DNA of 64,000 nt, from the IMG/VR virus record IMGVR_UViG_3300042387_002331; one strand, written 5' to 3'. Made by a program: the position numbers and the translations under genes. The notes under the pieces are model-generated. The model was given only the letters and a program-made list of their open reading frames with translations. It made no database searches and was not told the origin of the DNA. Below are positions 1 to 64,000 of the stretch, piece after piece. Position 1 is the stretch's first letter; each line of letters opens with the position of its first letter. The stretch is from a virus.

Positions 1-2
1 AT

Positions 3-1085
3 TTCAAACGTTTCCACCCTAAACCAGAAGAAGTACAATGTTCAAATCCTGAAGAAGAACCTGAATTTATTAAACCATATTTCGGTTTACGCTTATTCCC
101 AGTATGGCACGTTGGTACAGATTACCTATCTGAAATTGCTAAAAATTGGTACGATTATTTAGTATCTAAAGGTGTAAACTTTAAATGGGAAACTAAAGTA
201 ACTGATATTAATTTTGAAAAAAATACTTTAGGATATTCTCATATGCCTATTAAATTAGGTAAATTAAAATCTTTAAAATATGATAAACTTATTTTTGCAG
301 TAGGAAAATCAGGTATTGATTTCGCCCAAGAATTAGCCAACCAATATGAACTCCCAGACGAACCTAAATCAGTACAAATTGGAGTTCGATTTGAAGCACC
401 ACAAAAACACTTCCAAAAACTAATTGATATTTCATATGACTTTAAGTTGTATAGAAAATTTGATGATAAAGGTGTTTCATTACGTTCATTTTGTACAAAT
501 AATAATGCTGCTTATGTTGCTGTAGAAGAAACATATGGAGATCACAGTTATAATGGTCACGCTAAAAAAGATGAGCGTTACAGAAACGATATGACAAACT
601 TTGGTATCTTGATGGAAATTAATGGTATTGAAGATCCATTTACTTGGTCACGTAATGTAGTTTCTAAAATACAATATTCATCCCCTTTCCCTATAGATTT
701 AGACTACCCAGAAGGTACTAGAACAGGATTATATTACAGTCCATCACGTCAACCATCAACCACATCTGAAGGTAATGAAGTGAGTGCAAAGCAAATTAGT
801 TTAGATGCTTTAACTCATGTTGTTGAACCTGCTATGGAAGGTTACTTTAAATATGTTTGGGATTTTATCCAAGATATGAAAAAAGTATTCCCAACATTGC
901 AAGACGATTGGGGTATTTACATTCCTGAAGTAAAATATTTGTCACCTGAACCGTTAGTAAACTATAAAGATCTTAGTTTAACAAAATATTCTAACGTACA
1001 TTTCGTAGGTGATGCTTTAAGTGCTAGAGGAATTACAGTATCAGGTGCACAAGCAATTTATGTAGCAGAAAATTTAATTAAATAA
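3..1085 (+). CDS. FAD/NAD(P)-dependent oxidoreductase (uncharacterised FAD-dependent dehydrogenase family), 5'-truncated by the window edge
   Basis: The frame is open from position 3, upstream of the ORF-track start at 243. Motifs IFAVGKSG, VQIGVRFE, RSFCTN, SYNGH, TNFGIL and C-terminal FVGDALSARGITVSG. Confidence 0.75.
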   Translation, partial: FKRFHPKPEEVQCSNPEEEPEFIKPYFGLRLFPVWHVGTDYLSEIAKNWYDYLVSKGVNFKWETKVTDINFEKNTLGYSHMPIKLGKLKSLKYDKLIFAVGKSGIDFAQELANQYELPDEPKSVQIGVRFEAPQKHFQKLIDISYDFKLYRKFDDKGVSLRSFCTNNNAAYVAVEETYGDHSYNGHAKKDERYRNDMTNFGILMEINGIEDPFTWSRNVVSKIQYSSPFPIDLDYPEGTRTGLYYSPSRQPSTTSEGNEVSAKQISLDALTHVVEPAMEGYFKYVWDFIQDMKKVFPTLQDDWGIYIPEVKYLSPEPLVNYKDLSLTKYSNVHFVGDALSARGITVSGAQAIYVAENLIK

Positions 1086-1091
1086 AAAGTT

Positions 1092-1622
1092 ATGAAAATA
1101 GGTCTTTGTGGAACAATTTCAGTTGGTAAAACAACATTAGTTAATGCATTAAAAGAATTACCTGAATTTGCTGGGTATGAATTTAAAACAGAACGTTCAA
1201 AATATTTACGTGATTTAGGTATTCCACTAAACACTGATTCAACATTAAAAGGTCAAATAGTGTTTATGGCTGAACGTGCAAGTGAACTTATGTTAGATGA
1301 TATGATAACAGATAGAACTATAATTGATGTTATGGCGTTTACACGTTTAGCTAAATCAATTCCATACTTTGTAGCAGATGATTTTAACGATGCTGTATCT
1401 CATTTACTTCGCGAATATGATTACATATTTTATGTTTCACCTGAAGGTGTAGAACTTGAAGATAATGGAGTACGTGTTGTAAATGCTGAATACAGAAAAA
1501 AAATTGATGAAGAAATACAACAACTTATCACTAAACATAAAAGCAAATTTAAAAACTATGCTGAATTATCGGGTACTACCGAGGAGAGAATACAGAAAGT
1601 TAAACAAGTAATAGGTCTCTAA
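1092..1622 (+). CDS. P-loop nucleoside/nucleotide kinase-like protein (AAA_28/NadR-like)
   Basis: N-terminal Walker A GTISVGKTT, then ITDRTIID, YDYIFYV and EDNGVR. Confidence 0.7.
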   Translation: MKIGLCGTISVGKTTLVNALKELPEFAGYEFKTERSKYLRDLGIPLNTDSTLKGQIVFMAERASELMLDDMITDRTIIDVMAFTRLAKSIPYFVADDFNDAVSHLLREYDYIFYVSPEGVELEDNGVRVVNAEYRKKIDEEIQQLITKHKSKFKNYAELSGTTEERIQKVKQVIGL

Positions 1623-1630
1623 TATTTATA
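1622..1630 (+). promoter_or_regulatory. Putative phage late promoter ATAT(T/G)TATA (first of about 22 copies)
   Basis: Same motif shortly upstream of the ATG at 1622, 6731, 13675 (variant), 14400, 14924, 17864, 20136, 22208, 25049, 29762, 30851, 31747, 33566, 35307, 38366, 38753, 39817, 42252, 58078, 60135 and 61629, plus a reverse copy at 29757-29765. Confidence 0.75.
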
Positions 1631-1644
1631 AATAAAATTAAATA

Positions 1645-2496
1645 ATGAAAACATCCCGTTTACTTGAAATCATACGTGAAGAAATTTCAGCAGCTTTAAG
1701 AGAAGGTGAAGCTGAAGACAAATTAGCTAAAGATGCCCAAGTCAGAGCAACTGATTTAGAAATTAAAGCTTTACAAAAGAAAAAAGCTGAATTAATGAAA
1801 ACAGGTGTAGCTGAAGCTGAAGACCTAAATGAAATCCCAGATTTTGGTGGTAGATTTGATCAACAAGTAGCAAAAAAATATGGTGAAGATAAAACATTAG
1901 AAGATGCTACAAAAGATATCACAGATGAAATCCTTAAAGATATGGGTGTTACTCGTGAAGATCTTAAAAAAGACGAAGATAAAGCAAAAGAAGTACTTAA
2001 AGCTATTCGTTCTAAAGTAGTTGGTAAAAACCAAGATCCACGTGTTAAAAAAGCATTAGAAAAACAAACAGAATTTGATGATTCTGGAAATGCTCTTCAA
2101 GCAAATCAAACTAACAATGCTATTTTAAAAGCTTTAGGTTTAAAAGAACCTGGACAACGTGGTAGAAAAGCATCTGAAAAACCATCTGAAGAAAAACCAT
2201 CTAAAGCTGAAAAAGCTCCTAAATCAAAACCTGAACATAAAAAAGTAGAAGCAGAAGATGATGAAGACAAAGAAGCAGCTAAAGCAGCAAGCAGTGATGA
2301 AACAGCAAAAGAATTAGGAAGTACACCTGAAGAAAAGAAAGTAAAATTTAATCAATTTTTATCATCTGTTAAGAAAAACAAAGAAGATAAAGCTAAAATT
2401 GATGGTCTTTTAAAACTAGCAAAAGATAAATTTAAATTTCCTAAAACAATGATGGATGATTTAAAACGTGCTGCTGGTAGAGATGTTGAAGTATGA
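1645..2496 (+). CDS. Hypothetical highly charged protein, possible internal head protein
   Basis: K/E-rich; N-terminal LLEIIREEI motif; QRGRK motif; late promoter upstream. Confidence 0.55.
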   Translation: MKTSRLLEIIREEISAALREGEAEDKLAKDAQVRATDLEIKALQKKKAELMKTGVAEAEDLNEIPDFGGRFDQQVAKKYGEDKTLEDATKDITDEILKDMGVTREDLKKDEDKAKEVLKAIRSKVVGKNQDPRVKKALEKQTEFDDSGNALQANQTNNAILKALGLKEPGQRGRKASEKPSEEKPSKAEKAPKSKPEHKKVEAEDDEDKEAAKAASSDETAKELGSTPEEKKVKFNQFLSSVKKNKEDKAKIDGLLKLAKDKFKFPKTMMDDLKRAAGRDVEV

Positions 2497-2855
2497 TAAA
2501 AGATAAAACATTTGAAGTAAAGTTATCCCATCTAATTATAGGTGGGATACTTTTACTATTGTTGTTATATCTTATATATGTTCGAATCCAACCTACCCCA
2601 TTACCCGACTACAGCAAATATAAACAAAAAATAGAAGAATTACAAAAAGAAATTAATAGATTAAAAAATACTCAAGATACATTAACTATTGATTTAGGTA
2701 AACAAAGAAAGGTTATAGATTCATTAGACAATGAGGTTATAAAAACAGAAAAAGAGTTAATTAAAACACGTTTATATTATGATAAAAAAATTAAAGATCT
2801 TATTAGTTCTTCTCCTTCTGAACTCAGTGACTTTTTCTCAAAAAGATACAAATAA
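2493..2855 (+). CDS. Membrane-anchored coiled-coil protein (possible spanin-like)
   Basis: N-terminal TM segment LIIGGILLLLLLYLIYV followed by a heptad coiled coil. Confidence 0.55.
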   Translation: MIKDKTFEVKLSHLIIGGILLLLLLYLIYVRIQPTPLPDYSKYKQKIEELQKEINRLKNTQDTLTIDLGKQRKVIDSLDNEVIKTEKELIKTRLYYDKKIKDLISSSPSELSDFFSKRYK

Positions 2856-3207
2856 AATTTGTTTTCCATACTCTACAGCAAGACAAATAGCAATTGATTT
2901 AGTTAAAGGAGATTCAGCTATTGCTGAATTAAAAGTTGTAAACAAATTAGTATGGCAACTTAATGAAAAAGTTGAAGCTCAAGATAGCCTTATCTCATTA
3001 CATATTAAACGAGAAAATAACTATGTTAAACAAATAAACAATTACGAAAAAATAGTTGTTGAAAAAGATAAAATAATCACAGGACTTGAAAAAAATGTCA
3101 CTGATTTAACCCGCAAAAATAATAATCTAAAATCAGGACTTAAGTGGTTAGGTGGAGGATTCGTGGCTTCCGTACTTACTATTATTACATTTATAGTAGT
3201 TAAATAA
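2779..3207 (+). CDS. Signal-peptide coiled-coil protein with C-terminal TM helix (possible spanin-like partner)
   Basis: Signal KKLKILLVLLLLNSVTFS-Q; coiled coil; C-terminal WLGGGFVASVLTIITFIVVK; overlaps the previous ORF by 77 nt. Confidence 0.55.
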   Translation: MIKKLKILLVLLLLNSVTFSQKDTNKICFPYSTARQIAIDLVKGDSAIAELKVVNKLVWQLNEKVEAQDSLISLHIKRENNYVKQINNYEKIVVEKDKIITGLEKNVTDLTRKNNNLKSGLKWLGGGFVASVLTIITFIVVK

Positions 3208-4811
3208 TGGAAGAACAAAAAAATTTAAAACAGGTAGTCCGAGAGGAGTATATAAAGTGTGCCCAATCACCGGCATATTTTATGAAAAAATACTGCTACA
3301 TCCAGCATCCAAAACGCGGACGTATCCAATTTAATCTTTATCCATTCCAAGAAAAAGTACTTACTTTATTCCAAGAAAATCCATATTCAATAGTACTTAA
3401 ATCTCGTCAGTTAGGTATTTCAACATTATCCGCAGGTTATTCATTGTGGTTAATGTTATTCCATGAAGATAAAAACGTATTGTGTATTGCAACTAAACAG
3501 GAAACCGCTAAAAACATGGTTACCAAAGTTAAGTTCATGTACGAAAGTTTACCCTCATGGCTTAAATTTGCAAGTAAACCTGACGAAGCAAATAAATTAA
3601 CACTTCGATTACCAAATGGATCTCAAGTTAAAGCAATTGGAGCATCAGCAGATGCAGGTCGATCAGAAGCTGTTTCTTTGTTGATTATAGATGAGGCTGC
3701 CTTTATTCACAATATTGGTGAAATATGGGCTTCAGCTCAACAAACCTTAGCTACTGGTGGAGGTTGTATTGCATTATCTACTCCTTATGGTACAGGTAAT
3801 TGGTTTCATAAAACATGGGTTGCTGCAGAAATGGGTGATAATAGTTTTTTACCTATTAGATTACCTTGGAGTGTACATCCTGAACGAGATCAATCTTGGA
3901 GAGATCAACAAGATGCTGACTTAGGTATTCGAATGGCAGCACAAGAATGTGATTGTGACTTCACCACATCTGGTGATACAGTATTTACCCCAGAAGATAT
4001 TACTTTTTACGAACAATTTCACGTGAAAGATCCTCTTGAAAAACGTGGTATTGATCAAAACCTATGGATTTGGGAACCAGCTGATTATTCTAGGAACTAT
4101 CTGATCGTAGCTGATGTAGCTCGTGGCGATGGTAAGGATTTTTCAGCGTTTCACATTTTTGATGTTGAAACATTCACTCAGGTAGGTGAATATAAGGGCC
4201 AAATCAACACAAAAGATTATGGAAATTTATTAGTAAGCATTGCTACAGAATACAATAATGCTTTACTTGCAGTTGAAAATCAAAGTGTAGGTTGGTCAAC
4301 AGTACAAACAGTTTTAGATAGAGGTTATCAAAACTTTTATTATTCACCAAAAGGTGGAGCAAATAGTGTAGATTCTTTCTTTGATCCTTATATGGACCAC
4401 AGTAAAATGACACCTGGTTTTACTATGTCAAATACAACTCGCCCAATAGCAATTGGAAAATTCCAAGAAGCTGTCATGGATAAAGCAGTTGTTTTCCGTT
4501 CTGTGCGTCTATTAGAGGAAATGAAAGTATTTATATGGAGAAACGGTAGAGCAGAAGCTCAAGGAGGATACAATGATGACTTAATTATGGCATTTTGTAT
4601 TGGGTGTTATTTACGCGAAACTGCTTTCAAACTTAGAACAAATAACATGGAAATGACTAAAAGTATGTTGAACAGTATAGGTAATTCTAAAACAGCATAT
4701 GCTGGAGGTTATTCCAATGGAGTTAATTATGCCGATAAACATAATAATAACCCATTCAAAATAAACAACCCTTATTCAAATGGTCAAGAAGATATTTCTT
4801 GGCTTTTATAA
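3207..4811 (+). CDS. Terminase large subunit (T4 gp17-like)
   Basis: LYPFQ adenine motif, KSRQLGIST Walker A, LLIIDEAAF Walker B, STPYG, nuclease DVARGDGKDFS and NDDLIMA. Confidence 0.95.
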   Translation: MEEQKNLKQVVREEYIKCAQSPAYFMKKYCYIQHPKRGRIQFNLYPFQEKVLTLFQENPYSIVLKSRQLGISTLSAGYSLWLMLFHEDKNVLCIATKQETAKNMVTKVKFMYESLPSWLKFASKPDEANKLTLRLPNGSQVKAIGASADAGRSEAVSLLIIDEAAFIHNIGEIWASAQQTLATGGGCIALSTPYGTGNWFHKTWVAAEMGDNSFLPIRLPWSVHPERDQSWRDQQDADLGIRMAAQECDCDFTTSGDTVFTPEDITFYEQFHVKDPLEKRGIDQNLWIWEPADYSRNYLIVADVARGDGKDFSAFHIFDVETFTQVGEYKGQINTKDYGNLLVSIATEYNNALLAVENQSVGWSTVQTVLDRGYQNFYYSPKGGANSVDSFFDPYMDHSKMTPGFTMSNTTRPIAIGKFQEAVMDKAVVFRSVRLLEEMKVFIWRNGRAEAQGGYNDDLIMAFCIGCYLRETAFKLRTNNMEMTKSMLNSIGNSKTAYAGGYSNGVNYADKHNNNPFKINNPYSNGQEDISWLL

Positions 4812-4820
4812 AAACAAAAC

Positions 4821-6719
4821 ATGGCAGATACAGGATTATTTAGTAGATTAAGACGATTATTTTCAACAGACGTTATTATCCGAAACGAAGGAGATAACCA
4901 ATTGAAAGTTTTTGATATTAACAAGATACAAGTTTCAGGTGAATATGAAACTAATGCACTTGTAGACAGATTTAACCGAATTTATACTAACTCACATACT
5001 TCAATTTATGGATACCAAAGTAGTTTTAACTATCAAACTTTACGCCCTACGCTTTATTCTGAATATGACTCAATGGATACAGATGCTATTATCGCCTCTG
5101 CTTTAGATATTTTAGCTGATGAAAGTACTTTACGTAATGACATGGGTGAAGTATTACAAATCCGTTCTTCAGATGAAGATGTACAAAAAATTCTATACAA
5201 CTTATTTTATGATGTATTGAATATTGAATTTAACCTATGGCCTTGGATTCGTAATATGTTGAAATATGGTGATTTCTTCTTAAAATTAGAAATTGCTGAA
5301 AAATTCGGTGTATATAATGTAATCCCTTACAATGCATTCCATATTGAAAGACAAGATGGATATGATAAAGACCACCCAAATTCAGTACGTTTTAGATTTG
5401 ACCCAGATGGTATTTCATCCCCTTCAGATTATGGTTATTACAACGTACCTAATGCTGGTAATCAAGCAAATGCTATTTTCTTTGACAATTATGAAATGTC
5501 ACATTTCCGTTTATTAACGGATACTAACTTTTTACCTTATGGTAGATCGTATTTAGAGCCTGCTCGTAAGTTATTTAAACAATATACTATGATGGAAGAT
5601 GCAATGTTAATCCATCGTATTGTTCGTGCGCCTGAAAAACGTATATTCTATATCAACGTTGGAAATATTGCACCTGCTGAAGTAGAAAACTTTATGCAGA
5701 AAACAATCTCCAAAATGAAACGTACTCCATATATTGACCAACAAACTGGTGATTATAATTTGAAGTACAACATGCAAAACCTACTTGAAGACTTTTACAT
5801 CCCAGTAAGAGGTAATGATCAAGCAACTAAAATTGATAATTTAGGTGGTTTGCAATGGACAGGTATTGAGGACGTTACATATCTAAGAGATAAGTTATTT
5901 GCTGCTCTTAAAGTGCCTAAAGCATTTATGGGGTATGAAAAAGATTTAACAGGTAAAGCAACTTTAGCCGCTGAAGATATTCGTTTTGCACGTACCATTG
6001 AACGTATCCAACGTATTGTAGTATCTGAGTTGACTAAAATTGCTTTGGTTCATTTATACGCTCAAGGATATCGTGACGAAAGTATGACAAATTTTGAATT
6101 GTCATTAACTACTCCATCAATTATCTATGACCAAGAAAGAATAGCATTAATGAAAGAAAAAGTTGAATTAGCTAATTCAATGATGGAAAATAAATTGATG
6201 CCTAGCGATTGGATATATGAAAATGTATTCCATTTAAGTGAAGATCAATATGATGAATATAGAGACTTGATTATTCAAGATGCTAAACGTAAATTCCGTC
6301 TTACACAAATTGAAAACGAAGGTAACGATCCATTGGAAACAGGAAAATCATACGGCACACCACACGATTTAGCAGCTCTATATGGTAGAGGTAGATACGA
6401 AGATAATAGTGTACCTGTTGGATATGATGAAGATGCTGATTTAGGCCGCCCTTCAGAAAAAGTAACCAACAAAAATACACAAGATAATGCATTTGGAAAA
6501 GATAGACTTGGTTCAGACGGCATTAAAAAAGATGGAGATGAGTCAAATTCAATTAAACCACAGTATAAAGGTGGAAGTCCATTAGCTCTTGAAACTAAAA
6601 ACAAAAGAAATCGTAACGCCAAGATGTTTAATGATATAAAAAATCAAACTAAACAAATGATTTTTGAATCAGATATCCGAGGAAATTCGCTATTAGATGA
6701 ATCACAAATACGAGAGTAA
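4821..6719 (+). CDS. Portal protein (T4 gp20-like)
   Basis: MMEDAMLIHRIVRAPEKRIFYINVGN, EDFYIPVRG and ALKVPK motifs; follows the terminase. Confidence 0.93.
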   Translation: MADTGLFSRLRRLFSTDVIIRNEGDNQLKVFDINKIQVSGEYETNALVDRFNRIYTNSHTSIYGYQSSFNYQTLRPTLYSEYDSMDTDAIIASALDILADESTLRNDMGEVLQIRSSDEDVQKILYNLFYDVLNIEFNLWPWIRNMLKYGDFFLKLEIAEKFGVYNVIPYNAFHIERQDGYDKDHPNSVRFRFDPDGISSPSDYGYYNVPNAGNQANAIFFDNYEMSHFRLLTDTNFLPYGRSYLEPARKLFKQYTMMEDAMLIHRIVRAPEKRIFYINVGNIAPAEVENFMQKTISKMKRTPYIDQQTGDYNLKYNMQNLLEDFYIPVRGNDQATKIDNLGGLQWTGIEDVTYLRDKLFAALKVPKAFMGYEKDLTGKATLAAEDIRFARTIERIQRIVVSELTKIALVHLYAQGYRDESMTNFELSLTTPSIIYDQERIALMKEKVELANSMMENKLMPSDWIYENVFHLSEDQYDEYRDLIIQDAKRKFRLTQIENEGNDPLETGKSYGTPHDLAALYGRGRYEDNSVPVGYDEDADLGRPSEKVTNKNTQDNAFGKDRLGSDGIKKDGDESNSIKPQYKGGSPLALETKNKRNRNAKMFNDIKNQTKQMIFESDIRGNSLLDESQIRE

Positions 6720-6756
6720 AAAAGTTCCACATATTTATAAATAAAATAATATTAGA

Positions 6757-7614
6757 ATGCAAATCAAACATTCAAAGTATAAAAATACTGGTATCCTTTT
6801 TGAATTATTGGTTCGCCAAATTACCACTGATACATTAGATGGTAAGGATTCACCGGCAAAAGATATACTTAAAAAATATTTCGTTAAATCGGAATTGGGT
6901 CGTGAGTATAAGTTATATGAAACTTTATTAAAAAAGACGTCCTTAACCGAAGGAAAAGCTAACGTTGTAGTTAGTACATTAATTGACTCATCCAAAACAT
7001 TAAATAGAGGAGCAATTAAACGTCAAAAATATAATTTGATTAGTGAAATTCAAAAACACTACAACATTAACGAGTTTTTTAATCATAAGCTTCCAAACTA
7101 TAAAATGTATGCTGCTTTTTATACATTATTAGAAATTGCCAACTCACAAGAATCAGTAGATCCTGAACAAGCAATTAACAATAAAGTAACTATTTTAGAG
7201 CATTTAACTGCAGCTAAAATTACTGAAGGTAAAGTTCGTGATGAAGTAATGTCTGAATTTGAAAAAGCCGATAAAGATGTACGTTTATTAGCTTATAAAA
7301 TAGTATTAGAAAATTTCAATGAAAAATACGATACATTACACCCAAAACAAAAATCGGTATTAAAAGAGTATATTACCTCTATTGACAACACACCACGTTT
7401 AAGAGAATTTTATACTAGTAAGATAACAGAAATTAAAAATGAATTGGTTACATTGAATAAGAAAACCAAAAACCAAGCCACTAAAATTAAAATTGACGAA
7501 ATCATTACAGTTATTAACCCACCAGCTAAAAATGCTAAAATAACTGACAATGACTTAGTTGACTTGTTACAGTACTATGACTTAATTAATGAATTAGAAA
7601 CTGTAAATGGATAA
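6757..7614 (+). CDS. Hypothetical protein of the head module
   Basis: Full ORF with its own late-promoter motif at 6731, between portal and protease. Confidence 0.6.
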   Translation: MQIKHSKYKNTGILFELLVRQITTDTLDGKDSPAKDILKKYFVKSELGREYKLYETLLKKTSLTEGKANVVVSTLIDSSKTLNRGAIKRQKYNLISEIQKHYNINEFFNHKLPNYKMYAAFYTLLEIANSQESVDPEQAINNKVTILEHLTAAKITEGKVRDEVMSEFEKADKDVRLLAYKIVLENFNEKYDTLHPKQKSVLKEYITSIDNTPRLREFYTSKITEIKNELVTLNKKTKNQATKIKIDEIITVINPPAKNAKITDNDLVDLLQYYDLINELETVNG

Positions 7615-8056
7615 AATTAAAGACATAATTCGTAAAAAACTCAAAGAAATGAGTGCTACCAATGTTGGTGGTGCTTCATTTTCTGCTGGGCAAGGAATGA
7701 ATTACGCTACTCCTGCAGCATTTGCTTCTAAAACAAACGCTAAAGGGACTAAAAATATTTACTACTACAAACTAGGATTTAAACCAGTCCCAGATATTAA
7801 ACCAAAGTCATACGACAAGAAAAAACTTTGGGAAGATGAAATGCTAAACGAAATGAACGATGTTCAAAAAATGCGTATAGCATCATTAGATGAAATTGAA
7901 AAATTGATGAACGAGATTCAACCACTAGTTTCAAACGCTAAAAACGAAACAATTGAATTATATAGTGGAAATGCTGGTTCATACGATATAAACAAACCAA
8001 TAGAAATAGTTAAAAGCTATTTAAAAGAAATAAAACAACTTTTATCAGAAAAATAA
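7607..8056 (+). CDS. Hypothetical head-module protein
   Basis: Overlaps both neighbours; IKDIIRKKLKE motif. Confidence 0.55.
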   Translation: MDKIKDIIRKKLKEMSATNVGGASFSAGQGMNYATPAAFASKTNAKGTKNIYYYKLGFKPVPDIKPKSYDKKKLWEDEMLNEMNDVQKMRIASLDEIEKLMNEIQPLVSNAKNETIELYSGNAGSYDINKPIEIVKSYLKEIKQLLSEK

Positions 8057-9840
8057 TGAAAAAGACTCTACAAGATCAGTATTTGTTAATCAAGGAAGGT
8101 AAAGGACATAAAGGTGTTTTCCTTACAGAGGCAAAACGTCAATTTCCAAATATTGTACGCAATGCTGCTACATTTGACGAGGCAGTATCATCACTTAAAA
8201 CCAAAAACATCATTTCAGAAAATGTAATTTCGGTGATGCCTGCAATTATGGATCGTCCTAAAAAAGAAGCTTATGAAACTGCCTTTGAAGCGTTTTTAGC
8301 TGAAGCTAGAAAAAAAGAAAACGAAGACGAGAAAGTTAAAGCAGAAGAGAAAAAAGTTTCTAAACCTGTAGAAAAAGATCTTGAAAAAAACTTTGATAAT
8401 TCAGACGAGAAAAACCCTGACAATATGATCTTTGATCAAATTATGATGGGTTATTATGCTGAAATGAAGGATCCTAAAAATGCTGATAAAACGATGCAAG
8501 AACTTAAAGACATCGTGTTTAAAAATTTATCTAAAAATCAAATATACTATACTGAAAACGCACAGTTTGGAGTTAAAGATTTAGGATATACTACTGAAGC
8601 ACCTGGTTTAGGTACTCCAAAAGAAGCTAAAGGAAAATACAAATCAAGTGGGTATGGTGATTTAAAAGAGTCTATTCAACCCGTTAACGAAGAAGAAGCT
8701 AAATTGCGCAAAATAATTCGTGAAATGGTTGATGCTGAATTAGAAGAAGCAGGTAGAGGTTTTGCTACTATGGGAACTATTAACCTTAAAGGTGATGGTG
8801 ATGGAAAATTATTTATTCCTAAATACTATATTTTACCTCCTGTAGCCAGAAAAAAACTTAACTTGTTAAATCCTGGAGAAAACGCCCCAGCATATAACGA
8901 GTCTATGATGATCCCTCATATAAAAGTTTTACCTGATAATACAATTTTATACTCTAATTATCTTGTAAACGCACTAGACAATCCTTCAGATAACAGAAAT
9001 CCACTTAATAGTATTTTAAAAAATCTTGAATCAAACTTTTATTGGAGTCAATTTAAAACATATACTAAAAAATTCATTAGTTCTACTGCAGTAAAATATC
9101 CTGTTCTTGGACGAGAAGCAGTTTACAATGTTTTAGAATTTCCTAGTGATTTTGAAGTATTGAAATTAAAAGATTGGGTTGAAAGTGAACTCTCAAAACA
9201 ATACGCTAAACTTCAAAAAGCTGAATCAGGTGTAGTAGGAAGAGGACGCCCAGTTAATATTGAAAGTTTAAAGAAATTTATAGCTAATTTAGAATCTCTT
9301 AACCAAAATCCTGAAGGTGGAATGGTAGTTGTTTTACCTCAAATGTTTGAAGAATCGTATGATGCAGAATCTTTACGTGAAAGTGTAGAAAAAGATTTAG
9401 CTGATATCAACAAAGAAGCAGAACACGAAGTTTTACAAGCTAAATTAGACAAAATTGACGCACTAATCGACCACAGACGTTCTAAACTTGGTAAACTTGA
9501 CGAAGATGAGGATATGAAAGCCTTAACTGACAAGAAAAAAGTAAAAGAACTTGAAAAAGACATCAAAAAGCTAGAGCAAGCAAAGTCAAAAGTTGAAAAA
9601 ATGATGTCAAAATTCAAAGGTAAGAAAAAAGAAGTAATTGACGAAGATGAATCAATTGATGAAAATCTTGATGTAAATCCTGAATATGTTGAAGATGCTG
9701 AAGGTAGATTAGACGCTGGACAAGATGTAGATTCAATTATGGACACATATAGCAATTTAGGAATTGACCAAAAAGATGATTTAGATGACTATCTAAACGA
9801 TATAGCCCCAGACGATTTAAAATCTGATTACGTATACTAA
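8056..9840 (+). CDS. Hypothetical large acidic head-module protein (possible prohead core/internal protein)
   Basis: 594 aa; many (L/I/V)xE motifs; LRKIIREMV; GRGRP. Confidence 0.55.
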   Translation: MKKTLQDQYLLIKEGKGHKGVFLTEAKRQFPNIVRNAATFDEAVSSLKTKNIISENVISVMPAIMDRPKKEAYETAFEAFLAEARKKENEDEKVKAEEKKVSKPVEKDLEKNFDNSDEKNPDNMIFDQIMMGYYAEMKDPKNADKTMQELKDIVFKNLSKNQIYYTENAQFGVKDLGYTTEAPGLGTPKEAKGKYKSSGYGDLKESIQPVNEEEAKLRKIIREMVDAELEEAGRGFATMGTINLKGDGDGKLFIPKYYILPPVARKKLNLLNPGENAPAYNESMMIPHIKVLPDNTILYSNYLVNALDNPSDNRNPLNSILKNLESNFYWSQFKTYTKKFISSTAVKYPVLGREAVYNVLEFPSDFEVLKLKDWVESELSKQYAKLQKAESGVVGRGRPVNIESLKKFIANLESLNQNPEGGMVVVLPQMFEESYDAESLRESVEKDLADINKEAEHEVLQAKLDKIDALIDHRRSKLGKLDEDEDMKALTDKKKVKELEKDIKKLEQAKSKVEKMMSKFKGKKKEVIDEDESIDENLDVNPEYVEDAEGRLDAGQDVDSIMDTYSNLGIDQKDDLDDYLNDIAPDDLKSDYVY

Positions 9841-9841
9841 A

Positions 9842-10474
9842 ATGAGCAAAGAACTTTTAATAGAAACTAGACACTTTGTTCCCAAACCAGTAAAACTGAT
9901 TGAGGGAATGAACAAAGGCGGAAATATTTTCGTTGAAGGTATATTAGCTACTGTTGAAGTTAAAAATGGAAACGGCCGTTACTATAAAAGAGAATTATGG
10001 GAACGTGAAATCGACAATTTTATACGCAAAATCAAACAACACTCTACTGAAACAGTAGGTGAGCTAGACCATCCTGATTCTCAAGTAATCAACCTACGTA
10101 ATGCATCACATGCAATCCGTGAAGTATGGTGGAGAGGAGATGAAATATGGGGAAAAGTTGAAATATTTTCTGATCCAGGTGAATTAGGAACCACTTCAGG
10201 ACGTATTGCAGGTGCATTAGTTAGAAATGGTTTAATTATTGGTATTTCTTCTCGTGGGATGGGTTCGTTAAAGCAAATGGGTGAGGTAATGGAAGTCCAA
10301 GATGATTTTGAATTACTAACATGGGATCTTGTATCTAACCCTTCAAACCCAGATTCATGGATGAAAAATGGTATGTTAAACGAATCTAGAACAACACATT
10401 TAAACGAATACGCGCGCACAAATTCAATTCTTACCGAAATTTTATGTGCAAAAGGTACGTGTCCGTTATTTTAA
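9842..10474 (+). CDS. Prohead core protease (T4 gp21-like)
   Basis: NGNGRYY, GELDHP, ASH, GISSRGMGS and WDLVSNPS catalytic motifs. Confidence 0.93.
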   Translation: MSKELLIETRHFVPKPVKLIEGMNKGGNIFVEGILATVEVKNGNGRYYKRELWEREIDNFIRKIKQHSTETVGELDHPDSQVINLRNASHAIREVWWRGDEIWGKVEIFSDPGELGTTSGRIAGALVRNGLIIGISSRGMGSLKQMGEVMEVQDDFELLTWDLVSNPSNPDSWMKNGMLNESRTTHLNEYARTNSILTEILCAKGTCPLF

Positions 10475-10496
10475 GATATGCAAACCGGTGAAAATC

Positions 10497-10523
10497 GCCC
10501 TCTTTTTTGAGGGCTTTTTTTTT
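10497..10523 (+). terminator. Rho-independent terminator
   Basis: gccctc / gagggc stem followed by a T run. Confidence 0.75.
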
Positions 10524-10660
10524 CTCTTGCGACTTTGACATTTTCCCCACATATATATAACTTGAATATACCACCCCTCACATCTTATGTGGTATCGTAG
10601 ATAAAAAATTATATTACGTTTCTTAATAAACGTATTTTCCCAACAAATAATTTAGGAAAA

Positions 10661-11899
10661 ATGGCAACAAACAGAGACTTGCTTAAAGAAGCAATCGCAG
10701 ATGCTAAAGCTGTTAAAGAAACTGCTATCGCAAATGCAAAAGCTGCTCTAGAAGAAGCCTTCACACCTCAATTAAAATCAATGTTCGCTGCAAAACTTCA
10801 AGAAATGGAACATGAGAATGAATTGGAAGAAGCTAAAGACATAGAAGAAATGGATGAAGCTTTAGGAACAATTAATGATCCTGATACTCCAACAGCCCAT
10901 GGAAATATTGCTGAAGAAGACAAAGACATGATGGAAATTGATTTGGAAGAGCTTTTAAAAGAGCTAGAATTAGAAGAGGGTGACATGGAAGGATCCTTAA
11001 ACGAAGCTGAAGGAGATGACGAAGAAGACATGCCAATGTCTGATGAAGATTCTGACGAAGGTGACGAGGAAGGAACTCCACTAGACCTCGAAGACATGAC
11101 AGATGAAGATCTTAAAGATATGATCGAAGATGTCATTAAAGACATGATCGCCTCAGGTGAACTTGAAGCTGGTCATGAAGGTATGGGTGATGAAGAAGGA
11201 ATGGAAGTGAAAGATGAAGAAGTTGATTTAGCTGAATTGCTTAGAGAGATTGAAGAGATGGAACACAAAACAAAAGAAGAAGGAATGCATGAAGAAAAAG
11301 AACCGGTAGATGAATACTACGCAGGAGGTGCTTCTGTTGCTCCTTTAGATTTTGCTATTGGTGCTGCAATTGCTGCCCTAGGTTTAGGTATTCCAATAGG
11401 TAGAACATATTTTAATTATTTAAAAGCTAAAAAAGCTGAAAAGAAAGCAGAAGGTAAATCTGAAGCTGAATTAGATCAAATGGCTAAAGATGATGCTGAG
11501 TTTGAAAAAGATGTTACAAATGTAATTAATAAAGCATCTTCTAAAGTGTCAACAGAACTTTCTGAAGCTTATAAAACAATTAAAGCTCTTAAGTCTGAAC
11601 TAAACGAGATCAACTTACTGAATGCTAAACTTCTTTATACTAATAAAATCTTCAAATCTAAAAATTTGAACGAAAGTCAAAAAGTGAAAGTGTTAAGTTC
11701 GTTTGACAAAGCTACTACAGTAGGTGAAGTAAAATTAGTATTTGAAACTTTAAACGAGGGAATTAAAGTTGCTAAAAATACAATTAAAGAAAACTTAGGT
11801 AGTGCTTCTAAAGCAACAATTACACCAAACGTTAAAAAACCAATCGTTGAGTCAAACGATGCATTCTTACGTATGCAAAAATTGGCTGGAATAATTTAA
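10661..11899 (+). CDS. Prohead scaffolding/core protein (T4 gp22-like)
   Basis: Acidic coiled-coil protein between protease and major capsid; ends MQKLAGII. Confidence 0.75.
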   Translation: MATNRDLLKEAIADAKAVKETAIANAKAALEEAFTPQLKSMFAAKLQEMEHENELEEAKDIEEMDEALGTINDPDTPTAHGNIAEEDKDMMEIDLEELLKELELEEGDMEGSLNEAEGDDEEDMPMSDEDSDEGDEEGTPLDLEDMTDEDLKDMIEDVIKDMIASGELEAGHEGMGDEEGMEVKDEEVDLAELLREIEEMEHKTKEEGMHEEKEPVDEYYAGGASVAPLDFAIGAAIAALGLGIPIGRTYFNYLKAKKAEKKAEGKSEAELDQMAKDDAEFEKDVTNVINKASSKVSTELSEAYKTIKALKSELNEINLLNAKLLYTNKIFKSKNLNESQKVKVLSSFDKATTVGEVKLVFETLNEGIKVAKNTIKENLGSASKATITPNVKKPIVESNDAFLRMQKLAGII

Positions 11900-11927
11900 T
11901 TAACAATTTAAAACAAAAACAAACAAA

Positions 11928-13610
11928 ATGTCAAGTATTAATTCTTTATTAGAAAGCTCGGCTGCTGGATGGAAAAACATGCAGAACGATGCAGCTCGTA
12001 TGGCCTCTAAATGGGCAAAAACGGGATTATTAGAAGGATTGAATAGCGAAGTTGAAAAAAACAACATGGCTATGATCCTTGAAAACCAAGCAAAACAACT
12101 TGTTGTTGAGCAATCTTCTACAAACGTAGGTGGTGGTACCTTCCAAGTAGGACAAGGTGAGCAATGGGCTGGTGTAGCTCTTCCATTGGTACGTAAAGTA
12201 TTCGGTTCTTTATCATCTAAAGAATTCGTTTCTGTACAACCAATGAATTTGCCTTCTGGTCTTGTATTCTTCTTGGATTTCCAATATGGACAAGATAAAA
12301 ATGCTCCTGCTGGAAACTTTGGTCCTGCTGGAGATACTTATGCAGCTAGTTCATCTATGTATGGTAACACAAACCCAGGCCCTGGTGTAGATCCTTCACA
12401 AGGTCTTTATGGTGCTGGTAGATTTGCTTACTCAATCAACCAATTCTCTGAATCAGTTGGTACTACAGTAGCAACAGCTTCTTGGGCTGATGTAAATTAT
12501 GATTCATTCTATCAAACAACTACTCAGTCTTTAACAGCTGTAACTATTAACACTAATGCCTTAACTCGTCCAGATCTTAAAGGTGTTCGTGCGTTTGTAT
12601 TAGCTTCAGGTTCAACTTACACTGCTGCAACTGCAAATTTATTGTTACCTCAATACACTAAGGTAGATGCTACTGGTACTACAATTACATTCGTTTACAA
12701 CGCTGCAGTAGGTTCTGCTGACGTACCTGAGGCTGCTACTTCTTCTTCAATTTTCTACAACATGCAACCTGCTGACAACTACAGAGGTGATTTTGAAGAT
12801 AACAGTGGTGCTGGTTATCCAAATGCTGAATCTACAGCTGCTGATGCTTTAGCTATTCCTCAAATCAATATCCAAATGAAATCTGAGGCTATTGTTGCTA
12901 AAACTCGTAAATTGAAAGCACAATGGACACCAGAATTCGCTCAAGATTTGAACGTATACCAATCTTTGGATGCTGAAGCTGAATTAACTTCAATCATGAG
13001 TGAATACATCGCATTAGAAATTGATCTTGAAGTAATTGATATGTTGATCCAAGATGCATCTGCTGCAGATGAATACTGGTCAGCTAAATCAAACAATGTA
13101 TTAGATGCTAACAAAACAGCTTGGACTCAAACTGCTGGTTACTTTAATACACAAGGTCAATGGTTCCAAACTTTAGGAACGAAAATGCAAAAAGTTAGTA
13201 ACAAAATTCACCAAAAGACATTACGTGGTGGTGCAAACTTCATCGTATGTTCTCCAACAGTTGCTACAATCCTTGAATCAATCCCAGGATTTGCTTCATC
13301 TTCTGATGGTGATGTAACAAAAGCTAGCTACGCATTTGGTATCCAGAAAGCTGGTCAAATGAATAACCGTTACACAGTTTACAAAAACCCTTACATGACT
13401 GAAAACTTAATGTTAATGGGTTATAGAGGATCTCAATTCCTTGAAACTGGTGCGGTATTTGCTCCATATGTGCCTCTAATCATGACTCCATTAGTGTACG
13501 ATCCAGACAATTTCACACCAAGAAAAGGTCTATTGACTCGTTACGCTAAGAAAATGATCCGTCCTGAATTCTTCGGTCGTATCTTTGTTAACGATTTGAA
13601 CACACTTTAA
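11928..13610 (+). CDS. Major capsid protein (T4 gp23-like)
   Basis: LPLVRKVF, VSVQPMNLPSGLVF, AKTRKLKAQWTPEFAQDL, APYVPL and FTPRKGLLTRYA. Confidence 0.95.
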   Translation: MSSINSLLESSAAGWKNMQNDAARMASKWAKTGLLEGLNSEVEKNNMAMILENQAKQLVVEQSSTNVGGGTFQVGQGEQWAGVALPLVRKVFGSLSSKEFVSVQPMNLPSGLVFFLDFQYGQDKNAPAGNFGPAGDTYAASSSMYGNTNPGPGVDPSQGLYGAGRFAYSINQFSESVGTTVATASWADVNYDSFYQTTTQSLTAVTINTNALTRPDLKGVRAFVLASGSTYTAATANLLLPQYTKVDATGTTITFVYNAAVGSADVPEAATSSSIFYNMQPADNYRGDFEDNSGAGYPNAESTAADALAIPQINIQMKSEAIVAKTRKLKAQWTPEFAQDLNVYQSLDAEAELTSIMSEYIALEIDLEVIDMLIQDASAADEYWSAKSNNVLDANKTAWTQTAGYFNTQGQWFQTLGTKMQKVSNKIHQKTLRGGANFIVCSPTVATILESIPGFASSSDGDVTKASYAFGIQKAGQMNNRYTVYKNPYMTENLMLMGYRGSQFLETGAVFAPYVPLIMTPLVYDPDNFTPRKGLLTRYAKKMIRPEFFGRIFVNDLNTL

Positions 13611-13637
13611 TAAGTAGCAAATAGATCGAATATGAAG

Positions 13638-13664
13638 AGCCTGGCGAAAGCCAGGCTTTTTTTT
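13638..13664 (+). terminator. Rho-independent terminator after the major capsid gene
   Basis: agcctggc-gaaa-gccaggct followed by a T run. Confidence 0.9.
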
Positions 13665-13698
13665 GTTTTTTTTAATATTTATCAACAAATATAGTTAT

Positions 13699-14397
13699 AT
13701 GAATGATTTTAATAGAACTGCCGAAGCGCAGGAAGTTTTCAAAGCAAAACGCAAACCAAAAGGCCCTATAAAATTTAACATTCAATTGAATGAAGAACAA
13801 AAATTGGCTAAATCTAAAATTTTAACTAATACTGTAACTATATTACGTGGTAAAGCAGGATCAGGTAAATCTTTATTAGCAGCAAACGTTGCTCTTGACA
13901 TGTTGTTCAATAAAGAAATTGAAAAGATCATTATCACTCGACCTACTGTAGTAGCTGGACAAGATATTGGTTTCCTCCCAGGTGATGTCAATGAAAAATT
14001 AGCTCCGTTTACTGCTCCTGTGTATGAAAACATGCATCGTTTATATAGCAAAGAAAAAATTGAAAAATGCATACAAGAAGGTGAAATAGAAATTGTACCT
14101 GTTTCATTTATGCGAGGTAGAAACTTTACAGATTGTCTAGTTGTAGTAGATGAAGCACAAAACTTAACTGATAATCAAACAGAACTACTTTTAACCCGTA
14201 TTTGCTCAGGTAGTAAAATGATATTTTGTGGAGACGGTGCTCAAATCGATTTACGAGATAAAAAAACATCAGGATTTGATGTTGTATGTAAACATATGAA
14301 AGAGGTACCTGGATTCGAAGTAATTACACTAGAAAGAAACCATAGACATCCAATAGTAGATGATATTTTAGAAGTATACAAATCTTTCAGAGGTTAA
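13699..14397 (+). CDS. phoH: PhoH-family ATPase
   Basis: GKAGSGKS, ITRP, GFLPG, MRGRNF, VDEAQN, GDGAQID and RNHRHP. ATG 13699 preferred over the TTG at 13663, which lies in the terminator tail. Confidence 0.92.
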   Translation: MNDFNRTAEAQEVFKAKRKPKGPIKFNIQLNEEQKLAKSKILTNTVTILRGKAGSGKSLLAANVALDMLFNKEIEKIIITRPTVVAGQDIGFLPGDVNEKLAPFTAPVYENMHRLYSKEKIEKCIQEGEIEIVPVSFMRGRNFTDCLVVVDEAQNLTDNQTELLLTRICSGSKMIFCGDGAQIDLRDKKTSGFDVVCKHMKEVPGFEVITLERNHRHPIVDDILEVYKSFRG

Positions 14398-14418
14398 CCA
14401 TATTTATAAATAAAATCA

Positions 14419-14904
14419 ATGGCTAACTTATACGTAACTATTACTGAAGAAATTACCCTTCCTAACAACAATGTTGAAAAAACTTATAATTTTAAAGTAA
14501 TTGAAGGAGTAAATGAAATTGTTCGTAGAGTAAATACTATAGCTACTACTTTTAGTGGTTCTGGAATTGAAATTTTGCGTTTTTGCGATAGTAGAGAAGA
14601 ACAAACAGGAGGAGGATTTGTAAAATCTGATGTAAAATATGTTAGAATCACTAACTTATCTAAAAACTACCCAGTAGTAATATATCTTCTTGATACTGAT
14701 AACGAAAGTACTCTACTTAATTTATCCCCAGGTAAATCACTTATGTTTAACGATGCCGATTTTAATGCATCTTCAACAAAAGACTACATGGATGAAAGTT
14801 TTGTAGATGAAATGTATTACAGTAATTTCGTTTATATTGACTCTATTAAAGCCAAAGCTATTTCAGGAAGTGCTCAAATAGAATATTTTGTAGCATCTTC
14901 TTAG
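14419..14904 (+). CDS. Hypothetical virion protein
   Basis: Late promoter at 14400; beta-rich sequence with YVRITNL. Confidence 0.55.
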   Translation: MANLYVTITEEITLPNNNVEKTYNFKVIEGVNEIVRRVNTIATTFSGSGIEILRFCDSREEQTGGGFVKSDVKYVRITNLSKNYPVVIYLLDTDNESTLLNLSPGKSLMFNDADFNASSTKDYMDESFVDEMYYSNFVYIDSIKAKAISGSAQIEYFVASS

Positions 14905-14949
14905 TATTATTAAGAGGTTTTTGATATGTATAACTAAAAAACTATAATC

Positions 14950-15291
14950 ATGTCTAACCCTTGGAATTTTAACACCAGAATACTAGGCCCTAACCCAAAG
15001 GGCTCAGCTTTAACTCTTGAAGAATTAGATAATAGCTTGCTATATCTTTCTGCTTCTTTAGAAAACAATCCAACAGCATCTTATTTATCTCCATTAAGTC
15101 AATCTGTTGAAATTACAGGATCTATTGAACTTACAGGATCTTTAGTAGTTGATGAAGGATACATTGCAAATTTCCCAACAAACTCAATTAGTTTAACTAT
15201 ACCTTCAGGATATAATGCATTATTAATAGGACCTATTTACAATTCGGGATCTATTACAGTTGAAACTGGTTCTAGATTAGTAATATTATAA
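14950..15291 (+). CDS. Short fibre/adaptor protein
   Basis: N-terminal KGSALTLEELDN and C-terminal GYNALLIGPI...GSRLVIL, both resembling phage fibre modules. Confidence 0.5.
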   Translation: MSNPWNFNTRILGPNPKGSALTLEELDNSLLYLSASLENNPTASYLSPLSQSVEITGSIELTGSLVVDEGYIANFPTNSISLTIPSGYNALLIGPIYNSGSITVETGSRLVIL

Positions 15292-15300
15292 TATAAAAAA

Positions 15301-17805
15301 ATGAGTATATTAAGCGTAGATAATATTCAACCATTATCAGGGAATACAGTTACAATCCCTGGAGATTTAACAGTAACAGGAAATATCACTGGAAATATTA
15401 GTGGGTCTGTTCAAATTGGAGGATTTATAGATATTAGTGGAGCTGGTGCTCAAACAATGGTAATTTCTGGTTCATTAATCGTATCTGGAGGAAATACACT
15501 ACATAACGTTGGAGCAATGACAACCGGTTTAAACTGTTTTGTTGCTTCCGGAAGTGATGCAATGGCTCAAGGATCATATACAACAGCTTCAGGACCTTAC
15601 TCCCATGCTGAGGGTGGTAATACTCGTGCCACTAACCAATTTGCTCATGCTGAAGGATCAAATACACTTGCTTCAGGTTTATTTTCACATGCTGAAGGAT
15701 ATTTTACCCAAACAATAGGAGTTGGTTCACATACTGAAGGGAATTTAACAACAGCTTCAGGAAATTATTCACATGCTGAAGGACAAGGTTCTAGATCTGT
15801 TGGTCAATATTCACATGCTGAAGGAGGATATTCTCTTTCTTCGGGAAGTTGGTCACATGCTGAAGGTTTTAGAAATACTGCTTCAGGCGATTATTCACAT
15901 GCCGAAGGAAATAGAACATTTGCTACAGGAAATTGGTCACATGCTGAAGGAACTCAAACAGTTGCTTCTGGAATTAATTCACATGCCGAAGGAGAAGGTA
16001 CTATATCATCTGGACCCCATTCACATGCTGAAGGATCAGGAACAAATTCAACAGGTCAATCATCTCATGCTGAAGGATTATTTACAATTTCTTCAGGACA
16101 ATTATCCCATGCTGAAGGTGGATACACTTTAGCCTCAGGATATGGTACTCACGCTGAAGGATATTATTCAACATCTTCAAACTTTTATTCACACGCTGAA
16201 GGATATCGTGGATTTGCTTCTGAAAGTTATTCCCACGCTGAAGGTGTATTTTCATATGCTTTTGGAAGAGGTTCACATGCTGAAGGTATTAACACATTAG
16301 CTTCTGGATCACATTCCCATGCTGAAGGTGCAGGTACAAAAGCAAATGGAGCTGGTTCACATGCTGAAGGTGGATATGCCGATATAACATGGACAGGCAA
16401 TCCCCCATTTGCAGCAGCCATAACAACTTACCCAGGAGGAACAGCTAACGGAAGAGGATCTCATGCTGAAGGACAAGAAACAGTTGCTGACGGATGGTTT
16501 TCTCATGTTGAAGGTGCTTACACATATGCTGATGGTGAAGCAGCCCATGCTGAAGGATTTTTAACTTCAGCCTCAGGTATATATTCACATGCTGAAGGAT
16601 CTAGAACAAAAGCTTTAGGAAATGCATCTCATGCTGAAGGCCAATACACAACAGCTTCAGGTGATTATTCACATACTGAAGGTTTTCAAACATCTGCTTT
16701 AGGTAATTATTCACACGCTGAAGGTATTTTTACATCAGCTCAAGGTAATTTTTCACATGCCGAAGGAAACACAACTATAGCTATTGGAAATGCTGCTCAC
16801 GCTGAAGGTGAAAATACTCAAGCAATAGACAATTTCGCACATGCTGAAGGACAACAAACAACAGCATCTGCTGAAGGTGCTCATGCTGAAGGATGGTATA
16901 CTCAAGCAGGTGGTCCTGGTTCACATGCTGAAGGATTTTTTACAATAGCAGCAGGACAAGGTTCCCATGCTGAAGGAAATAGTACTCAAGCTCAAGGTGA
17001 ATATTCACACGCTGAAGGTGACGGAACTCAAGCAAGTGGATATATTTCACATACTGAAGGATACCAAACAATTGCTCAAGGAACAGGTTCACATGCTGAA
17101 GGTTCTTCTACAACGGCAGAAGGAGATTACTCACATGCTGAAGGTATTTTAACATATGCTTCCGGAGCAGGATCACATGCCGAGGGTTATGATACAAATG
17201 CCTATGGAAATTACTCACATGCTGAAGGATGGGATACTCAAGCAACAGGTGAATATTCACATGCTGAAGGATATGATACAGTTGCTCAAGAAACTGGTTC
17301 ACATGCTGAAGGAAGAAATGGTATTGCTAGTGGATTATTTTCCCACGTTGAAGGATTCTCTTCAATAGCATCTGGATCTTTTTCTCACGCTGAAGGGCAA
17401 GGTACAACTGCTAGAGGTGATGCTTCACATGCTGAAGGATATAATACAAATGCTTTTGGAAATTATTCACATGCTGAAGGTGATAGCACTATTGCCTCAG
17501 GTTCTTATTCACATGCTGAAGGTAGAAGTACTATTGCTTTAGGTTCTTATCAACATGTTCAAGGTCAATTTAACACCCAAGGAGATGATACTTCATTAAT
17601 GATTGTTGGTAACGGTACAGGACAATTAGCCCGTTCAGATGCCTTTAAAGTTAGAATGTCCGGTTCAATTGTATTACCTACTACTCAATCAGCTGCTCCT
17701 TCTTGGACAGGAATGGATGGAGAAATGGTATTCGCAACAGTAACAGGAAACCATTTATTCTACGTTTGGATGGCAGGTGCATGGAGATCAGGTTCACTAG
17801 CATAA
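15301..17805 (+). CDS. Fibre/adhesin-like protein with about 45 14-aa SHAEG repeats (YadA-head-like beta-roll)
   Basis: About 45 H[A/T/V]EG units at a 14-aa period; C-terminal IVGNGT...RSDAF. Confidence 0.8.
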   Translation: MSILSVDNIQPLSGNTVTIPGDLTVTGNITGNISGSVQIGGFIDISGAGAQTMVISGSLIVSGGNTLHNVGAMTTGLNCFVASGSDAMAQGSYTTASGPYSHAEGGNTRATNQFAHAEGSNTLASGLFSHAEGYFTQTIGVGSHTEGNLTTASGNYSHAEGQGSRSVGQYSHAEGGYSLSSGSWSHAEGFRNTASGDYSHAEGNRTFATGNWSHAEGTQTVASGINSHAEGEGTISSGPHSHAEGSGTNSTGQSSHAEGLFTISSGQLSHAEGGYTLASGYGTHAEGYYSTSSNFYSHAEGYRGFASESYSHAEGVFSYAFGRGSHAEGINTLASGSHSHAEGAGTKANGAGSHAEGGYADITWTGNPPFAAAITTYPGGTANGRGSHAEGQETVADGWFSHVEGAYTYADGEAAHAEGFLTSASGIYSHAEGSRTKALGNASHAEGQYTTASGDYSHTEGFQTSALGNYSHAEGIFTSAQGNFSHAEGNTTIAIGNAAHAEGENTQAIDNFAHAEGQQTTASAEGAHAEGWYTQAGGPGSHAEGFFTIAAGQGSHAEGNSTQAQGEYSHAEGDGTQASGYISHTEGYQTIAQGTGSHAEGSSTTAEGDYSHAEGILTYASGAGSHAEGYDTNAYGNYSHAEGWDTQATGEYSHAEGYDTVAQETGSHAEGRNGIASGLFSHVEGFSSIASGSFSHAEGQGTTARGDASHAEGYNTNAFGNYSHAEGDSTIASGSYSHAEGRSTIALGSYQHVQGQFNTQGDDTSLMIVGNGTGQLARSDAFKVRMSGSIVLPTTQSAAPSWTGMDGEMVFATVTGNHLFYVWMAGAWRSGSLA

Positions 17806-17828
17806 TCTAAAAAAATATTTAAATGTTT

Positions 17829-17851
17829 AAGGCACCGTTTAGGTGCCTTTT
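17829..17851 (+). terminator. Rho-independent terminator (copy 1 of a duplicated intergenic cassette)
   Basis: aaggcacc-gttta-ggtgcctt followed by Ts. Confidence 0.8.
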
Positions 17852-17888
17852 GCTTTTCTTCTAATATGTATAAATAAAACTATAATCA

Positions 17889-20078
17889 ATGAGCACAATC
17901 AGTACTAATACTATTCAACCCTTATCGGGAAACACAATTACTATTCCTGGAGATTTAACAGTAACAGGAAACATTAACGGAAACGTTAGTGGATCTGTAC
18001 AAATTGCAGGAATTATAGCAATTGATCCTCTTACCCAACAAACAACCATTTCAGGATCTTTAATTGTATCCGGAGGAAATACATTCCATAATGCTGGAGC
18101 AATGACAACTGGCTTTGGCTGTTTTGTTGCTTCCGGAAGTGATGCAATGGCTCAAGGATATAATACAATAGCATCTGGTTCTTATTCACATGCTGAAGGT
18201 TGGTATGCTAATGCAAATGGAACTGGTTCACATGCTGAAGGTGTTGGTACTAGCACTGGAGTTGGTTCACACGCTGAAGGAGGAAATTTCATATATGATC
18301 CTTATATAACCTTTGACTGGGTTGTAGCAACTCCGGGAGGACAGGCTATTGGAGCTGGTTCACACGCTGAAGGGAGTAATACTCAAGCTCGTGGAATAGG
18401 TTCCCATGCTGAAGGATACTTTTCAATTGCCTCTGGATCCTTTTCACACGCTGAAGGTGGGCGTGCTTCATCATCAATTGCTCCAAATGGTAATGTAACC
18501 ACATCCCAAATTCAAGGAGGTTTAGCATTTGGAGATGGATCCCATGCTGAAGGATTCACAACCCAAGCACTTGGAAATGGTTCACATTCCGAAGGAGATA
18601 GAACAGTAGCAGTTGGAGTTGTTTCACATGCTGAAGGTCACCGTACAAGAACAATTGGGTACGGTTCACATGCTGAAGGATTCCAAACTACATCTTCAGG
18701 TGACTATTCACACGCTGAAGGTAGTGGATCTGTAGCTTTTGGAACAGGTTCACATGCTGAAGGTAGACAAACAATAACTAATGGGAATTGGTCACACGCT
18801 GAAGGACATTTAACAGTGACATCAGGATCATATTCACATGCTGAAGGATATATAACATCAGCTTCAGGTAATTATTCACACGCTGAAGGTGTAAACACTA
18901 TAGCTGGAGGAATAGGTTCTCATGCTGAAGGTTTAGTTACTTCTACTTCAGGTGCTTTATATGCACATGCTGAAGGAGAATATAATGGTGCTCTTGGTAG
19001 AGGTTCACATGTTGAAGGATTCCAATCAAATGCTTATGCTGATTATTCTCATGTTGAAGGAATTGGTAATGCAACACATGGAATAGGTTCACATGCTGAA
19101 GGTGGGTATGCTAATGTAACATATTCTCCTACATTTCCTTTCTACCCAATTTCAATTGGTATAGCCGGTGGAGGAACAGCATGGGCCCCAGGTTCACATA
19201 CTGAAGGTTTAATGGTTCAAGCATTTGGAACATCTTCACATGCTGAAGGTGAGTCAACAGAAACTTATGGATTTGCCTCTCATGCTGAAGGAAAAAGTAC
19301 AATATCTTCTGGTTCTTATTCACATGCCGAAGGTGAAAGCACAATTACTCAAGGAACAGGTTCACATGCTGAAGGTCAAGGCTCACTTGCTATTGGAAAT
19401 TATTCACACGCTGAAGGTTCTGGAGTAGAAGCTACAGGAAACCATTCTCATGCTGAAGGAAAAGAAACATTCTCTATAGGAATTTATTCCCACGCTGAAG
19501 GAGAAAATACTTCTGCTCAAGGAACAGGTTCACATACCGAAGGTGCTAATACAGTTGCTGGTGGAGTATATTCACATGCTGAAGGTGATGGAAGTCAAGC
19601 AAATGGGTATGGCTCACATGCTGAAGGATCTAATACAGAATCTCAAGGAACAGGTTCCCACGCTGAAGGGCTTGAAACAGTTGCCACAGGTGATCATTCC
19701 CATGCTGAAGGAAATCAAACAGCAGCACTAGGAGTTTATTCACACGCTGAAGGAACCCAAACAATCGCTTTAGGACAATCTTCTCATGCTGAAGGTTGGG
19801 GAACAATTGCTTCTGGTTCATACCAACACGTAATAGGTACTTTCAATACCCAAGGAGATGATAGTTCACGACTTATCGTTGGTAATGGATCTGGAAATAG
19901 CACCCGTTTAGATGCTTTTAAAGTAAGTTCCAACAATACAATAATCATCCCACAAACACAATCAGCTGCTCCATTTTGGACAGGAACTGATGGAGAAATT
20001 GTTCCTGCAACAGTAGGAGGTCAATATTTCCTTTACATGTGGATGAACGGAGCTTGGAGATCAGGTTCATTTGTTTAA
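17889..20078 (+). CDS. Paralogous fibre/adhesin-like protein with about 35 SHAEG repeats
   Basis: N- and C-termini homologous to 15301..17805; three GG-flanked loop insertions. Confidence 0.8.
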   Translation: MSTISTNTIQPLSGNTITIPGDLTVTGNINGNVSGSVQIAGIIAIDPLTQQTTISGSLIVSGGNTFHNAGAMTTGFGCFVASGSDAMAQGYNTIASGSYSHAEGWYANANGTGSHAEGVGTSTGVGSHAEGGNFIYDPYITFDWVVATPGGQAIGAGSHAEGSNTQARGIGSHAEGYFSIASGSFSHAEGGRASSSIAPNGNVTTSQIQGGLAFGDGSHAEGFTTQALGNGSHSEGDRTVAVGVVSHAEGHRTRTIGYGSHAEGFQTTSSGDYSHAEGSGSVAFGTGSHAEGRQTITNGNWSHAEGHLTVTSGSYSHAEGYITSASGNYSHAEGVNTIAGGIGSHAEGLVTSTSGALYAHAEGEYNGALGRGSHVEGFQSNAYADYSHVEGIGNATHGIGSHAEGGYANVTYSPTFPFYPISIGIAGGGTAWAPGSHTEGLMVQAFGTSSHAEGESTETYGFASHAEGKSTISSGSYSHAEGESTITQGTGSHAEGQGSLAIGNYSHAEGSGVEATGNHSHAEGKETFSIGIYSHAEGENTSAQGTGSHTEGANTVAGGVYSHAEGDGSQANGYGSHAEGSNTESQGTGSHAEGLETVATGDHSHAEGNQTAALGVYSHAEGTQTIALGQSSHAEGWGTIASGSYQHVIGTFNTQGDDSSRLIVGNGSGNSTRLDAFKVSSNNTIIIPQTQSAAPFWTGTDGEIVPATVGGQYFLYMWMNGAWRSGSFV

Positions 20079-20100
20079 AATATAACATAATTTAAAATTT

Positions 20101-20123
20101 AAGGCACCGTTTAGGTGCCTTTT
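20101..20123 (+). terminator. Rho-independent terminator (copy 2)
   Basis: Hairpin identical to that at 17829. Confidence 0.8.
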
Positions 20124-20157
20124 ATTTTTCTTCTAATATTTATAAATAAAATAATCA

Positions 20158-21786
20158 ATGAGTACATTAAGAGTAAATAATATTGAACCTATTTTTGGTA
20201 ACTCTGTAACAGTAAACAGTGAATTACTAATTAAAGGCCCCGGAGGAAATATTGTAATAGGTGGAACTGGATCGTCTAATATTTCAGCTTCATACGCTTC
20301 TACAGCAGGATGCGCTAGCAACATCAACATTTCAACTATTGCTCCTGGTGACACTACAACATCAGTTGTTTTAGTAAACGAACAAGCCATAGGTTGCCAA
20401 TCACCTTTTATTGACTCTGGTTTAACTTACAATGCTGCTACAAACGTATTAAATGCAACAGTAACAAACGCTCAAACAGCTTCATATTTTGATGGAACCG
20501 TTACAAATGCTACAAACGCTATAAATGCAGAAACAGCTTCATATGTTAATCCATTAAACCAAGAAGTAATAATAAACGGAAATGTAACAGCAAGTGGAGA
20601 TATTAGACTTACTACATCTGGAAGTGCTGTTGTTCGCCCTATAATTTCTTTAGTACCTACTGGAACTGCTTCGTTTAATCCAAATTCAACAAATACTACT
20701 ACATATTCAAATTATGGAATTAACGTAATTTCAACTGTAACATCTCAATCATATTGTTTAAGATTACCTCAAACACCTACTCAAGGTAAAACAGTTACTA
20801 TTATTAACAAAGGTGGTATGGATGTACTTGTTTTCCCAAGTATGATAGGTGGAGATATTAATGGTATAATTGATGGATACTTCACAATCCCTTCAGACGG
20901 AAAATCATATTCATTTGATTGCTATGAAAACCCACTCCCAGGTGGATGGTCAGTAACTGTTAATAATGGATCTACATCTACTATTACTACTGGTGTTATT
21001 AATTATGATTGTACACCATCAGCAGGGTATATTGCTTTTGTAAATGATTCTTGTAAAGTAAGCGGAAGTAGTTTAGGAAGTGGTAATACATTTAATGGTT
21101 TATTATCTCCTCAATATAAAACATATACAAATACTGCATGGAATGGATCATCTTATATAGGAGGACAAACATTTTCAGATGCCGTTCCTTCCCAAAACAT
21201 ATGGTCATCTATTAATAGTATTCAAATTTTAACTAATATCTCTTATTCTAGTTGCCAAGCTAATATAGCTCTTCTTCAAGGGAGTAATATTGAATATTAT
21301 TATGCTGGTACAACAAACCAAGCCAATGCATATTTAGGATACTACAACCTAAGTTCAGGAGTATCAGCATCATTAGCTTCTTTTATAACAAATGTAGTTA
21401 ACCCTTGGTTTGTTAGCCATCCTGGAACTGGAAATAATAGTTTTGGGATGTACTCAGCTGTAAATTATTTACCTTCAACAACATCAGAAGCCCCAGGAAC
21501 ATTTACCCCTTCCCAACAAAACCAATATGCTTCAGATAATGTAGGCGACCCAGGAACATTAATATTAACAGTTCCAAATTTACCAACATTTGCTTGGGGA
21601 CCAAGCTTTAAAATGATAGGAAGAAATTACATAGGAACTTATTATCATCCATTTGAAGGACCTTTAGATGCTTATTACAATTTTGCTTTTGGTCCTGTTC
21701 TTGGATTAAGCATATTTGATAATTTATTTAACTCTGTAGCTGTTCCTAATGCTAAATTTCAAGCATTTTATAACGTATCACTTTAA
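20158..21786 (+). CDS. Putative fibre/receptor-binding protein
   Basis: N-terminus MSTLRVNNIEP resembles the two preceding genes; TASY repeats; S/T/N/G-rich. Confidence 0.6.
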   Translation: MSTLRVNNIEPIFGNSVTVNSELLIKGPGGNIVIGGTGSSNISASYASTAGCASNINISTIAPGDTTTSVVLVNEQAIGCQSPFIDSGLTYNAATNVLNATVTNAQTASYFDGTVTNATNAINAETASYVNPLNQEVIINGNVTASGDIRLTTSGSAVVRPIISLVPTGTASFNPNSTNTTTYSNYGINVISTVTSQSYCLRLPQTPTQGKTVTIINKGGMDVLVFPSMIGGDINGIIDGYFTIPSDGKSYSFDCYENPLPGGWSVTVNNGSTSTITTGVINYDCTPSAGYIAFVNDSCKVSGSSLGSGNTFNGLLSPQYKTYTNTAWNGSSYIGGQTFSDAVPSQNIWSSINSIQILTNISYSSCQANIALLQGSNIEYYYAGTTNQANAYLGYYNLSSGVSASLASFITNVVNPWFVSHPGTGNNSFGMYSAVNYLPSTTSEAPGTFTPSQQNQYASDNVGDPGTLILTVPNLPTFAWGPSFKMIGRNYIGTYYHPFEGPLDAYYNFAFGPVLGLSIFDNLFNSVAVPNAKFQAFYNVSL

Positions 21787-21801
21787 TTAAAAATAATAAT
21801 C

Positions 21802-22158
21802 ATGCCGTTTTTACCCTTATACAGCGCACTTTTAGAACAAACTCCAACAAATATTGTTGATTTTATTGCATCTGATAATAAAATTACAGGAACATGGGAA
21901 AAAGTAGATACTGGATCTTTTTATTTTTTGTCTTCTGGTTCATTTACTGGATTTTCTGGAAGTATAACAGGAAGTATAGGAGCCTATTTATCTTATACCC
22001 CAATTGATATTAATGATACAGGAAGCATATCAATTTCTTTAATAAATGATAGTACAGCAAGTTTAAAGACAACTTTCTATCCAAATACTACTATCTTATC
22101 TGATTTAGTTATACAAGGAACATGTTCTCTTGAAATAGGAATTAATTATATAGATTAA
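21802..22158 (+). CDS. Hypothetical small virion protein
   Basis: Five [S/T]GS motifs in 118 aa. Confidence 0.5.
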   Translation: MPFLPLYSALLEQTPTNIVDFIASDNKITGTWEKVDTGSFYFLSSGSFTGFSGSITGSIGAYLSYTPIDINDTGSISISLINDSTASLKTTFYPNTTILSDLVIQGTCSLEIGINYID

Positions 22159-22179
22159 TTAAAAACATACTTTTAAAAT

Positions 22180-22206
22180 GGGCCTCTAAATGAGGCCCTT
22201 TTTTTT
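22180..22206 (+). terminator. Rho-independent terminator
   Basis: gggcctc-taaat-gaggccc followed by T8. Confidence 0.85.
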
Positions 22207-22229
22207 CATATTTATAACAAAATAGCAAC

Positions 22230-23381
22230 ATGAACATCCCTATTTGGCCCGGCTCAAGTTCATTCCAACCAGGAGATACACCGTTTGGATTTTACGACAA
22301 TGATTACCAATTCCAACAAGATGCAGATAAATTTGCAAAATTTGCTGCTCAACGTTTAGGATATCCTTTAGTAGAAGTTGAATTACAAGATATCAACTTT
22401 TATACTGCACTTGAAGATGCAGTAACAACTTATGGAAATGAATTATATGCTTACCAAGTAGCAGAAAACTTATTATCTTTTCAAGGTAATCCTCAAGTAA
22501 TAGGAACGGCAAATGATAGAGTAATTCAAGAAAATATGGCATCTGTTATTCGTTTATCTCAACAATATGGAGAAGAAGCAGGTGTTGGAGGAACAGTTGA
22601 TTACCATACCGGTTCTCTTGACTTAATAGCAGGTCAACAAAATTATAACATGAATCAATGGGCTATTGATAATGGTATTCAAGGTCGCATTGAAATAAAA
22701 CGTGTATTTTACGAAGCACCCCCAGCAATTACTCGTTACTTTGATCCATACGCTGGAACAGGTACTGGTATGATGCAAATGCTTGATAGTTTTGGATGGG
22801 GTTCATATTCACCAGCAATTAACTTTATGTTAATGCCTATTAACTATGACTTACAGAAAATACAAGCAATAGAACTTAACGACCAAATTAGAAAATCTCA
22901 ATTTACATTTGAGTTGGTAAACAATAACTTACGTATTTTTCCTATTCCATTAGGAGGAGGTAGACAAAAACTACGATTTGAATATATTCTAGAATCAGAT
23001 AGAAATATGCTATATGCTCCTAGTACTGGACAGGATATGATAACTAATCCATCAAATGTACCATATGAAAATCCAATTTACCGACAAATAAATTCAATAG
23101 GACGTTCTTGGATATTTGAATACGCATTAGCACTTTCAAAAGAAATGCTAGGATATGTTAGAGGAAAATACTCTACAGTCCCTATCCCAGGATCTGAAAT
23201 AACATTAAACCAAGGGGACTTAATTTCAGCTGCAACTAATGAAAGAACAGCATTAATTGAACGTTTAAGAGCATATTTTGATACTACTTCACGCAAAACT
23301 TTATTAGCAAATAAAGCAGAAGAAGCAGCTAGCCAAAAAAATATATTAAACGATGTTCCAATGACAATTTTTATAGGATAA
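22230..23381 (+). CDS. Neck/head-completion protein (T4 gp13-like)
   Basis: RLGYPLVEVEL, WIFEYALALSKEMLGYVRGKY and ITLN motifs. Confidence 0.75.
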   Translation: MNIPIWPGSSSFQPGDTPFGFYDNDYQFQQDADKFAKFAAQRLGYPLVEVELQDINFYTALEDAVTTYGNELYAYQVAENLLSFQGNPQVIGTANDRVIQENMASVIRLSQQYGEEAGVGGTVDYHTGSLDLIAGQQNYNMNQWAIDNGIQGRIEIKRVFYEAPPAITRYFDPYAGTGTGMMQMLDSFGWGSYSPAINFMLMPINYDLQKIQAIELNDQIRKSQFTFELVNNNLRIFPIPLGGGRQKLRFEYILESDRNMLYAPSTGQDMITNPSNVPYENPIYRQINSIGRSWIFEYALALSKEMLGYVRGKYSTVPIPGSEITLNQGDLISAATNERTALIERLRAYFDTTSRKTLLANKAEEAASQKNILNDVPMTIFIG

Positions 23382-23382
23382 T

Positions 23383-23955
23383 ATGGCATTATTCGGTACA
23401 CAACGTGATGTTTCTTTATTTAGACACCTTAATCGTGAGTTGTTATGGGATATTATTACACAACAATGTGTATTTTATCAATTAAAAATCGCTGAAACCA
23501 AAGTTAACATCTATGGTGAAGCATCAGGCGCTAGATACTATGAAGAACCTGTGCTTTTAAACGTATTAATTGATAGAGGTGATTTCTCTAACCCAGTTAG
23601 TGAATTTGGTGTAACTACTGATAGACCAATGACATTTAAATTTCTACGTGACGATTTACGTGGCAAAAATCCTGTTAATTCTGGTGGAGGCCCTGATATA
23701 GGTAACTATAATGGTACACCTTATGGAGCTGATATTCTTCCTGAAGTAGGAGATATTATAATGTGGAATGATTCGTATTGGGAAATTGATAATGTAAATG
23801 ACAATCAATTATTTGTTGGAAAAGACCCAGCATACCCATACAATGAAAATCCATTAAACCCAGGATTAGATAATTTTGGAACAAATTTATCTGTTATTTG
23901 CACAGCACATTATGTACCTGCAGATAAAGTACAAATTACTAGAGAAAGAATTTAA
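23383..23955 (+). CDS. Neck protein (T4 gp14-like)
   Basis: NIYGEA, FG and PEVGDII motifs; follows the gp13-like gene. Confidence 0.65.
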   Translation: MALFGTQRDVSLFRHLNRELLWDIITQQCVFYQLKIAETKVNIYGEASGARYYEEPVLLNVLIDRGDFSNPVSEFGVTTDRPMTFKFLRDDLRGKNPVNSGGGPDIGNYNGTPYGADILPEVGDIIMWNDSYWEIDNVNDNQLFVGKDPAYPYNENPLNPGLDNFGTNLSVICTAHYVPADKVQITRERI

Positions 23956-23987
23956 TTTTTAACGATGGTTTTTAAAAACTAGTTACA

Positions 23988-24995
23988 ATGGCAGAACAAT
24001 TATCACAGGTTAGAACTCGTTTAAATGCAAGACATGCTCCAATAAAACTTCCTGTTGATTTTAGCCCTACCTTACCCATATCTGTACCCAATATTACTCC
24101 ACCCCCATCAAAAATTACTATCCCTACAGAAATGATAGATATGATGGTAAATGAAAGGGTAAATGGGATAGCAGGAGAAATGATGAATCAAGTTAATAAT
24201 TTAACTCAAAGTATAAATATATTAACTCAAACAATCCAAACTGTTACCCAATCAATAAATGATATATCAAAAAATATTATCCCTCAAAATGCTATAGATT
24301 CTTCAAAGATATATTCAAATAAAGAAATTCCAACAAAAATAGGTAATAGAACATTTTCTTTAAACCAATCACCATATGCTGGAAGTGAACATATCTATAT
24401 TAATGGTCTTTTAATCCAAGACGGAGTCTCAGTAGATTATACTATAGCAGATAATGTAATTATTTTTGATGAAAATGTACCTGTTGATACTAAAATTGTT
24501 TGTACATACTATTATTTTCTTGAAGAATCTTTACAAGGATACATCGATAGAGAAATCCCTATAGGAAATATAAATGGAGAAAACAATACATATAATTTAA
24601 GTCGTATCCCGTTAGAAGGTACAGAACATGTATATTTAAATGGACTTCTTCAGGAAAAAGGAGTAGATGCTGATTACACATTAACAGGCACTACTTTAAC
24701 TTTTGCATACTCTCCATTAGAAGACTCACTCATCCAATGTACCTATAAGTATTCTATTGCTCCACCTACTAGGGTATTATCATATAAAGAGATTCCTCAA
24801 GGAAATATCAATGGTACTAATACAACATTTGTTTTAGACTTTGCTCCTGCCGAAAATAGTGAACATGTTTATTTAAATGGTTTACTTCAAGAAAAGGATT
24901 TAGATTATGTTGTAGAAGGAAAAAATATAATCTTTAATCTTCCCGTGCGATTTGGCAATAAATTAACGTGCACATATTATTATTATTTAGCATAA
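23988..24995 (+). CDS. Protein with a short coiled coil and three tandem 'EIP..G.ING.N...VYLNGLLQ...DY' beta domains
   Basis: Three repeats of about 78 aa visible in the translation. Confidence 0.7.
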   Translation: MAEQLSQVRTRLNARHAPIKLPVDFSPTLPISVPNITPPPSKITIPTEMIDMMVNERVNGIAGEMMNQVNNLTQSINILTQTIQTVTQSINDISKNIIPQNAIDSSKIYSNKEIPTKIGNRTFSLNQSPYAGSEHIYINGLLIQDGVSVDYTIADNVIIFDENVPVDTKIVCTYYYFLEESLQGYIDREIPIGNINGENNTYNLSRIPLEGTEHVYLNGLLQEKGVDADYTLTGTTLTFAYSPLEDSLIQCTYKYSIAPPTRVLSYKEIPQGNINGTNTTFVLDFAPAENSEHVYLNGLLQEKDLDYVVEGKNIIFNLPVRFGNKLTCTYYYYLA

Positions 24996-25077
24996 TAAAA
25001 TTACTGTTTTCTTTTTTTACTTTACCATGTATTTGAAAAAAATTCTTGATATGTATAATAAGAAAACTTATATTTAG

Positions 25078-25311
25078 ATGAATCCTGAAAATTTATACTC
25101 AACTTCAGATTTATATTTAACAGCATACCTTAAGATCAAGGGGCATAAATTTAAAGTAGAAAAGACTGCTAAAAAGTCTACCTTTATTTTTCCTTCTAGC
25201 CCCGAACTATTATCCGATGTAGATGCATATTTAACGGAAATAGGGTCATGTGAGCCTTTAGCTTACACAAACGCTATTAAGAACCTAAAAAACCTTTTAT
25301 TTAACAAGTAA
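25078..25311 (+). CDS. Small hypothetical protein (DUF5659-like)
   Basis: YSTSDLYLTAYLKIKG...FIF...YTNAIKNLKNLL pattern; late promoter at 25049. Confidence 0.55.
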   Translation: MNPENLYSTSDLYLTAYLKIKGHKFKVEKTAKKSTFIFPSSPELLSDVDAYLTEIGSCEPLAYTNAIKNLKNLLFNK

Positions 25312-25410
25312 TTTTAACTTTTTAATGAAAGTTAAATACTCTTAAGGGTAACATTCTGGTTCATTCCTGCATTTTTTAATTTTTAATTTTTTAATTTAAT
25401 TTAAACCATT

Positions 25411-27936
25411 ATGGCAACTACTAAAATTGTATTAGACTTACAATCCGACTTAGTATTAACCAGCCCAGCGATCTCTACCCCTACAGGAATTGTAGCAGGT
25501 GACATCGCTTACGGTTCATCTAACGTTGACTCTGAGTTAGTTAACTTAGACGGTAATATTTCGTCTGAAGCGTCTTCCAGAGTAGCTGGAGACAATTCAA
25601 TTGCTGCTGATTTAGCTGCTGAAACTACTGCTCGTATTGCAGATGTTGATGCTGAGGAATCACGCGCAATGGCTGCTGAAGGATCTTTAGCAGCAAACTT
25701 ATCAACTGAAGTTGTTGATAGAACAAACGCAGTTACTGCTGAAGCATCTTTAAGAGTAGCTGGTGATCAGTCAGTTGCATCTGATTTAGCAGCTGAAGTT
25801 ACTAACAGAACAAACGCAGTTACTGCTGAAGCATCTTCAAGAGTAGCAGGTGATTTGTCATTAGAAACTTCTTTAAACGCTGAAGAATCTCGTGCAATGT
25901 CTTCTGAAATGTCTTTAGCTAACGATTTAGCTGCTGAAACTACTGCTCGTATTGCAGACGTTGATGCTGAAGAATCTCGTGCTATGGCTGCTGAAGGTTC
26001 ATTAGCTACTGATTTAGCTGCTGAAGAATCTGCTCGTATGGCAGCTGACGCTTCATTGAACACCAAAATCGAATTCGTTATCTCGAATACTGATGCTGCT
26101 GCATTAGATTCATTAACTGAAATCGTTGGTGCATTCCAATCAGCTGATGGTGACATCAACAACGCTATTACTACATTAGCTACAAACTCATCTATCGCTG
26201 TATCAACTGAAACTTCAAGAGCAACTGCTGCTGAAGCTTCTATCGCAGCTGATTTATCTTCTGAAATCGTAAACAGAGGTTTAGATGTAGATGCTGAGGA
26301 AGCAAGAGCACAATCTGTTGAAGCTGACTTATCTGAAGAAATTTCTTTAGAAAAAGCTAACAGAGAAGCTGCTGTATCAACTGAAGTTGCAAGAGCAACT
26401 GCTGCTGAATCTTCAATCGCTGCTAACTTGTCAACTGAAATCGTTAACAGAACTGCTGATGTAGATGCTGAAGAATCTCGCGCTATGGCTGCTGAAGCTT
26501 CTATCTCTACTAAGTTAACAAACGAAATCGCTGACAGACAAGCTGATGTTGATGCTGAAGAATCTCGTGCAATGGCTGCTGAGGCTTCTATCGCTTCTGA
26601 TTTAGCTGCTGAAATCGTTAACAGAACTGCTGATGTAGATGCTGAAGAATCTCGTGCAATGGCTGCTGAAGCTTCTTTAGCTGCTGATTTATCTGCTCAA
26701 ATTTCTACAGAACATGCTCATCACGTAGCTGGTGATACTTCTTTAGAAAATGCATTAAATTCTGAAATTACTGCAAGACAATCTGCTGATACTGAATTAT
26801 ACAATTCTCTTAGCTCAGAAGATTCTATCGAAAAAGCAGCAAGAGAAGATGCTGATGCTTCTATCGTTGTTTATTTAGATGCTGCTGATGATGCTTTACA
26901 AGAAGCTATTGATGCTGAAGCTGCTGCAAGATCAAATGCTGATGCTTCTATCAATACAGCAATGACTGCTGAGGCTTCTTCAAGAGTAGCTGGTGATGCT
27001 TCTGTTGCTGCTGCTGCTTCTACAGCTCTTGCAACTGCTGAAACTTCTATCAACACAGCAATGACTGCTGAAGCTTCTTCAAGAGTAGCTGGTGATGTTT
27101 CTTTAGCTGCTGCTATCGATCTTGAAAAAGGTCGTATCGATGCAATCCTTGACGGATCTGATGTTGATTTAGATCAATTTGCTGAAATCGTTTCTTTCGT
27201 TAATGGAATTGACTTAGAAAACGACAACGCATTATTGTCTGCTGTAACTTCTATTGGAACTGCTATCGGTAATGAAGAGTCTTCAAGAGTATCTGGTGAT
27301 GCTTCATTAAATGACTCTATCGGTTCATTACAGACAGACCTCTTTACTAATGTAATGCTTCTTAACAGTGCAATTACTGCTGAAGAGTCTTCTCGTATCG
27401 CTGCTGACGGTTCATTAGAATCATTCCTTAACGGAAAAATCAACACTGAAGTTTCTTCTCGTGAGTCTGCTGATGAATCATTATTCATGAATTTGAATGA
27501 TAAAATCAACACTCAAATTTCAGCTGAAGCATCAACTAGATTGTTCGAAGATGAAAAATTACAAGAAGCAATTGATGCTGAAGGATTAAGAGCAATGTCT
27601 GCTGAAGCTTCATTAGAGGCTGCATTGTCTACTGAAGTTGCTTACTTGATTTCTAACACTGACTTAACTGCAATCGACTCATTTACTGAAGTAGCAGATA
27701 AGTTAGATCAAGTTGCTAATACTTACATGAAGAAAGTAAGCGTTAGTGGTATGGTAAACGGAACTAACAAAGTATTTACATTTGCAAGTATTTTGAATGG
27801 ATCTGATGCTGTATACTACAACGGTCTTCTTCAAGAAGCTGGTGTTGACTACACTATAGGATCATTGGGTGACTCTATTGAGTTTACTGATGCCCCTAAA
27901 GCAGGTAGCAAAGTAGTTATCTACGGAGTATATTAA
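25411..27936 (+). CDS. Long Ala/Glu/Ser coiled-coil fibre with 11/22/33-aa periodicity and a C-terminal NGLLQ domain
   Basis: Repeats of ADVDAEESRAMAAEAS and AEASSRVAGD; three LDSLTEI-like knuckles; terminal VYYNGLLQEAGVDYT domain. Confidence 0.75.
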   Translation: MATTKIVLDLQSDLVLTSPAISTPTGIVAGDIAYGSSNVDSELVNLDGNISSEASSRVAGDNSIAADLAAETTARIADVDAEESRAMAAEGSLAANLSTEVVDRTNAVTAEASLRVAGDQSVASDLAAEVTNRTNAVTAEASSRVAGDLSLETSLNAEESRAMSSEMSLANDLAAETTARIADVDAEESRAMAAEGSLATDLAAEESARMAADASLNTKIEFVISNTDAAALDSLTEIVGAFQSADGDINNAITTLATNSSIAVSTETSRATAAEASIAADLSSEIVNRGLDVDAEEARAQSVEADLSEEISLEKANREAAVSTEVARATAAESSIAANLSTEIVNRTADVDAEESRAMAAEASISTKLTNEIADRQADVDAEESRAMAAEASIASDLAAEIVNRTADVDAEESRAMAAEASLAADLSAQISTEHAHHVAGDTSLENALNSEITARQSADTELYNSLSSEDSIEKAAREDADASIVVYLDAADDALQEAIDAEAAARSNADASINTAMTAEASSRVAGDASVAAAASTALATAETSINTAMTAEASSRVAGDVSLAAAIDLEKGRIDAILDGSDVDLDQFAEIVSFVNGIDLENDNALLSAVTSIGTAIGNEESSRVSGDASLNDSIGSLQTDLFTNVMLLNSAITAEESSRIAADGSLESFLNGKINTEVSSRESADESLFMNLNDKINTQISAEASTRLFEDEKLQEAIDAEGLRAMSAEASLEAALSTEVAYLISNTDLTAIDSFTEVADKLDQVANTYMKKVSVSGMVNGTNKVFTFASILNGSDAVYYNGLLQEAGVDYTIGSLGDSIEFTDAPKAGSKVVIYGVY

Positions 27937-27958
27937 TTATACCCATTGGGATAAAAGG

Positions 27959-27983
27959 AGGGGTGCGAAAGCACCCCTTTTTT
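27959..27983. terminator. Bidirectional Rho-independent terminator between convergent genes
   Basis: aggggtgc-gaaa-gcacccct with Ts downstream and As upstream. Confidence 0.85.
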
Positions 27984-27999
27984 ATTTTAAGATAAAATA

Positions 28000-29199
28000 T
28001 TAAATGTTATCGTATAGGTTTGTATCTGGATTATATATTAAATCTTTATTTCCCCCATTAAACAAATTATATATTAATTTGTCATAGGTTTCAATTAGAT
28101 TTTCGTTATCGGCATGGTACCTTTGTAAAACTAAATCATTTCTTTCATGATATTCTTGTAAATTATTATCATGTTCTGTTAAAATATAATCTAGCATTTT
28201 TGCTCCTTGTTTTGTATCTCCATTTTCATAATAATACCCTAAATCCTTACACAAAGAAGCATTATGCAAAACAGGATACCCTAAAAATGCAGCATCTAAA
28301 TACAAATAATTCAGTGGATTTAAAACTTGATGGGATATTACAACATCAAAATATTGAGTTAAAATAAAAGCTGTTTGATACCTTGATTCAGCCGACATTT
28401 TTTTATCTTTAAATATGTCGAACGTTCGAACTATAGACATAAATTCATGGTTTGCTTTTACTTTTTCACCATTAGTAATCATTAACTTGTCTATTTTTTC
28501 CTTTCCAATTTTTCCTCTATAACATTCTTCTGCAATCATAGCAGGTATAAGTCCATATTTTACAATGTTGATATTAGGTTCCATTACACCAATAACCTTT
28601 TTTTCTTTATTTGGGTTGTATTTGTAACCTTTTTTATATCTTCCATCGGCAAATCCTTTTTCAATGTCTTTTACACTTTCTAATAAGAATTTATGGTGCC
28701 AAATAAATGGAACTATAAAAGCATTTGTTCTATAAAGAGTTGAAAAGAAACCACTGTTTGTTTCATGTTGTTGAGGAATATACCATAACTCATCAAATGT
28801 AGTTTCGTATTCAAAATATTTCTTTTTATTTTCTTTGAACATTACATTTTCCATATGGATCACATAATTATTCCCACATTTATAACCAATAAATCTTTTA
28901 TTTTTATCTTCTTTAAACTTTTTAATATCCTCATCGTATACCTGAGCACCCATCATTACGATAAGATCCATGTCCATGAATTTATCTTTAAAATTGTAGA
29001 TATCAATTCCATTAAGATATGAAGGTTTTTTCTCACTAAAATCAACTTCAATAGTATTTAATATACAAACTTGATAATCATTTTTAGATTGCTTTAAAAG
29101 ATGAATGAACATTAAAACATTTTGTTTCATCCCATTTGTCCATATTGACTCTGTGTTAGATTGTAATCCTAATGTGATTCCAATTTTTAAATTTTTCAT
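28000..29199 (-). CDS. DUF2827-like protein (probable GT-B glycosyltransferase)
   Basis: SIWTNGMKQN, GVMEPNINIVK and DVVISHQVLNPLNYLYLD...GYPVLHN...GYYY match my recollection of the DUF2827 pattern. Confidence 0.65.
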   Translation of the reverse strand: MKNLKIGITLGLQSNTESIWTNGMKQNVLMFIHLLKQSKNDYQVCILNTIEVDFSEKKPSYLNGIDIYNFKDKFMDMDLIVMMGAQVYDEDIKKFKEDKNKRFIGYKCGNNYVIHMENVMFKENKKKYFEYETTFDELWYIPQQHETNSGFFSTLYRTNAFIVPFIWHHKFLLESVKDIEKGFADGRYKKGYKYNPNKEKKVIGVMEPNINIVKYGLIPAMIAEECYRGKIGKEKIDKLMITNGEKVKANHEFMSIVRTFDIFKDKKMSAESRYQTAFILTQYFDVVISHQVLNPLNYLYLDAAFLGYPVLHNASLCKDLGYYYENGDTKQGAKMLDYILTEHDNNLQEYHERNDLVLQRYHADNENLIETYDKLIYNLFNGGNKDLIYNPDTNLYDNI

Positions 29200-29744
29200 A
29201 AGTTACTAGTTTGGTCTATAAATAATTGAATTAATTTTTCTTTTTCTTCTTCGTTTTTAGCGTTAATGTATAACCAAATAAAAGATGATTCTATTTTTTT
29301 TAATTCATCCCTTTTTTCGTTGATACGTATTCTTAAAACATCTTTATCTTCTAATCCCATAGAATACAAAATACCTAATTGAGAACATATATCATACAAC
29401 TCAAATAAATCATACTCTTCAGCAGCTTTAGTAGCCCTAATATAAACACCCTCATATTCTTTAGAATTGGTTTTATCTGGGTGAGTAATTTTAGCTATTT
29501 CCCTATATATTTTTTTTACCTTGTTTTTCAATTCAGGCGTAATAGGTAAATCTACTTTTTCTTTTTCTTTAGGGGAAGAAGGAGGAGTTTGTTGAGGTGA
29601 ATCCTTTCTTAATTCACTTACCTTTGTTAAAAACTCTGGTTGAACTTCAGATATTAATTCTTTTTTATATTGGTCATCTAATACAAGATAATTATATTCC
29701 TGAAATAATTTTTGAAGTTCTAATTGCTCTAGTTTTTTACTCAT
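29196..29744 (-). CDS. J-domain (DnaJ-type co-chaperone) protein
   Basis: VKKIYREIAKITHPDK (HPD motif); 4-nt overlap with the DUF2827-like gene. Confidence 0.75.
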   Translation of the reverse strand: MSKKLEQLELQKLFQEYNYLVLDDQYKKELISEVQPEFLTKVSELRKDSPQQTPPSSPKEKEKVDLPITPELKNKVKKIYREIAKITHPDKTNSKEYEGVYIRATKAAEEYDLFELYDICSQLGILYSMGLEDKDVLRIRINEKRDELKKIESSFIWLYINAKNEEEKEKLIQLFIDQTSNL

Positions 29745-29755
29745 CAGGTATTTTT

Positions 29756-29771
29756 TTATAAATATTTATAA
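29756..29771. promoter_or_regulatory. Palindromic double late promoter TTATAAATATTTATAA serving divergent genes
   Basis: Perfect 16-bp palindrome containing ATATTTATA on both strands, between ATG 29744(-) and ATG 29795(+). Confidence 0.65.
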
Positions 29772-29794
29772 CTGAATCGTATGTATTAATTGAT

Positions 29795-30700
29795 ATGCCT
29801 TCTTCAAGAAAACCCAATCCAAAATCTCAATTAGAGATACAAAATGATCAGATAGAACCATATGTGTTCCCTGAAAATGGTGAGTCTTTAGGCAATCCTA
29901 ACATACCATCCCAATTTAATCAATTTACCGATAAAGATCAAAGCGGAGTAGATTTTAACCGTTCTGAACAGATGTCATTTAAAAATGACACCACAAAACC
30001 ATTCACAGTAGGTCTTCAAGATATTGACGAATCTATAATGTATTACTTTCAAAACGTAATTCGCCCAACAGTAATACAAAACGGAAATAGATTAGCAGTG
30101 CCTGTAATATATGGTTCACCTGAAAAATGGAAATCAGTTCAAAAAGACGGATACTATAAAGACAAAAATGGTGCTATTATGGCTCCGTTAATTATGTTTA
30201 AAAGAGATACAATTGATAAAAATCGTTCTCTAACAAATAAATTAGACGCTAATACACCTCATTTATATGCGTCTTGGATGAAAACATATAATCCAAAAAA
30301 TGCATACTCAAATTTTAACGTATTAACAAACCGAAAACCGGTAATGCAGTATGTGGTTAATGTAGTGCCTGATTATGTTACTTTAACATATTCTTGTGCT
30401 ATTCAAACATACTATGTTGATCAAATGAACAAAATCATCGAAGCAATTAACTATGCTTCAGACTCATATTGGGGAGACCCAGAACGTTTTAAATTTAAAG
30501 CATCTATTGATTCATATTCTACAGCAATAGAAGTTTCAGATAACACAAATCGTATTGTTAAAGGAACATTTTCAATCAAATTATTTGGATATATTGTTCC
30601 TGATACCATTCAAAAAGAGATTACAGCTATTAAAAAATATAATAGCAAAGCTCAGGTTATTATCACAGCAGAAGTAGTTAATAATTTAAATAATCTATAA
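29795..30700 (+). CDS. Tail terminator/sheath stabiliser (T4 gp15-like)
   Basis: VPVIYGSPEKW, APLIMFKR, PDYVTLTY and QMNKIIEAI motifs; position before the sheath genes. Confidence 0.7.
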   Translation: MPSSRKPNPKSQLEIQNDQIEPYVFPENGESLGNPNIPSQFNQFTDKDQSGVDFNRSEQMSFKNDTTKPFTVGLQDIDESIMYYFQNVIRPTVIQNGNRLAVPVIYGSPEKWKSVQKDGYYKDKNGAIMAPLIMFKRDTIDKNRSLTNKLDANTPHLYASWMKTYNPKNAYSNFNVLTNRKPVMQYVVNVVPDYVTLTYSCAIQTYYVDQMNKIIEAINYASDSYWGDPERFKFKASIDSYSTAIEVSDNTNRIVKGTFSIKLFGYIVPDTIQKEITAIKKYNSKAQVIITAEVVNNLNNL

Positions 30701-30702
30701 CA

Positions 30703-30849
30703 ATGGCAGCAAAAGTAAAAACATCATCAGGAATTTCATTTGTAAGAAAACCTAAAGTAAAAAGACCAGGAGTTCATGCAAAATCAAAAACTAGTAAAAA
30801 TAAAACTAGTAAAAATTATGTAAAATCGTATGTTTCTCAAGGGAAATAA
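30703..30849 (+). CDS. Small very basic protein (48 aa), not in the ORF track
   Basis: MAAKVKTSSGISFVRKPKVKRPGVHAKSKTSKNKTSKNYVKSYVSQGK; fills the gap almost exactly; 14 K/R and no D/E. Confidence 0.7.
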   Translation: MAAKVKTSSGISFVRKPKVKRPGVHAKSKTSKNKTSKNYVKSYVSQGK

Positions 30850-30868
30850 TATATTTATAATAAAATAA

Positions 30869-31447
30869 ATGGCACTTGTTTTAACTAAAGCTGGAATTTC
30901 TACAGGAAATACAGTAGAAGCATATCATGTTACTCAATCAATAGATGCTTTTACAGGAACTGATGCATATGATATAATTCTTTCAGGTTCTTTTACTCTT
31001 ACCGGTTCTTTTAATTGGGATGGTTCCTCATCTCCCTCTTCTTTATACCCAGGATACACATACCAAGAAACAGATGTTGATTCAGCAGAAATACTTAACA
31101 TCGGAACATCCCCAGTAGTAATCCTTCCAGCACTCGCAGGAAATAAGTATTATGATACTATAACTTCTATAGAATATACTTTTGGGACAGCTGCTTATAC
31201 AGGTTCAATAAACCCAACTAACCCAATATTATTACGAATTTCAAGTAGTGGTTTGAATTATTCAAATCCAATATATATTACTACTAATACTTCAAGTTTT
31301 CAAGTTGTATTTGATAAAGTACCTTTTGATTTAAATACTTGTTTTAATGATGGAATAATATTAACTTCCATAACTCCTGATAGTTATACAACTGGAGATG
31401 GTACTATTAAAGTTAAAGTATGGTATAAAATAATCAATTTTGGATAA
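30869..31447 (+). CDS. Hypothetical virion protein
   Basis: Late promoter at 30851; SGS/TGS motifs. Confidence 0.55.
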   Translation: MALVLTKAGISTGNTVEAYHVTQSIDAFTGTDAYDIILSGSFTLTGSFNWDGSSSPSSLYPGYTYQETDVDSAEILNIGTSPVVILPALAGNKYYDTITSIEYTFGTAAYTGSINPTNPILLRISSSGLNYSNPIYITTNTSSFQVVFDKVPFDLNTCFNDGIILTSITPDSYTTGDGTIKVKVWYKIINFG

Positions 31448-31464
31448 TATAATAAAATAAATTT

Positions 31465-31728
31465 ATGGGAATAGTTTCGGAAAAAAAGTTTTTAACAGAA
31501 GAAGAAAAAAACACATTAAAAGATATTCAACAAAAAACTCAAATATTAATTGCTGAGTTAGGAGAAATTGAACTGATAAAAATCCAACTTGAAAATCGAC
31601 ACCAATCAGCCAAATCATTTTTAAATGAATTAACTGATAAAGAAGAAGAATTTAATCAATTTATCTTTCAAAAATACGGTAAAACCCGCATTAACTCAGA
31701 AACTGGTGAGATTACCGTATTAGAATAA
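31465..31728 (+). CDS. Small coiled-coil hypothetical protein
   Basis: Coiled coil ending KYGKTRINSETGEI. Confidence 0.55.
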   Translation: MGIVSEKKFLTEEEKNTLKDIQQKTQILIAELGEIELIKIQLENRHQSAKSFLNELTDKEEEFNQFIFQKYGKTRINSETGEITVLE

Positions 31729-31774
31729 TTTAATTTAAAATACACCATATTTATAACAAAATAATTTATTTGTA

Positions 31775-33541
31775 ATGGCAGAAACAATTGTATCACCTGG
31801 TGTACTAGCAATAGAAAATGACCAATCTTTTATCACTCAAGCTCCTGTACAAGCGGGTGCTGCAATCATAGGACCAACAGTTAAAGGTAAAGTAGGTATT
31901 CCTACATTAGTTACAACATTTGGTGAATATCAAAATAAATTTGGAACTACATTTTTAAGTGGAAGCCAAACATACACATATCTTACCTCTATTTCAGCTT
32001 TTAATTACTTTAATAGTGGGGGAACTTCATTATTGGTTACACGTGTGGTTAGTGGTAGTACAACTACTGATTGGACTCCTGCAACTTCCTCATTTATTTC
32101 TGCATCTGCTCATGCTGCTGGTGCTCCTTATAACACAGATGTGTTTGTTTTAGAAACAATTTCTGAAGGAGAACTAATGAACAATACTGGTCCTACAGGA
32201 TCTAATGGAACATTATTAAGTGGCTCAACAAATAATTTTAGATGGCAAATAATCTCCCCAGATATTAATGCAGGAACATTTACTTTATTAATTAGACAAG
32301 GAAATGATACTACAACAACTCCATCTATTTTAGAAACTTGGAGTAATTTATCGTTAGATCCATTTGCTTCAAATTATGTTGAAAAAGTAATAGGTAACCA
32401 AGTTGAAGTAGTCACAAATGATCCATCTACAGGTGAATATTACATCCAACTTTCAGGAAGCTTTCCTAATAAATCAGCATACGTTAGAGTTAAACAAGTA
32501 AACCAAACTACCCCAGGATATTTTGATAATAATGGTGTTCCTAAAAACCAATATACTGGTTCTTTACCTCTTATTGGTAGTGGATCATTTGGAGATGGAA
32601 AGGGAAGTAACATTCCTACATTTGCCGCTGGCGCATATTATGAAAATATTTCAAATACCAATATCCAAGGTTTAACAGCTAATAACTATACAGAATCTAT
32701 TTCTTTATTAGCTAATGCTGATGCATTTAATTATAACTTTATTACTGCTCCCGGATTAATAGGAGATAGTACAAATTTTGCTCTTCATTACCCCGTTGTT
32801 CAACAATTAATCACAATGGTTCAAAATAGAGCAGATGCAATGGCTGTAGTTGATGTTGTAGGATATAACTCAAACATTATTCCTGTAACAGCAGCTGCAA
32901 ATTCTTGGGATACATCATATGCTGCAACATATTGGCCTTGGTTAAAAACAATCGACCCTAATTCAGGACAACAAGTTTGGACCCCAGCTTCAACAATTGT
33001 ACCTAGTGTATATGCATTTAATGACAATGTAGCTTATCCTTGGTTTGCACCTGCTGGTATTAACAGAGGCCTTATGACAACAGTTATTCAAACCGAAAGA
33101 ACCTTAACTCAAGGAAATAGAGATTTACTTTATCAAAACAATATAAACCCAATTGCAACTTTTCCAGGATCTGGAGTTGTAGTATTTGGACAAAAAACAT
33201 TACAGAAGAAAAAAAGTGCTTTAGATCGTGTAAACGTTAGACGTTTATTAATTGAACTCAAAAGTTATATTTCCCAAATAGGTGATACTTTTGTGTTTGA
33301 ACAAAATGATGCAATTACAAGAAATAATTTTGTAGCAGCCATCAACCCATATTTATCATCCGTTCAACAACAACAAGGTTTAACAGCTTTTAAAGTTATT
33401 ATGGATGAATCAAACAATCCTCCTTCAGTAGTAGACCAAAATCAACTAATAGGTCAAATTTATTTACAACCTACTAGAACTGCTGAATTTATTATATTAG
33501 ACTTTAACATATTACCTACAGGTGCAACCTTCCCTCAGTAG
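31775..33541 (+). CDS. Tail sheath protein 1 (gp18-like)
   Basis: SPGV, PWFAPAGINRG, GQKTLQ, LDRVNVRRL and LQPTRTAEFI. Confidence 0.93.
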   Translation: MAETIVSPGVLAIENDQSFITQAPVQAGAAIIGPTVKGKVGIPTLVTTFGEYQNKFGTTFLSGSQTYTYLTSISAFNYFNSGGTSLLVTRVVSGSTTTDWTPATSSFISASAHAAGAPYNTDVFVLETISEGELMNNTGPTGSNGTLLSGSTNNFRWQIISPDINAGTFTLLIRQGNDTTTTPSILETWSNLSLDPFASNYVEKVIGNQVEVVTNDPSTGEYYIQLSGSFPNKSAYVRVKQVNQTTPGYFDNNGVPKNQYTGSLPLIGSGSFGDGKGSNIPTFAAGAYYENISNTNIQGLTANNYTESISLLANADAFNYNFITAPGLIGDSTNFALHYPVVQQLITMVQNRADAMAVVDVVGYNSNIIPVTAAANSWDTSYAATYWPWLKTIDPNSGQQVWTPASTIVPSVYAFNDNVAYPWFAPAGINRGLMTTVIQTERTLTQGNRDLLYQNNINPIATFPGSGVVVFGQKTLQKKKSALDRVNVRRLLIELKSYISQIGDTFVFEQNDAITRNNFVAAINPYLSSVQQQQGLTAFKVIMDESNNPPSVVDQNQLIGQIYLQPTRTAEFIILDFNILPTGATFPQ

Positions 33542-33587
33542 TAATATATTTTAGAAAAAAAATTGATATTTATAATAAAAAGATAAA

Positions 33588-35291
33588 ATGGCAAATTTCA
33601 CAACTTCTCCTGGAGTAGCAATTAGCGAAATAGATAACACCTTTTTAACCGGACAACCGGTTCAAGCAGGTGCCGCTATTATAGGACCAACAGTTAAAGG
33701 TCCTTATGAAAAACCCACTCTAGTAACTTCTTATTCAGATTTCCAAATGTTGTTTGGAGATTCTTTTATTAGTGGTGGTAATTCTTATTCATATTTAACT
33801 TCAATTGCTGCTTACAATTATTTCAATTATGGAGGAACTTCATTATTAGTAGCCCGAGTAGCTACAGGTTCTTATACTTCTGCTACAAGTTCTAAAATTG
33901 AAAATTACTTTACCTCAGAATCATTTACTTTAGAAACCATTTCAGAAGGAATCATCATGAACAATTCAGGTTCAGGAGCTTCAGGTTCTTTACTTTTAGG
34001 AACTAAGGATAATGTAAGATGGGAAATTACCAATTCAAATACTGGATCAGGTACATTTAACGTATTAATTAGACGTGGAAATGATACTCAAAATAATAAA
34101 ACTATTCTTGAAGCTTGGAATAATGTAACATTAGATCCAAATTCAAATCGTTATATTGCTAGAGTAATTGGTGATCAAAAATTACAATACAATTCTTCAG
34201 CTAATCAAATGGACTTATCTGGAAGTTATCCAAACAACTCAAGATATGTACGTGTAAAAGCTGTAAATTATCCAACACCAAACTATTTTGATGCAAACGG
34301 AATTGCAGTTTCTGCATATACTGCTTCAATTCCAGTAAATGGAAGTGGTTCTTTAGATGGTGCTTTTGGAGGTGCTACTGGAACAACAGGTAGTACTATT
34401 AATTTATATGATAATATCTCAACAAACACTCAAGGTGTAATGGGATATGATTATAACAACATGATTTCATTATTAGGTAATCCTGAAGCATATCAATATA
34501 ATTTATTGTTTACTCCTGGTTTATTAAACGATACTCATACTGCTCAAATTACTAACCTTATTACTAACACAACTGCTAGAGGTGATAGTATGTTAGTATT
34601 TGATTTAACTGATTTTAACAGTGTAATTGGAGATGCAGTAACACAAGCTCAAACTCGTGATACTTCATATGCCGCTTCATATTGGCCTTGGGTTCGTATT
34701 ATTGACCCAGCAACCGGAAAACATGTTTGGTCACCTGCTTCAACAGTAATCCCAGGCGTATATGCATTTAATGATAAAGTATCTGCTCCATGGTTTGCAC
34801 CTGCAGGTATTAATCGTGGTGGTTTAAGTACAGTATTACAAGCACAATATAAATTAACTCAAGCAAATAGAGATACTTTATATGCAAATAATGTTAACCC
34901 AATTGCAACATTACCTAAACAAGGTGTTGTAGTATACGGACAGAAAACATTACAAAAAGCTCAATCTGCTTTAGATCGTGTAAATGTACGTCGTTTGATG
35001 ATTGAATTAAAAAGTTACATTCGTCAAATTGCTGATACTATTGTATTTGAACAAAATACTATTCAAACTAGAACTTCATTTATATCAAGAGTTAACCCAT
35101 ATTTAGAAGCTATCCAACAAAAACAAGGATTATATGCTTTTAAAGTAGTAATGGATGATTCAAATAACGGACCAGCTGTAATTGATCAAAACCAATTAGT
35201 AGGACAAATTTACATCCAACCAACACGCACAGCTGAATTTATTTCTTTGGATTTCATCTTGTTACCAACAGGAGCAGAATTCCCAGGATAA
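33588..35291 (+). CDS. Tail sheath protein 2 (paralogue)
   Basis: Same motifs as sheath 1; own late promoter at 33566. Confidence 0.93.
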   Translation: MANFTTSPGVAISEIDNTFLTGQPVQAGAAIIGPTVKGPYEKPTLVTSYSDFQMLFGDSFISGGNSYSYLTSIAAYNYFNYGGTSLLVARVATGSYTSATSSKIENYFTSESFTLETISEGIIMNNSGSGASGSLLLGTKDNVRWEITNSNTGSGTFNVLIRRGNDTQNNKTILEAWNNVTLDPNSNRYIARVIGDQKLQYNSSANQMDLSGSYPNNSRYVRVKAVNYPTPNYFDANGIAVSAYTASIPVNGSGSLDGAFGGATGTTGSTINLYDNISTNTQGVMGYDYNNMISLLGNPEAYQYNLLFTPGLLNDTHTAQITNLITNTTARGDSMLVFDLTDFNSVIGDAVTQAQTRDTSYAASYWPWVRIIDPATGKHVWSPASTVIPGVYAFNDKVSAPWFAPAGINRGGLSTVLQAQYKLTQANRDTLYANNVNPIATLPKQGVVVYGQKTLQKAQSALDRVNVRRLMIELKSYIRQIADTIVFEQNTIQTRTSFISRVNPYLEAIQQKQGLYAFKVVMDDSNNGPAVIDQNQLVGQIYIQPTRTAEFISLDFILLPTGAEFPG

Positions 35292-35337
35292 AAATTTAAA
35301 ATTTAGATATTTATAATAAAATTAAAATAGAAAACAA

Positions 35338-35826
35338 ATGGCAATTTTAAATCCAAACGAAATATTTTATACAGCGTTTGAACCAAAACAAACAAACCGT
35401 TTTATCCTTTATATGGATGGAGTTCCTTCATACCTAGTAAAAGGAGTAGGAGCTGTTTCTTTAACCCAAACTGCAGTTGCTCTTAACCATATTAACGTTC
35501 AACGTTATGTAAAAGGAAAAACAAAATGGAATACCATTCAGTTTACAATGTATGAATCAATTACTCCTTCGGGTGCCCAAGCAGTAATGGAATGGGTACG
35601 TTTAGGCCACGAATCAGTAACAGGTAGAGATGGATATTCTGACTTCTACAAGAAAGATATTACATTTAATGTTTTAGGTCCTGTAGGTGATATTGTTTCT
35701 GAATGGATTATTAAAGGAGCTGTTATTACTGAAGTTAACTTTGGAGACTATAACTGGGACGACGATGGAACCCCAGTAAATATCCAAGTAACTGTTCAAC
35801 CTGACTACTGTATTTTGAACTACTAA
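35338..35826 (+). CDS. Tail tube protein (gp19-like)
   Basis: FEPKQTNRF, YKKDITF..LGPVGDIVSEWIIKGA; follows the sheath genes. Confidence 0.85.
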   Translation: MAILNPNEIFYTAFEPKQTNRFILYMDGVPSYLVKGVGAVSLTQTAVALNHINVQRYVKGKTKWNTIQFTMYESITPSGAQAVMEWVRLGHESVTGRDGYSDFYKKDITFNVLGPVGDIVSEWIIKGAVITEVNFGDYNWDDDGTPVNIQVTVQPDYCILNY

Positions 35827-35850
35827 TATTAGGTTAAAAATATTTTTAAT

Positions 35851-35877
35851 AAAGCTCCAAAGAAATTTGGGGCTTTT
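35851..35877 (+). terminator. Rho-independent terminator after the tube gene
   Basis: aaagctccaaa-gaaa-tttggggcttt (one G-U pair). Confidence 0.7.
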
Positions 35878-35897
35878 ATTTTCTTTTAATATACTAA
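35867..35897 (+). promoter_or_regulatory. Bacteroidota sigma70-like promoter (TTGG-N19-TATACTAA)
   Basis: Same spacing also at 49249, 51000, 54001 and 59083. Confidence 0.55.
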
Positions 35898-35901
35898 AGC
35901 T

Positions 35902-38361
35902 ATGAAAACAATTAAAGTACTTTTATTTACGTTATTGACTAGTTTTATTTATAGTCAATATTGCCCATTTTTAGGGCCCGATCAATATTTACCTTGTGGT
36001 ACAAACTCAACAACTTTAACCGCAGATTTAAGTCAATGTATTGCAGGTAATAACCCTAATCAAACAACAAATTATAGTGTAGCTAACATACCCTATGTGC
36101 CTCAAATTAATGCTGGTACTTTAGTTCCTTTAGGGGATGATGTTCAATCGAATCCTTATAATATAGGATTTACATTTTGTTTTTATGGTCAAACATATAC
36201 ACAATTTAGGATCGGTTCAAATGGTTGGATTTCATTAGGTCCTGGAGGTCAACCTACAAATTTTACTTCAATGCAGATTCCAACTGCAAATGCTGCCGCA
36301 CCTAAAAATTGCATTATGGGTCCTTGGCAAGATTGGAACCCTGGAGCCGGTGGACAAATTAGATTCCAAACATCAGGTATAGCACCATGTAGAAAATTAA
36401 CCGTAAGTTGGATTGGTGTCCCAATGTTTTCATGTATTAATTTACAGGGAACTTTTCATATCGTATTATATGAATCTACTAATGTAATAGAAAATCACAT
36501 AGCAAATAAACCAAACTGTCCTCAATGGGCCGGAGGAACAGCTGTTCAAGGTATTCATAATACAGCAGGAACACAAGCAGTAACTGTTCCCGGAAGAAAT
36601 TCTACCCAATGGACAACCACAAATAATGCTTGGCGATGGACACCTAGTGGACCCGTTGTTACTCCAACATTAACTTGGTATCAAGTAGGTAATCCTGTTC
36701 CAATTGCAACAGGTGTGAACCAAATTACCGTGACTCCCCCTGTTCAAGGAGCTTATTACACATGTCATTTAGAATACCCTACTTGTAATGCAGGATGGTC
36801 AACTTGTAATGCTGGAGTTGGGTTAGGTCCTGATACAGTGTTTGTACAACCGGGTCCACCAAATTTAAATCAACCAAATTTTGTAAACACAAATCCTTTA
36901 TGTAATGGAGATTGTAACGGATCTATTACAGTAAATCCTACAAATGGTACAGCTCCATTTAATTATGCTTGGGTTACTTTACAAACTACCCCAACAATAA
37001 ACAATTTATGTGCAGGAAACTATATAGTAACAATTACCGATGCAAATAACTGTACTGTAACAGCAAATACCACATTAATTGATCCTCCTGTTTTAGCAGT
37101 ACCTTTAATGGCTGCAACTAATCCTGTTTGTTTTGGAGATTGTAACGGTACAGCAACAGCAAACCCAACTGATGGTATTGCTCCATATACTTATTTATGG
37201 GGGGATGGGCAAACAAATCAAACTGCGATTAATTTATGTGCTGGAACGTATAGTGTAACAGTAACAGATGCAAATGGATGTCCTGCTTCAAATACTATTG
37301 CTTTAGTAAATCCTCCAATAGTCGTAGTAGGAAGTATTACTTCATTAGATACAATATGCTACTTATCCTCTAACGAAACATACTCAGTACCAAGTTTAGG
37401 CGCAGGATATTCTTATAATTGGTCTAGTATAGGAAATATTACCTCAGGTCAAGGAACTAATAATATCACAGTAGATTGGTCTACATTACCTGCAGGGTTT
37501 ATACCTGGAGCTGTTAACGTTATAGCGATAAATCAGTTTGGTTGTACAAGTTTACCACAAGCAGTTGATGTTCATATTTTAAACATTTTACCCACGATAG
37601 ACTCGATTGCTCCACTATGTGACTATAGTAATTGTGTAACCTTAACTGGAATCCCTATTGGAGGAATATTTACAGGAAATGGAATAAATGGAAATACATT
37701 TTGCCCTTCACCTTTAATTGCAGGAAATAATACGATAACATATACTTATGCACAATCAAATTGTACTTTTGATACTACTTGCCAAATAACTGTTTACCCT
37801 AGACCTGCTATTTCACAAATTCAAAATGATTTAGGAAACTTAACATCTGAATTTATAGAATTGTGTGAAGGAGATAGTATAGGTAGAATTTATAATGCAA
37901 CCGCTTTAGGTGGAGGTAATGTAGTATGGATTTTAAACCAAGATAGTATTGCAAACCCAACATTACCCATTGCATGGAATAGCTTTGGAACATTTACCTT
38001 TTCAGCTGTAACATATGAAAACGGATGTGTATCTTATCCTGTATCATTTGCAACTACCATCCAAAGATGCCCTGAAGAATTAATTTACATTCCAAACACA
38101 TTTACTCCAGATGGAGATGAAAATAACAATACTTGGTCCCCAGTATTTACTTCAGGTTTTGATCCTGCTGATTTCCATTTAACCGTTTATAATAGATGGG
38201 GAGAATTAGTATTTGAAAGTTATAACAGTGCTGCTTCTTGGGATGGAACATACAACAATACAAAATGTCAAGATGGAGTTTATACTTGGGTTATAGTTTA
38301 TGGAGATAAAAATACAGATAAAGAAACATTAATTAAAGGAAACGTTACCCTTATTAGATAG
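35902..38361 (+). CDS. Secreted SprB-repeat protein with a T9SS type-B (gliding-motility-associated/CHU_C) C-terminal sorting domain
   Basis: Signal peptide ending YS-Q; two CxGDCNG...GxAPxxYxW...NLCAGxYxVTxTDANxC repeats; CTD IYIPNTFTPDGD...YNRWGELVF...WDGT...GVY...KGNVTLIR. Confidence 0.9.
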   Translation: MKTIKVLLFTLLTSFIYSQYCPFLGPDQYLPCGTNSTTLTADLSQCIAGNNPNQTTNYSVANIPYVPQINAGTLVPLGDDVQSNPYNIGFTFCFYGQTYTQFRIGSNGWISLGPGGQPTNFTSMQIPTANAAAPKNCIMGPWQDWNPGAGGQIRFQTSGIAPCRKLTVSWIGVPMFSCINLQGTFHIVLYESTNVIENHIANKPNCPQWAGGTAVQGIHNTAGTQAVTVPGRNSTQWTTTNNAWRWTPSGPVVTPTLTWYQVGNPVPIATGVNQITVTPPVQGAYYTCHLEYPTCNAGWSTCNAGVGLGPDTVFVQPGPPNLNQPNFVNTNPLCNGDCNGSITVNPTNGTAPFNYAWVTLQTTPTINNLCAGNYIVTITDANNCTVTANTTLIDPPVLAVPLMAATNPVCFGDCNGTATANPTDGIAPYTYLWGDGQTNQTAINLCAGTYSVTVTDANGCPASNTIALVNPPIVVVGSITSLDTICYLSSNETYSVPSLGAGYSYNWSSIGNITSGQGTNNITVDWSTLPAGFIPGAVNVIAINQFGCTSLPQAVDVHILNILPTIDSIAPLCDYSNCVTLTGIPIGGIFTGNGINGNTFCPSPLIAGNNTITYTYAQSNCTFDTTCQITVYPRPAISQIQNDLGNLTSEFIELCEGDSIGRIYNATALGGGNVVWILNQDSIANPTLPIAWNSFGTFTFSAVTYENGCVSYPVSFATTIQRCPEELIYIPNTFTPDGDENNNTWSPVFTSGFDPADFHLTVYNRWGELVFESYNSAASWDGTYNNTKCQDGVYTWVIVYGDKNTDKETLIKGNVTLIR

Positions 38362-38379
38362 TACAATATTTATAATAGT

Positions 38380-38751
38380 ATGAAACTGAACCACTTACGT
38401 ACTTTAGTTAAAGAGGAGCTTAATAAGCGACTAAACGAAGAATACCAAGACAAATTTAAAATGGTTGGTATGCTTATAACCAACATTAAAAAACGCCCAC
38501 AAAAAGAAATATTTTCTGATATCCGATCAATCCCAGGAGTAACCGTAGCATCTGTTAAAGAACCTATGGAATATAGTGAACAAGACACAGAAAAATTCCA
38601 GTCAATTATGACTGTAAAAGTTGATGGTCATCCTTGGATTACAAAAGGTGGTTTTGATCGTACAAAAATGGAAGATATTCGTAAAGCAATATTAAAGGTA
38701 GAAGGAGTTTTATCATATAATGTAAATCCTGATAATATTTCTTCTCTTTAA
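38380..38751 (+). CDS. Hypothetical protein
   Basis: Late promoter at 38366; LRTLVKEEL motif; DIRSIPGVT. Confidence 0.55.
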   Translation: MKLNHLRTLVKEELNKRLNEEYQDKFKMVGMLITNIKKRPQKEIFSDIRSIPGVTVASVKEPMEYSEQDTEKFQSIMTVKVDGHPWITKGGFDRTKMEDIRKAILKVEGVLSYNVNPDNISSL

Positions 38752-38792
38752 TATATGTATATAGGACAATAAAGTTATATTAAATAAAAATT

Positions 38793-39521
38793 ATGAGTGA
38801 ATTTAAATTACCAACTGAAACAGTTGAATTACCTTCTAAAGGCTTACTATATCCTGAAGATTCTGAATTAGCAAAAGGTACTGTTGAAATTAAATACATG
38901 ACTGCTAAAGAAGAAGATATTCTTACCAACCAATCATATATTAAAAACGGTACTGTATTGGATAAATTAATGAAATCATTAATTGTGTCAAAAATTAATT
39001 ATGATGATATTTTAATTGGTGATAAAAATGCAATTATGGTTGCTGCTCGTATTTTAGGATATGGTGCTGAATATACTTTTAATTATTTAGGTGATTCTCA
39101 TACAGTAGATTTATCTCAAGTTGAAAATAAACCACTTAAAGAAGAATTATTTGCAAATCGTGTAAACGAATTTACCTTTACCCTTCCTAAATCAGGTAAT
39201 GTAGTTACATTTAAACTTTTAAGTCATAAAGACGAACAAGATATTGCTCGTGAACTAGAAGGTTTGAAAAAAATCAATAAAGATGCCTCTCCCGAACTTT
39301 CAACCCGTTTAAAATACCTAATCACCTCAGTAGAAGGAAAACGAGATAAAAAAGACATTCGAGAATTTGTCGACAATTATCTTCTCGCCCAAGACTCCAG
39401 GGCATTAAGAGAATATATTAGAGAGATTCAACCAGATGTTGATCTAACTTTTTTTCCCGACGGGAGTGACGATAGAATCAGTATCCCAATTGGGATTAGC
39501 TTTTTTTGGCCTGACCTATGA
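38793..39521 (+). CDS. Baseplate hub/tail assembly chaperone (T4 gp26-like)
   Basis: ELPSKG, MTAKEEDIL and ARILGYG; ends ISFFWPDL; lies before the tape measure. Confidence 0.7.
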   Translation: MSEFKLPTETVELPSKGLLYPEDSELAKGTVEIKYMTAKEEDILTNQSYIKNGTVLDKLMKSLIVSKINYDDILIGDKNAIMVAARILGYGAEYTFNYLGDSHTVDLSQVENKPLKEELFANRVNEFTFTLPKSGNVVTFKLLSHKDEQDIARELEGLKKINKDASPELSTRLKYLITSVEGKRDKKDIREFVDNYLLAQDSRALREYIREIQPDVDLTFFPDGSDDRISIPIGISFFWPDL

Positions 39522-39801
39522 AATAGCTCCCCAAGCTAGGGCTGCTGTATTTACACAAATTCATGAGATAGTTTTTCACGGTAAAGGTGGATACGATTGG
39601 GATACAATCTATAACATGCCTATATGGCTCCGCCGTTTTACATTCTCAAAAATTCAAGATTTTTATACCGAAGAAAAAAATGCTCTTGAAAACAAAGTAG
39701 GTGATGGAAAGAAAACAGTCATCAACCCAGATGGTACAATAAAAGCTCCTGAATTGCTTCAAAAAGCACTACAAAGCAAAAATGTTCCTAAATATAGCTA
39801 A
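39466..39801 (+). CDS. gp51-like chaperone extension, possibly reached by frameshift
   Basis: GGYDWDTIYNMPIWLR motif; no ATG before the conserved block; overlaps the previous gene. Confidence 0.6.
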   Translation: MTIESVSQLGLAFFGLTYEIAPQARAAVFTQIHEIVFHGKGGYDWDTIYNMPIWLRRFTFSKIQDFYTEEKNALENKVGDGKKTVINPDGTIKAPELLQKALQSKNVPKYS

Positions 39802-39839
39802 AAATGTTGATTTTCAATATTTATAATAAAATCATTTAA

Positions 39840-42245
39840 ATGGCTTTAACTCCTAAAGAACAAGAAAAGTTAAATAAACTTATCCAAGAAGGTATTAAAC
39901 TAGCTCAGCAGTTAAATGATACCCAACAAGCAACAAGTTTTCAAAATTTTACTGGGAGTCTTTCTGATGCTGAACGAATAGTTAAATCATTAAGACAAGA
40001 TTGGGCTGATTATGTTTCTGATATTGGAGGAGCTAGAGAAGGTTTTACTAGAATTGTTGATGAGATGAAAAACATGAATAGTGGACTTGGAAAATCTAAA
40101 GCAGCATTTTCAGATTTATCCAGTTTAGCAGCAAAATTACAAAGTCACCAACAAGGAATATCTACTTTATCAGTAAAAGAATTACAAAATTTAAAGAAAA
40201 AAGTTGCTGAAAAATTAAACGATTTAAAACTTTCCCAAAAACTTATAGCTGACGAAATTTCAGGATTAGAAAATAAAAGTACACTTGAAGCTAATGAGGT
40301 AGCTCGTTTAACTAAATTAAGGGCGGCTCAAAATGAAATTAATAGTGAATTAAGTGAACAAAGTGTCCATATAAATAGATTTAATGCTCAGTTAGACGAA
40401 CAAATTAAGTTAGAAGAACAAATCAATTCTAAACTTGGTCTTACAGGCAAGTTAATAAAAGGAATTAGCCAAGTACCATTAGTTGGTAAATTTATTGATG
40501 CTGATAAAGCATTAGGCAAAATGCGAGATACTGCTAAAGATGGTGGTGGAAAATTAGCAACTTTAGGAGCAGGATTTAAATCTATTGGCGGTGATATAGC
40601 AAAAGGACTTACAGACCCTTTATTTTTAGTCACTCAGCTAGTTAAAATGTTTATAGATGTAGATAAGCAAGCTGGAGCTTTTGCTAAATCACAAAACATA
40701 AGTTATAAAGATGCATTAAAAATGAGAGAAGAATATGCTGCTATGGCAGTTTCTTCTGGAGATATGTCATTAAATGCTAGGGCATTTATGGAAACCCAAA
40801 GTGCTATTGGCACCTCATTAGGAACAAATGCTAAACTTAATAAAGCTGATTTAGAAACCTTTACTAAACTACGTGAAAAAGCAGGACTTACTAATGAAGA
40901 GTTAGTTTCAATTCAAAAAGTATCCTTAGTAAACGGAAAAACCTTAGCCCAAAATTCCTCAGAAATATTAGGAGGTGCTAAAGCATATGCTATGCGTAAT
41001 AAACTTGTTATAAACGAAAAACAAGTATTAAAAGACGTTTCTAAAGCATCATCTGCTTTAACTTTAAGTTTAGGAGGAAGTTTAAAAGCTGTATCCGAAG
41101 CTGTAGTAAAAGCTAAACAATTTGGTTTGACTCTTGAACAAACCGAAAAAATGTCTGAAAGCTTATTAAACTTTGAACAATCTATTGAAAGTGAATTAAG
41201 TGCAGAATTACTTTTAGGTAAAGATTTAAATTTTGAACGAGCAAGAGGATTAGCATTAAACGGAAAAACTGCTGATGCTGCCGCTGAGATAGCAGCCCAA
41301 GTAGGCTCAGCTGCTGATTTTGGTAAATTAAACGTAATCCAACAAGAAGCTATTGCTAAAGCTATTGGGTTAAATCGAGAAGAATTAGCTAAATCATTAA
41401 TAGAAAGAGAAGCGTTAGCTAAAATTGGTTTTAAAGATGCTGAAGCTGCTAAAGCAAGATATGAAGAATTAAGAAAAACCCGTACTGCTGAAGAAGCAGC
41501 TAAAGAATTAGGTGATGAACAATTAGCTTTGCAATTTGAACAACAATCTAATGCTGAAAAATTTGCTCAAACTATGGAGCATGTTAAAGAAATTTTTGTT
41601 AGCATTGTTGATGGTCCTATGGGTTTAATACTAAACTTCTTAGGTGAAATGTTAAAAAATACTACATTAATATACTCAATTACTGGACTTTTAGCAGGAT
41701 TATATGCTGGAAAATTAGTTGGGGGTATTATTATGGCTATTGGACGAACTATAGCTTTAATAGCTGCTAATACCGCAAACGCTGCTGCAGCTACTGCTGC
41801 ATCTACAGCTATGTCATTTGGAGCTATAGTCCCTGTTATATTAGCAGGAGTAGGAGCCGTTATAGGAGCAATCGCTGCATATAAAGCTGATGACTTAATG
41901 TCCGCCCCTCCAGGATACGGTAAACGCACCTTAGTAGGCCCAGAAGGAGCAATCCAATTAAACGATAAAGATACAGTTATTGCAGGTACAAATTTATTTG
42001 GAAACGACGTTAAATCTGAACCAGGTAAAGCTACCAAAATGGGTGGGAAAGGAGAAATTAAATTAGGTGGTGATTCTTCATCTGTAGTAAATGCCATAAT
42101 GGAACTAAGAAAAGATGTAAACGCTTTAGCTAATCGTCCAATAAATGTAGCTATTGATGGTAAAAAAGTAATTGAAGCAACAACTGGTGATAACCCAAAT
42201 ACTCAAGGAGACGAAAATAGAAAAAATAGTTACAAAATGTCTTAA
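39840..42245 (+). CDS. Tape measure protein
   Basis: Long helical Ala/Leu/Lys-rich protein after the chaperones, with hydrophobic segments near the C-terminus. Confidence 0.8.
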   Translation: MALTPKEQEKLNKLIQEGIKLAQQLNDTQQATSFQNFTGSLSDAERIVKSLRQDWADYVSDIGGAREGFTRIVDEMKNMNSGLGKSKAAFSDLSSLAAKLQSHQQGISTLSVKELQNLKKKVAEKLNDLKLSQKLIADEISGLENKSTLEANEVARLTKLRAAQNEINSELSEQSVHINRFNAQLDEQIKLEEQINSKLGLTGKLIKGISQVPLVGKFIDADKALGKMRDTAKDGGGKLATLGAGFKSIGGDIAKGLTDPLFLVTQLVKMFIDVDKQAGAFAKSQNISYKDALKMREEYAAMAVSSGDMSLNARAFMETQSAIGTSLGTNAKLNKADLETFTKLREKAGLTNEELVSIQKVSLVNGKTLAQNSSEILGGAKAYAMRNKLVINEKQVLKDVSKASSALTLSLGGSLKAVSEAVVKAKQFGLTLEQTEKMSESLLNFEQSIESELSAELLLGKDLNFERARGLALNGKTADAAAEIAAQVGSAADFGKLNVIQQEAIAKAIGLNREELAKSLIEREALAKIGFKDAEAAKARYEELRKTRTAEEAAKELGDEQLALQFEQQSNAEKFAQTMEHVKEIFVSIVDGPMGLILNFLGEMLKNTTLIYSITGLLAGLYAGKLVGGIIMAIGRTIALIAANTANAAAATAASTAMSFGAIVPVILAGVGAVIGAIAAYKADDLMSAPPGYGKRTLVGPEGAIQLNDKDTVIAGTNLFGNDVKSEPGKATKMGGKGEIKLGGDSSSVVNAIMELRKDVNALANRPINVAIDGKKVIEATTGDNPNTQGDENRKNSYKMS

Positions 42246-42275
42246 TACATAATATTTATAATAAAATAAATAACC

Positions 42276-42572
42276 ATGGGAATCTTAACTAAATTAACAA
42301 CTCAAGGATCTGCTTTTACAGCATATGATGGTACTACTCCAACTGTAAATCCACTTGCAACCCAGCAATCTAAATTACATGCTAATGGAAACCAACCAGG
42401 ATATTCATTAAATGGTGCTAATGCTGGTCAAGTAACAGCAGATTATAATGCATATCAAGATGGAACACCAAACCAAATTCCATTGCCTTCATTATTAGAC
42501 ATAAATGGAGTTATCCCACCAGTATCACCAGGTGGACAAGGTTTACCGTATTTGAATAATTTACCTGGTTAA
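42276..42572 (+). CDS. Small hypothetical virion protein
   Basis: Late promoter at 42252. Confidence 0.55.
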   Translation: MGILTKLTTQGSAFTAYDGTTPTVNPLATQQSKLHANGNQPGYSLNGANAGQVTADYNAYQDGTPNQIPLPSLLDINGVIPPVSPGGQGLPYLNNLPG

Positions 42573-42582
42573 AACTAATTAA

Positions 42583-44655
42583 ATGGGTCTTTTACTGAAA
42601 TTAAATAATGGGGATACCCAATTAAAATCACTTAAATTTGGTAAAGATAGACCAGGAGGGGGAGATAGTGGACAACCTTTTATTCCTCAAAACATACAAA
42701 CAGGTCTTCAGAATCCTTCGTTTTATAACGATTTTGTATTGCGTGGAGGAATTGAAGCCCCTTTAAGTGCCGCTGAAGACGTTACTCGTTTAACCAAATA
42801 TTTTATAAACATAAAAAACCCTAGCGGGCTTTTATTTACAGCAAAACAAAACCTACTTTCTCGAGTAGGTACAAAAACTGAAGCATCTAAAGGGTTAGGT
42901 TATGCTGGGGGTGCTTTAAATGAAGGAGCATATACACCATTATCTACATTAGCTGAAGCTGGAATAGTATGGGCTGGAGGTCATGTAAACAAACAAGGTT
43001 TAGATCCTACTGGTTTATTTTCATTTGCTTCTATTAACAAATATCAAGATGTTATTGCCCAAAATCAACTTACTGGAAGAATTGATTTAGAAAACAATAG
43101 ACTAGTTAGACTTTCTACTTTAATTCCAGTAAATAGTGGTGAAAATAATTTTGCTTTTGTTAAAGGATATAGTTTAAATCCTACACTAGAAAATGATGTT
43201 TTAATTTCTTATGGAGGCGGATCCGACTCAGTTTTAGGAATAGGAAAAACTAAAATTAAATTTGCAACCGGAAACGATGGTGTTCCTTTAAAAACACTAG
43301 TACCAAAGCCAAAAGATTATTTAGTAGGTAAACCATATGATCCAACCAATGAGGATAAATTCCAATTACCTATTAACGCATCTTCAGATTATAACGAATA
43401 TATAAAAAGTTTTTCAAGTAATTTTGTTGAAAATGATTTAACCAAAAACGGAAAAAATTCGTTTACACAAAATTTTCCAATAGATGTTTACGAATCAGGA
43501 TCACTTAAAAGTAATAGTAATATAGGAAAAGGTTCATGGACACAACAAGACTTTACAAACCAACCTATTAATTCGGATGCAACTACATTAAATGATTTTA
43601 GACAAATACTAAAACCAACAGAAAGCCCTCAATATACCTTTTTAAGTTTAGCTCCTCCATATGCAACTAACAATATTGAAGATAATCTTAAATTGGGTAA
43701 TCCTGGAAGAAAAGGAAACATTTCAAGTTACACAGCAGGTAAAAAATCTATAAACGGACCTATTACCAATTTAGGACCTGTAGATAGAGTAAATGCTTCT
43801 CCAATATATAAAACAAACACTAAAGACGGATCTAAATACTCTACCGACCCAAATTTAAAAGACATTATTCCGTTTTTTATCGCTATATTAAACAATGATA
43901 ATCAAGTAGGAGGTACATATAAAAAATATATGCACTTTAGAGCTTTTATAGATTCATTTTCTGATTCATATGGTGCTGAATGGAAATCTATAGAATATAT
44001 GGGTAGAGCAGAAAAATTCTACAAATATGGAGGATTTACTCGAGAAATATCAATGGCATTTACTATTGTAGCTCAATCAAGAGAAGAAATAACAATTATG
44101 TATGATAAGTTAAACTTCCTTGCCTCTTCACTTGCTCCTGAGTACCTTGATAGTTACACATCAGGATATATGGCAGGAAACATTGCATACGTTACTTTAG
44201 GAGGTTATTTAGATGACCAACCAGGAGTTATAACATCATTAACATTTGATGTCCCTGAAGAATCACCTTGGGAAATAGGTATAGATGATGCGGGAAATGA
44301 TTTACCTATAAATGATATCAGACAAGTACCTCATATGATTAAAGTAACGGGTATTAAATTTATTCCAATTCACAAATTTAGACCTGAAAAACAATCATTT
44401 AGAAATGATAAACTTGGAACTGATAGTACTAGATTACTAAACACAGGTAAACAAAGATACATAGACCAACTTCGTCCTGAAACATCAAATTATGATAGAG
44501 AAAATTCACGATTAAATCAAATAGAGTCAGAAAAGATTGCTTTACAAAACCAAACCACTACAAACTTATTAGTATCCCAACAAGCCCCATCAGGGATAGA
44601 AAATGTTACAAATAACCAAGGTTTAATTAATTCTAATACACTTACTCAATTATGA
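42583..44655 (+). CDS. Baseplate/tail-tube initiator-like protein
   Basis: C-terminal tube-like block FRAFIDSFSDSY..EW...EYMGRAE..YKY.GFTR; baseplate context. Confidence 0.55.
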   Translation: MGLLLKLNNGDTQLKSLKFGKDRPGGGDSGQPFIPQNIQTGLQNPSFYNDFVLRGGIEAPLSAAEDVTRLTKYFINIKNPSGLLFTAKQNLLSRVGTKTEASKGLGYAGGALNEGAYTPLSTLAEAGIVWAGGHVNKQGLDPTGLFSFASINKYQDVIAQNQLTGRIDLENNRLVRLSTLIPVNSGENNFAFVKGYSLNPTLENDVLISYGGGSDSVLGIGKTKIKFATGNDGVPLKTLVPKPKDYLVGKPYDPTNEDKFQLPINASSDYNEYIKSFSSNFVENDLTKNGKNSFTQNFPIDVYESGSLKSNSNIGKGSWTQQDFTNQPINSDATTLNDFRQILKPTESPQYTFLSLAPPYATNNIEDNLKLGNPGRKGNISSYTAGKKSINGPITNLGPVDRVNASPIYKTNTKDGSKYSTDPNLKDIIPFFIAILNNDNQVGGTYKKYMHFRAFIDSFSDSYGAEWKSIEYMGRAEKFYKYGGFTREISMAFTIVAQSREEITIMYDKLNFLASSLAPEYLDSYTSGYMAGNIAYVTLGGYLDDQPGVITSLTFDVPEESPWEIGIDDAGNDLPINDIRQVPHMIKVTGIKFIPIHKFRPEKQSFRNDKLGTDSTRLLNTGKQRYIDQLRPETSNYDRENSRLNQIESEKIALQNQTTTNLLVSQQAPSGIENVTNNQGLINSNTLTQL

Positions 44656-44966
44656 TTCGTTACAGAGGTTCTTTTACATATGATACTCCTAATGGATCTC
44701 AAATAGGATATGCTTTAACTAAATATCCAATAATTCCTTTGAGTTCTTTAGATATTTATGTATATACTACACAAGGTGATAGGTATGATGTTATAGCACA
44801 AAACTACTATAATGATTCAACTTTGTGGTGGATAATTAATCGTGCAAACCCAAATCAAGATGCAAATTCAATATTTCCTACTGTAGGGGCCCAAATCAGG
44901 ATTCCTGCTTTTGACAGAATAGGAGAAATTTTATTACAATATGAAGCATTAAATTTATCAATTTAA
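44652..44966 (+). CDS. Baseplate wedge LysM-like protein (gp53/gpX-like)
   Basis: TTQGDRYDVIAQNYYNDSTLWWIINRAN...GAQIRIP. Confidence 0.75.
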   Translation: MIRYRGSFTYDTPNGSQIGYALTKYPIIPLSSLDIYVYTTQGDRYDVIAQNYYNDSTLWWIINRANPNQDANSIFPTVGAQIRIPAFDRIGEILLQYEALNLSI

Positions 44967-44973
44967 AAAAGTT

Positions 44974-47900
44974 ATGGCTATTATCGGAGAACCAATCCCA
45001 GGATATGTTGCAAATCAAATAGTTGTTAGACAACTACTTCATGGAAGTGGTGCTGGAACTGCTAATGATAAATCATCATTTTCTAGAACCGACCAACAAA
45101 TTAATCTTTTAAATTCTAATACAGCTTGGGTAAAATTAGCCTCTGGAATTTCAGTAAGTGCTGAAAGGTTAACGGATATAGGGGTATCTACTTCCCTTAA
45201 TGGAATGGGTTTAGCAAAAAAATATATTTTACATGCTGGATTTTCTAGATTAGAACAAGATGGAACTGATAGATTAATTCAACGACAAGGCTTTCTCCCC
45301 CAAGATCCAAATAGTTCATATACTTATGGAACATATGGATATTCTCCTATGCCTGGTATTTTAAGTGCTGATATAAAATCATTAAATAGGGGTTCAATTA
45401 AAAAAGCAACAGTTAGACTAATTGCTCATAATAAACAACAATTTGATATTATAGATCTTTTATATTTAAGACTAGGATATACTGTTTTACTTGAATGGGG
45501 AAATAGTCTTTTTACTGCTAATGGGGTAGATAGAGACATATTACGTGAGACATTACTTGAAAAAACGTTTTTTGATTTAGGTGAAAAAAAGTCATATCTA
45601 GATATGTTAACCCCTATTGAAACCTACAGACAAAAATATGCAGGAAACTACGATGGACTTTTAGGTAAAGTATCTAATTTTAGTTGGGCATTTCAACCTG
45701 ATGGATCATATAGTATAGAAATTACTATAATAAGTTTAGGTGATGTTATTGAATCATTAAAAACTAATATTTCGATCCCTCAAAGTTTTAAAAAGTTTAC
45801 AGAAATAGGTTCAATTTCTTTATCCGAAGAAGAAGCTAGTAAAATTAACAACCAAACTTCTTTTCAAGGTAGTACCTCTACAAACGAATCTTCAAATAAC
45901 CCCAACATAATAGAAGATAATAAAAGTTCTAATGCTCTATATGCTATGTTGTGGACATGGAAATGGACCAATAGAAATTTTGAAAACCCAGAATACGTTA
46001 AACAAATCCCTAAAGAACTTCAAGTTACATTTACTGATTTAAAAAATATGGGAACTTTTATTCCTCCTGGAGGAAAAACTGTTGAAGCCCAAACTACTAC
46101 AGTAGAATTTTATTATAAGATATCTTCAAAAAAACTTTCAGCAGGATTATCAGGAAAAAATGCTTTAGAACTTTCTAAAGTTCACCCAGAAGCTAAAAGT
46201 GAATGGTTCCAACCAGTAAAAGAAGAGCTTTCATCAAATTCTCCTAGTGTGCTTGAAGCTGCAATTACTCAAAAACAAAAATCATTAGAAGATGCTTTAG
46301 CAACAAAAACTAAAAACCCTAAAGAAGGTGAATATCCTGTTGTAAAAATTTGGAATAGTGCTAAAGTAAGATATGAAGTAGCTAATGATAGAGCAGGCAC
46401 TGTAAGAGAAATAGCAGATCCTGGATGGGATTATTATTATATCTATGTAGCTTACAAAAAATTAAATTCTACTACAGTTTCTGCTGAAAACCCTATTAGA
46501 AATTTTGGATGTGAAGATTGTTTTTTTCTAAGTATACCTACTTATCCATATTATCTTAGATTTGGAGCTTTATTAAAATATCTTGTTGAAGATATATTTC
46601 CAAAAATAGATGATGGTAATTCTGACTATGCAAGTAGACCTCCAATTGTAAATATTGATTACAGTGAAGAAAACAATGTTATGTTTACTTTAAAAAGTCA
46701 AGTTTCTTTAGACCCAAGAGTTTGTTTAGTAAGAAATGATTCTTTAGGAGGCAAATATAAAGTCCTCCCAGAAATTTTTCCTTTTCAAGTTACAGAAAAT
46801 AAAAATGTAGCAACCCCTATGAATATTTATTTGAATTTTGACTTTATTACGGAATGCATAAGTTCAAATGCCGATGAAAGGGGAGATGTTAATGTATATA
46901 ACTTTTTAAAATCAATATGTGATGGTTTAAATAAAGCTTTAGGTGGAGTAAACAACCTAGAACCAGTAGTTGATGAAAATAGTAATGTTCTTAGTATTGT
47001 AGATACAACCCCTATCCCTGGGTTAAACCAAAATGATGTCTCAAATTATATCCTCCAATTATATGGATATAAAAAAAATGGAAACTTATATGAATCTAAT
47101 TTTGTTAGAAAAGTCGACTTAAAAACAGCCATAACCCCAGAGTATGCTACTATGATTACTGTAGGAGCAACTGCTGGAGGATATGTTAAAGGAGTTGAAG
47201 CAACTGCATTTTCAAAATGGAATGTTGGATTAACTGATAGATTTAAAGAATCCCTTATACCTGGAAATCCAAACTCAGCCCCTCCTTCTTCTTCAGTTTC
47301 GGGCTCAGAAGATGAAGCTGTTGTAAACTATAATAAAAATTACTATGGAGGAAAGGTTGCAAGACTTTATGGATTTGGAAATGATGACAATAATAAAGTT
47401 TCTATTTCTTCTGATATTATAGATAAAAATATTTCTATAGTAACAGAATATAACAAATATACAATGGCTTCTAATGGTATAAAATCAGGAGGAACAATTG
47501 GATTTATACCATTTAAAATTTCATTTGTTATGGATGGAATATCGGGTATAAAAATATATAGTAAATTACAAGTTGATACTCGATTTTTACCCAAAGCGTA
47601 TGGTGACAATTTAAATTTAATTGTTACTGGGGTAAACCATAAGTTAGCAAATAATGATTGGGAAACTGAAATAGAAGCAACTGTTATTCCTAAAACAGGA
47701 GATATTACTGAAATTGATCAAACAGTTTCAAACCCTATTTACCAAACATATTCTCAAGCAGTTCAAGCAGCATCAACCTCAGGAAATGTAAAATCATGCA
47801 GTAGTATTCCTCAAGGCAATGGAATATTATCTTCAGAAAGATCTATTTTAAAATCAAGAAACATTAATTATCTTAATTACAAAGGTATTCAAAATACTGA

Positions 47901-48642
47901 TAAATCTGTTATTGACTTTATTAGAGGAAAAAATGAAGGAGGATACTTTCATCCTATCCAATATGTTGTATATACATCTGAAAATAATGTATCCCCTAAA
48001 CCAGGAGGAGTAGGAATGGGAGCTTCAGGAGAAACTCTTTGGGGAGAAGATAGATTTGCTGGTGATGGAGACGGCACTGCTAATAAACGAGAATTTTGGA
48101 GTATAGTAGATAAATATTCTGGGTTTGGAGCCTTTTCATCCCTTAGTTTAAAATATGGCAAAAAATGGAGCGGCTGGCAAAAGTGGAAAAGTCCAGGAGG
48201 GTTAATTTATAAAAATTATCAAGATAAAGGATGGAAATATGATAATCTTCATTATCCTGATAAAGATCCTTATTGGGGTGGAAGAAACATTAATCAAACC
48301 CAATGGAAAAAAGATCTTGAAAGACTTAAAGAACTTAAATATAAAATAGTTGAAGAATCATTTTACACAATGTTAAATGGTAATTTTAAAACTCATCCTG
48401 AACTTAAAAATCTTATTTTAAGTGATGTAAGAACAAGATATATGTGGTATAGAGCTAGATATAATGGACCAGGATATTTTCAAGCTTATGCTAAAAATTT
48501 AAAAAATGTTTGGGATGGTGGAGAAAGAAATATAGATAAATTAATATGTATTGATTTTACTTTTAGGTATAATTATAATAAAGGAAAAACATATGAACCT
48601 GATGTAAAACGAATGGCCGATTATGTAATTCCCAATAGATAA
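44974..48642 (+). CDS. Large baseplate hub protein with a putative C-terminal lysozyme-like domain
   Basis: PMPGI, LRLGYTVLLEWG and VNHKL..NDWETEI hub motifs; C-terminal EGGY...GETLWG. Confidence 0.6.
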   Translation: MAIIGEPIPGYVANQIVVRQLLHGSGAGTANDKSSFSRTDQQINLLNSNTAWVKLASGISVSAERLTDIGVSTSLNGMGLAKKYILHAGFSRLEQDGTDRLIQRQGFLPQDPNSSYTYGTYGYSPMPGILSADIKSLNRGSIKKATVRLIAHNKQQFDIIDLLYLRLGYTVLLEWGNSLFTANGVDRDILRETLLEKTFFDLGEKKSYLDMLTPIETYRQKYAGNYDGLLGKVSNFSWAFQPDGSYSIEITIISLGDVIESLKTNISIPQSFKKFTEIGSISLSEEEASKINNQTSFQGSTSTNESSNNPNIIEDNKSSNALYAMLWTWKWTNRNFENPEYVKQIPKELQVTFTDLKNMGTFIPPGGKTVEAQTTTVEFYYKISSKKLSAGLSGKNALELSKVHPEAKSEWFQPVKEELSSNSPSVLEAAITQKQKSLEDALATKTKNPKEGEYPVVKIWNSAKVRYEVANDRAGTVREIADPGWDYYYIYVAYKKLNSTTVSAENPIRNFGCEDCFFLSIPTYPYYLRFGALLKYLVEDIFPKIDDGNSDYASRPPIVNIDYSEENNVMFTLKSQVSLDPRVCLVRNDSLGGKYKVLPEIFPFQVTENKNVATPMNIYLNFDFITECISSNADERGDVNVYNFLKSICDGLNKALGGVNNLEPVVDENSNVLSIVDTTPIPGLNQNDVSNYILQLYGYKKNGNLYESNFVRKVDLKTAITPEYATMITVGATAGGYVKGVEATAFSKWNVGLTDRFKESLIPGNPNSAPPSSSVSGSEDEAVVNYNKNYYGGKVARLYGFGNDDNNKVSISSDIIDKNISIVTEYNKYTMASNGIKSGGTIGFIPFKISFVMDGISGIKIYSKLQVDTRFLPKAYGDNLNLIVTGVNHKLANNDWETEIEATVIPKTGDITEIDQTVSNPIYQTYSQAVQAASTSGNVKSCSSIPQGNGILSSERSILKSRNINYLNYKGIQNTDKSVIDFIRGKNEGGYFHPIQYVVYTSENNVSPKPGGVGMGASGETLWGEDRFAGDGDGTANKREFWSIVDKYSGFGAFSSLSLKYGKKWSGWQKWKSPGGLIYKNYQDKGWKYDNLHYPDKDPYWGGRNINQTQWKKDLERLKELKYKIVEESFYTMLNGNFKTHPELKNLILSDVRTRYMWYRARYNGPGYFQAYAKNLKNVWDGGERNIDKLICIDFTFRYNYNKGKTYEPDVKRMADYVIPNR

Positions 48643-48651
48643 TAAATTTTT

Positions 48652-49260
48652 ATGTATTACCCAAAATCTCAAATAAAAACTAATCTTTTCACTAATGGTG
48701 ATGCTTATAAACTTTCTTCTACTAACGAGATATATACTGGATATTACTATGAAGTTTCAAATGGAAGTAAATTTACTGGAAAAAATCCTCAAAACCCACC
48801 TAATATTCTTTTAATCCCTATTAATAACCAATTTTCTAACATTTTTAATACAGGAGTTACTAACAATGTCATACCTCCAATAATAACCCTTGAAACTATA
48901 GATTTAGAATATAATTTGTCTCTCCTTCAAGAAAGATTTATCCCCTTATTTAACCCAACTATACCCACTCCTCAGGACCAACAAAATAAACAATTTACAA
49001 GGTATTTTTGTAAAAAAAATAATGAAATACAATATCTAGAAATTGATTTAAATACATACAAAAAACTTGCAAATCAAGACCCTCAAATAGCATGGGATCT
49101 GTATACTCCTGCTATATTAAATTGGCAAATTGTAGGCAATAAAGAACAAGTTTATAAATCAAATAAAGCATCTGCTGTTGCTATAGAGCAAAACTTAAAA
49201 TGGTATGGGTTCTCTCAATATTTTCAAGACAAGTTTTTAAAATATTACGTGGAATCCTAA
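48652..49260 (+). CDS. Hypothetical baseplate-region protein
   Basis: MYYPKSQI...FTRYFCKK. Confidence 0.55.
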   Translation: MYYPKSQIKTNLFTNGDAYKLSSTNEIYTGYYYEVSNGSKFTGKNPQNPPNILLIPINNQFSNIFNTGVTNNVIPPIITLETIDLEYNLSLLQERFIPLFNPTIPTPQDQQNKQFTRYFCKKNNEIQYLEIDLNTYKKLANQDPQIAWDLYTPAILNWQIVGNKEQVYKSNKASAVAIEQNLKWYGFSQYFQDKFLKYYVES

Positions 49261-49283
49261 AAAATCTTTAGTATCTTCAAAGC

Positions 49284-50531
49284 ATGTATTGGCTTATAGA
49301 AGATCCTAAACATATAGACATTTTAGCAAGAGCAAGACACGAAGTTGCTTATGTTGAAGTAATTCCAACTTCACACAACTTACACCCTGTTGAAAATGAA
49401 GTATGTGCTCTTTACATTCGTCCAAGGGATGATTTAAAAGGATATATTATCCCAATCAACCATAGCGAAACAATAAATTCTACAATAGATGATTGTTTAA
49501 AAGTATTAAACAGTATAAAAAACATTTACGTAAGGGATAGAAAGGAATTTTTACATTATTTTTGCCTTAAGCATTGTTACCAATACTCACCCTCCCCCCA
49601 TACGTATATACCTCAACAAACAACGGCTCACACACACATTTACAACAAGTATCCAAATATACAATATTTAAACACAATAGTACCGATCGTAAAACACTAT
49701 GAGGTATGTGAACAAAACTATGCTAACTTTAAAGGTGAAATAAACCCATTTTACAATAAAGCAGCACTTGTGTTTAATCAACTAGAACGAGCGGGTATTA
49801 AAGTAGATCCATTATTGTTCGAGGAGTACTTCGATCAACAAGTAGATGAATTTGTATACACGCAATACAATTTAAACACATTAACAACAAGACCATCAAA
49901 TACATTTAATACTATTAACTTTTCAGCCCTAAACAAAGACAATGAAGAAAGAAAATGCTTTATACCCCGTAATGAGAGTTTTATTGAGTTTGACATATCT
50001 GCTTATCACCCTACCCTTTTGGCTAGTCTTTGCGGTTACGACTTTGGTAGTGACGATATCCACTTATCTTTTTCTAAAATGTATGGTGTGGATTACACCA
50101 AAGCGAAAGAGATCACGTTTAAACAGCTTTATGGAGGAATATGGAAGGAATACGAAACCTTGGACTTTTTTCGACAAGTAAAAACATATACAGATGATTT
50201 GTGGAAAACATTTAACACAAACGGATACATTAAATGCCCCATTTCAAATCATAAATTTATGAAAAAGGATCTGGAAAATATGAATCCACAAAAGCTTTTA
50301 AATTACGTACTACAAAATTTGGAGACCGCAAATAATGTTCTTATATTATATGAGATATTTAAGATTTTGCGAGGAAAAAATACTAAACTCGTACTATATG
50401 TGTACGATTCGTTTTTATTTGATGTAGATGAAAGTGAAATAGATATGATAGAACAGATAAAACAGGTATTTAAAGACAAAAAATTACAAATTAAAGTAAA
50501 ACAAGGTAAAAACTACAACGATATTAAATAA
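49284..50531 (+). CDS. polA: Short family-A DNA polymerase-like protein
   Basis: TTRPS, motif A EFDISAYHP, motif B KEITFKQLYGG, NYVLQ, motif C VYDSFLFD. Confidence 0.8.
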   Translation: MYWLIEDPKHIDILARARHEVAYVEVIPTSHNLHPVENEVCALYIRPRDDLKGYIIPINHSETINSTIDDCLKVLNSIKNIYVRDRKEFLHYFCLKHCYQYSPSPHTYIPQQTTAHTHIYNKYPNIQYLNTIVPIVKHYEVCEQNYANFKGEINPFYNKAALVFNQLERAGIKVDPLLFEEYFDQQVDEFVYTQYNLNTLTTRPSNTFNTINFSALNKDNEERKCFIPRNESFIEFDISAYHPTLLASLCGYDFGSDDIHLSFSKMYGVDYTKAKEITFKQLYGGIWKEYETLDFFRQVKTYTDDLWKTFNTNGYIKCPISNHKFMKKDLENMNPQKLLNYVLQNLETANNVLILYEIFKILRGKNTKLVLYVYDSFLFDVDESEIDMIEQIKQVFKDKKLQIKVKQGKNYNDIK

Positions 50532-50536
50532 AAGTT

Positions 50537-50998
50537 ATGTATAGTACTTTAGAACAACCTCAATATATGTATGATCAATACGACTATGATTTTACATTTG
50601 ATACGCTATTAATGAATAACAGACTGTTTTGTACTTTTACCCCATTGAGTGAGTTAGAGGCGTTGATTGATGCGTTATCTAAACGCTATAGTATTATGTA
50701 CGATAAAATGTTTGTATTGCACATTAAAAGCAATAATGAATATGTTATTACATATAATGTAGATCAAGGAAATGTAAATGATATTCCCGATAATACCATT
50801 TTAGTACATAGAAAAAAAGAATCAAACACACTTTATACAATAAACGCATTAAATGAGTTAATTAAAAAGTTAAATGGAGGTGTAGTTGATACCAAATACC
50901 CAGTAAACTGGCAACATTATAGAAATTGTATTTTATTAACTCAACACAATGAGATTAAACAATTAAATACAAGAATTTTCAAGATTATTGAACTATAA
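50537..50998 (+). CDS. Hypothetical protein
   Basis: LVHRKKESNTLYTINALN block; true start may be the ATG at 50612. Confidence 0.6.
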   Translation: MYSTLEQPQYMYDQYDYDFTFDTLLMNNRLFCTFTPLSELEALIDALSKRYSIMYDKMFVLHIKSNNEYVITYNVDQGNVNDIPDNTILVHRKKESNTLYTINALNELIKKLNGGVVDTKYPVNWQHYRNCILLTQHNEIKQLNTRIFKIIEL

Positions 50999-51059
50999 TT
51001 TGGTTATTTAAAAAAAGGTTATTATATTAAACGTTGTAAACAATAAAAATAGTTATATT

Positions 51060-51884
51060 ATGAATCTCGATGCAATCAAGAAAAAACTTGAATCAATGCA
51101 AAAGACCTCTAATGGAGGATCTAACAATTCAAGTAACGTCAAGCGTTTTAAACCAACAATTGGCAAACAAACAATCCGTATTGTACCTTTTAAATACAAT
51201 AAGGAATTTCCATTTACGGAAATGAAATTTTATTACGGAATTGGAAGCCGTAAAGTAATTGCTTCTCCTTTAAACTGGGGTGAAAAAGATCCAATTGCAG
51301 AATTTGCAAAACAACTTCGTGGAACAAACGACAAAGAAAATTGGCGTTTAGCTAAAAAATTAGATCCGAAAACTCGTATCTATGCTCCTGTAATTGTACG
51401 TGGTGAAGAAGCTGAAGGTGTTCAAATGTGGGAATTTGGTAAAGAAATTTACGAAGCGTTCTTACAAATGGCTGCTGATGAAGAAGTAGGTGATTTTACA
51501 GATGTTATGTCTGGTAGAGACATTAAGTTAGTTACTGTAGGACCTGAATCAACAGGAACCGCTTACAATAAAACAACTATTGCTCCGTCAATGAAAATGT
51601 CTGCATTGTCTGAAGATTCTAAACAAATTGAAAAATGGTTAGAGGAACAAGAAAATCCAAAAGATATGTACAAGCCACTTCCATTTGATACAATCAAACA
51701 AGCGCTTCAAGAGTGGTTAAACCCTGAGGCAGATGAAGAAGAAGTTTTGGCAGAGGTTGAAGATGAAGTAAAAGAAGAACCAAAATCAAATTACAGCTTA
51801 TCCACCAAACCAGCAGCTAAAAAATCAAAAGCAGAAGCATTTGATGATTTGTTTGGTGAAGATGATGATGATGCTCCATTTTAA
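51060..51884 (+). CDS. Single-stranded DNA-binding protein (gp32-like)
   Basis: IRIVP, WEFGKEIY and DFTDVMSGRDI; acidic tail DDDDAPF. Confidence 0.75.
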   Translation: MNLDAIKKKLESMQKTSNGGSNNSSNVKRFKPTIGKQTIRIVPFKYNKEFPFTEMKFYYGIGSRKVIASPLNWGEKDPIAEFAKQLRGTNDKENWRLAKKLDPKTRIYAPVIVRGEEAEGVQMWEFGKEIYEAFLQMAADEEVGDFTDVMSGRDIKLVTVGPESTGTAYNKTTIAPSMKMSALSEDSKQIEKWLEEQENPKDMYKPLPFDTIKQALQEWLNPEADEEEVLAEVEDEVKEEPKSNYSLSTKPAAKKSKAEAFDDLFGEDDDDAPF

Positions 51885-51899
51885 TTAAGTAAATAAGTT

Positions 51900-52985
51900 A
51901 TGGCTAGAGGAAGAAAATCGCTTACTGAAGCGGCGGGTAATGAACTAAAATCCGCGTTCAATTTAGATAAATTTAAAGCAAATAAGGGTTTAGCATCAAA
52001 TGTTAAATTCAAAGAGCAAAGGTGGATTCCATTTTCACCTGCTCTTCAAGAAGCATTGTCCATCCCTGGTATTCCTATGGGTCATAATTCAATGGTTCGA
52101 GGTAAAAGTAACACAGGTAAATCAACTATGACTATCGAAATTGCAGTTAATGCTCAAAAGATGGGAATATTACCTGTGTTAATCATTACCGAAATGAAAC
52201 ACGATTGGAATCACTGGAAAACAATGGGTTTTGAAATTGAGGATGTAGTTGATATGGAAACTGGTGAAGTTATAGACCAAACAGGTTTCTTTATTTATCG
52301 AGATAGAAGTTCATTGAATTCAATTGAGGACATTGCTGAGTTCATCATTGACTTATTAACTGAACAGAAAAAAGGTAATTTACCATATGATCTACTATTC
52401 ATTTGGGATTCAGTTGGTTCAATTCCATGTCAAATGTCAATTGAACAAGGTAAAAATAATCCAATGTGGAATGCAGGAGCAATTGCAACTCAATTCGGTA
52501 ATTTTATCAATCAACAGATTGTAATGTCTCGTAAAGAAAGTTCAAAATACACGAATACCTTGTTTATTGTAAACAAAGTAGGTGTTGCTCCGGCTTTAAC
52601 TCCTATGTCACAACCTAGGATGACAAATAAAGGTGGAGATACATTTTACTATGACGTTTCACTATGTTTAACTTTTGGAAATGTTACAAATGCTGGTACT
52701 TCTAAACTTAACGCTGTTAAGGACAAGAAAAAAGTTGAATTTGCATTGCGTACAAAAATTGCTTGTGATAAAAACCACATCAACGGTATTACAACAATGG
52801 GTACTATTGTTTCAACAGTACATGGATTTATTAAAGATGATCCAAACGCAATTAAAAAATACAAAGATGCACATTCACATGAATGGGCAGATATTTTAGG
52901 ACAAGGTAATTATACATTACAGGAAGATAATAGTGAGTGGGACGAAAAAGCACCAACACCTGATTTATTTGAAAACGAAGATTAA
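51900..52985 (+). CDS. RecA/UvsX-like recombinase
   Basis: GKSNTGKST Walker A, FIWDSVG Walker B, KGG and KNH. Confidence 0.8.
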   Translation: MARGRKSLTEAAGNELKSAFNLDKFKANKGLASNVKFKEQRWIPFSPALQEALSIPGIPMGHNSMVRGKSNTGKSTMTIEIAVNAQKMGILPVLIITEMKHDWNHWKTMGFEIEDVVDMETGEVIDQTGFFIYRDRSSLNSIEDIAEFIIDLLTEQKKGNLPYDLLFIWDSVGSIPCQMSIEQGKNNPMWNAGAIATQFGNFINQQIVMSRKESSKYTNTLFIVNKVGVAPALTPMSQPRMTNKGGDTFYYDVSLCLTFGNVTNAGTSKLNAVKDKKKVEFALRTKIACDKNHINGITTMGTIVSTVHGFIKDDPNAIKKYKDAHSHEWADILGQGNYTLQEDNSEWDEKAPTPDLFENED

Positions 52986-52986
52986 T

Positions 52987-54018
52987 ATGAAAAAAGACCT
53001 CTTAAACCTCTTAGATAACATACAAGAACACGGGGAAGAAACCCCACAATCGGAGCGCTACCTGCTTATAGATGGACTCAATCTCTTCTTTCGAAATTTT
53101 AGTGCAATTAATGCCGTCAATTCAAATGGAGTCCACATTGGAGGTTTAGGAGGATTTTTTCGTTCTTTGGGGGCTTTAATTCGCACCATCCAACCAACAC
53201 AAGTTTATGTTGTGTTTGATGGTGTGGGTTCCTCCAATAATAGAAAAAACATTATTCCTGAATACAAATCAAACAGAAATGTAACTCGAGTAACTAAACA
53301 TGAATTATTTGATAGTTTAGAAGAAGAAGATGACTCTAAAGTAGATCAAATTGTTCGAATTATCCAATACTTAAAGACATTACCTGTTAAAACAATATCC
53401 TTACCTCGAGTAGAAGCAGATGATATTATCGCATACTTAAGTGCTACATTACCTACAAAACCTGAAGATAGAGTATTCATAGTATCCAGTGATAAAGATT
53501 ATTTACAGTTAGTAACCGAAAAAGTAATTGTTTATCGCCCAATTGAAAAAGAATACTATACTACAGATACTGTAAAAGAAAAATTTAATGTGCCCCCACA
53601 CAATTTCTTGTTATACAAGTTATTAATGGGTGATAATTCTGATGGAATCACAGGTATTAAGGGATTAGGACCTAAAGGTTTATTTAAAAAATTTCCTGAA
53701 TTAGCTGAACGTGATTTGTCGTTTGATGATTTGCTAGATATAGCGGAAGCTAAATTAAAAGAACATGTTGTATATGCAAGAGTATTACATGATGTTCCCC
53801 TATTAGAAGATAAATATAAAGTTATGGACTTATCTAATCCTATGATAAGTGATGCAGATAAAATATTTATAGATAACTTCGTTGTAAACACTCCATTAAA
53901 TTTTGTACCTAACATGTTTGTTGAAATGTGCAACGAAGATCAAATTGGAAACTTAATTCGAAATACTGAATTTTGGGTTCAAGATGTTTTTAAAGATTTG
54001 TTGGTTACCCGACAATAA
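52987..54018 (+). CDS. 5'-3' exonuclease / flap endonuclease (RNase H-like)
   Basis: LIDGLN, VFDG, YKSNR, EADDII, SSDKD and GDNSDGITGIKGLGPK; ATG 52987 preferred. Confidence 0.9.
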   Translation: MKKDLLNLLDNIQEHGEETPQSERYLLIDGLNLFFRNFSAINAVNSNGVHIGGLGGFFRSLGALIRTIQPTQVYVVFDGVGSSNNRKNIIPEYKSNRNVTRVTKHELFDSLEEEDDSKVDQIVRIIQYLKTLPVKTISLPRVEADDIIAYLSATLPTKPEDRVFIVSSDKDYLQLVTEKVIVYRPIEKEYYTTDTVKEKFNVPPHNFLLYKLLMGDNSDGITGIKGLGPKGLFKKFPELAERDLSFDDLLDIAEAKLKEHVVYARVLHDVPLLEDKYKVMDLSNPMISDADKIFIDNFVVNTPLNFVPNMFVEMCNEDQIGNLIRNTEFWVQDVFKDLLVTRQ

Positions 54019-54046
54019 GTTATTAAATTTAAATAAAAGTTATAAA

Positions 54047-55399
54047 ATGACATTACAATCAATTGATGAATACGGACCATCGTTCCAGATGAAAGTAATT
54101 TCTTCTTTATTAACACATAAAGAATTTTTACAAAACATAAACGACGTACTAAGTGATGAATACTTTAGTAATCCGGCTCATAAATGGGTTATAAACGAGA
54201 TTCTTAAGTACTACGAAAAGTACCATACAACCATTTCAATGGATATTTTAAAAGTTGAAATGAAAAAGTTGGGCAATGAAGTGCTTAAAGTATCTGTTAA
54301 AGAACAGTTACGAGAAGCATATAGAGCAGACATTGAAGATTTAGCTTATGTGCAAGAAGAATTTTCTACATTCTGTAAAAATCAACAGTTAAAAAAAGCA
54401 CTATTAAATAGTGTTGACTTACTAAAAGCAGGTGACTACGACTCAATCAAATATATGATTGAATCAGCAATGAAAGCAGGTGCTGACAAAAACATTGGAC
54501 ACGAATATAAAAAAGATACTGAATCACGTTACCGTGAAGATCATAGAACAATAGTACCTACTCCTTGGCCTGAAATCAATGAATTAATTCAAGGTGGTTT
54601 AGGTAATGGAGATTTAGGTTTAATTTTTGGTAATCCTGGAGGAGGTAAATCTTGGACATTAGTTGCTTTAGGTGGTTATGCAGTAAAAATGGGATACAAT
54701 GTTATCCACTACACTTTAGAATTAAGTGAAGCATATACTGGAAGACGATATGACGCTTTCTTTACAGGTGTACCTGTTGACCAATTAGAAAAACATAAAA
54801 ATAACGTAGAAGCATCAACTTCTGACTTACCAGGTGAATTGATTATTCGTGAATTTCCGATGGGAAAAACCACAATTTCTACAATAGAAGCACACATAAA
54901 TAAAGTAAAAGATTTAGGAATCACACCAGATCTTATCATTATAGATTATATTGATCTTCTTTCTTCAAGACGAAAAAGAGGCGATCGCAAAGAAGAAATT
55001 GATGATATTTATACAAGCACCAAGGGATTAGCTCGTGAATTAAACATACCAATTTGGTCAGTTTCACAAGTAAATCGCGCAGGAGCTAAAGATGATGTTA
55101 TTGAAGGCGATAAAGCCGCAGGAAGTTATGATAAAATGATGATAACCGACCTTTCAATTTCATTATCAAGAAAGAAAGAAGATAAAGTTAACGGAACAGG
55201 AAGACTTCACATTATGAAAAACCGATATGGAATGGATGGACTTACCTTCCAAGTTGAAGTTGATACTTCAACCGGTAGAATTAAAGTAGGAAACCATTAT
55301 GACGAAGAAACTGATGCTCCAAAGAAAATGTCGAATGAGGAATACGAAAACATTGACAGAAAAATGCTAGCAAGTAAATTTTTTGAACTAAATACATGA
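54047..55399 (+). CDS. dnaB: DnaB-like replicative helicase
   Basis: GNPGGGKS, YTLE, IIDYIDL, SQVNR and KNRYG; ATG 54047 preferred. Confidence 0.9.
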   Translation: MTLQSIDEYGPSFQMKVISSLLTHKEFLQNINDVLSDEYFSNPAHKWVINEILKYYEKYHTTISMDILKVEMKKLGNEVLKVSVKEQLREAYRADIEDLAYVQEEFSTFCKNQQLKKALLNSVDLLKAGDYDSIKYMIESAMKAGADKNIGHEYKKDTESRYREDHRTIVPTPWPEINELIQGGLGNGDLGLIFGNPGGGKSWTLVALGGYAVKMGYNVIHYTLELSEAYTGRRYDAFFTGVPVDQLEKHKNNVEASTSDLPGELIIREFPMGKTTISTIEAHINKVKDLGITPDLIIIDYIDLLSSRRKRGDRKEEIDDIYTSTKGLARELNIPIWSVSQVNRAGAKDDVIEGDKAAGSYDKMMITDLSISLSRKKEDKVNGTGRLHIMKNRYGMDGLTFQVEVDTSTGRIKVGNHYDEETDAPKKMSNEEYENIDRKMLASKFFELNT

Positions 55400-56346
55400 T
55401 AACAGAACCGCGTAATTTTTATAAACCATTTGAATACCAAATGGCGTTTGATTTCTACAAAGATCAACACAGAGCACATTGGTTAGCTGATGAAGTACCC
55501 TTAGCTTCAGACTTAAATGACTGGAAACTTAAATTAAACGATTCTGAACGAAATTTAATCGGAAACATTTTAAAGTCATTTGCTCAAACAGAAATACATG
55601 TAAACGACTATTGGTCAACAAAAGTATCTTTATGGTTTCCAAAACCTGAAGTACAAGCAATGGCTCGTGTATTTGCTGATTTTGAAAGCATCCATGCTGA
55701 AGCATATGCTCGTTTAAATGAAGAACTTGGTTTAGATGATTTTAAAGCGTTTTTAGAAGACGAAGAAGCTAAAGCAAAAATTGATCGTTTAGTTGAAACA
55801 CCTGGAGAAACATTACATGAAAAGGCACTTTCATTAGCTATATTTTCTGCATTTACAGAAGGTGTAAATTTGTTTTCTTCATTTGCTGTTTTGATGTCAT
55901 TTCAATTGCGTAACCTAATGAAAGGTACAGGTCAAATTGTAGAATGGAGCGTACGTGACGAGTCATTACATTCAAAAGCAGGATGCTGGCTATTCAGAAC
56001 ATTAGTTAGTGAAAACCCAGATTTAGATGACCATAAATTGATGGGGGAAATTTACAAAGCATGTGAAGTTTCAGTTAATCTAGAATTTGACTTTATAGAC
56101 AAAGCATTTGAAATGGGGGATATTGAAGGTTTATCAAAAGACCAATTAAAAAACTTTATTAAAGCACGTGCAAACGAAAAATTAAACGAATTAGGTTATA
56201 GTCCACTTTACAATGATGTAGATCCTAATTTAATGAGAGAAATGGAATGGTTTAACCATTTAACAAGCGGAAAAACACATCAAGATTTCTTTGCAAACCG
56301 AGTAACAGATTATTCAAAATCAACAGCTGATTGGAGCGATTTATAA
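55396..56346 (+). CDS. nrdB: Class I ribonucleotide reductase beta subunit
   Basis: E66, E97xxH100, Y104, FTEG, DESLH and DFF. Confidence 0.93.
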   Translation: MITEPRNFYKPFEYQMAFDFYKDQHRAHWLADEVPLASDLNDWKLKLNDSERNLIGNILKSFAQTEIHVNDYWSTKVSLWFPKPEVQAMARVFADFESIHAEAYARLNEELGLDDFKAFLEDEEAKAKIDRLVETPGETLHEKALSLAIFSAFTEGVNLFSSFAVLMSFQLRNLMKGTGQIVEWSVRDESLHSKAGCWLFRTLVSENPDLDDHKLMGEIYKACEVSVNLEFDFIDKAFEMGDIEGLSKDQLKNFIKARANEKLNELGYSPLYNDVDPNLMREMEWFNHLTSGKTHQDFFANRVTDYSKSTADWSDL

Positions 56347-56350
56347 AATT

Positions 56351-58075
56351 ATGAGCATACAAGTAGATACAACAAATTGGACAAAAGGGAAAAATTTCCC
56401 TACATGGATGGATGAAATTGGATTAAGTATTATCTCTAAAGGATACTTACTCCCAGATGAAGATGTATTTGGAGCATTTAAACGTGTATCTAAAGCAGCA
56501 TCACGTCGCTTAAAACGTAAAGATTTACAACCATACTTTTACGAAGCGATGACAAAAAATTGGTTATGTTTAGCTTCCCCTGTTTTATCAAATATGGGAA
56601 CCGAACGTGGAATGCCTATTTCATGCTTTGGAATAGACACAGACGATTCAATTGAAGGGATTGCATTAGCAAACTCTGAATTGATGCGTTTATCTTCTCA
56701 AGGTGGAGGTGTTGGTATTGGGGTATCTCGAATTAGAGGACGTGGTAAATCAATTAAAGATAATGGAGTAAGTGAAGGTGTAGTTCCGTGGATTAAAATA
56801 TATGATTCAACTATTTTAGCCACCAATCAGGGTTCAGTTAGACGTGGAGCAGCTTCAGTTAACTTAAACATCAACCACCCTGATGTTGAAGAGTTTTTAA
56901 TGATTCGTCGTCCAAAAGGAGATGTTAATCGCCAATGTTTAAACATGCACCAATGTGTTGTAATTGATGATGAATTTATGAACAAAGTTGAAGAACGTGA
57001 TCCTAAAGCATTAAAATTATGGGGTGAAATTTTAAAAACACGTTTAGAAACAGGTGAACCTTATATCATGTTTGAGGATAATGTAAACAACAATAATCCT
57101 GAAGCATATAAAAAGAACAATTTACATGTTTCTATGACAAACATCTGTTCTGAAATTTCATTATACACAGATGAATTACATTCATTTATTTGTTGTTTAT
57201 CTTCTCTTAATTTAGCAAGATGGGATGAATGGAAAGAATATACATTTGAAAATGGAATGACATTACCAGAACTAACTTGTTGGTTTTTAGAAGGTGTATT
57301 ACAAGAATTTATTGATCGAGCAAAAAATATCCGTTTTATGGAAAACACATACCGCTCAGCATCTAAAGGTAGAGCAATTGGTATTGGTGTTTTAGGATGG
57401 CATACATTTTTGCAAGAAAAAGGAATACCGTTTGCGGGATTGCAAGCAAACTCTTATACAAGAGTTATGTTTGATTTCATTGAAAAAGAAACACTAAAAG
57501 CTTCCCGCGCCCAAGCTGAATTATATGGAGAACCTGAATGGTGTAAAGGTACCGGACTGCGCCACACCCATCATTTAGCGATTGCCCCAACAGTTTCTAA
57601 TGCCCATATTTCAGGTGGTGTTTCACCTTCAATTGAACCAATCCCAGCAAACGTATTCAATTTAAAAACAGCAAAAGGTACTTTTATTAAGAAAAATAAA
57701 ACATTAGTAAAATTACTTGAATCTAAAGGATACAATATTGACAGTGTTTGGGATCAAATTGCAAAAGATAAGGGCTCAGTAATGGGATTACCTGATTACA
57801 TTTTAACACCTGAAGAAAAAGAAATTTTCTTAACGTTTAAAGAAATTAATCCATACGAAATTGTTCGCCAAAACGGTATTAGACAAAAATATGTTGATCA
57901 AGCAATTTCACTTAACTTAACTTTTGATCCTTCAGATTCACCAAAATATATTAGTGATGTACACAAATTAGCTTGGAAAGAAGGTATTAAAACGTTGTAC
58001 TATATGCGATCTGAAAGCATTTTAAGAGGAGATGCAATTCAAAGAGATGACAATTGTATTGCTTGTGAAGGATAA
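56351..58075 (+). CDS. nrdA: Class I ribonucleotide reductase alpha subunit (no ATP cone)
   Basis: PISCF, GGGVG, RRGA, TNICSEI, APT, TLYY and C-terminal CIAC. Confidence 0.95.
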   Translation: MSIQVDTTNWTKGKNFPTWMDEIGLSIISKGYLLPDEDVFGAFKRVSKAASRRLKRKDLQPYFYEAMTKNWLCLASPVLSNMGTERGMPISCFGIDTDDSIEGIALANSELMRLSSQGGGVGIGVSRIRGRGKSIKDNGVSEGVVPWIKIYDSTILATNQGSVRRGAASVNLNINHPDVEEFLMIRRPKGDVNRQCLNMHQCVVIDDEFMNKVEERDPKALKLWGEILKTRLETGEPYIMFEDNVNNNNPEAYKKNNLHVSMTNICSEISLYTDELHSFICCLSSLNLARWDEWKEYTFENGMTLPELTCWFLEGVLQEFIDRAKNIRFMENTYRSASKGRAIGIGVLGWHTFLQEKGIPFAGLQANSYTRVMFDFIEKETLKASRAQAELYGEPEWCKGTGLRHTHHLAIAPTVSNAHISGGVSPSIEPIPANVFNLKTAKGTFIKKNKTLVKLLESKGYNIDSVWDQIAKDKGSVMGLPDYILTPEEKEIFLTFKEINPYEIVRQNGIRQKYVDQAISLNLTFDPSDSPKYISDVHKLAWKEGIKTLYYMRSESILRGDAIQRDDNCIACEG

Positions 58076-58100
58076 CAATATGTATAATAAATTATCAGTT

Positions 58101-58346
58101 ATGGAAACCAGAAAAACATTACTGAAAATGAAAACAAATTATTGGAAACCAACTCCAAAAAAATGGAGAAAAATTGGAGATACTCTTTTAGCAGTATCTT
58201 CAGTACTAGCTATTGGTGGGCTATGGCAATTTGACAATCTTAAAGACATCTTTACAGCATTTGAAATCAAAGCAATGATAGTTGCTTCTATTGCTATGGG
58301 TGCCTTAGGAAAATTTTTAACAAACTTTTTTAAAGAAGAAGAATAG
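58101..58346 (+). CDS. Putative holin (2 TM), possible dual start
   Basis: Late promoter at 58078; ATGs at 58101 and 58128; two hydrophobic helices; directly precedes the endolysin. Confidence 0.55.
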   Translation: METRKTLLKMKTNYWKPTPKKWRKIGDTLLAVSSVLAIGGLWQFDNLKDIFTAFEIKAMIVASIAMGALGKFLTNFFKEEE

Positions 58347-58347
58347 T

Positions 58348-58866
58348 ATGAGTTACGAATGGTTAAAAGAAGAAAAATCTCCAAAACTTTTAGTAGAAGC
58401 TGTTAAACATATTGGAGTTAAAGAAATTGTAGGTTCAAAACACAACCCAGTTATCCTTGGATGGGCCGGAGCTTTAGGACTTAAAAGTATTTATACTAAT
58501 GATGAAATTCCTTGGTGTGGTTTATACATAGGGTATTGTGCTCATGCTGCAGGATTACAAGTAGTAGAAAGACCATTATGGGCTTTAAACTGGGCAAAAT
58601 ATGGAAATAAAGTTGATGAACCTATGCTTGGTGACATTTTAACATTTAAAAGAAATGGAGGTGGACATGTTGGAATATATGTTGGTGAAGATGAAAAATA
58701 TTTCCATGTTTTAGGTGGAAACCAAAACAACTCAGTAAGCGTTAGCAGAATTGCTAAATCAAGATTACACCAAGCAAGAAGAACAGCATGGAAAGTAGCT
58801 CAACCTGCTAACGTAAGAAAAGTATTCTTAGAAGCAAAAGGAGCTATTACTACAAATGAAAGCTAA
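58348..58866 (+). CDS. Endolysin, TIGR02594-like NlpC/P60/CHAP peptidase
   Basis: DEIPWCG, GGGHVGIY and VLGGNQNN. Confidence 0.85.
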   Translation: MSYEWLKEEKSPKLLVEAVKHIGVKEIVGSKHNPVILGWAGALGLKSIYTNDEIPWCGLYIGYCAHAAGLQVVERPLWALNWAKYGNKVDEPMLGDILTFKRNGGGHVGIYVGEDEKYFHVLGGNQNNSVSVSRIAKSRLHQARRTAWKVAQPANVRKVFLEAKGAITTNES

Positions 58867-58894
58867 CAAAAAGTAACCAATAAAAACAAATAAA

Positions 58895-59062
58895 ATGACA
58901 AAAGAACAAGTACTAGGAATTATCCGTCATACTTTAACATTTGTTGGAGGTATCCTTTTAATGAAAGGGATCATGGATGAAGCAACTTGGACTGAACTTT
59001 CAGGTAGTGCAATGACACTAGTTGGAACTGTTTGGTCAATAGTTGATAAAAATAAAAAATAA
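58895..59062 (+). CDS. Small 2-TM holin-like protein (55 aa), not in the ORF track
   Basis: MTKEQVLGIIRHTLTFVGGILLMKG...MTLVGTVWSIVDKNKK. Confidence 0.7.
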   Translation: MTKEQVLGIIRHTLTFVGGILLMKGIMDEATWTELSGSAMTLVGTVWSIVDKNKK

Positions 59063-59085
59063 TTAATTTTTTTTAAAAACCTTTG

Positions 59086-59106
59086 AAGCCCCGAATGGGG
59101 CTTTTT
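59086..59106 (+). terminator. Rho-independent terminator ending the lysis cassette
   Basis: aagcccc-gaat-ggggctt followed by Ts. Confidence 0.8.
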
Positions 59107-59118
59107 ATATTTTTAAAT

Positions 59119-60135
59119 ATGAAACAAAAATTTTTACCTTGGTTCTTGCTGTTTTGTGCCATTGGATTATCAGCAACAGCAGCTTATTACAGTGTAATCG
59201 GATTATCTATTGTATTTGCCGGTGTAGCTATTCCTGTAATTGTAATGGGATCGTTTTTAGAAGTATCTAAAATCGCTATTGCAACTTATCTCCACAATGC
59301 TTGGAAAAATACCTATACACTTTTAAAAATTTATTTAACTATAGCGCTTGTAATTTTATCTGTAATTACCTCTATTGGAATTTATGGTTTATTAAGTACT
59401 GGATTTCAAGAAAACATTGCAAAACTTGAAATTGGAGGCAAACAAATCCAAAATATAGAAGTTAAAAAACAGAGATTTGAAGAAATTAAATCCGAATTAG
59501 AAAAAGAAAAATCAACACTAGACAAAGACATATCCCAGTTACGTAATGCTTTATCTACAAATACAACTACTCAATCAGTAGATGCTAGAACAGGACAAGT
59601 TGTTACTAGAGCAAATAATGCTAACCGCAAATCATTTGAAGCACAACTTGCAGCGGCACAAGTTAGTAAAGACAAATTATCTACTAAAATAGACGCGTTA
59701 AACGATTCAATTACAAACCTGGATATTAAGGTTTTAGATATGGAATCTAAAGCAAGTGAAGGCAATGAATTAGGTGCAGTACAGTATGTAAGTGAAATTA
59801 CTGGAGCTGACGTAAAAACAGTGGCAAATTGGTTCATATTTATGTTGATCTTTGTGTTTGATCCACTAGCCATAACCCTTGTTATAGCTACCAATCAAGC
59901 GTTTGATCGCATTAAACCTAAAATTAATATTTATGGTGAAATAAAATCAACTGAACCTATAGTAGAACCTGAACCTGTTTTTACCCCTAACCCATACTCA
60001 GAAAGGGATCGTATTTTAAACGAAATTCAGATGGTAGAAAGTTCAAATGTTTCCGGAAAAAGAAAAGGAGCAGTTTTACAAGATTTACGTAGTAAACTAT
60101 CATCTTTAAATGACGATAATACCAAAACATATTAA
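59119..60135 (+). CDS. Multi-pass membrane protein with a long coiled coil
   Basis: Three N-terminal TM segments, a coiled coil, then TM FIFMLIFVFDPLAITLV; ATG 59119 preferred. Confidence 0.7.
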   Translation: MKQKFLPWFLLFCAIGLSATAAYYSVIGLSIVFAGVAIPVIVMGSFLEVSKIAIATYLHNAWKNTYTLLKIYLTIALVILSVITSIGIYGLLSTGFQENIAKLEIGGKQIQNIEVKKQRFEEIKSELEKEKSTLDKDISQLRNALSTNTTTQSVDARTGQVVTRANNANRKSFEAQLAAAQVSKDKLSTKIDALNDSITNLDIKVLDMESKASEGNELGAVQYVSEITGADVKTVANWFIFMLIFVFDPLAITLVIATNQAFDRIKPKINIYGEIKSTEPIVEPEPVFTPNPYSERDRILNEIQMVESSNVSGKRKGAVLQDLRSKLSSLNDDNTKTY

Positions 60136-60150
60136 TATTTATAATATGTA

Positions 60151-60489
60151 ATGGAAAATTTATACAACAATACCGACATAAACTGGGTTCAAGTTATTGA
60201 CCCTAGTACAAATTATGTTTACTATGTTCCTACTTCATATTTATACAATCCAAAAAACGGAGGAACATATTCGGAAATTGAAGGGGTATTTATTTCTAAT
60301 ACAATAATTAATGCTGTTGTTTACACAGGAAGTTTTAGTGACTCTCCATATATTGAATTTTACAAAGGAGATGGAACCACATTTACCCAATCATTAAGTA
60401 TTTCATCAACAAGTAGTTCTTTTGCTCTAAGTGCTTCATATGCTGATTATGCTGTAACAGCATCTTATATTGATGGGGGAACATTTTAA
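60151..60489 (+). CDS. Small virion protein ending IDGGTF
   Basis: Late promoter at 60135; SASYA/TASY motifs. Confidence 0.55.
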   Translation: MENLYNNTDINWVQVIDPSTNYVYYVPTSYLYNPKNGGTYSEIEGVFISNTIINAVVYTGSFSDSPYIEFYKGDGTTFTQSLSISSTSSSFALSASYADYAVTASYIDGGTF

Positions 60490-60827
60490 TGATAACAAGA
60501 ATACCTTTTCAGTGGAACACAGCTAATTTTAATTGGGATGCAACAAATCCAACAGATGGAAAAGTGTATCCTACTTATGAAAGAGTAACAGGAACAAATC
60601 TTTGGAATGATTGTGCTTTAATAATTGAAATCATAGGAAAAACTCACCCTGATGAATTTCTAAACCAAAACCCTGAAAAGAAAAAACAATTTATAAAACT
60701 CCTTTGCAAAGTTCAGGGAAAAGAATATAAAGAAACTAAAGAGGTACATAAAACCAAAATATTTATACGAGATATAAAACTAGTTGCTAAAGAAGTACTA
60801 GGAGTAGATGTAAAAATTAACAAATAA
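60489..60827 (+). CDS. Hypothetical protein
   Basis: Stop/start-coupled ORF. Confidence 0.55.
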   Translation: MITRIPFQWNTANFNWDATNPTDGKVYPTYERVTGTNLWNDCALIIEIIGKTHPDEFLNQNPEKKKQFIKLLCKVQGKEYKETKEVHKTKIFIRDIKLVAKEVLGVDVKINK

Positions 60828-61372
60828 TGTATACTTTATACACAGATAAACAAGAACTTTTTGAGTGCTCTATATCATTAGAGGGTGCTTCGGTTAAAAA
60901 CAGTAAAGTTCGCTTAGTAGTAGAAGCAGATAATTTAAATCTTTTATTTAAAGGAACCATTGACTCTAGTGGAAAATGTACCGTTCCTATCCGCAAACTA
61001 AAAAATCTTTTAGAAGAATCAACAAAAGGTAAAATAAGACTTGAGGTTATAGCAGACGATACGTATTTTACACCATGGGAATCTGATTTTGAAGTAGAAA
61101 CTGCCAAAAAAGTAACCGTGGAAGTAAAATCACAAGCAAACAAAAACACACTTACTGAAAATAAAACGGGAGTTACCGTTAAAAATATTAAAGTAGGTGA
61201 TCATGTTCAAAACATATCAAGAATGCTTGTAAAAGAAAACATTAATGTAAGTAATATGTCAAAAAATAAAGACAAATTAAACAACATTATAGCTTCCTAT
61301 TTGAAAACAAACAAAATCAGTGATGGTGAAAAAGGCAGAATAATAGAAGGTATTATCCAAATATTAATTTAA
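60827..61372 (+). CDS. Hypothetical protein
   Basis: Stop/start-coupled ORF; LEVIADDTYFTPW. Confidence 0.55.
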   Translation: MYTLYTDKQELFECSISLEGASVKNSKVRLVVEADNLNLLFKGTIDSSGKCTVPIRKLKNLLEESTKGKIRLEVIADDTYFTPWESDFEVETAKKVTVEVKSQANKNTLTENKTGVTVKNIKVGDHVQNISRMLVKENINVSNMSKNKDKLNNIIASYLKTNKISDGEKGRIIEGIIQILI

Positions 61373-61380
61373 AATAAGTT

Positions 61381-61629
61381 ATGGCAGGACCTTTTGATTT
61401 TACAGGTCAGAATATAGAAACAACATATCAAAGGGTTCTTCAAACCGATGGACAATTTGTGTATGACGGAACAGGCTCCACAGTTCCTATTAATTTAGAT
61501 TCAGCTTCATTTGCAACTACAGGTTCAAATATTTTTATTGGAGACCAAATAGTAACAGGAAGTATTTCAGTTACAAACTCCGTGACTGCCTCCTACTTTG
61601 TTGGTATTATAGACGGAGGCACTTTTTAA
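61381..61629 (+). CDS. Small virion protein ending IDGGTF
   Basis: FATTGSNIFIGDQIVTGS fibre-type motif. Confidence 0.55.
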   Translation: MAGPFDFTGQNIETTYQRVLQTDGQFVYDGTGSTVPINLDSASFATTGSNIFIGDQIVTGSISVTNSVTASYFVGIIDGGTF

Positions 61630-61641
61630 TATTTATAAATA

Positions 61642-64000
61642 ATGAGCACAATAATAACTAGAAATAGCACAAATTCAGGAAGTACACCTTCTGTACTTGT
61701 ACAAGGTGAACTAGCAATTAATGTAACTGATGGACGTTTATTTTATGGTTCAGGTTCTGGAAACGTTGTAAAAGAATTTGGAGTAACGTCTTCATATGCT
61801 TTACAAGCTTTAAGTTCCTCATATGCTGAAACAGCTTCATATGCCCCAGCATATTTACCTTTAACAGGAGGTACAATAAATGGAGATGTAATAGTAAATG
61901 GTACTGCATCAATTGCGTTTTTAAACGTATCCTATGAATCTGCTTCTGTAATATATTCAAGTGGCTCAAATCAGTTTGGAGACGCTTCAAATGACGTTCA
62001 AACGCTTTACGGAACCGTAGATATAAAAACAGGACCTGTTTTAGTAACAGGATCTTTAGATGTATCTGGAGGAATAACAGGAAGTTTACTTGGAACTGCT
62101 TCATATGCTGCTCAAGCTTTATCAAGTTCATATGCCTTAAGTGCTTCACATGCTGATCATGCTACAAGTGCTTCATATGCCTTAACAGCATCTTATGTTA
62201 ACCCATTACACCAAATTGTTCAAATAACTGGATCTTTAAATTCAACAGGGTCTAATAATTTTTATGGAAATACTACTATTAACGGAGGATTAATAATATC
62301 TGGAGCTTATCTTCCTTTAGGTTTAGCCTCATCTTCTGTATTTTTTCATGCAAATCCAACATTTGATGGATTTTTAAAACTCAACCCAGTAAATGTAGTC
62401 CCAGACACTACAGTATCAGCTTCTTATATTTTTACTTCGGGTTCAACCCAAGATTTATATTTTTCTCAAAACAGTAACGGATATAGTAATGTAATACGTT
62501 TGCGTTGGTTAGAAGGTAATATCTATACAGGAATTTTAACTGGAGGTGTTGTTAGTGGAAGTGTAGGGGGCACTACATTTAATGTAAGTAGTGGTAGTGG
62601 CATAATAGTTACTTTAAATGCTACTACGGCTAGTATTGAACCTTATCCTACAGTTAACTATGTTCAATGGCCCTCATATACTAATGTTACTCCAACATAT
62701 TTGAATACCCATGACACAACGTGGCTTCTTATAAACAATTCAGGTAGTTTAATTCAACAAACTGATGCTCCAACTAATGGGCAATTTGATAATTTTATTC
62801 AAATTGGATCTCTAGTTCACCCTAATTTATCTACTATAAGTCTGTATAAAACTTTTACAGTAACTTCTTATGGCATTGCACAACAAACATATGAATTCAT
62901 TAGATCATTTGGTGGAATAAAAATTTCAGGCCATACTATATCTCCTAGTGGCTCTAGTTTATATGTTAATAGATCATCAGGTGTAGCATTTTCTTTAGGT
63001 AGAAATTATGTAAATAATGCTAATAAACCATCCTATGTACCTGATGCAGCATATAATTCACCATTAATATTTAAATATTATCTTTCAGGATCTACATTCG
63101 TTACTACAACAGGAAGTGTAATAGACCCAACCCAATATAATACACCTACTACCCCAACAGGCTTATCTCCTGTTCCAGGAGGACTTTATTCAATACAACG
63201 AATATTTTATTTTCCTAACCAACCTAATATATTAGGAGTTTATTATGGAAGATCTACGTATAATTCTATTTCAAATGCATTAGCTAATTTACCATACGAA
63301 GATTTTCAAGAAAATAATAACACATTAACCCAAGCAATATTTTGTGCTTATTTAATAGTAAAAAGTGGTACTTCTGATTTATCTAATACAACAGATGCTA
63401 AATTTATCCAAGCTGGTACTTTTAGAAATACTACAACTGGAGGAGGAGGTTCTACTGTAGCTAGTTTAGATGATTTATCCGATGTTAGTATTTCTTCTCC
63501 ACTTAATGGAGACTTATTAGCATATAATGGAGTTTCCTGGGTAAATACAAAAAATACTACAGGTTCATATAATATTAATGGTAATATAACTGCAAATTCA
63601 TTTACGGGATCTTTACAAGGTATAGCAACTACTGCTAGTTACGTTCAAACGGCTCAAACCGCTTCATACGTTTTAAATGCTGTAAGTTCATCATATGCTA
63701 CTCAAGCATTATCAAGTTCATATGCTTTAACAGCATCATATTCCGATACTTCAACAAGTGCATCATATGCATTGTCCGCTTCATATGCACCAAGCACACC
63801 CGCATTTCCTTATACAGGTTCTGCAGAAATTACAGGTTCATTAGGAGTAACAGGCTCATTTAGTACACAAACATTTGACGGATTAACATATGTTCCTGCT
63901 ATATCAATTAGTGATTTTTCTAGAACCATATATGATGTAATGGGCACTAGCAGCTTTGATGCTGATGCTAGAGATTTATATGATAGTACTACTGTTAATA
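61642..64000 (+). CDS. Long tail-fibre-like protein, 3'-truncated by the window edge (not in the ORF track)
   Basis: Starts MSTIITRNSTNSGSTPSVLVQGELAINVTDGRLFYG and reads open to the window end where I checked; SSYA/TASY and TGS repeats; late promoter at 61629. Confidence 0.8.
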   Translation, partial: MSTIITRNSTNSGSTPSVLVQGELAINVTDGRLFYGSGSGNVVKEFGVTSSYALQALSSSYAETASYAPAYLPLTGGTINGDVIVNGTASIAFLNVSYESASVIYSSGSNQFGDASNDVQTLYGTVDIKTGPVLVTGSLDVSGGITGSLLGTASYAAQALSSSYALSASHADHATSASYALTASYVNPLHQIVQITGSLNSTGSNNFYGNTTINGGLIISGAYLPLGLASSSVFFHANPTFDGFLKLNPVNVVPDTTVSASYIFTSGSTQDLYFSQNSNGYSNVIRLRWLEGNIYTGILTGGVVSGSVGGTTFNVSSGSGIIVTLNATTASIEPYPTVNYVQWPSYTNVTPTYLNTHDTTWLLINNSGSLIQQTDAPTNGQFDNFIQIGSLVHPNLSTISLYKTFTVTSYGIAQQTYEFIRSFGGIKISGHTISPSGSSLYVNRSSGVAFSLGRNYVNNANKPSYVPDAAYNSPLIFKYYLSGSTFVTTTGSVIDPTQYNTPTTPTGLSPVPGGLYSIQRIFYFPNQPNILGVYYGRSTYNSISNALANLPYEDFQENNNTLTQAIFCAYLIVKSGTSDLSNTTDAKFIQAGTFRNTTTGGGGSTVASLDDLSDVSISSPLNGDLLAYNGVSWVNTKNTTGSYNINGNITANSFTGSLQGIATTASYVQTAQTASYVLNAVSSSYATQALSSSYALTASYSDTSTSASYALSASYAPSTPAFPYTGSAEITGSLGVTGSFSTQTFDGLTYVPAISISDFSRTIYDVMGTSSFDADARDLYDSTTVN

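Follow-up and report, generated by a model that had tools for sequence, protein, structure and literature searches.

The window analysed here, a 64,000-nucleotide stretch of viral DNA, comes from a phage, with genes for TerL, portal, MCP, two sheath proteins, tube, PolA, UvsX, DnaB and RNR. It probably represents a T4-like, lytic phage of freshwater Bacteroidota, and the host, assigned on homologue taxonomy only, is probably a member of the Crocinitomicaceae or of other Flavobacteriales. A megablast of the 31-45 kb part of the window against the phage collection gave no match. Within the tail module, an ORF has two tail sheath genes and one for the tail tube upstream; its downstream neighbour is a T4-baseplate/hub-like gene. 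Among the cellular homologues listed for this ORF, practically all come from MAGs labelled Bacteroidota, with two labelled Akkermansia. The Cys-rich protein of 819 residues that the initial annotation had placed here corresponds to a real ORF at 35902-38361. The locus comprises the following features:

35851-35886, plus strand: intrinsic-terminator-like hairpin (11-bp stem, 35851-35876) and U-tract after the tube gene (-13.7 kcal/mol, z -3.5)
35887-35901, plus strand: short A/T box TAATATACTAAAGCT directly 5′ of the ATG, whose best match to ATATTTATA(A/T) has 3 mismatches
35902-38361, plus strand: the ORF, 819 aa with 30 Cys
35902-35955, plus strand: signal peptide, residues 1-18, with a predicted signal peptidase I cut before Gln19 (Bacteroidota Q-rule)
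35956-36855, plus strand: Cys-rich N-terminal head domain, residues 19-318, with 11 invariant Cys in the alignment
36856-37311, plus strand: stalk of two SprB-type repeats, residues ~319-470 (Pfam PF13573, 6.7e-17)
37327-37551, plus strand: PKD-like domain, residues 476-550 (PKD_6, PF19408, 4e-09, 37.1 bits, cut-off 25)
37552-38085, plus strand: beta-rich middle region without a domain match, residues 551-728
38086-38361, plus strand: type-B T9SS C-terminal sorting domain (CTD), residues 729-819 and stop codon
38366-38375, plus strand: late-type motif ATATTTATAA of the phage, intact, belonging to the next gene (38380-38751) and marking the right edge of the insert

The initial annotation had credited the protein with a Sec signal with Gln at +1, two SprB-type repeats and a complete type-B CTD, and had asked for an HMM check; all three elements held up, the repeats through the Pfam search. 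The N-terminus reads MKTIKVLLFTLLTSFIYS up to the predicted cut and QYCP after it, with a basic n-region, a 12-residue hydrophobic core and YS preceding the Gln at +1. This signal peptide was called by eye and by conservation, Gln19 being invariant across 17 diverse homologues, and the Q-rule of Bacteroidota signal peptidase I sites has been described (PMC5837995). At the other end, Pfam CHU_C (PF13585) matches residues 729-807 with 60.3 bits (cut-off 27), and the NCBIfam model for the type B sorting domain, TIGR04131, matches with 48 bits against a cut-off of 35, from position 2 to position 85 of its 85. Collectively, these elements support the prediction that the 819-aa protein has all the export signals expected of a type-B cargo of the Bacteroidota T9SS. 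Phage homologues carry 0, 1 or 2 SprB repeats as a result of whole-repeat insertions or deletions, and the part that diverges most between distant phage copies is residues 551-728 (38-49% identity).

Using a custom HMM built from 20 PorP genes, we found no PorP/SprF gene in the window, where the initial annotation had recognised none, or in 57 viral loci; furthermore, PF11751 was absent from the five phage records searched, four of which are at least 93% complete. The bacterial homologues have no adjacent PorP genes either, and the five homologue-holding MAGs that were searched contain 10-22 PorP/SprF genes each. Judged by its gene neighbourhood, the phage protein is an “orphan” among predicted cargos, with no adjacent shuttle of the SprB/SprF type. 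[quoted passage not shown] 2025 (PMC12618676), are exported via one common shuttle, Fjoh_1677; unlike the phage gene, these orphans are bacterial, and the comparison made here is one of CTD class. Because type-B CTDs pair specifically with their shuttles (PMC12618676), export of the phage protein would depend on a host shuttle.

The protein was also considered as an orthologue of SprB, and this identity was rejected given its mere two repeats in 819 aa, its phage tail-module context and a head of another family. SprB itself is giant, carries many repeats and is encoded beside sprF. The phage protein resembles F. johnsoniae SprB in its SprB-type repeats and type-B CTD, but differs from it in size, in repeat number, in its head and in having no sprF. 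As far as the domain matches go, repeat type and CTD class are all that the two have in common. The SprB/SprF pairing is treated in PMC12618676.

Phage-encoded T9SS cargo has a precedent in the “Cryophage” proteins, which are type-A examples (Bellas et al. 2020, Nat Commun, PMC7468147). As in those phages, the gene described here ends in a T9SS sorting domain and belongs to the flexible, accessory part of the pan-genome; there too, hijacking of the host T9SS is presumed and roles in superinfection or competition have been suggested. However, the “Cryophage” cargos have a type-A CTD joined to enzyme or PA14 domains and vary strongly from one phage variant to another, whereas the present protein is type-B and adhesin-like, with a strongly conserved head, and occurs in many phage lineages.

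Comparison of 63 related tail loci supported the earlier view of the gene as an insert in the tail module: the tube gene is directly followed by the next tail gene in 49 of the 63, six carry the gene at this position, and the remaining eight hold other inserts. The gene is missing from the relatives L158 and L174, whose tube proteins are 97% and 84% identical, respectively, and in which hairpin and motif are intact. Other alleles and several unrelated inserts occupy the same junction in relatives, a pattern that marks the tube junction as an insertion hot spot. The ORF is an accessory (moron-like) cassette, present or absent between close relatives at a fixed junction and flanked by transcription signals. 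An assembly chimera, which the initial annotation had named as a danger, does not account for this arrangement, since more than 20 contigs, obtained from different samples, show the order of tube, gene and o38380.

The same protein of ~815 aa is found in at least 57 viral contigs, although some of the IMG/VR carrier contigs may be misclassified and one is flagged as a provirus. Near-complete phages of 158-436 kb are among the carriers, and there the gene lies in unrelated neighbourhoods; at distant viral loci it adjoins GroEL, ThyA, a sigma factor or peptidases. Phage records of 634 and 642 kb match the protein as well. In a tree of the N-domain, obtained by a quick search on this single domain, all 40 viral rows group in a single clade (SH-aLRT 99) that is nested within those of Bacteroidota. 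The tree topology places the phage copies as a single, apparently host-derived clade within a large Bacteroidota family.

The nearest cellular relative is a bacterial orthologue from a Crocinitomicaceae MAG (L058:8001-10448), which the head-domain tree places within the phage clade and which has the same length and architecture as the phage protein, with 54% identity overall and 70-71% in the head. It is a chromosomal gene: it sits among the housekeeping genes eno, carA, rplQ, rpoA, rpsD and secY, unlike the phage copy, and differs from it in GC3 (0.369 versus 0.159, with a phage mean of 0.178). A PhoH homologue near some bacterial orthologues proved to be simply the bacterial phoH. The codon usage of the ORF is phage-like, the reading frame is intact in every full-length copy seen, and dN/dS values of 0.17 overall, 0.135 in the head and 0.20 in the CTD indicate purifying selection.

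The head domain belongs to a very large, uncharacterised Bacteroidota family (8127 cluster representatives at E<=1e-3). Its identity is 75% between distant phages; with bacterial orthologues it is 58-72%, and with chromosomal ones 70-72%. Conserved charged residues include D61, D62, D126, R146, E173, K185 and R214 (domain numbering). An AF2 model reached a pLDDT of 91.5, against 64.6 for an earlier model from a shallow alignment, and Foldseek of the better model against the PDB returned nothing at E<=1e-3. A wide VIA fold search gave a best Z of 7.0, confined to an Ig-like part of ~80 residues, and the BFVD fold search returned uncharacterised phage proteins only; phmmer of the protein against PDB sequences found no match. 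A NIDO identity (PF06119), an Atlas lead scored 0.86, is doubtful: two of 46 head-family members match the model weakly (E 1.2e-3), the head in the window does not match it, and neither do the five orthologue-holding genomes.

The sequence before the gene bears on its transcription. Two upstream observations of the initial annotation stand, namely the tube terminator and the missing late motif. The hairpin and U-tract are kept in 22 relatives, and the hairpin is also present in the insert-free L158 and L174, a distribution that makes it ancestral to the locus rather than specific to the insert. Most structural genes, the next gene among them, have the late motif ATATTTATAA in front of them, whereas the ORF does not. 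The claimed promoter of the form TTGG-N19-TATACTAA, common to the replication genes, did not survive: the exact string has a single match in the window, TATACTAA by itself is found 7 times against 5.8 expected, close relatives show TATATTAA or TATGTTAA in its place, and the TTGG is part of the terminator stem, occurring in the gene-less L158 too. Early expression from a host-type promoter, as claimed before, is not supported either, since a scan for Bacteroidota sigma-A sites (TTTG-N18-22-TAnnTTTG) on the plus strand of the window found no site, the -33 element falls in the hairpin and the -7 box is phage-motif-like.

In the cassettes of other phages, the ATATTTATA(A/T) motif is found with 0-1 mismatch 11-13 nt before the ATG, and with no more than one mismatch it precedes the gene in 13 of 49 loci compared to a 3% background. 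The box before the ATG in the window looks like a remnant of this phage motif, shortened and decayed, and is at most a putative promoter; 5′ of the gene, no recognisable promoter was found in the window's lineage. Transcription most likely results from read-through of the tube terminator or from the weakened phage-type motif, which would place it with or after the late genes and not early.

These observations bear on the proposal that the gene is read early from a host-type promoter and that its product excludes superinfecting phages, either because it competes with SprB for the gliding/T9SS machinery or because it masks a receptor. We consider this improbable. The proposal would fit a gene that lacks the late motif and sits after a terminator, and one other TTGG-N19-TATATTAA site does exist, ahead of a replication-region gene at 51060; moreover, flavobacterial resistance to tailed phages commonly maps to T9SS/gliding genes (PMC12781566), so that surface remodelling could block adsorption. 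However, the TTGG is hairpin stem that persists where the gene is missing, the letters of the box vary among close relatives, sigma-A consensus sites were not found on the plus strand of the window, and the phage's own late-type motif stands before the copies of other phages. Competition by the CTD alone would, furthermore, leave the identity of the head among phages and with bacteria unexplained.

Release of the protein to the medium or on vesicles, as a soluble binder or an enzyme acting on an external polymer, has been proposed for the “Cryophage” type-A cargo enzymes and is quite improbable here. T9SS cargos may be secreted or surface-attached (PMC12618676), phage-encoded T9SS enzymes are on record (PMC7468147), and the conserved charged residues of the head could form an active or metal site; yet no enzyme family was matched by sequence or fold, and a head-stalk-CTD build in which SprB and PKD repeats occur is the architecture of a surface adhesin. 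In addition, the type-B CTD proteins studied to date associate with PorP-like proteins for anchorage (PMC9143113).

The position between tube and baseplate genes could also suggest a virion component, either a decoration of the Hoc-like kind or an accessory fibre of the tail, with vestigial N- and C-terminal signals, and both the late-type motif before other phages' copies and a weak match to phrog_2973 (“Hoc-like head decoration”; residues 342-433, profile positions 128-232 of 310, 4.8e-08) would agree with this. But the PHROG match covers the SprB repeats only, the signal peptide, the Gln at +1, the many invariant Cys and the CTD, all under purifying selection, speak against it, and close relatives build the same tail without the gene. 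Large phages, moreover, hold it among non-structural genes, and a bacterium carries a full-length orthologue on its chromosome. From its sequence, the 819-aa protein is unlikely to be part of the virion, and such a decoration or fibre with vestigial signals is very improbable. A selfish or neutral passenger, that is, a piece of a host gene carried along at a recombination hot spot without function for the phage, would agree with the several unrelated inserts at the tube junction and with the lack of an evident promoter of its own in the window's lineage, but is hardly credible for an intact, phage-adapted ORF under purifying selection that many distinct phage lineages have kept as one clade.

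Taken together, we favour, with some confidence, the reading of the gene as a host-derived accessory cassette encoding an orphan type-B T9SS cargo that would be displayed on the surface, with a host-like binding function and late timing. On this account the infected cell probably displays a host-like binding protein supplied by the phage. In that cell the protein would undergo Sec export and cleavage by signal peptidase I, pass through the host T9SS, be handed over to a PorP/SprF-type shuttle provided in trans by the host, and be displayed at the cell surface with the head outward. The head would then perform the binding function of the host protein itself, so that the infected cell would keep or increase its attachment to a conserved ligand, such as a particle, a polymer or a neighbouring cell. 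As the head is the best-kept part of the protein and closely resembles its bacterial orthologues, the host binding function has most likely been retained; this conservation argues that selection keeps the binding by the head and not mere CTD-mediated competition.

A broader possibility, which we put forward tentatively and regard as doubtful, is that a single clade of type-B T9SS adhesins, spread through lytic freshwater Bacteroidota phages from T4-like to 400-kb ones, may act late in infection to re-program the infected cell's surface. In one version, infected cells would be glued to uninfected neighbours or particles and progeny would be released beside new hosts. In another, a T9SS-displayed receptor would be masked and neither progeny nor rivals would adsorb to the dying cell. 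A possible functional analogue is Llp of phage T5, a small phage-encoded lipoprotein that blocks a known receptor: in both cases a phage protein would be placed in the outer membrane or surface of the host during lytic growth.

These results correct the reading of the gene as one under an early host-type promoter, and they provide a testable case of a lytic phage altering the cell surface through the secretion system of its host. If true, late re-programming would mean that a phage exploits the gliding/T9SS surface apparatus in a way not known from experiment. The conserved phage clade of type-B T9SS cargo may serve as a marker for the host phylum, and it gives a handle on an uncharacterised head domain with more than 8000 sequence clusters that forms the tip of Bacteroidota surface proteins. 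Tailed phages usually recognise flavobacteria through T9SS/gliding surface proteins, on which abundant aquatic Bacteroidota also rely for attachment and polymer use.

The cargo gene between the tail tube and baseplate genes encodes a protein of the kind that the initial annotation had described, a Cys-rich product with a Sec signal followed by Gln, two SprB-type repeats and a complete type-B C-terminal sorting domain (CTD):

35902-38361, + strand: cargo gene, 819 aa, 30 Cys

Pfam matched two SprB repeats, a PKD-like domain and CHU_C, and the NCBIfam model of the type-B T9SS sorting domain, TIGR04131, matched end to end and above cut-off. The protein begins with a typical signal peptide ending YS-Q, and the Gln after YS, which the Bacteroidota Q-rule expects after the signal peptide (PMC5837995), is invariant in an alignment of 17 diverse homologues (17/17). 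Four parts stand out when the phage homologues are aligned. The head, about 300 residues long, has 11 invariant Cys; the stalk gains or loses whole SprB repeats, of which there are 0, 1 or 2; the middle region varies and the CTD is conserved. Compared with 11 close relatives, the dN/dS of the gene is 0.17 overall, with a lower value for the head (0.135) than for the CTD (0.20). Because one protein combines a signal peptide and the Q-rule Gln with many conserved Cys and a CTD under selection, its sequence points, as the initial annotation had supposed, to a surface protein exported by the host rather than a virion part.

Judged by its sequence, the window belongs to a T4-like phage. Genes for a terminase, a portal, a major head protein, two sheaths, a tube and baseplate-like proteins come first, and those for PolA, UvsX, ribonucleotide reductase (RNR) and a helicase resembling DnaB follow. 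At 52.9 kb, a related contig was estimated to be 32% complete, pointing to a genome size of about 165 kb. Also observed in the window were:

13663-14397: PhoH-like gene (PF02562, 4e-62), directly 3′ of the major head gene
31775-33541 and 33588-35291: tandem tail sheath paralogues, sharing about 55% identity
58032-58346, + strand: 104-aa protein with no Pfam match, beside RNR

Most relatives fetched by the tube protein have a single sheath match before the tube gene, whereas the window lineage has two. Homologues of the 104-aa protein (69-86% identity) adjoin a T9SS cargo gene in 12 distant large-phage loci:

L020, L021, L022, L023, L025-L027, L032-L034, L042 and L052: about 1 kb downstream of the cargo gene, opposite strand

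The order sheath, sheath, tube, cargo gene, o38380 (the next tail gene) and hub recurs in at least 22 contigs from different samples, which rules out the assembly chimera that had been raised beforehand as an objection. Of 80 loci fetched by the tube protein, 79 (L158-L236) were analysed and 63 had usable downstream sequence; the tube gene is directly followed by the next conserved tail gene in 49 of these 63, six carry the cargo gene at the junction (one as a split form) and eight carry other small inserts. On gene order, the cargo gene is an accessory cassette. Locus L158 lacks it even though its tube protein is 97% identical to that of the window: there, a hairpin and T-tract are followed immediately by TATATTTATAAC-CAT-ATG of o38380; in the window, what comes after this T-tract is TATAC-TAAAGCT-ATG of the insert, the complete ATATTTATAA returning past the insert's stop codon. 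Since hairpin and T-tract are also found in the insert-free L158, the terminator is, by this comparison, an old feature of the tube gene; the tube terminator reported upstream of the cargo gene is indeed present, but not as an insulator made for the insert.

At the same junction in locus L162 (3865-5630), three consecutive ORFs of 205, 187 and 191 aa replace the single 819-aa gene. All three start with a signal peptide of their own that ends YSQ; the first ORF ends P-I-N-H-N, the second P-I-Q-H-N, and only the third has a type-B CTD. The trio looks like an adhesin split into pieces, with I-x-H-N tails. Other relatives show the tube-to-baseplate junction to be a hot spot of insertion: their inserts there are small and unrelated, and encode proteins of 89-91 aa that have a hydrophobic helix at the N-terminus and also proteins of 80, 213 and 267 aa:

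L175:7605-7880, junction insert
L193:7605-7874, junction insert
L206:5270-5539, junction insert
L181:3359-4268, junction insert
L191:7622-8425, junction insert

The motif ATATTTATA(A/T) is sited upstream of genes in the window (20 on the + strand, 1 on the - strand) and likewise precedes genes in distant 270-290-kb phages (L020, L025, L029, L033), so one promoter type appears to be common to a broad group of Bacteroidota phages. For the cargo gene, the initial annotation had claimed an early host-type promoter shared with replication genes, TTGG-N19-TATACTAA. We found that this exact arrangement occurs once in the window, that TATACTAA alone is at chance frequency and that the TTGG is part of a hairpin stem. 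Upstream of the cargo gene in other phages, 11-13 nt from the ATG, lies a phage motif ATATTTATAT that is intact or has one mismatch (e.g. ...ACATATTTATATTAAAGG...ATG); this is so in 13 of 49 loci, compared with 3% of random 45-nt windows. Read by eye in the alignment, the ...AATATA(C/T)TAAAG... of the window lineage looks like that phage box minus about four bases. As, in addition, no Bacteroidota sigma-A-type site was found on the + strand of the window, early host-driven expression is unsupported. More likely, the cargo gene would be transcribed by read-through of the hairpin (-13.7 kcal/mol) or from the weakened phage motif. In L018 and L019, loci of a 158-kb phage group, the cargo gene is directly preceded, at about 40-110 nt, by a tRNA-like sequence (…GGTTCGAATCCC…), the order being putative tRNA-like sequence, hairpin, phage motif, cargo gene.

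The full cargo protein has more than 5600 protein matches, the best 120 being 713-822 aa long, and is encoded in at least 57 IMG/VR loci. Phage copies 45-64% identical to that of the window occupy quite different neighbourhoods: the gene adjoins tRNA, GroEL, ThyA and sigma factor genes in a complete 158-kb phage and M23 and NlpC/P60 peptidase genes in a 291-kb phage, and two phage records of 634 and 642 kb match too. Among the matches listed, cellular homologues come nearly all from Bacteroidota-labelled MAGs, mainly Crocinitomicaceae, Flavobacteriales and Sphingobacteriaceae, and two from MAGs labelled Akkermansia. A quick maximum-likelihood search on the head domain gathered all 40 viral rows into a single clade (SH-aLRT 99), within which lie two Crocinitomicaceae rows; the sister rows are Flavobacteriales and Bacteroidia. 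One of the two, L058, is truly chromosomal: its flanking genes are eno, carA, rplQ, rpoA, rpsD and secY, and its protein has the same architecture as the window's, at 54% identity. The GC3 of the phage cargo gene (0.159) fits the phage (0.178 +/- 0.044) and not the bacterial orthologue (0.369), so the gene has long resided in phages and has moved between phage lineages.

No PorP/SprF gene had been recognised in the window, and an HMM that we built found none there or in 57 viral loci. Five phage records, of which four are at least 93% complete, also had none. Bacterial genomes with an orthologue have 10-22 PorP/SprF copies each, none adjoining the orthologue in the genomes searched. Three “orphan” type-B cargos of F. 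johnsoniae use one shuttle encoded elsewhere (PMC12618676), and the phage cargo gene resembles them in having no adjacent PorP/SprF. Near-complete phages each have one or two type-B cargo genes, some with extra type-A ones; type-A T9SS tails were seen in large cargo-bearing phages, the open frames that encode them being 541 and 1350 aa long:

G002:C1:167659-167838, type-A tail in the phage genome record of L029
G005:C1:13703-13939, type-A tail in the phage genome record of L033

Earlier papers describe T9SS cargo encoded by phages as type-A CTD enzymes (PMC7468147) and mention such cargo close to the BACON proteins of crAss-like phages (PMC6949934). The window's cargo has a type-B CTD, and our literature search found no paper on this type-B family. 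Used alone as query, the head matched 8127 cluster representatives at E<=1e-3, in proteins of 213 to 4657 aa, some with many head copies; its usual partners are SprB, PKD or Ig_7 repeats and a CHU_C domain, with a type-A tail in a few. The AlphaFold model of the head, from a deeper alignment, is confident and beta-rich (pLDDT 91.5). A search of solved structures with this model gave no convincing match, BFVD returned unnamed phage proteins only, and a weak lead to NIDO did not hold up on checking.

Because the head is the best-conserved part of the protein and is 58-72% identical to bacterial orthologues, we think that the phage copy acts as the host protein does, binding a conserved ligand at the tip of the stalk. 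Superinfection exclusion by competition with SprB had been proposed, and such competition through the CTD alone seems less likely. For the phage, the benefit of this host-like binding may be attachment, aggregation, receptor masking or another.
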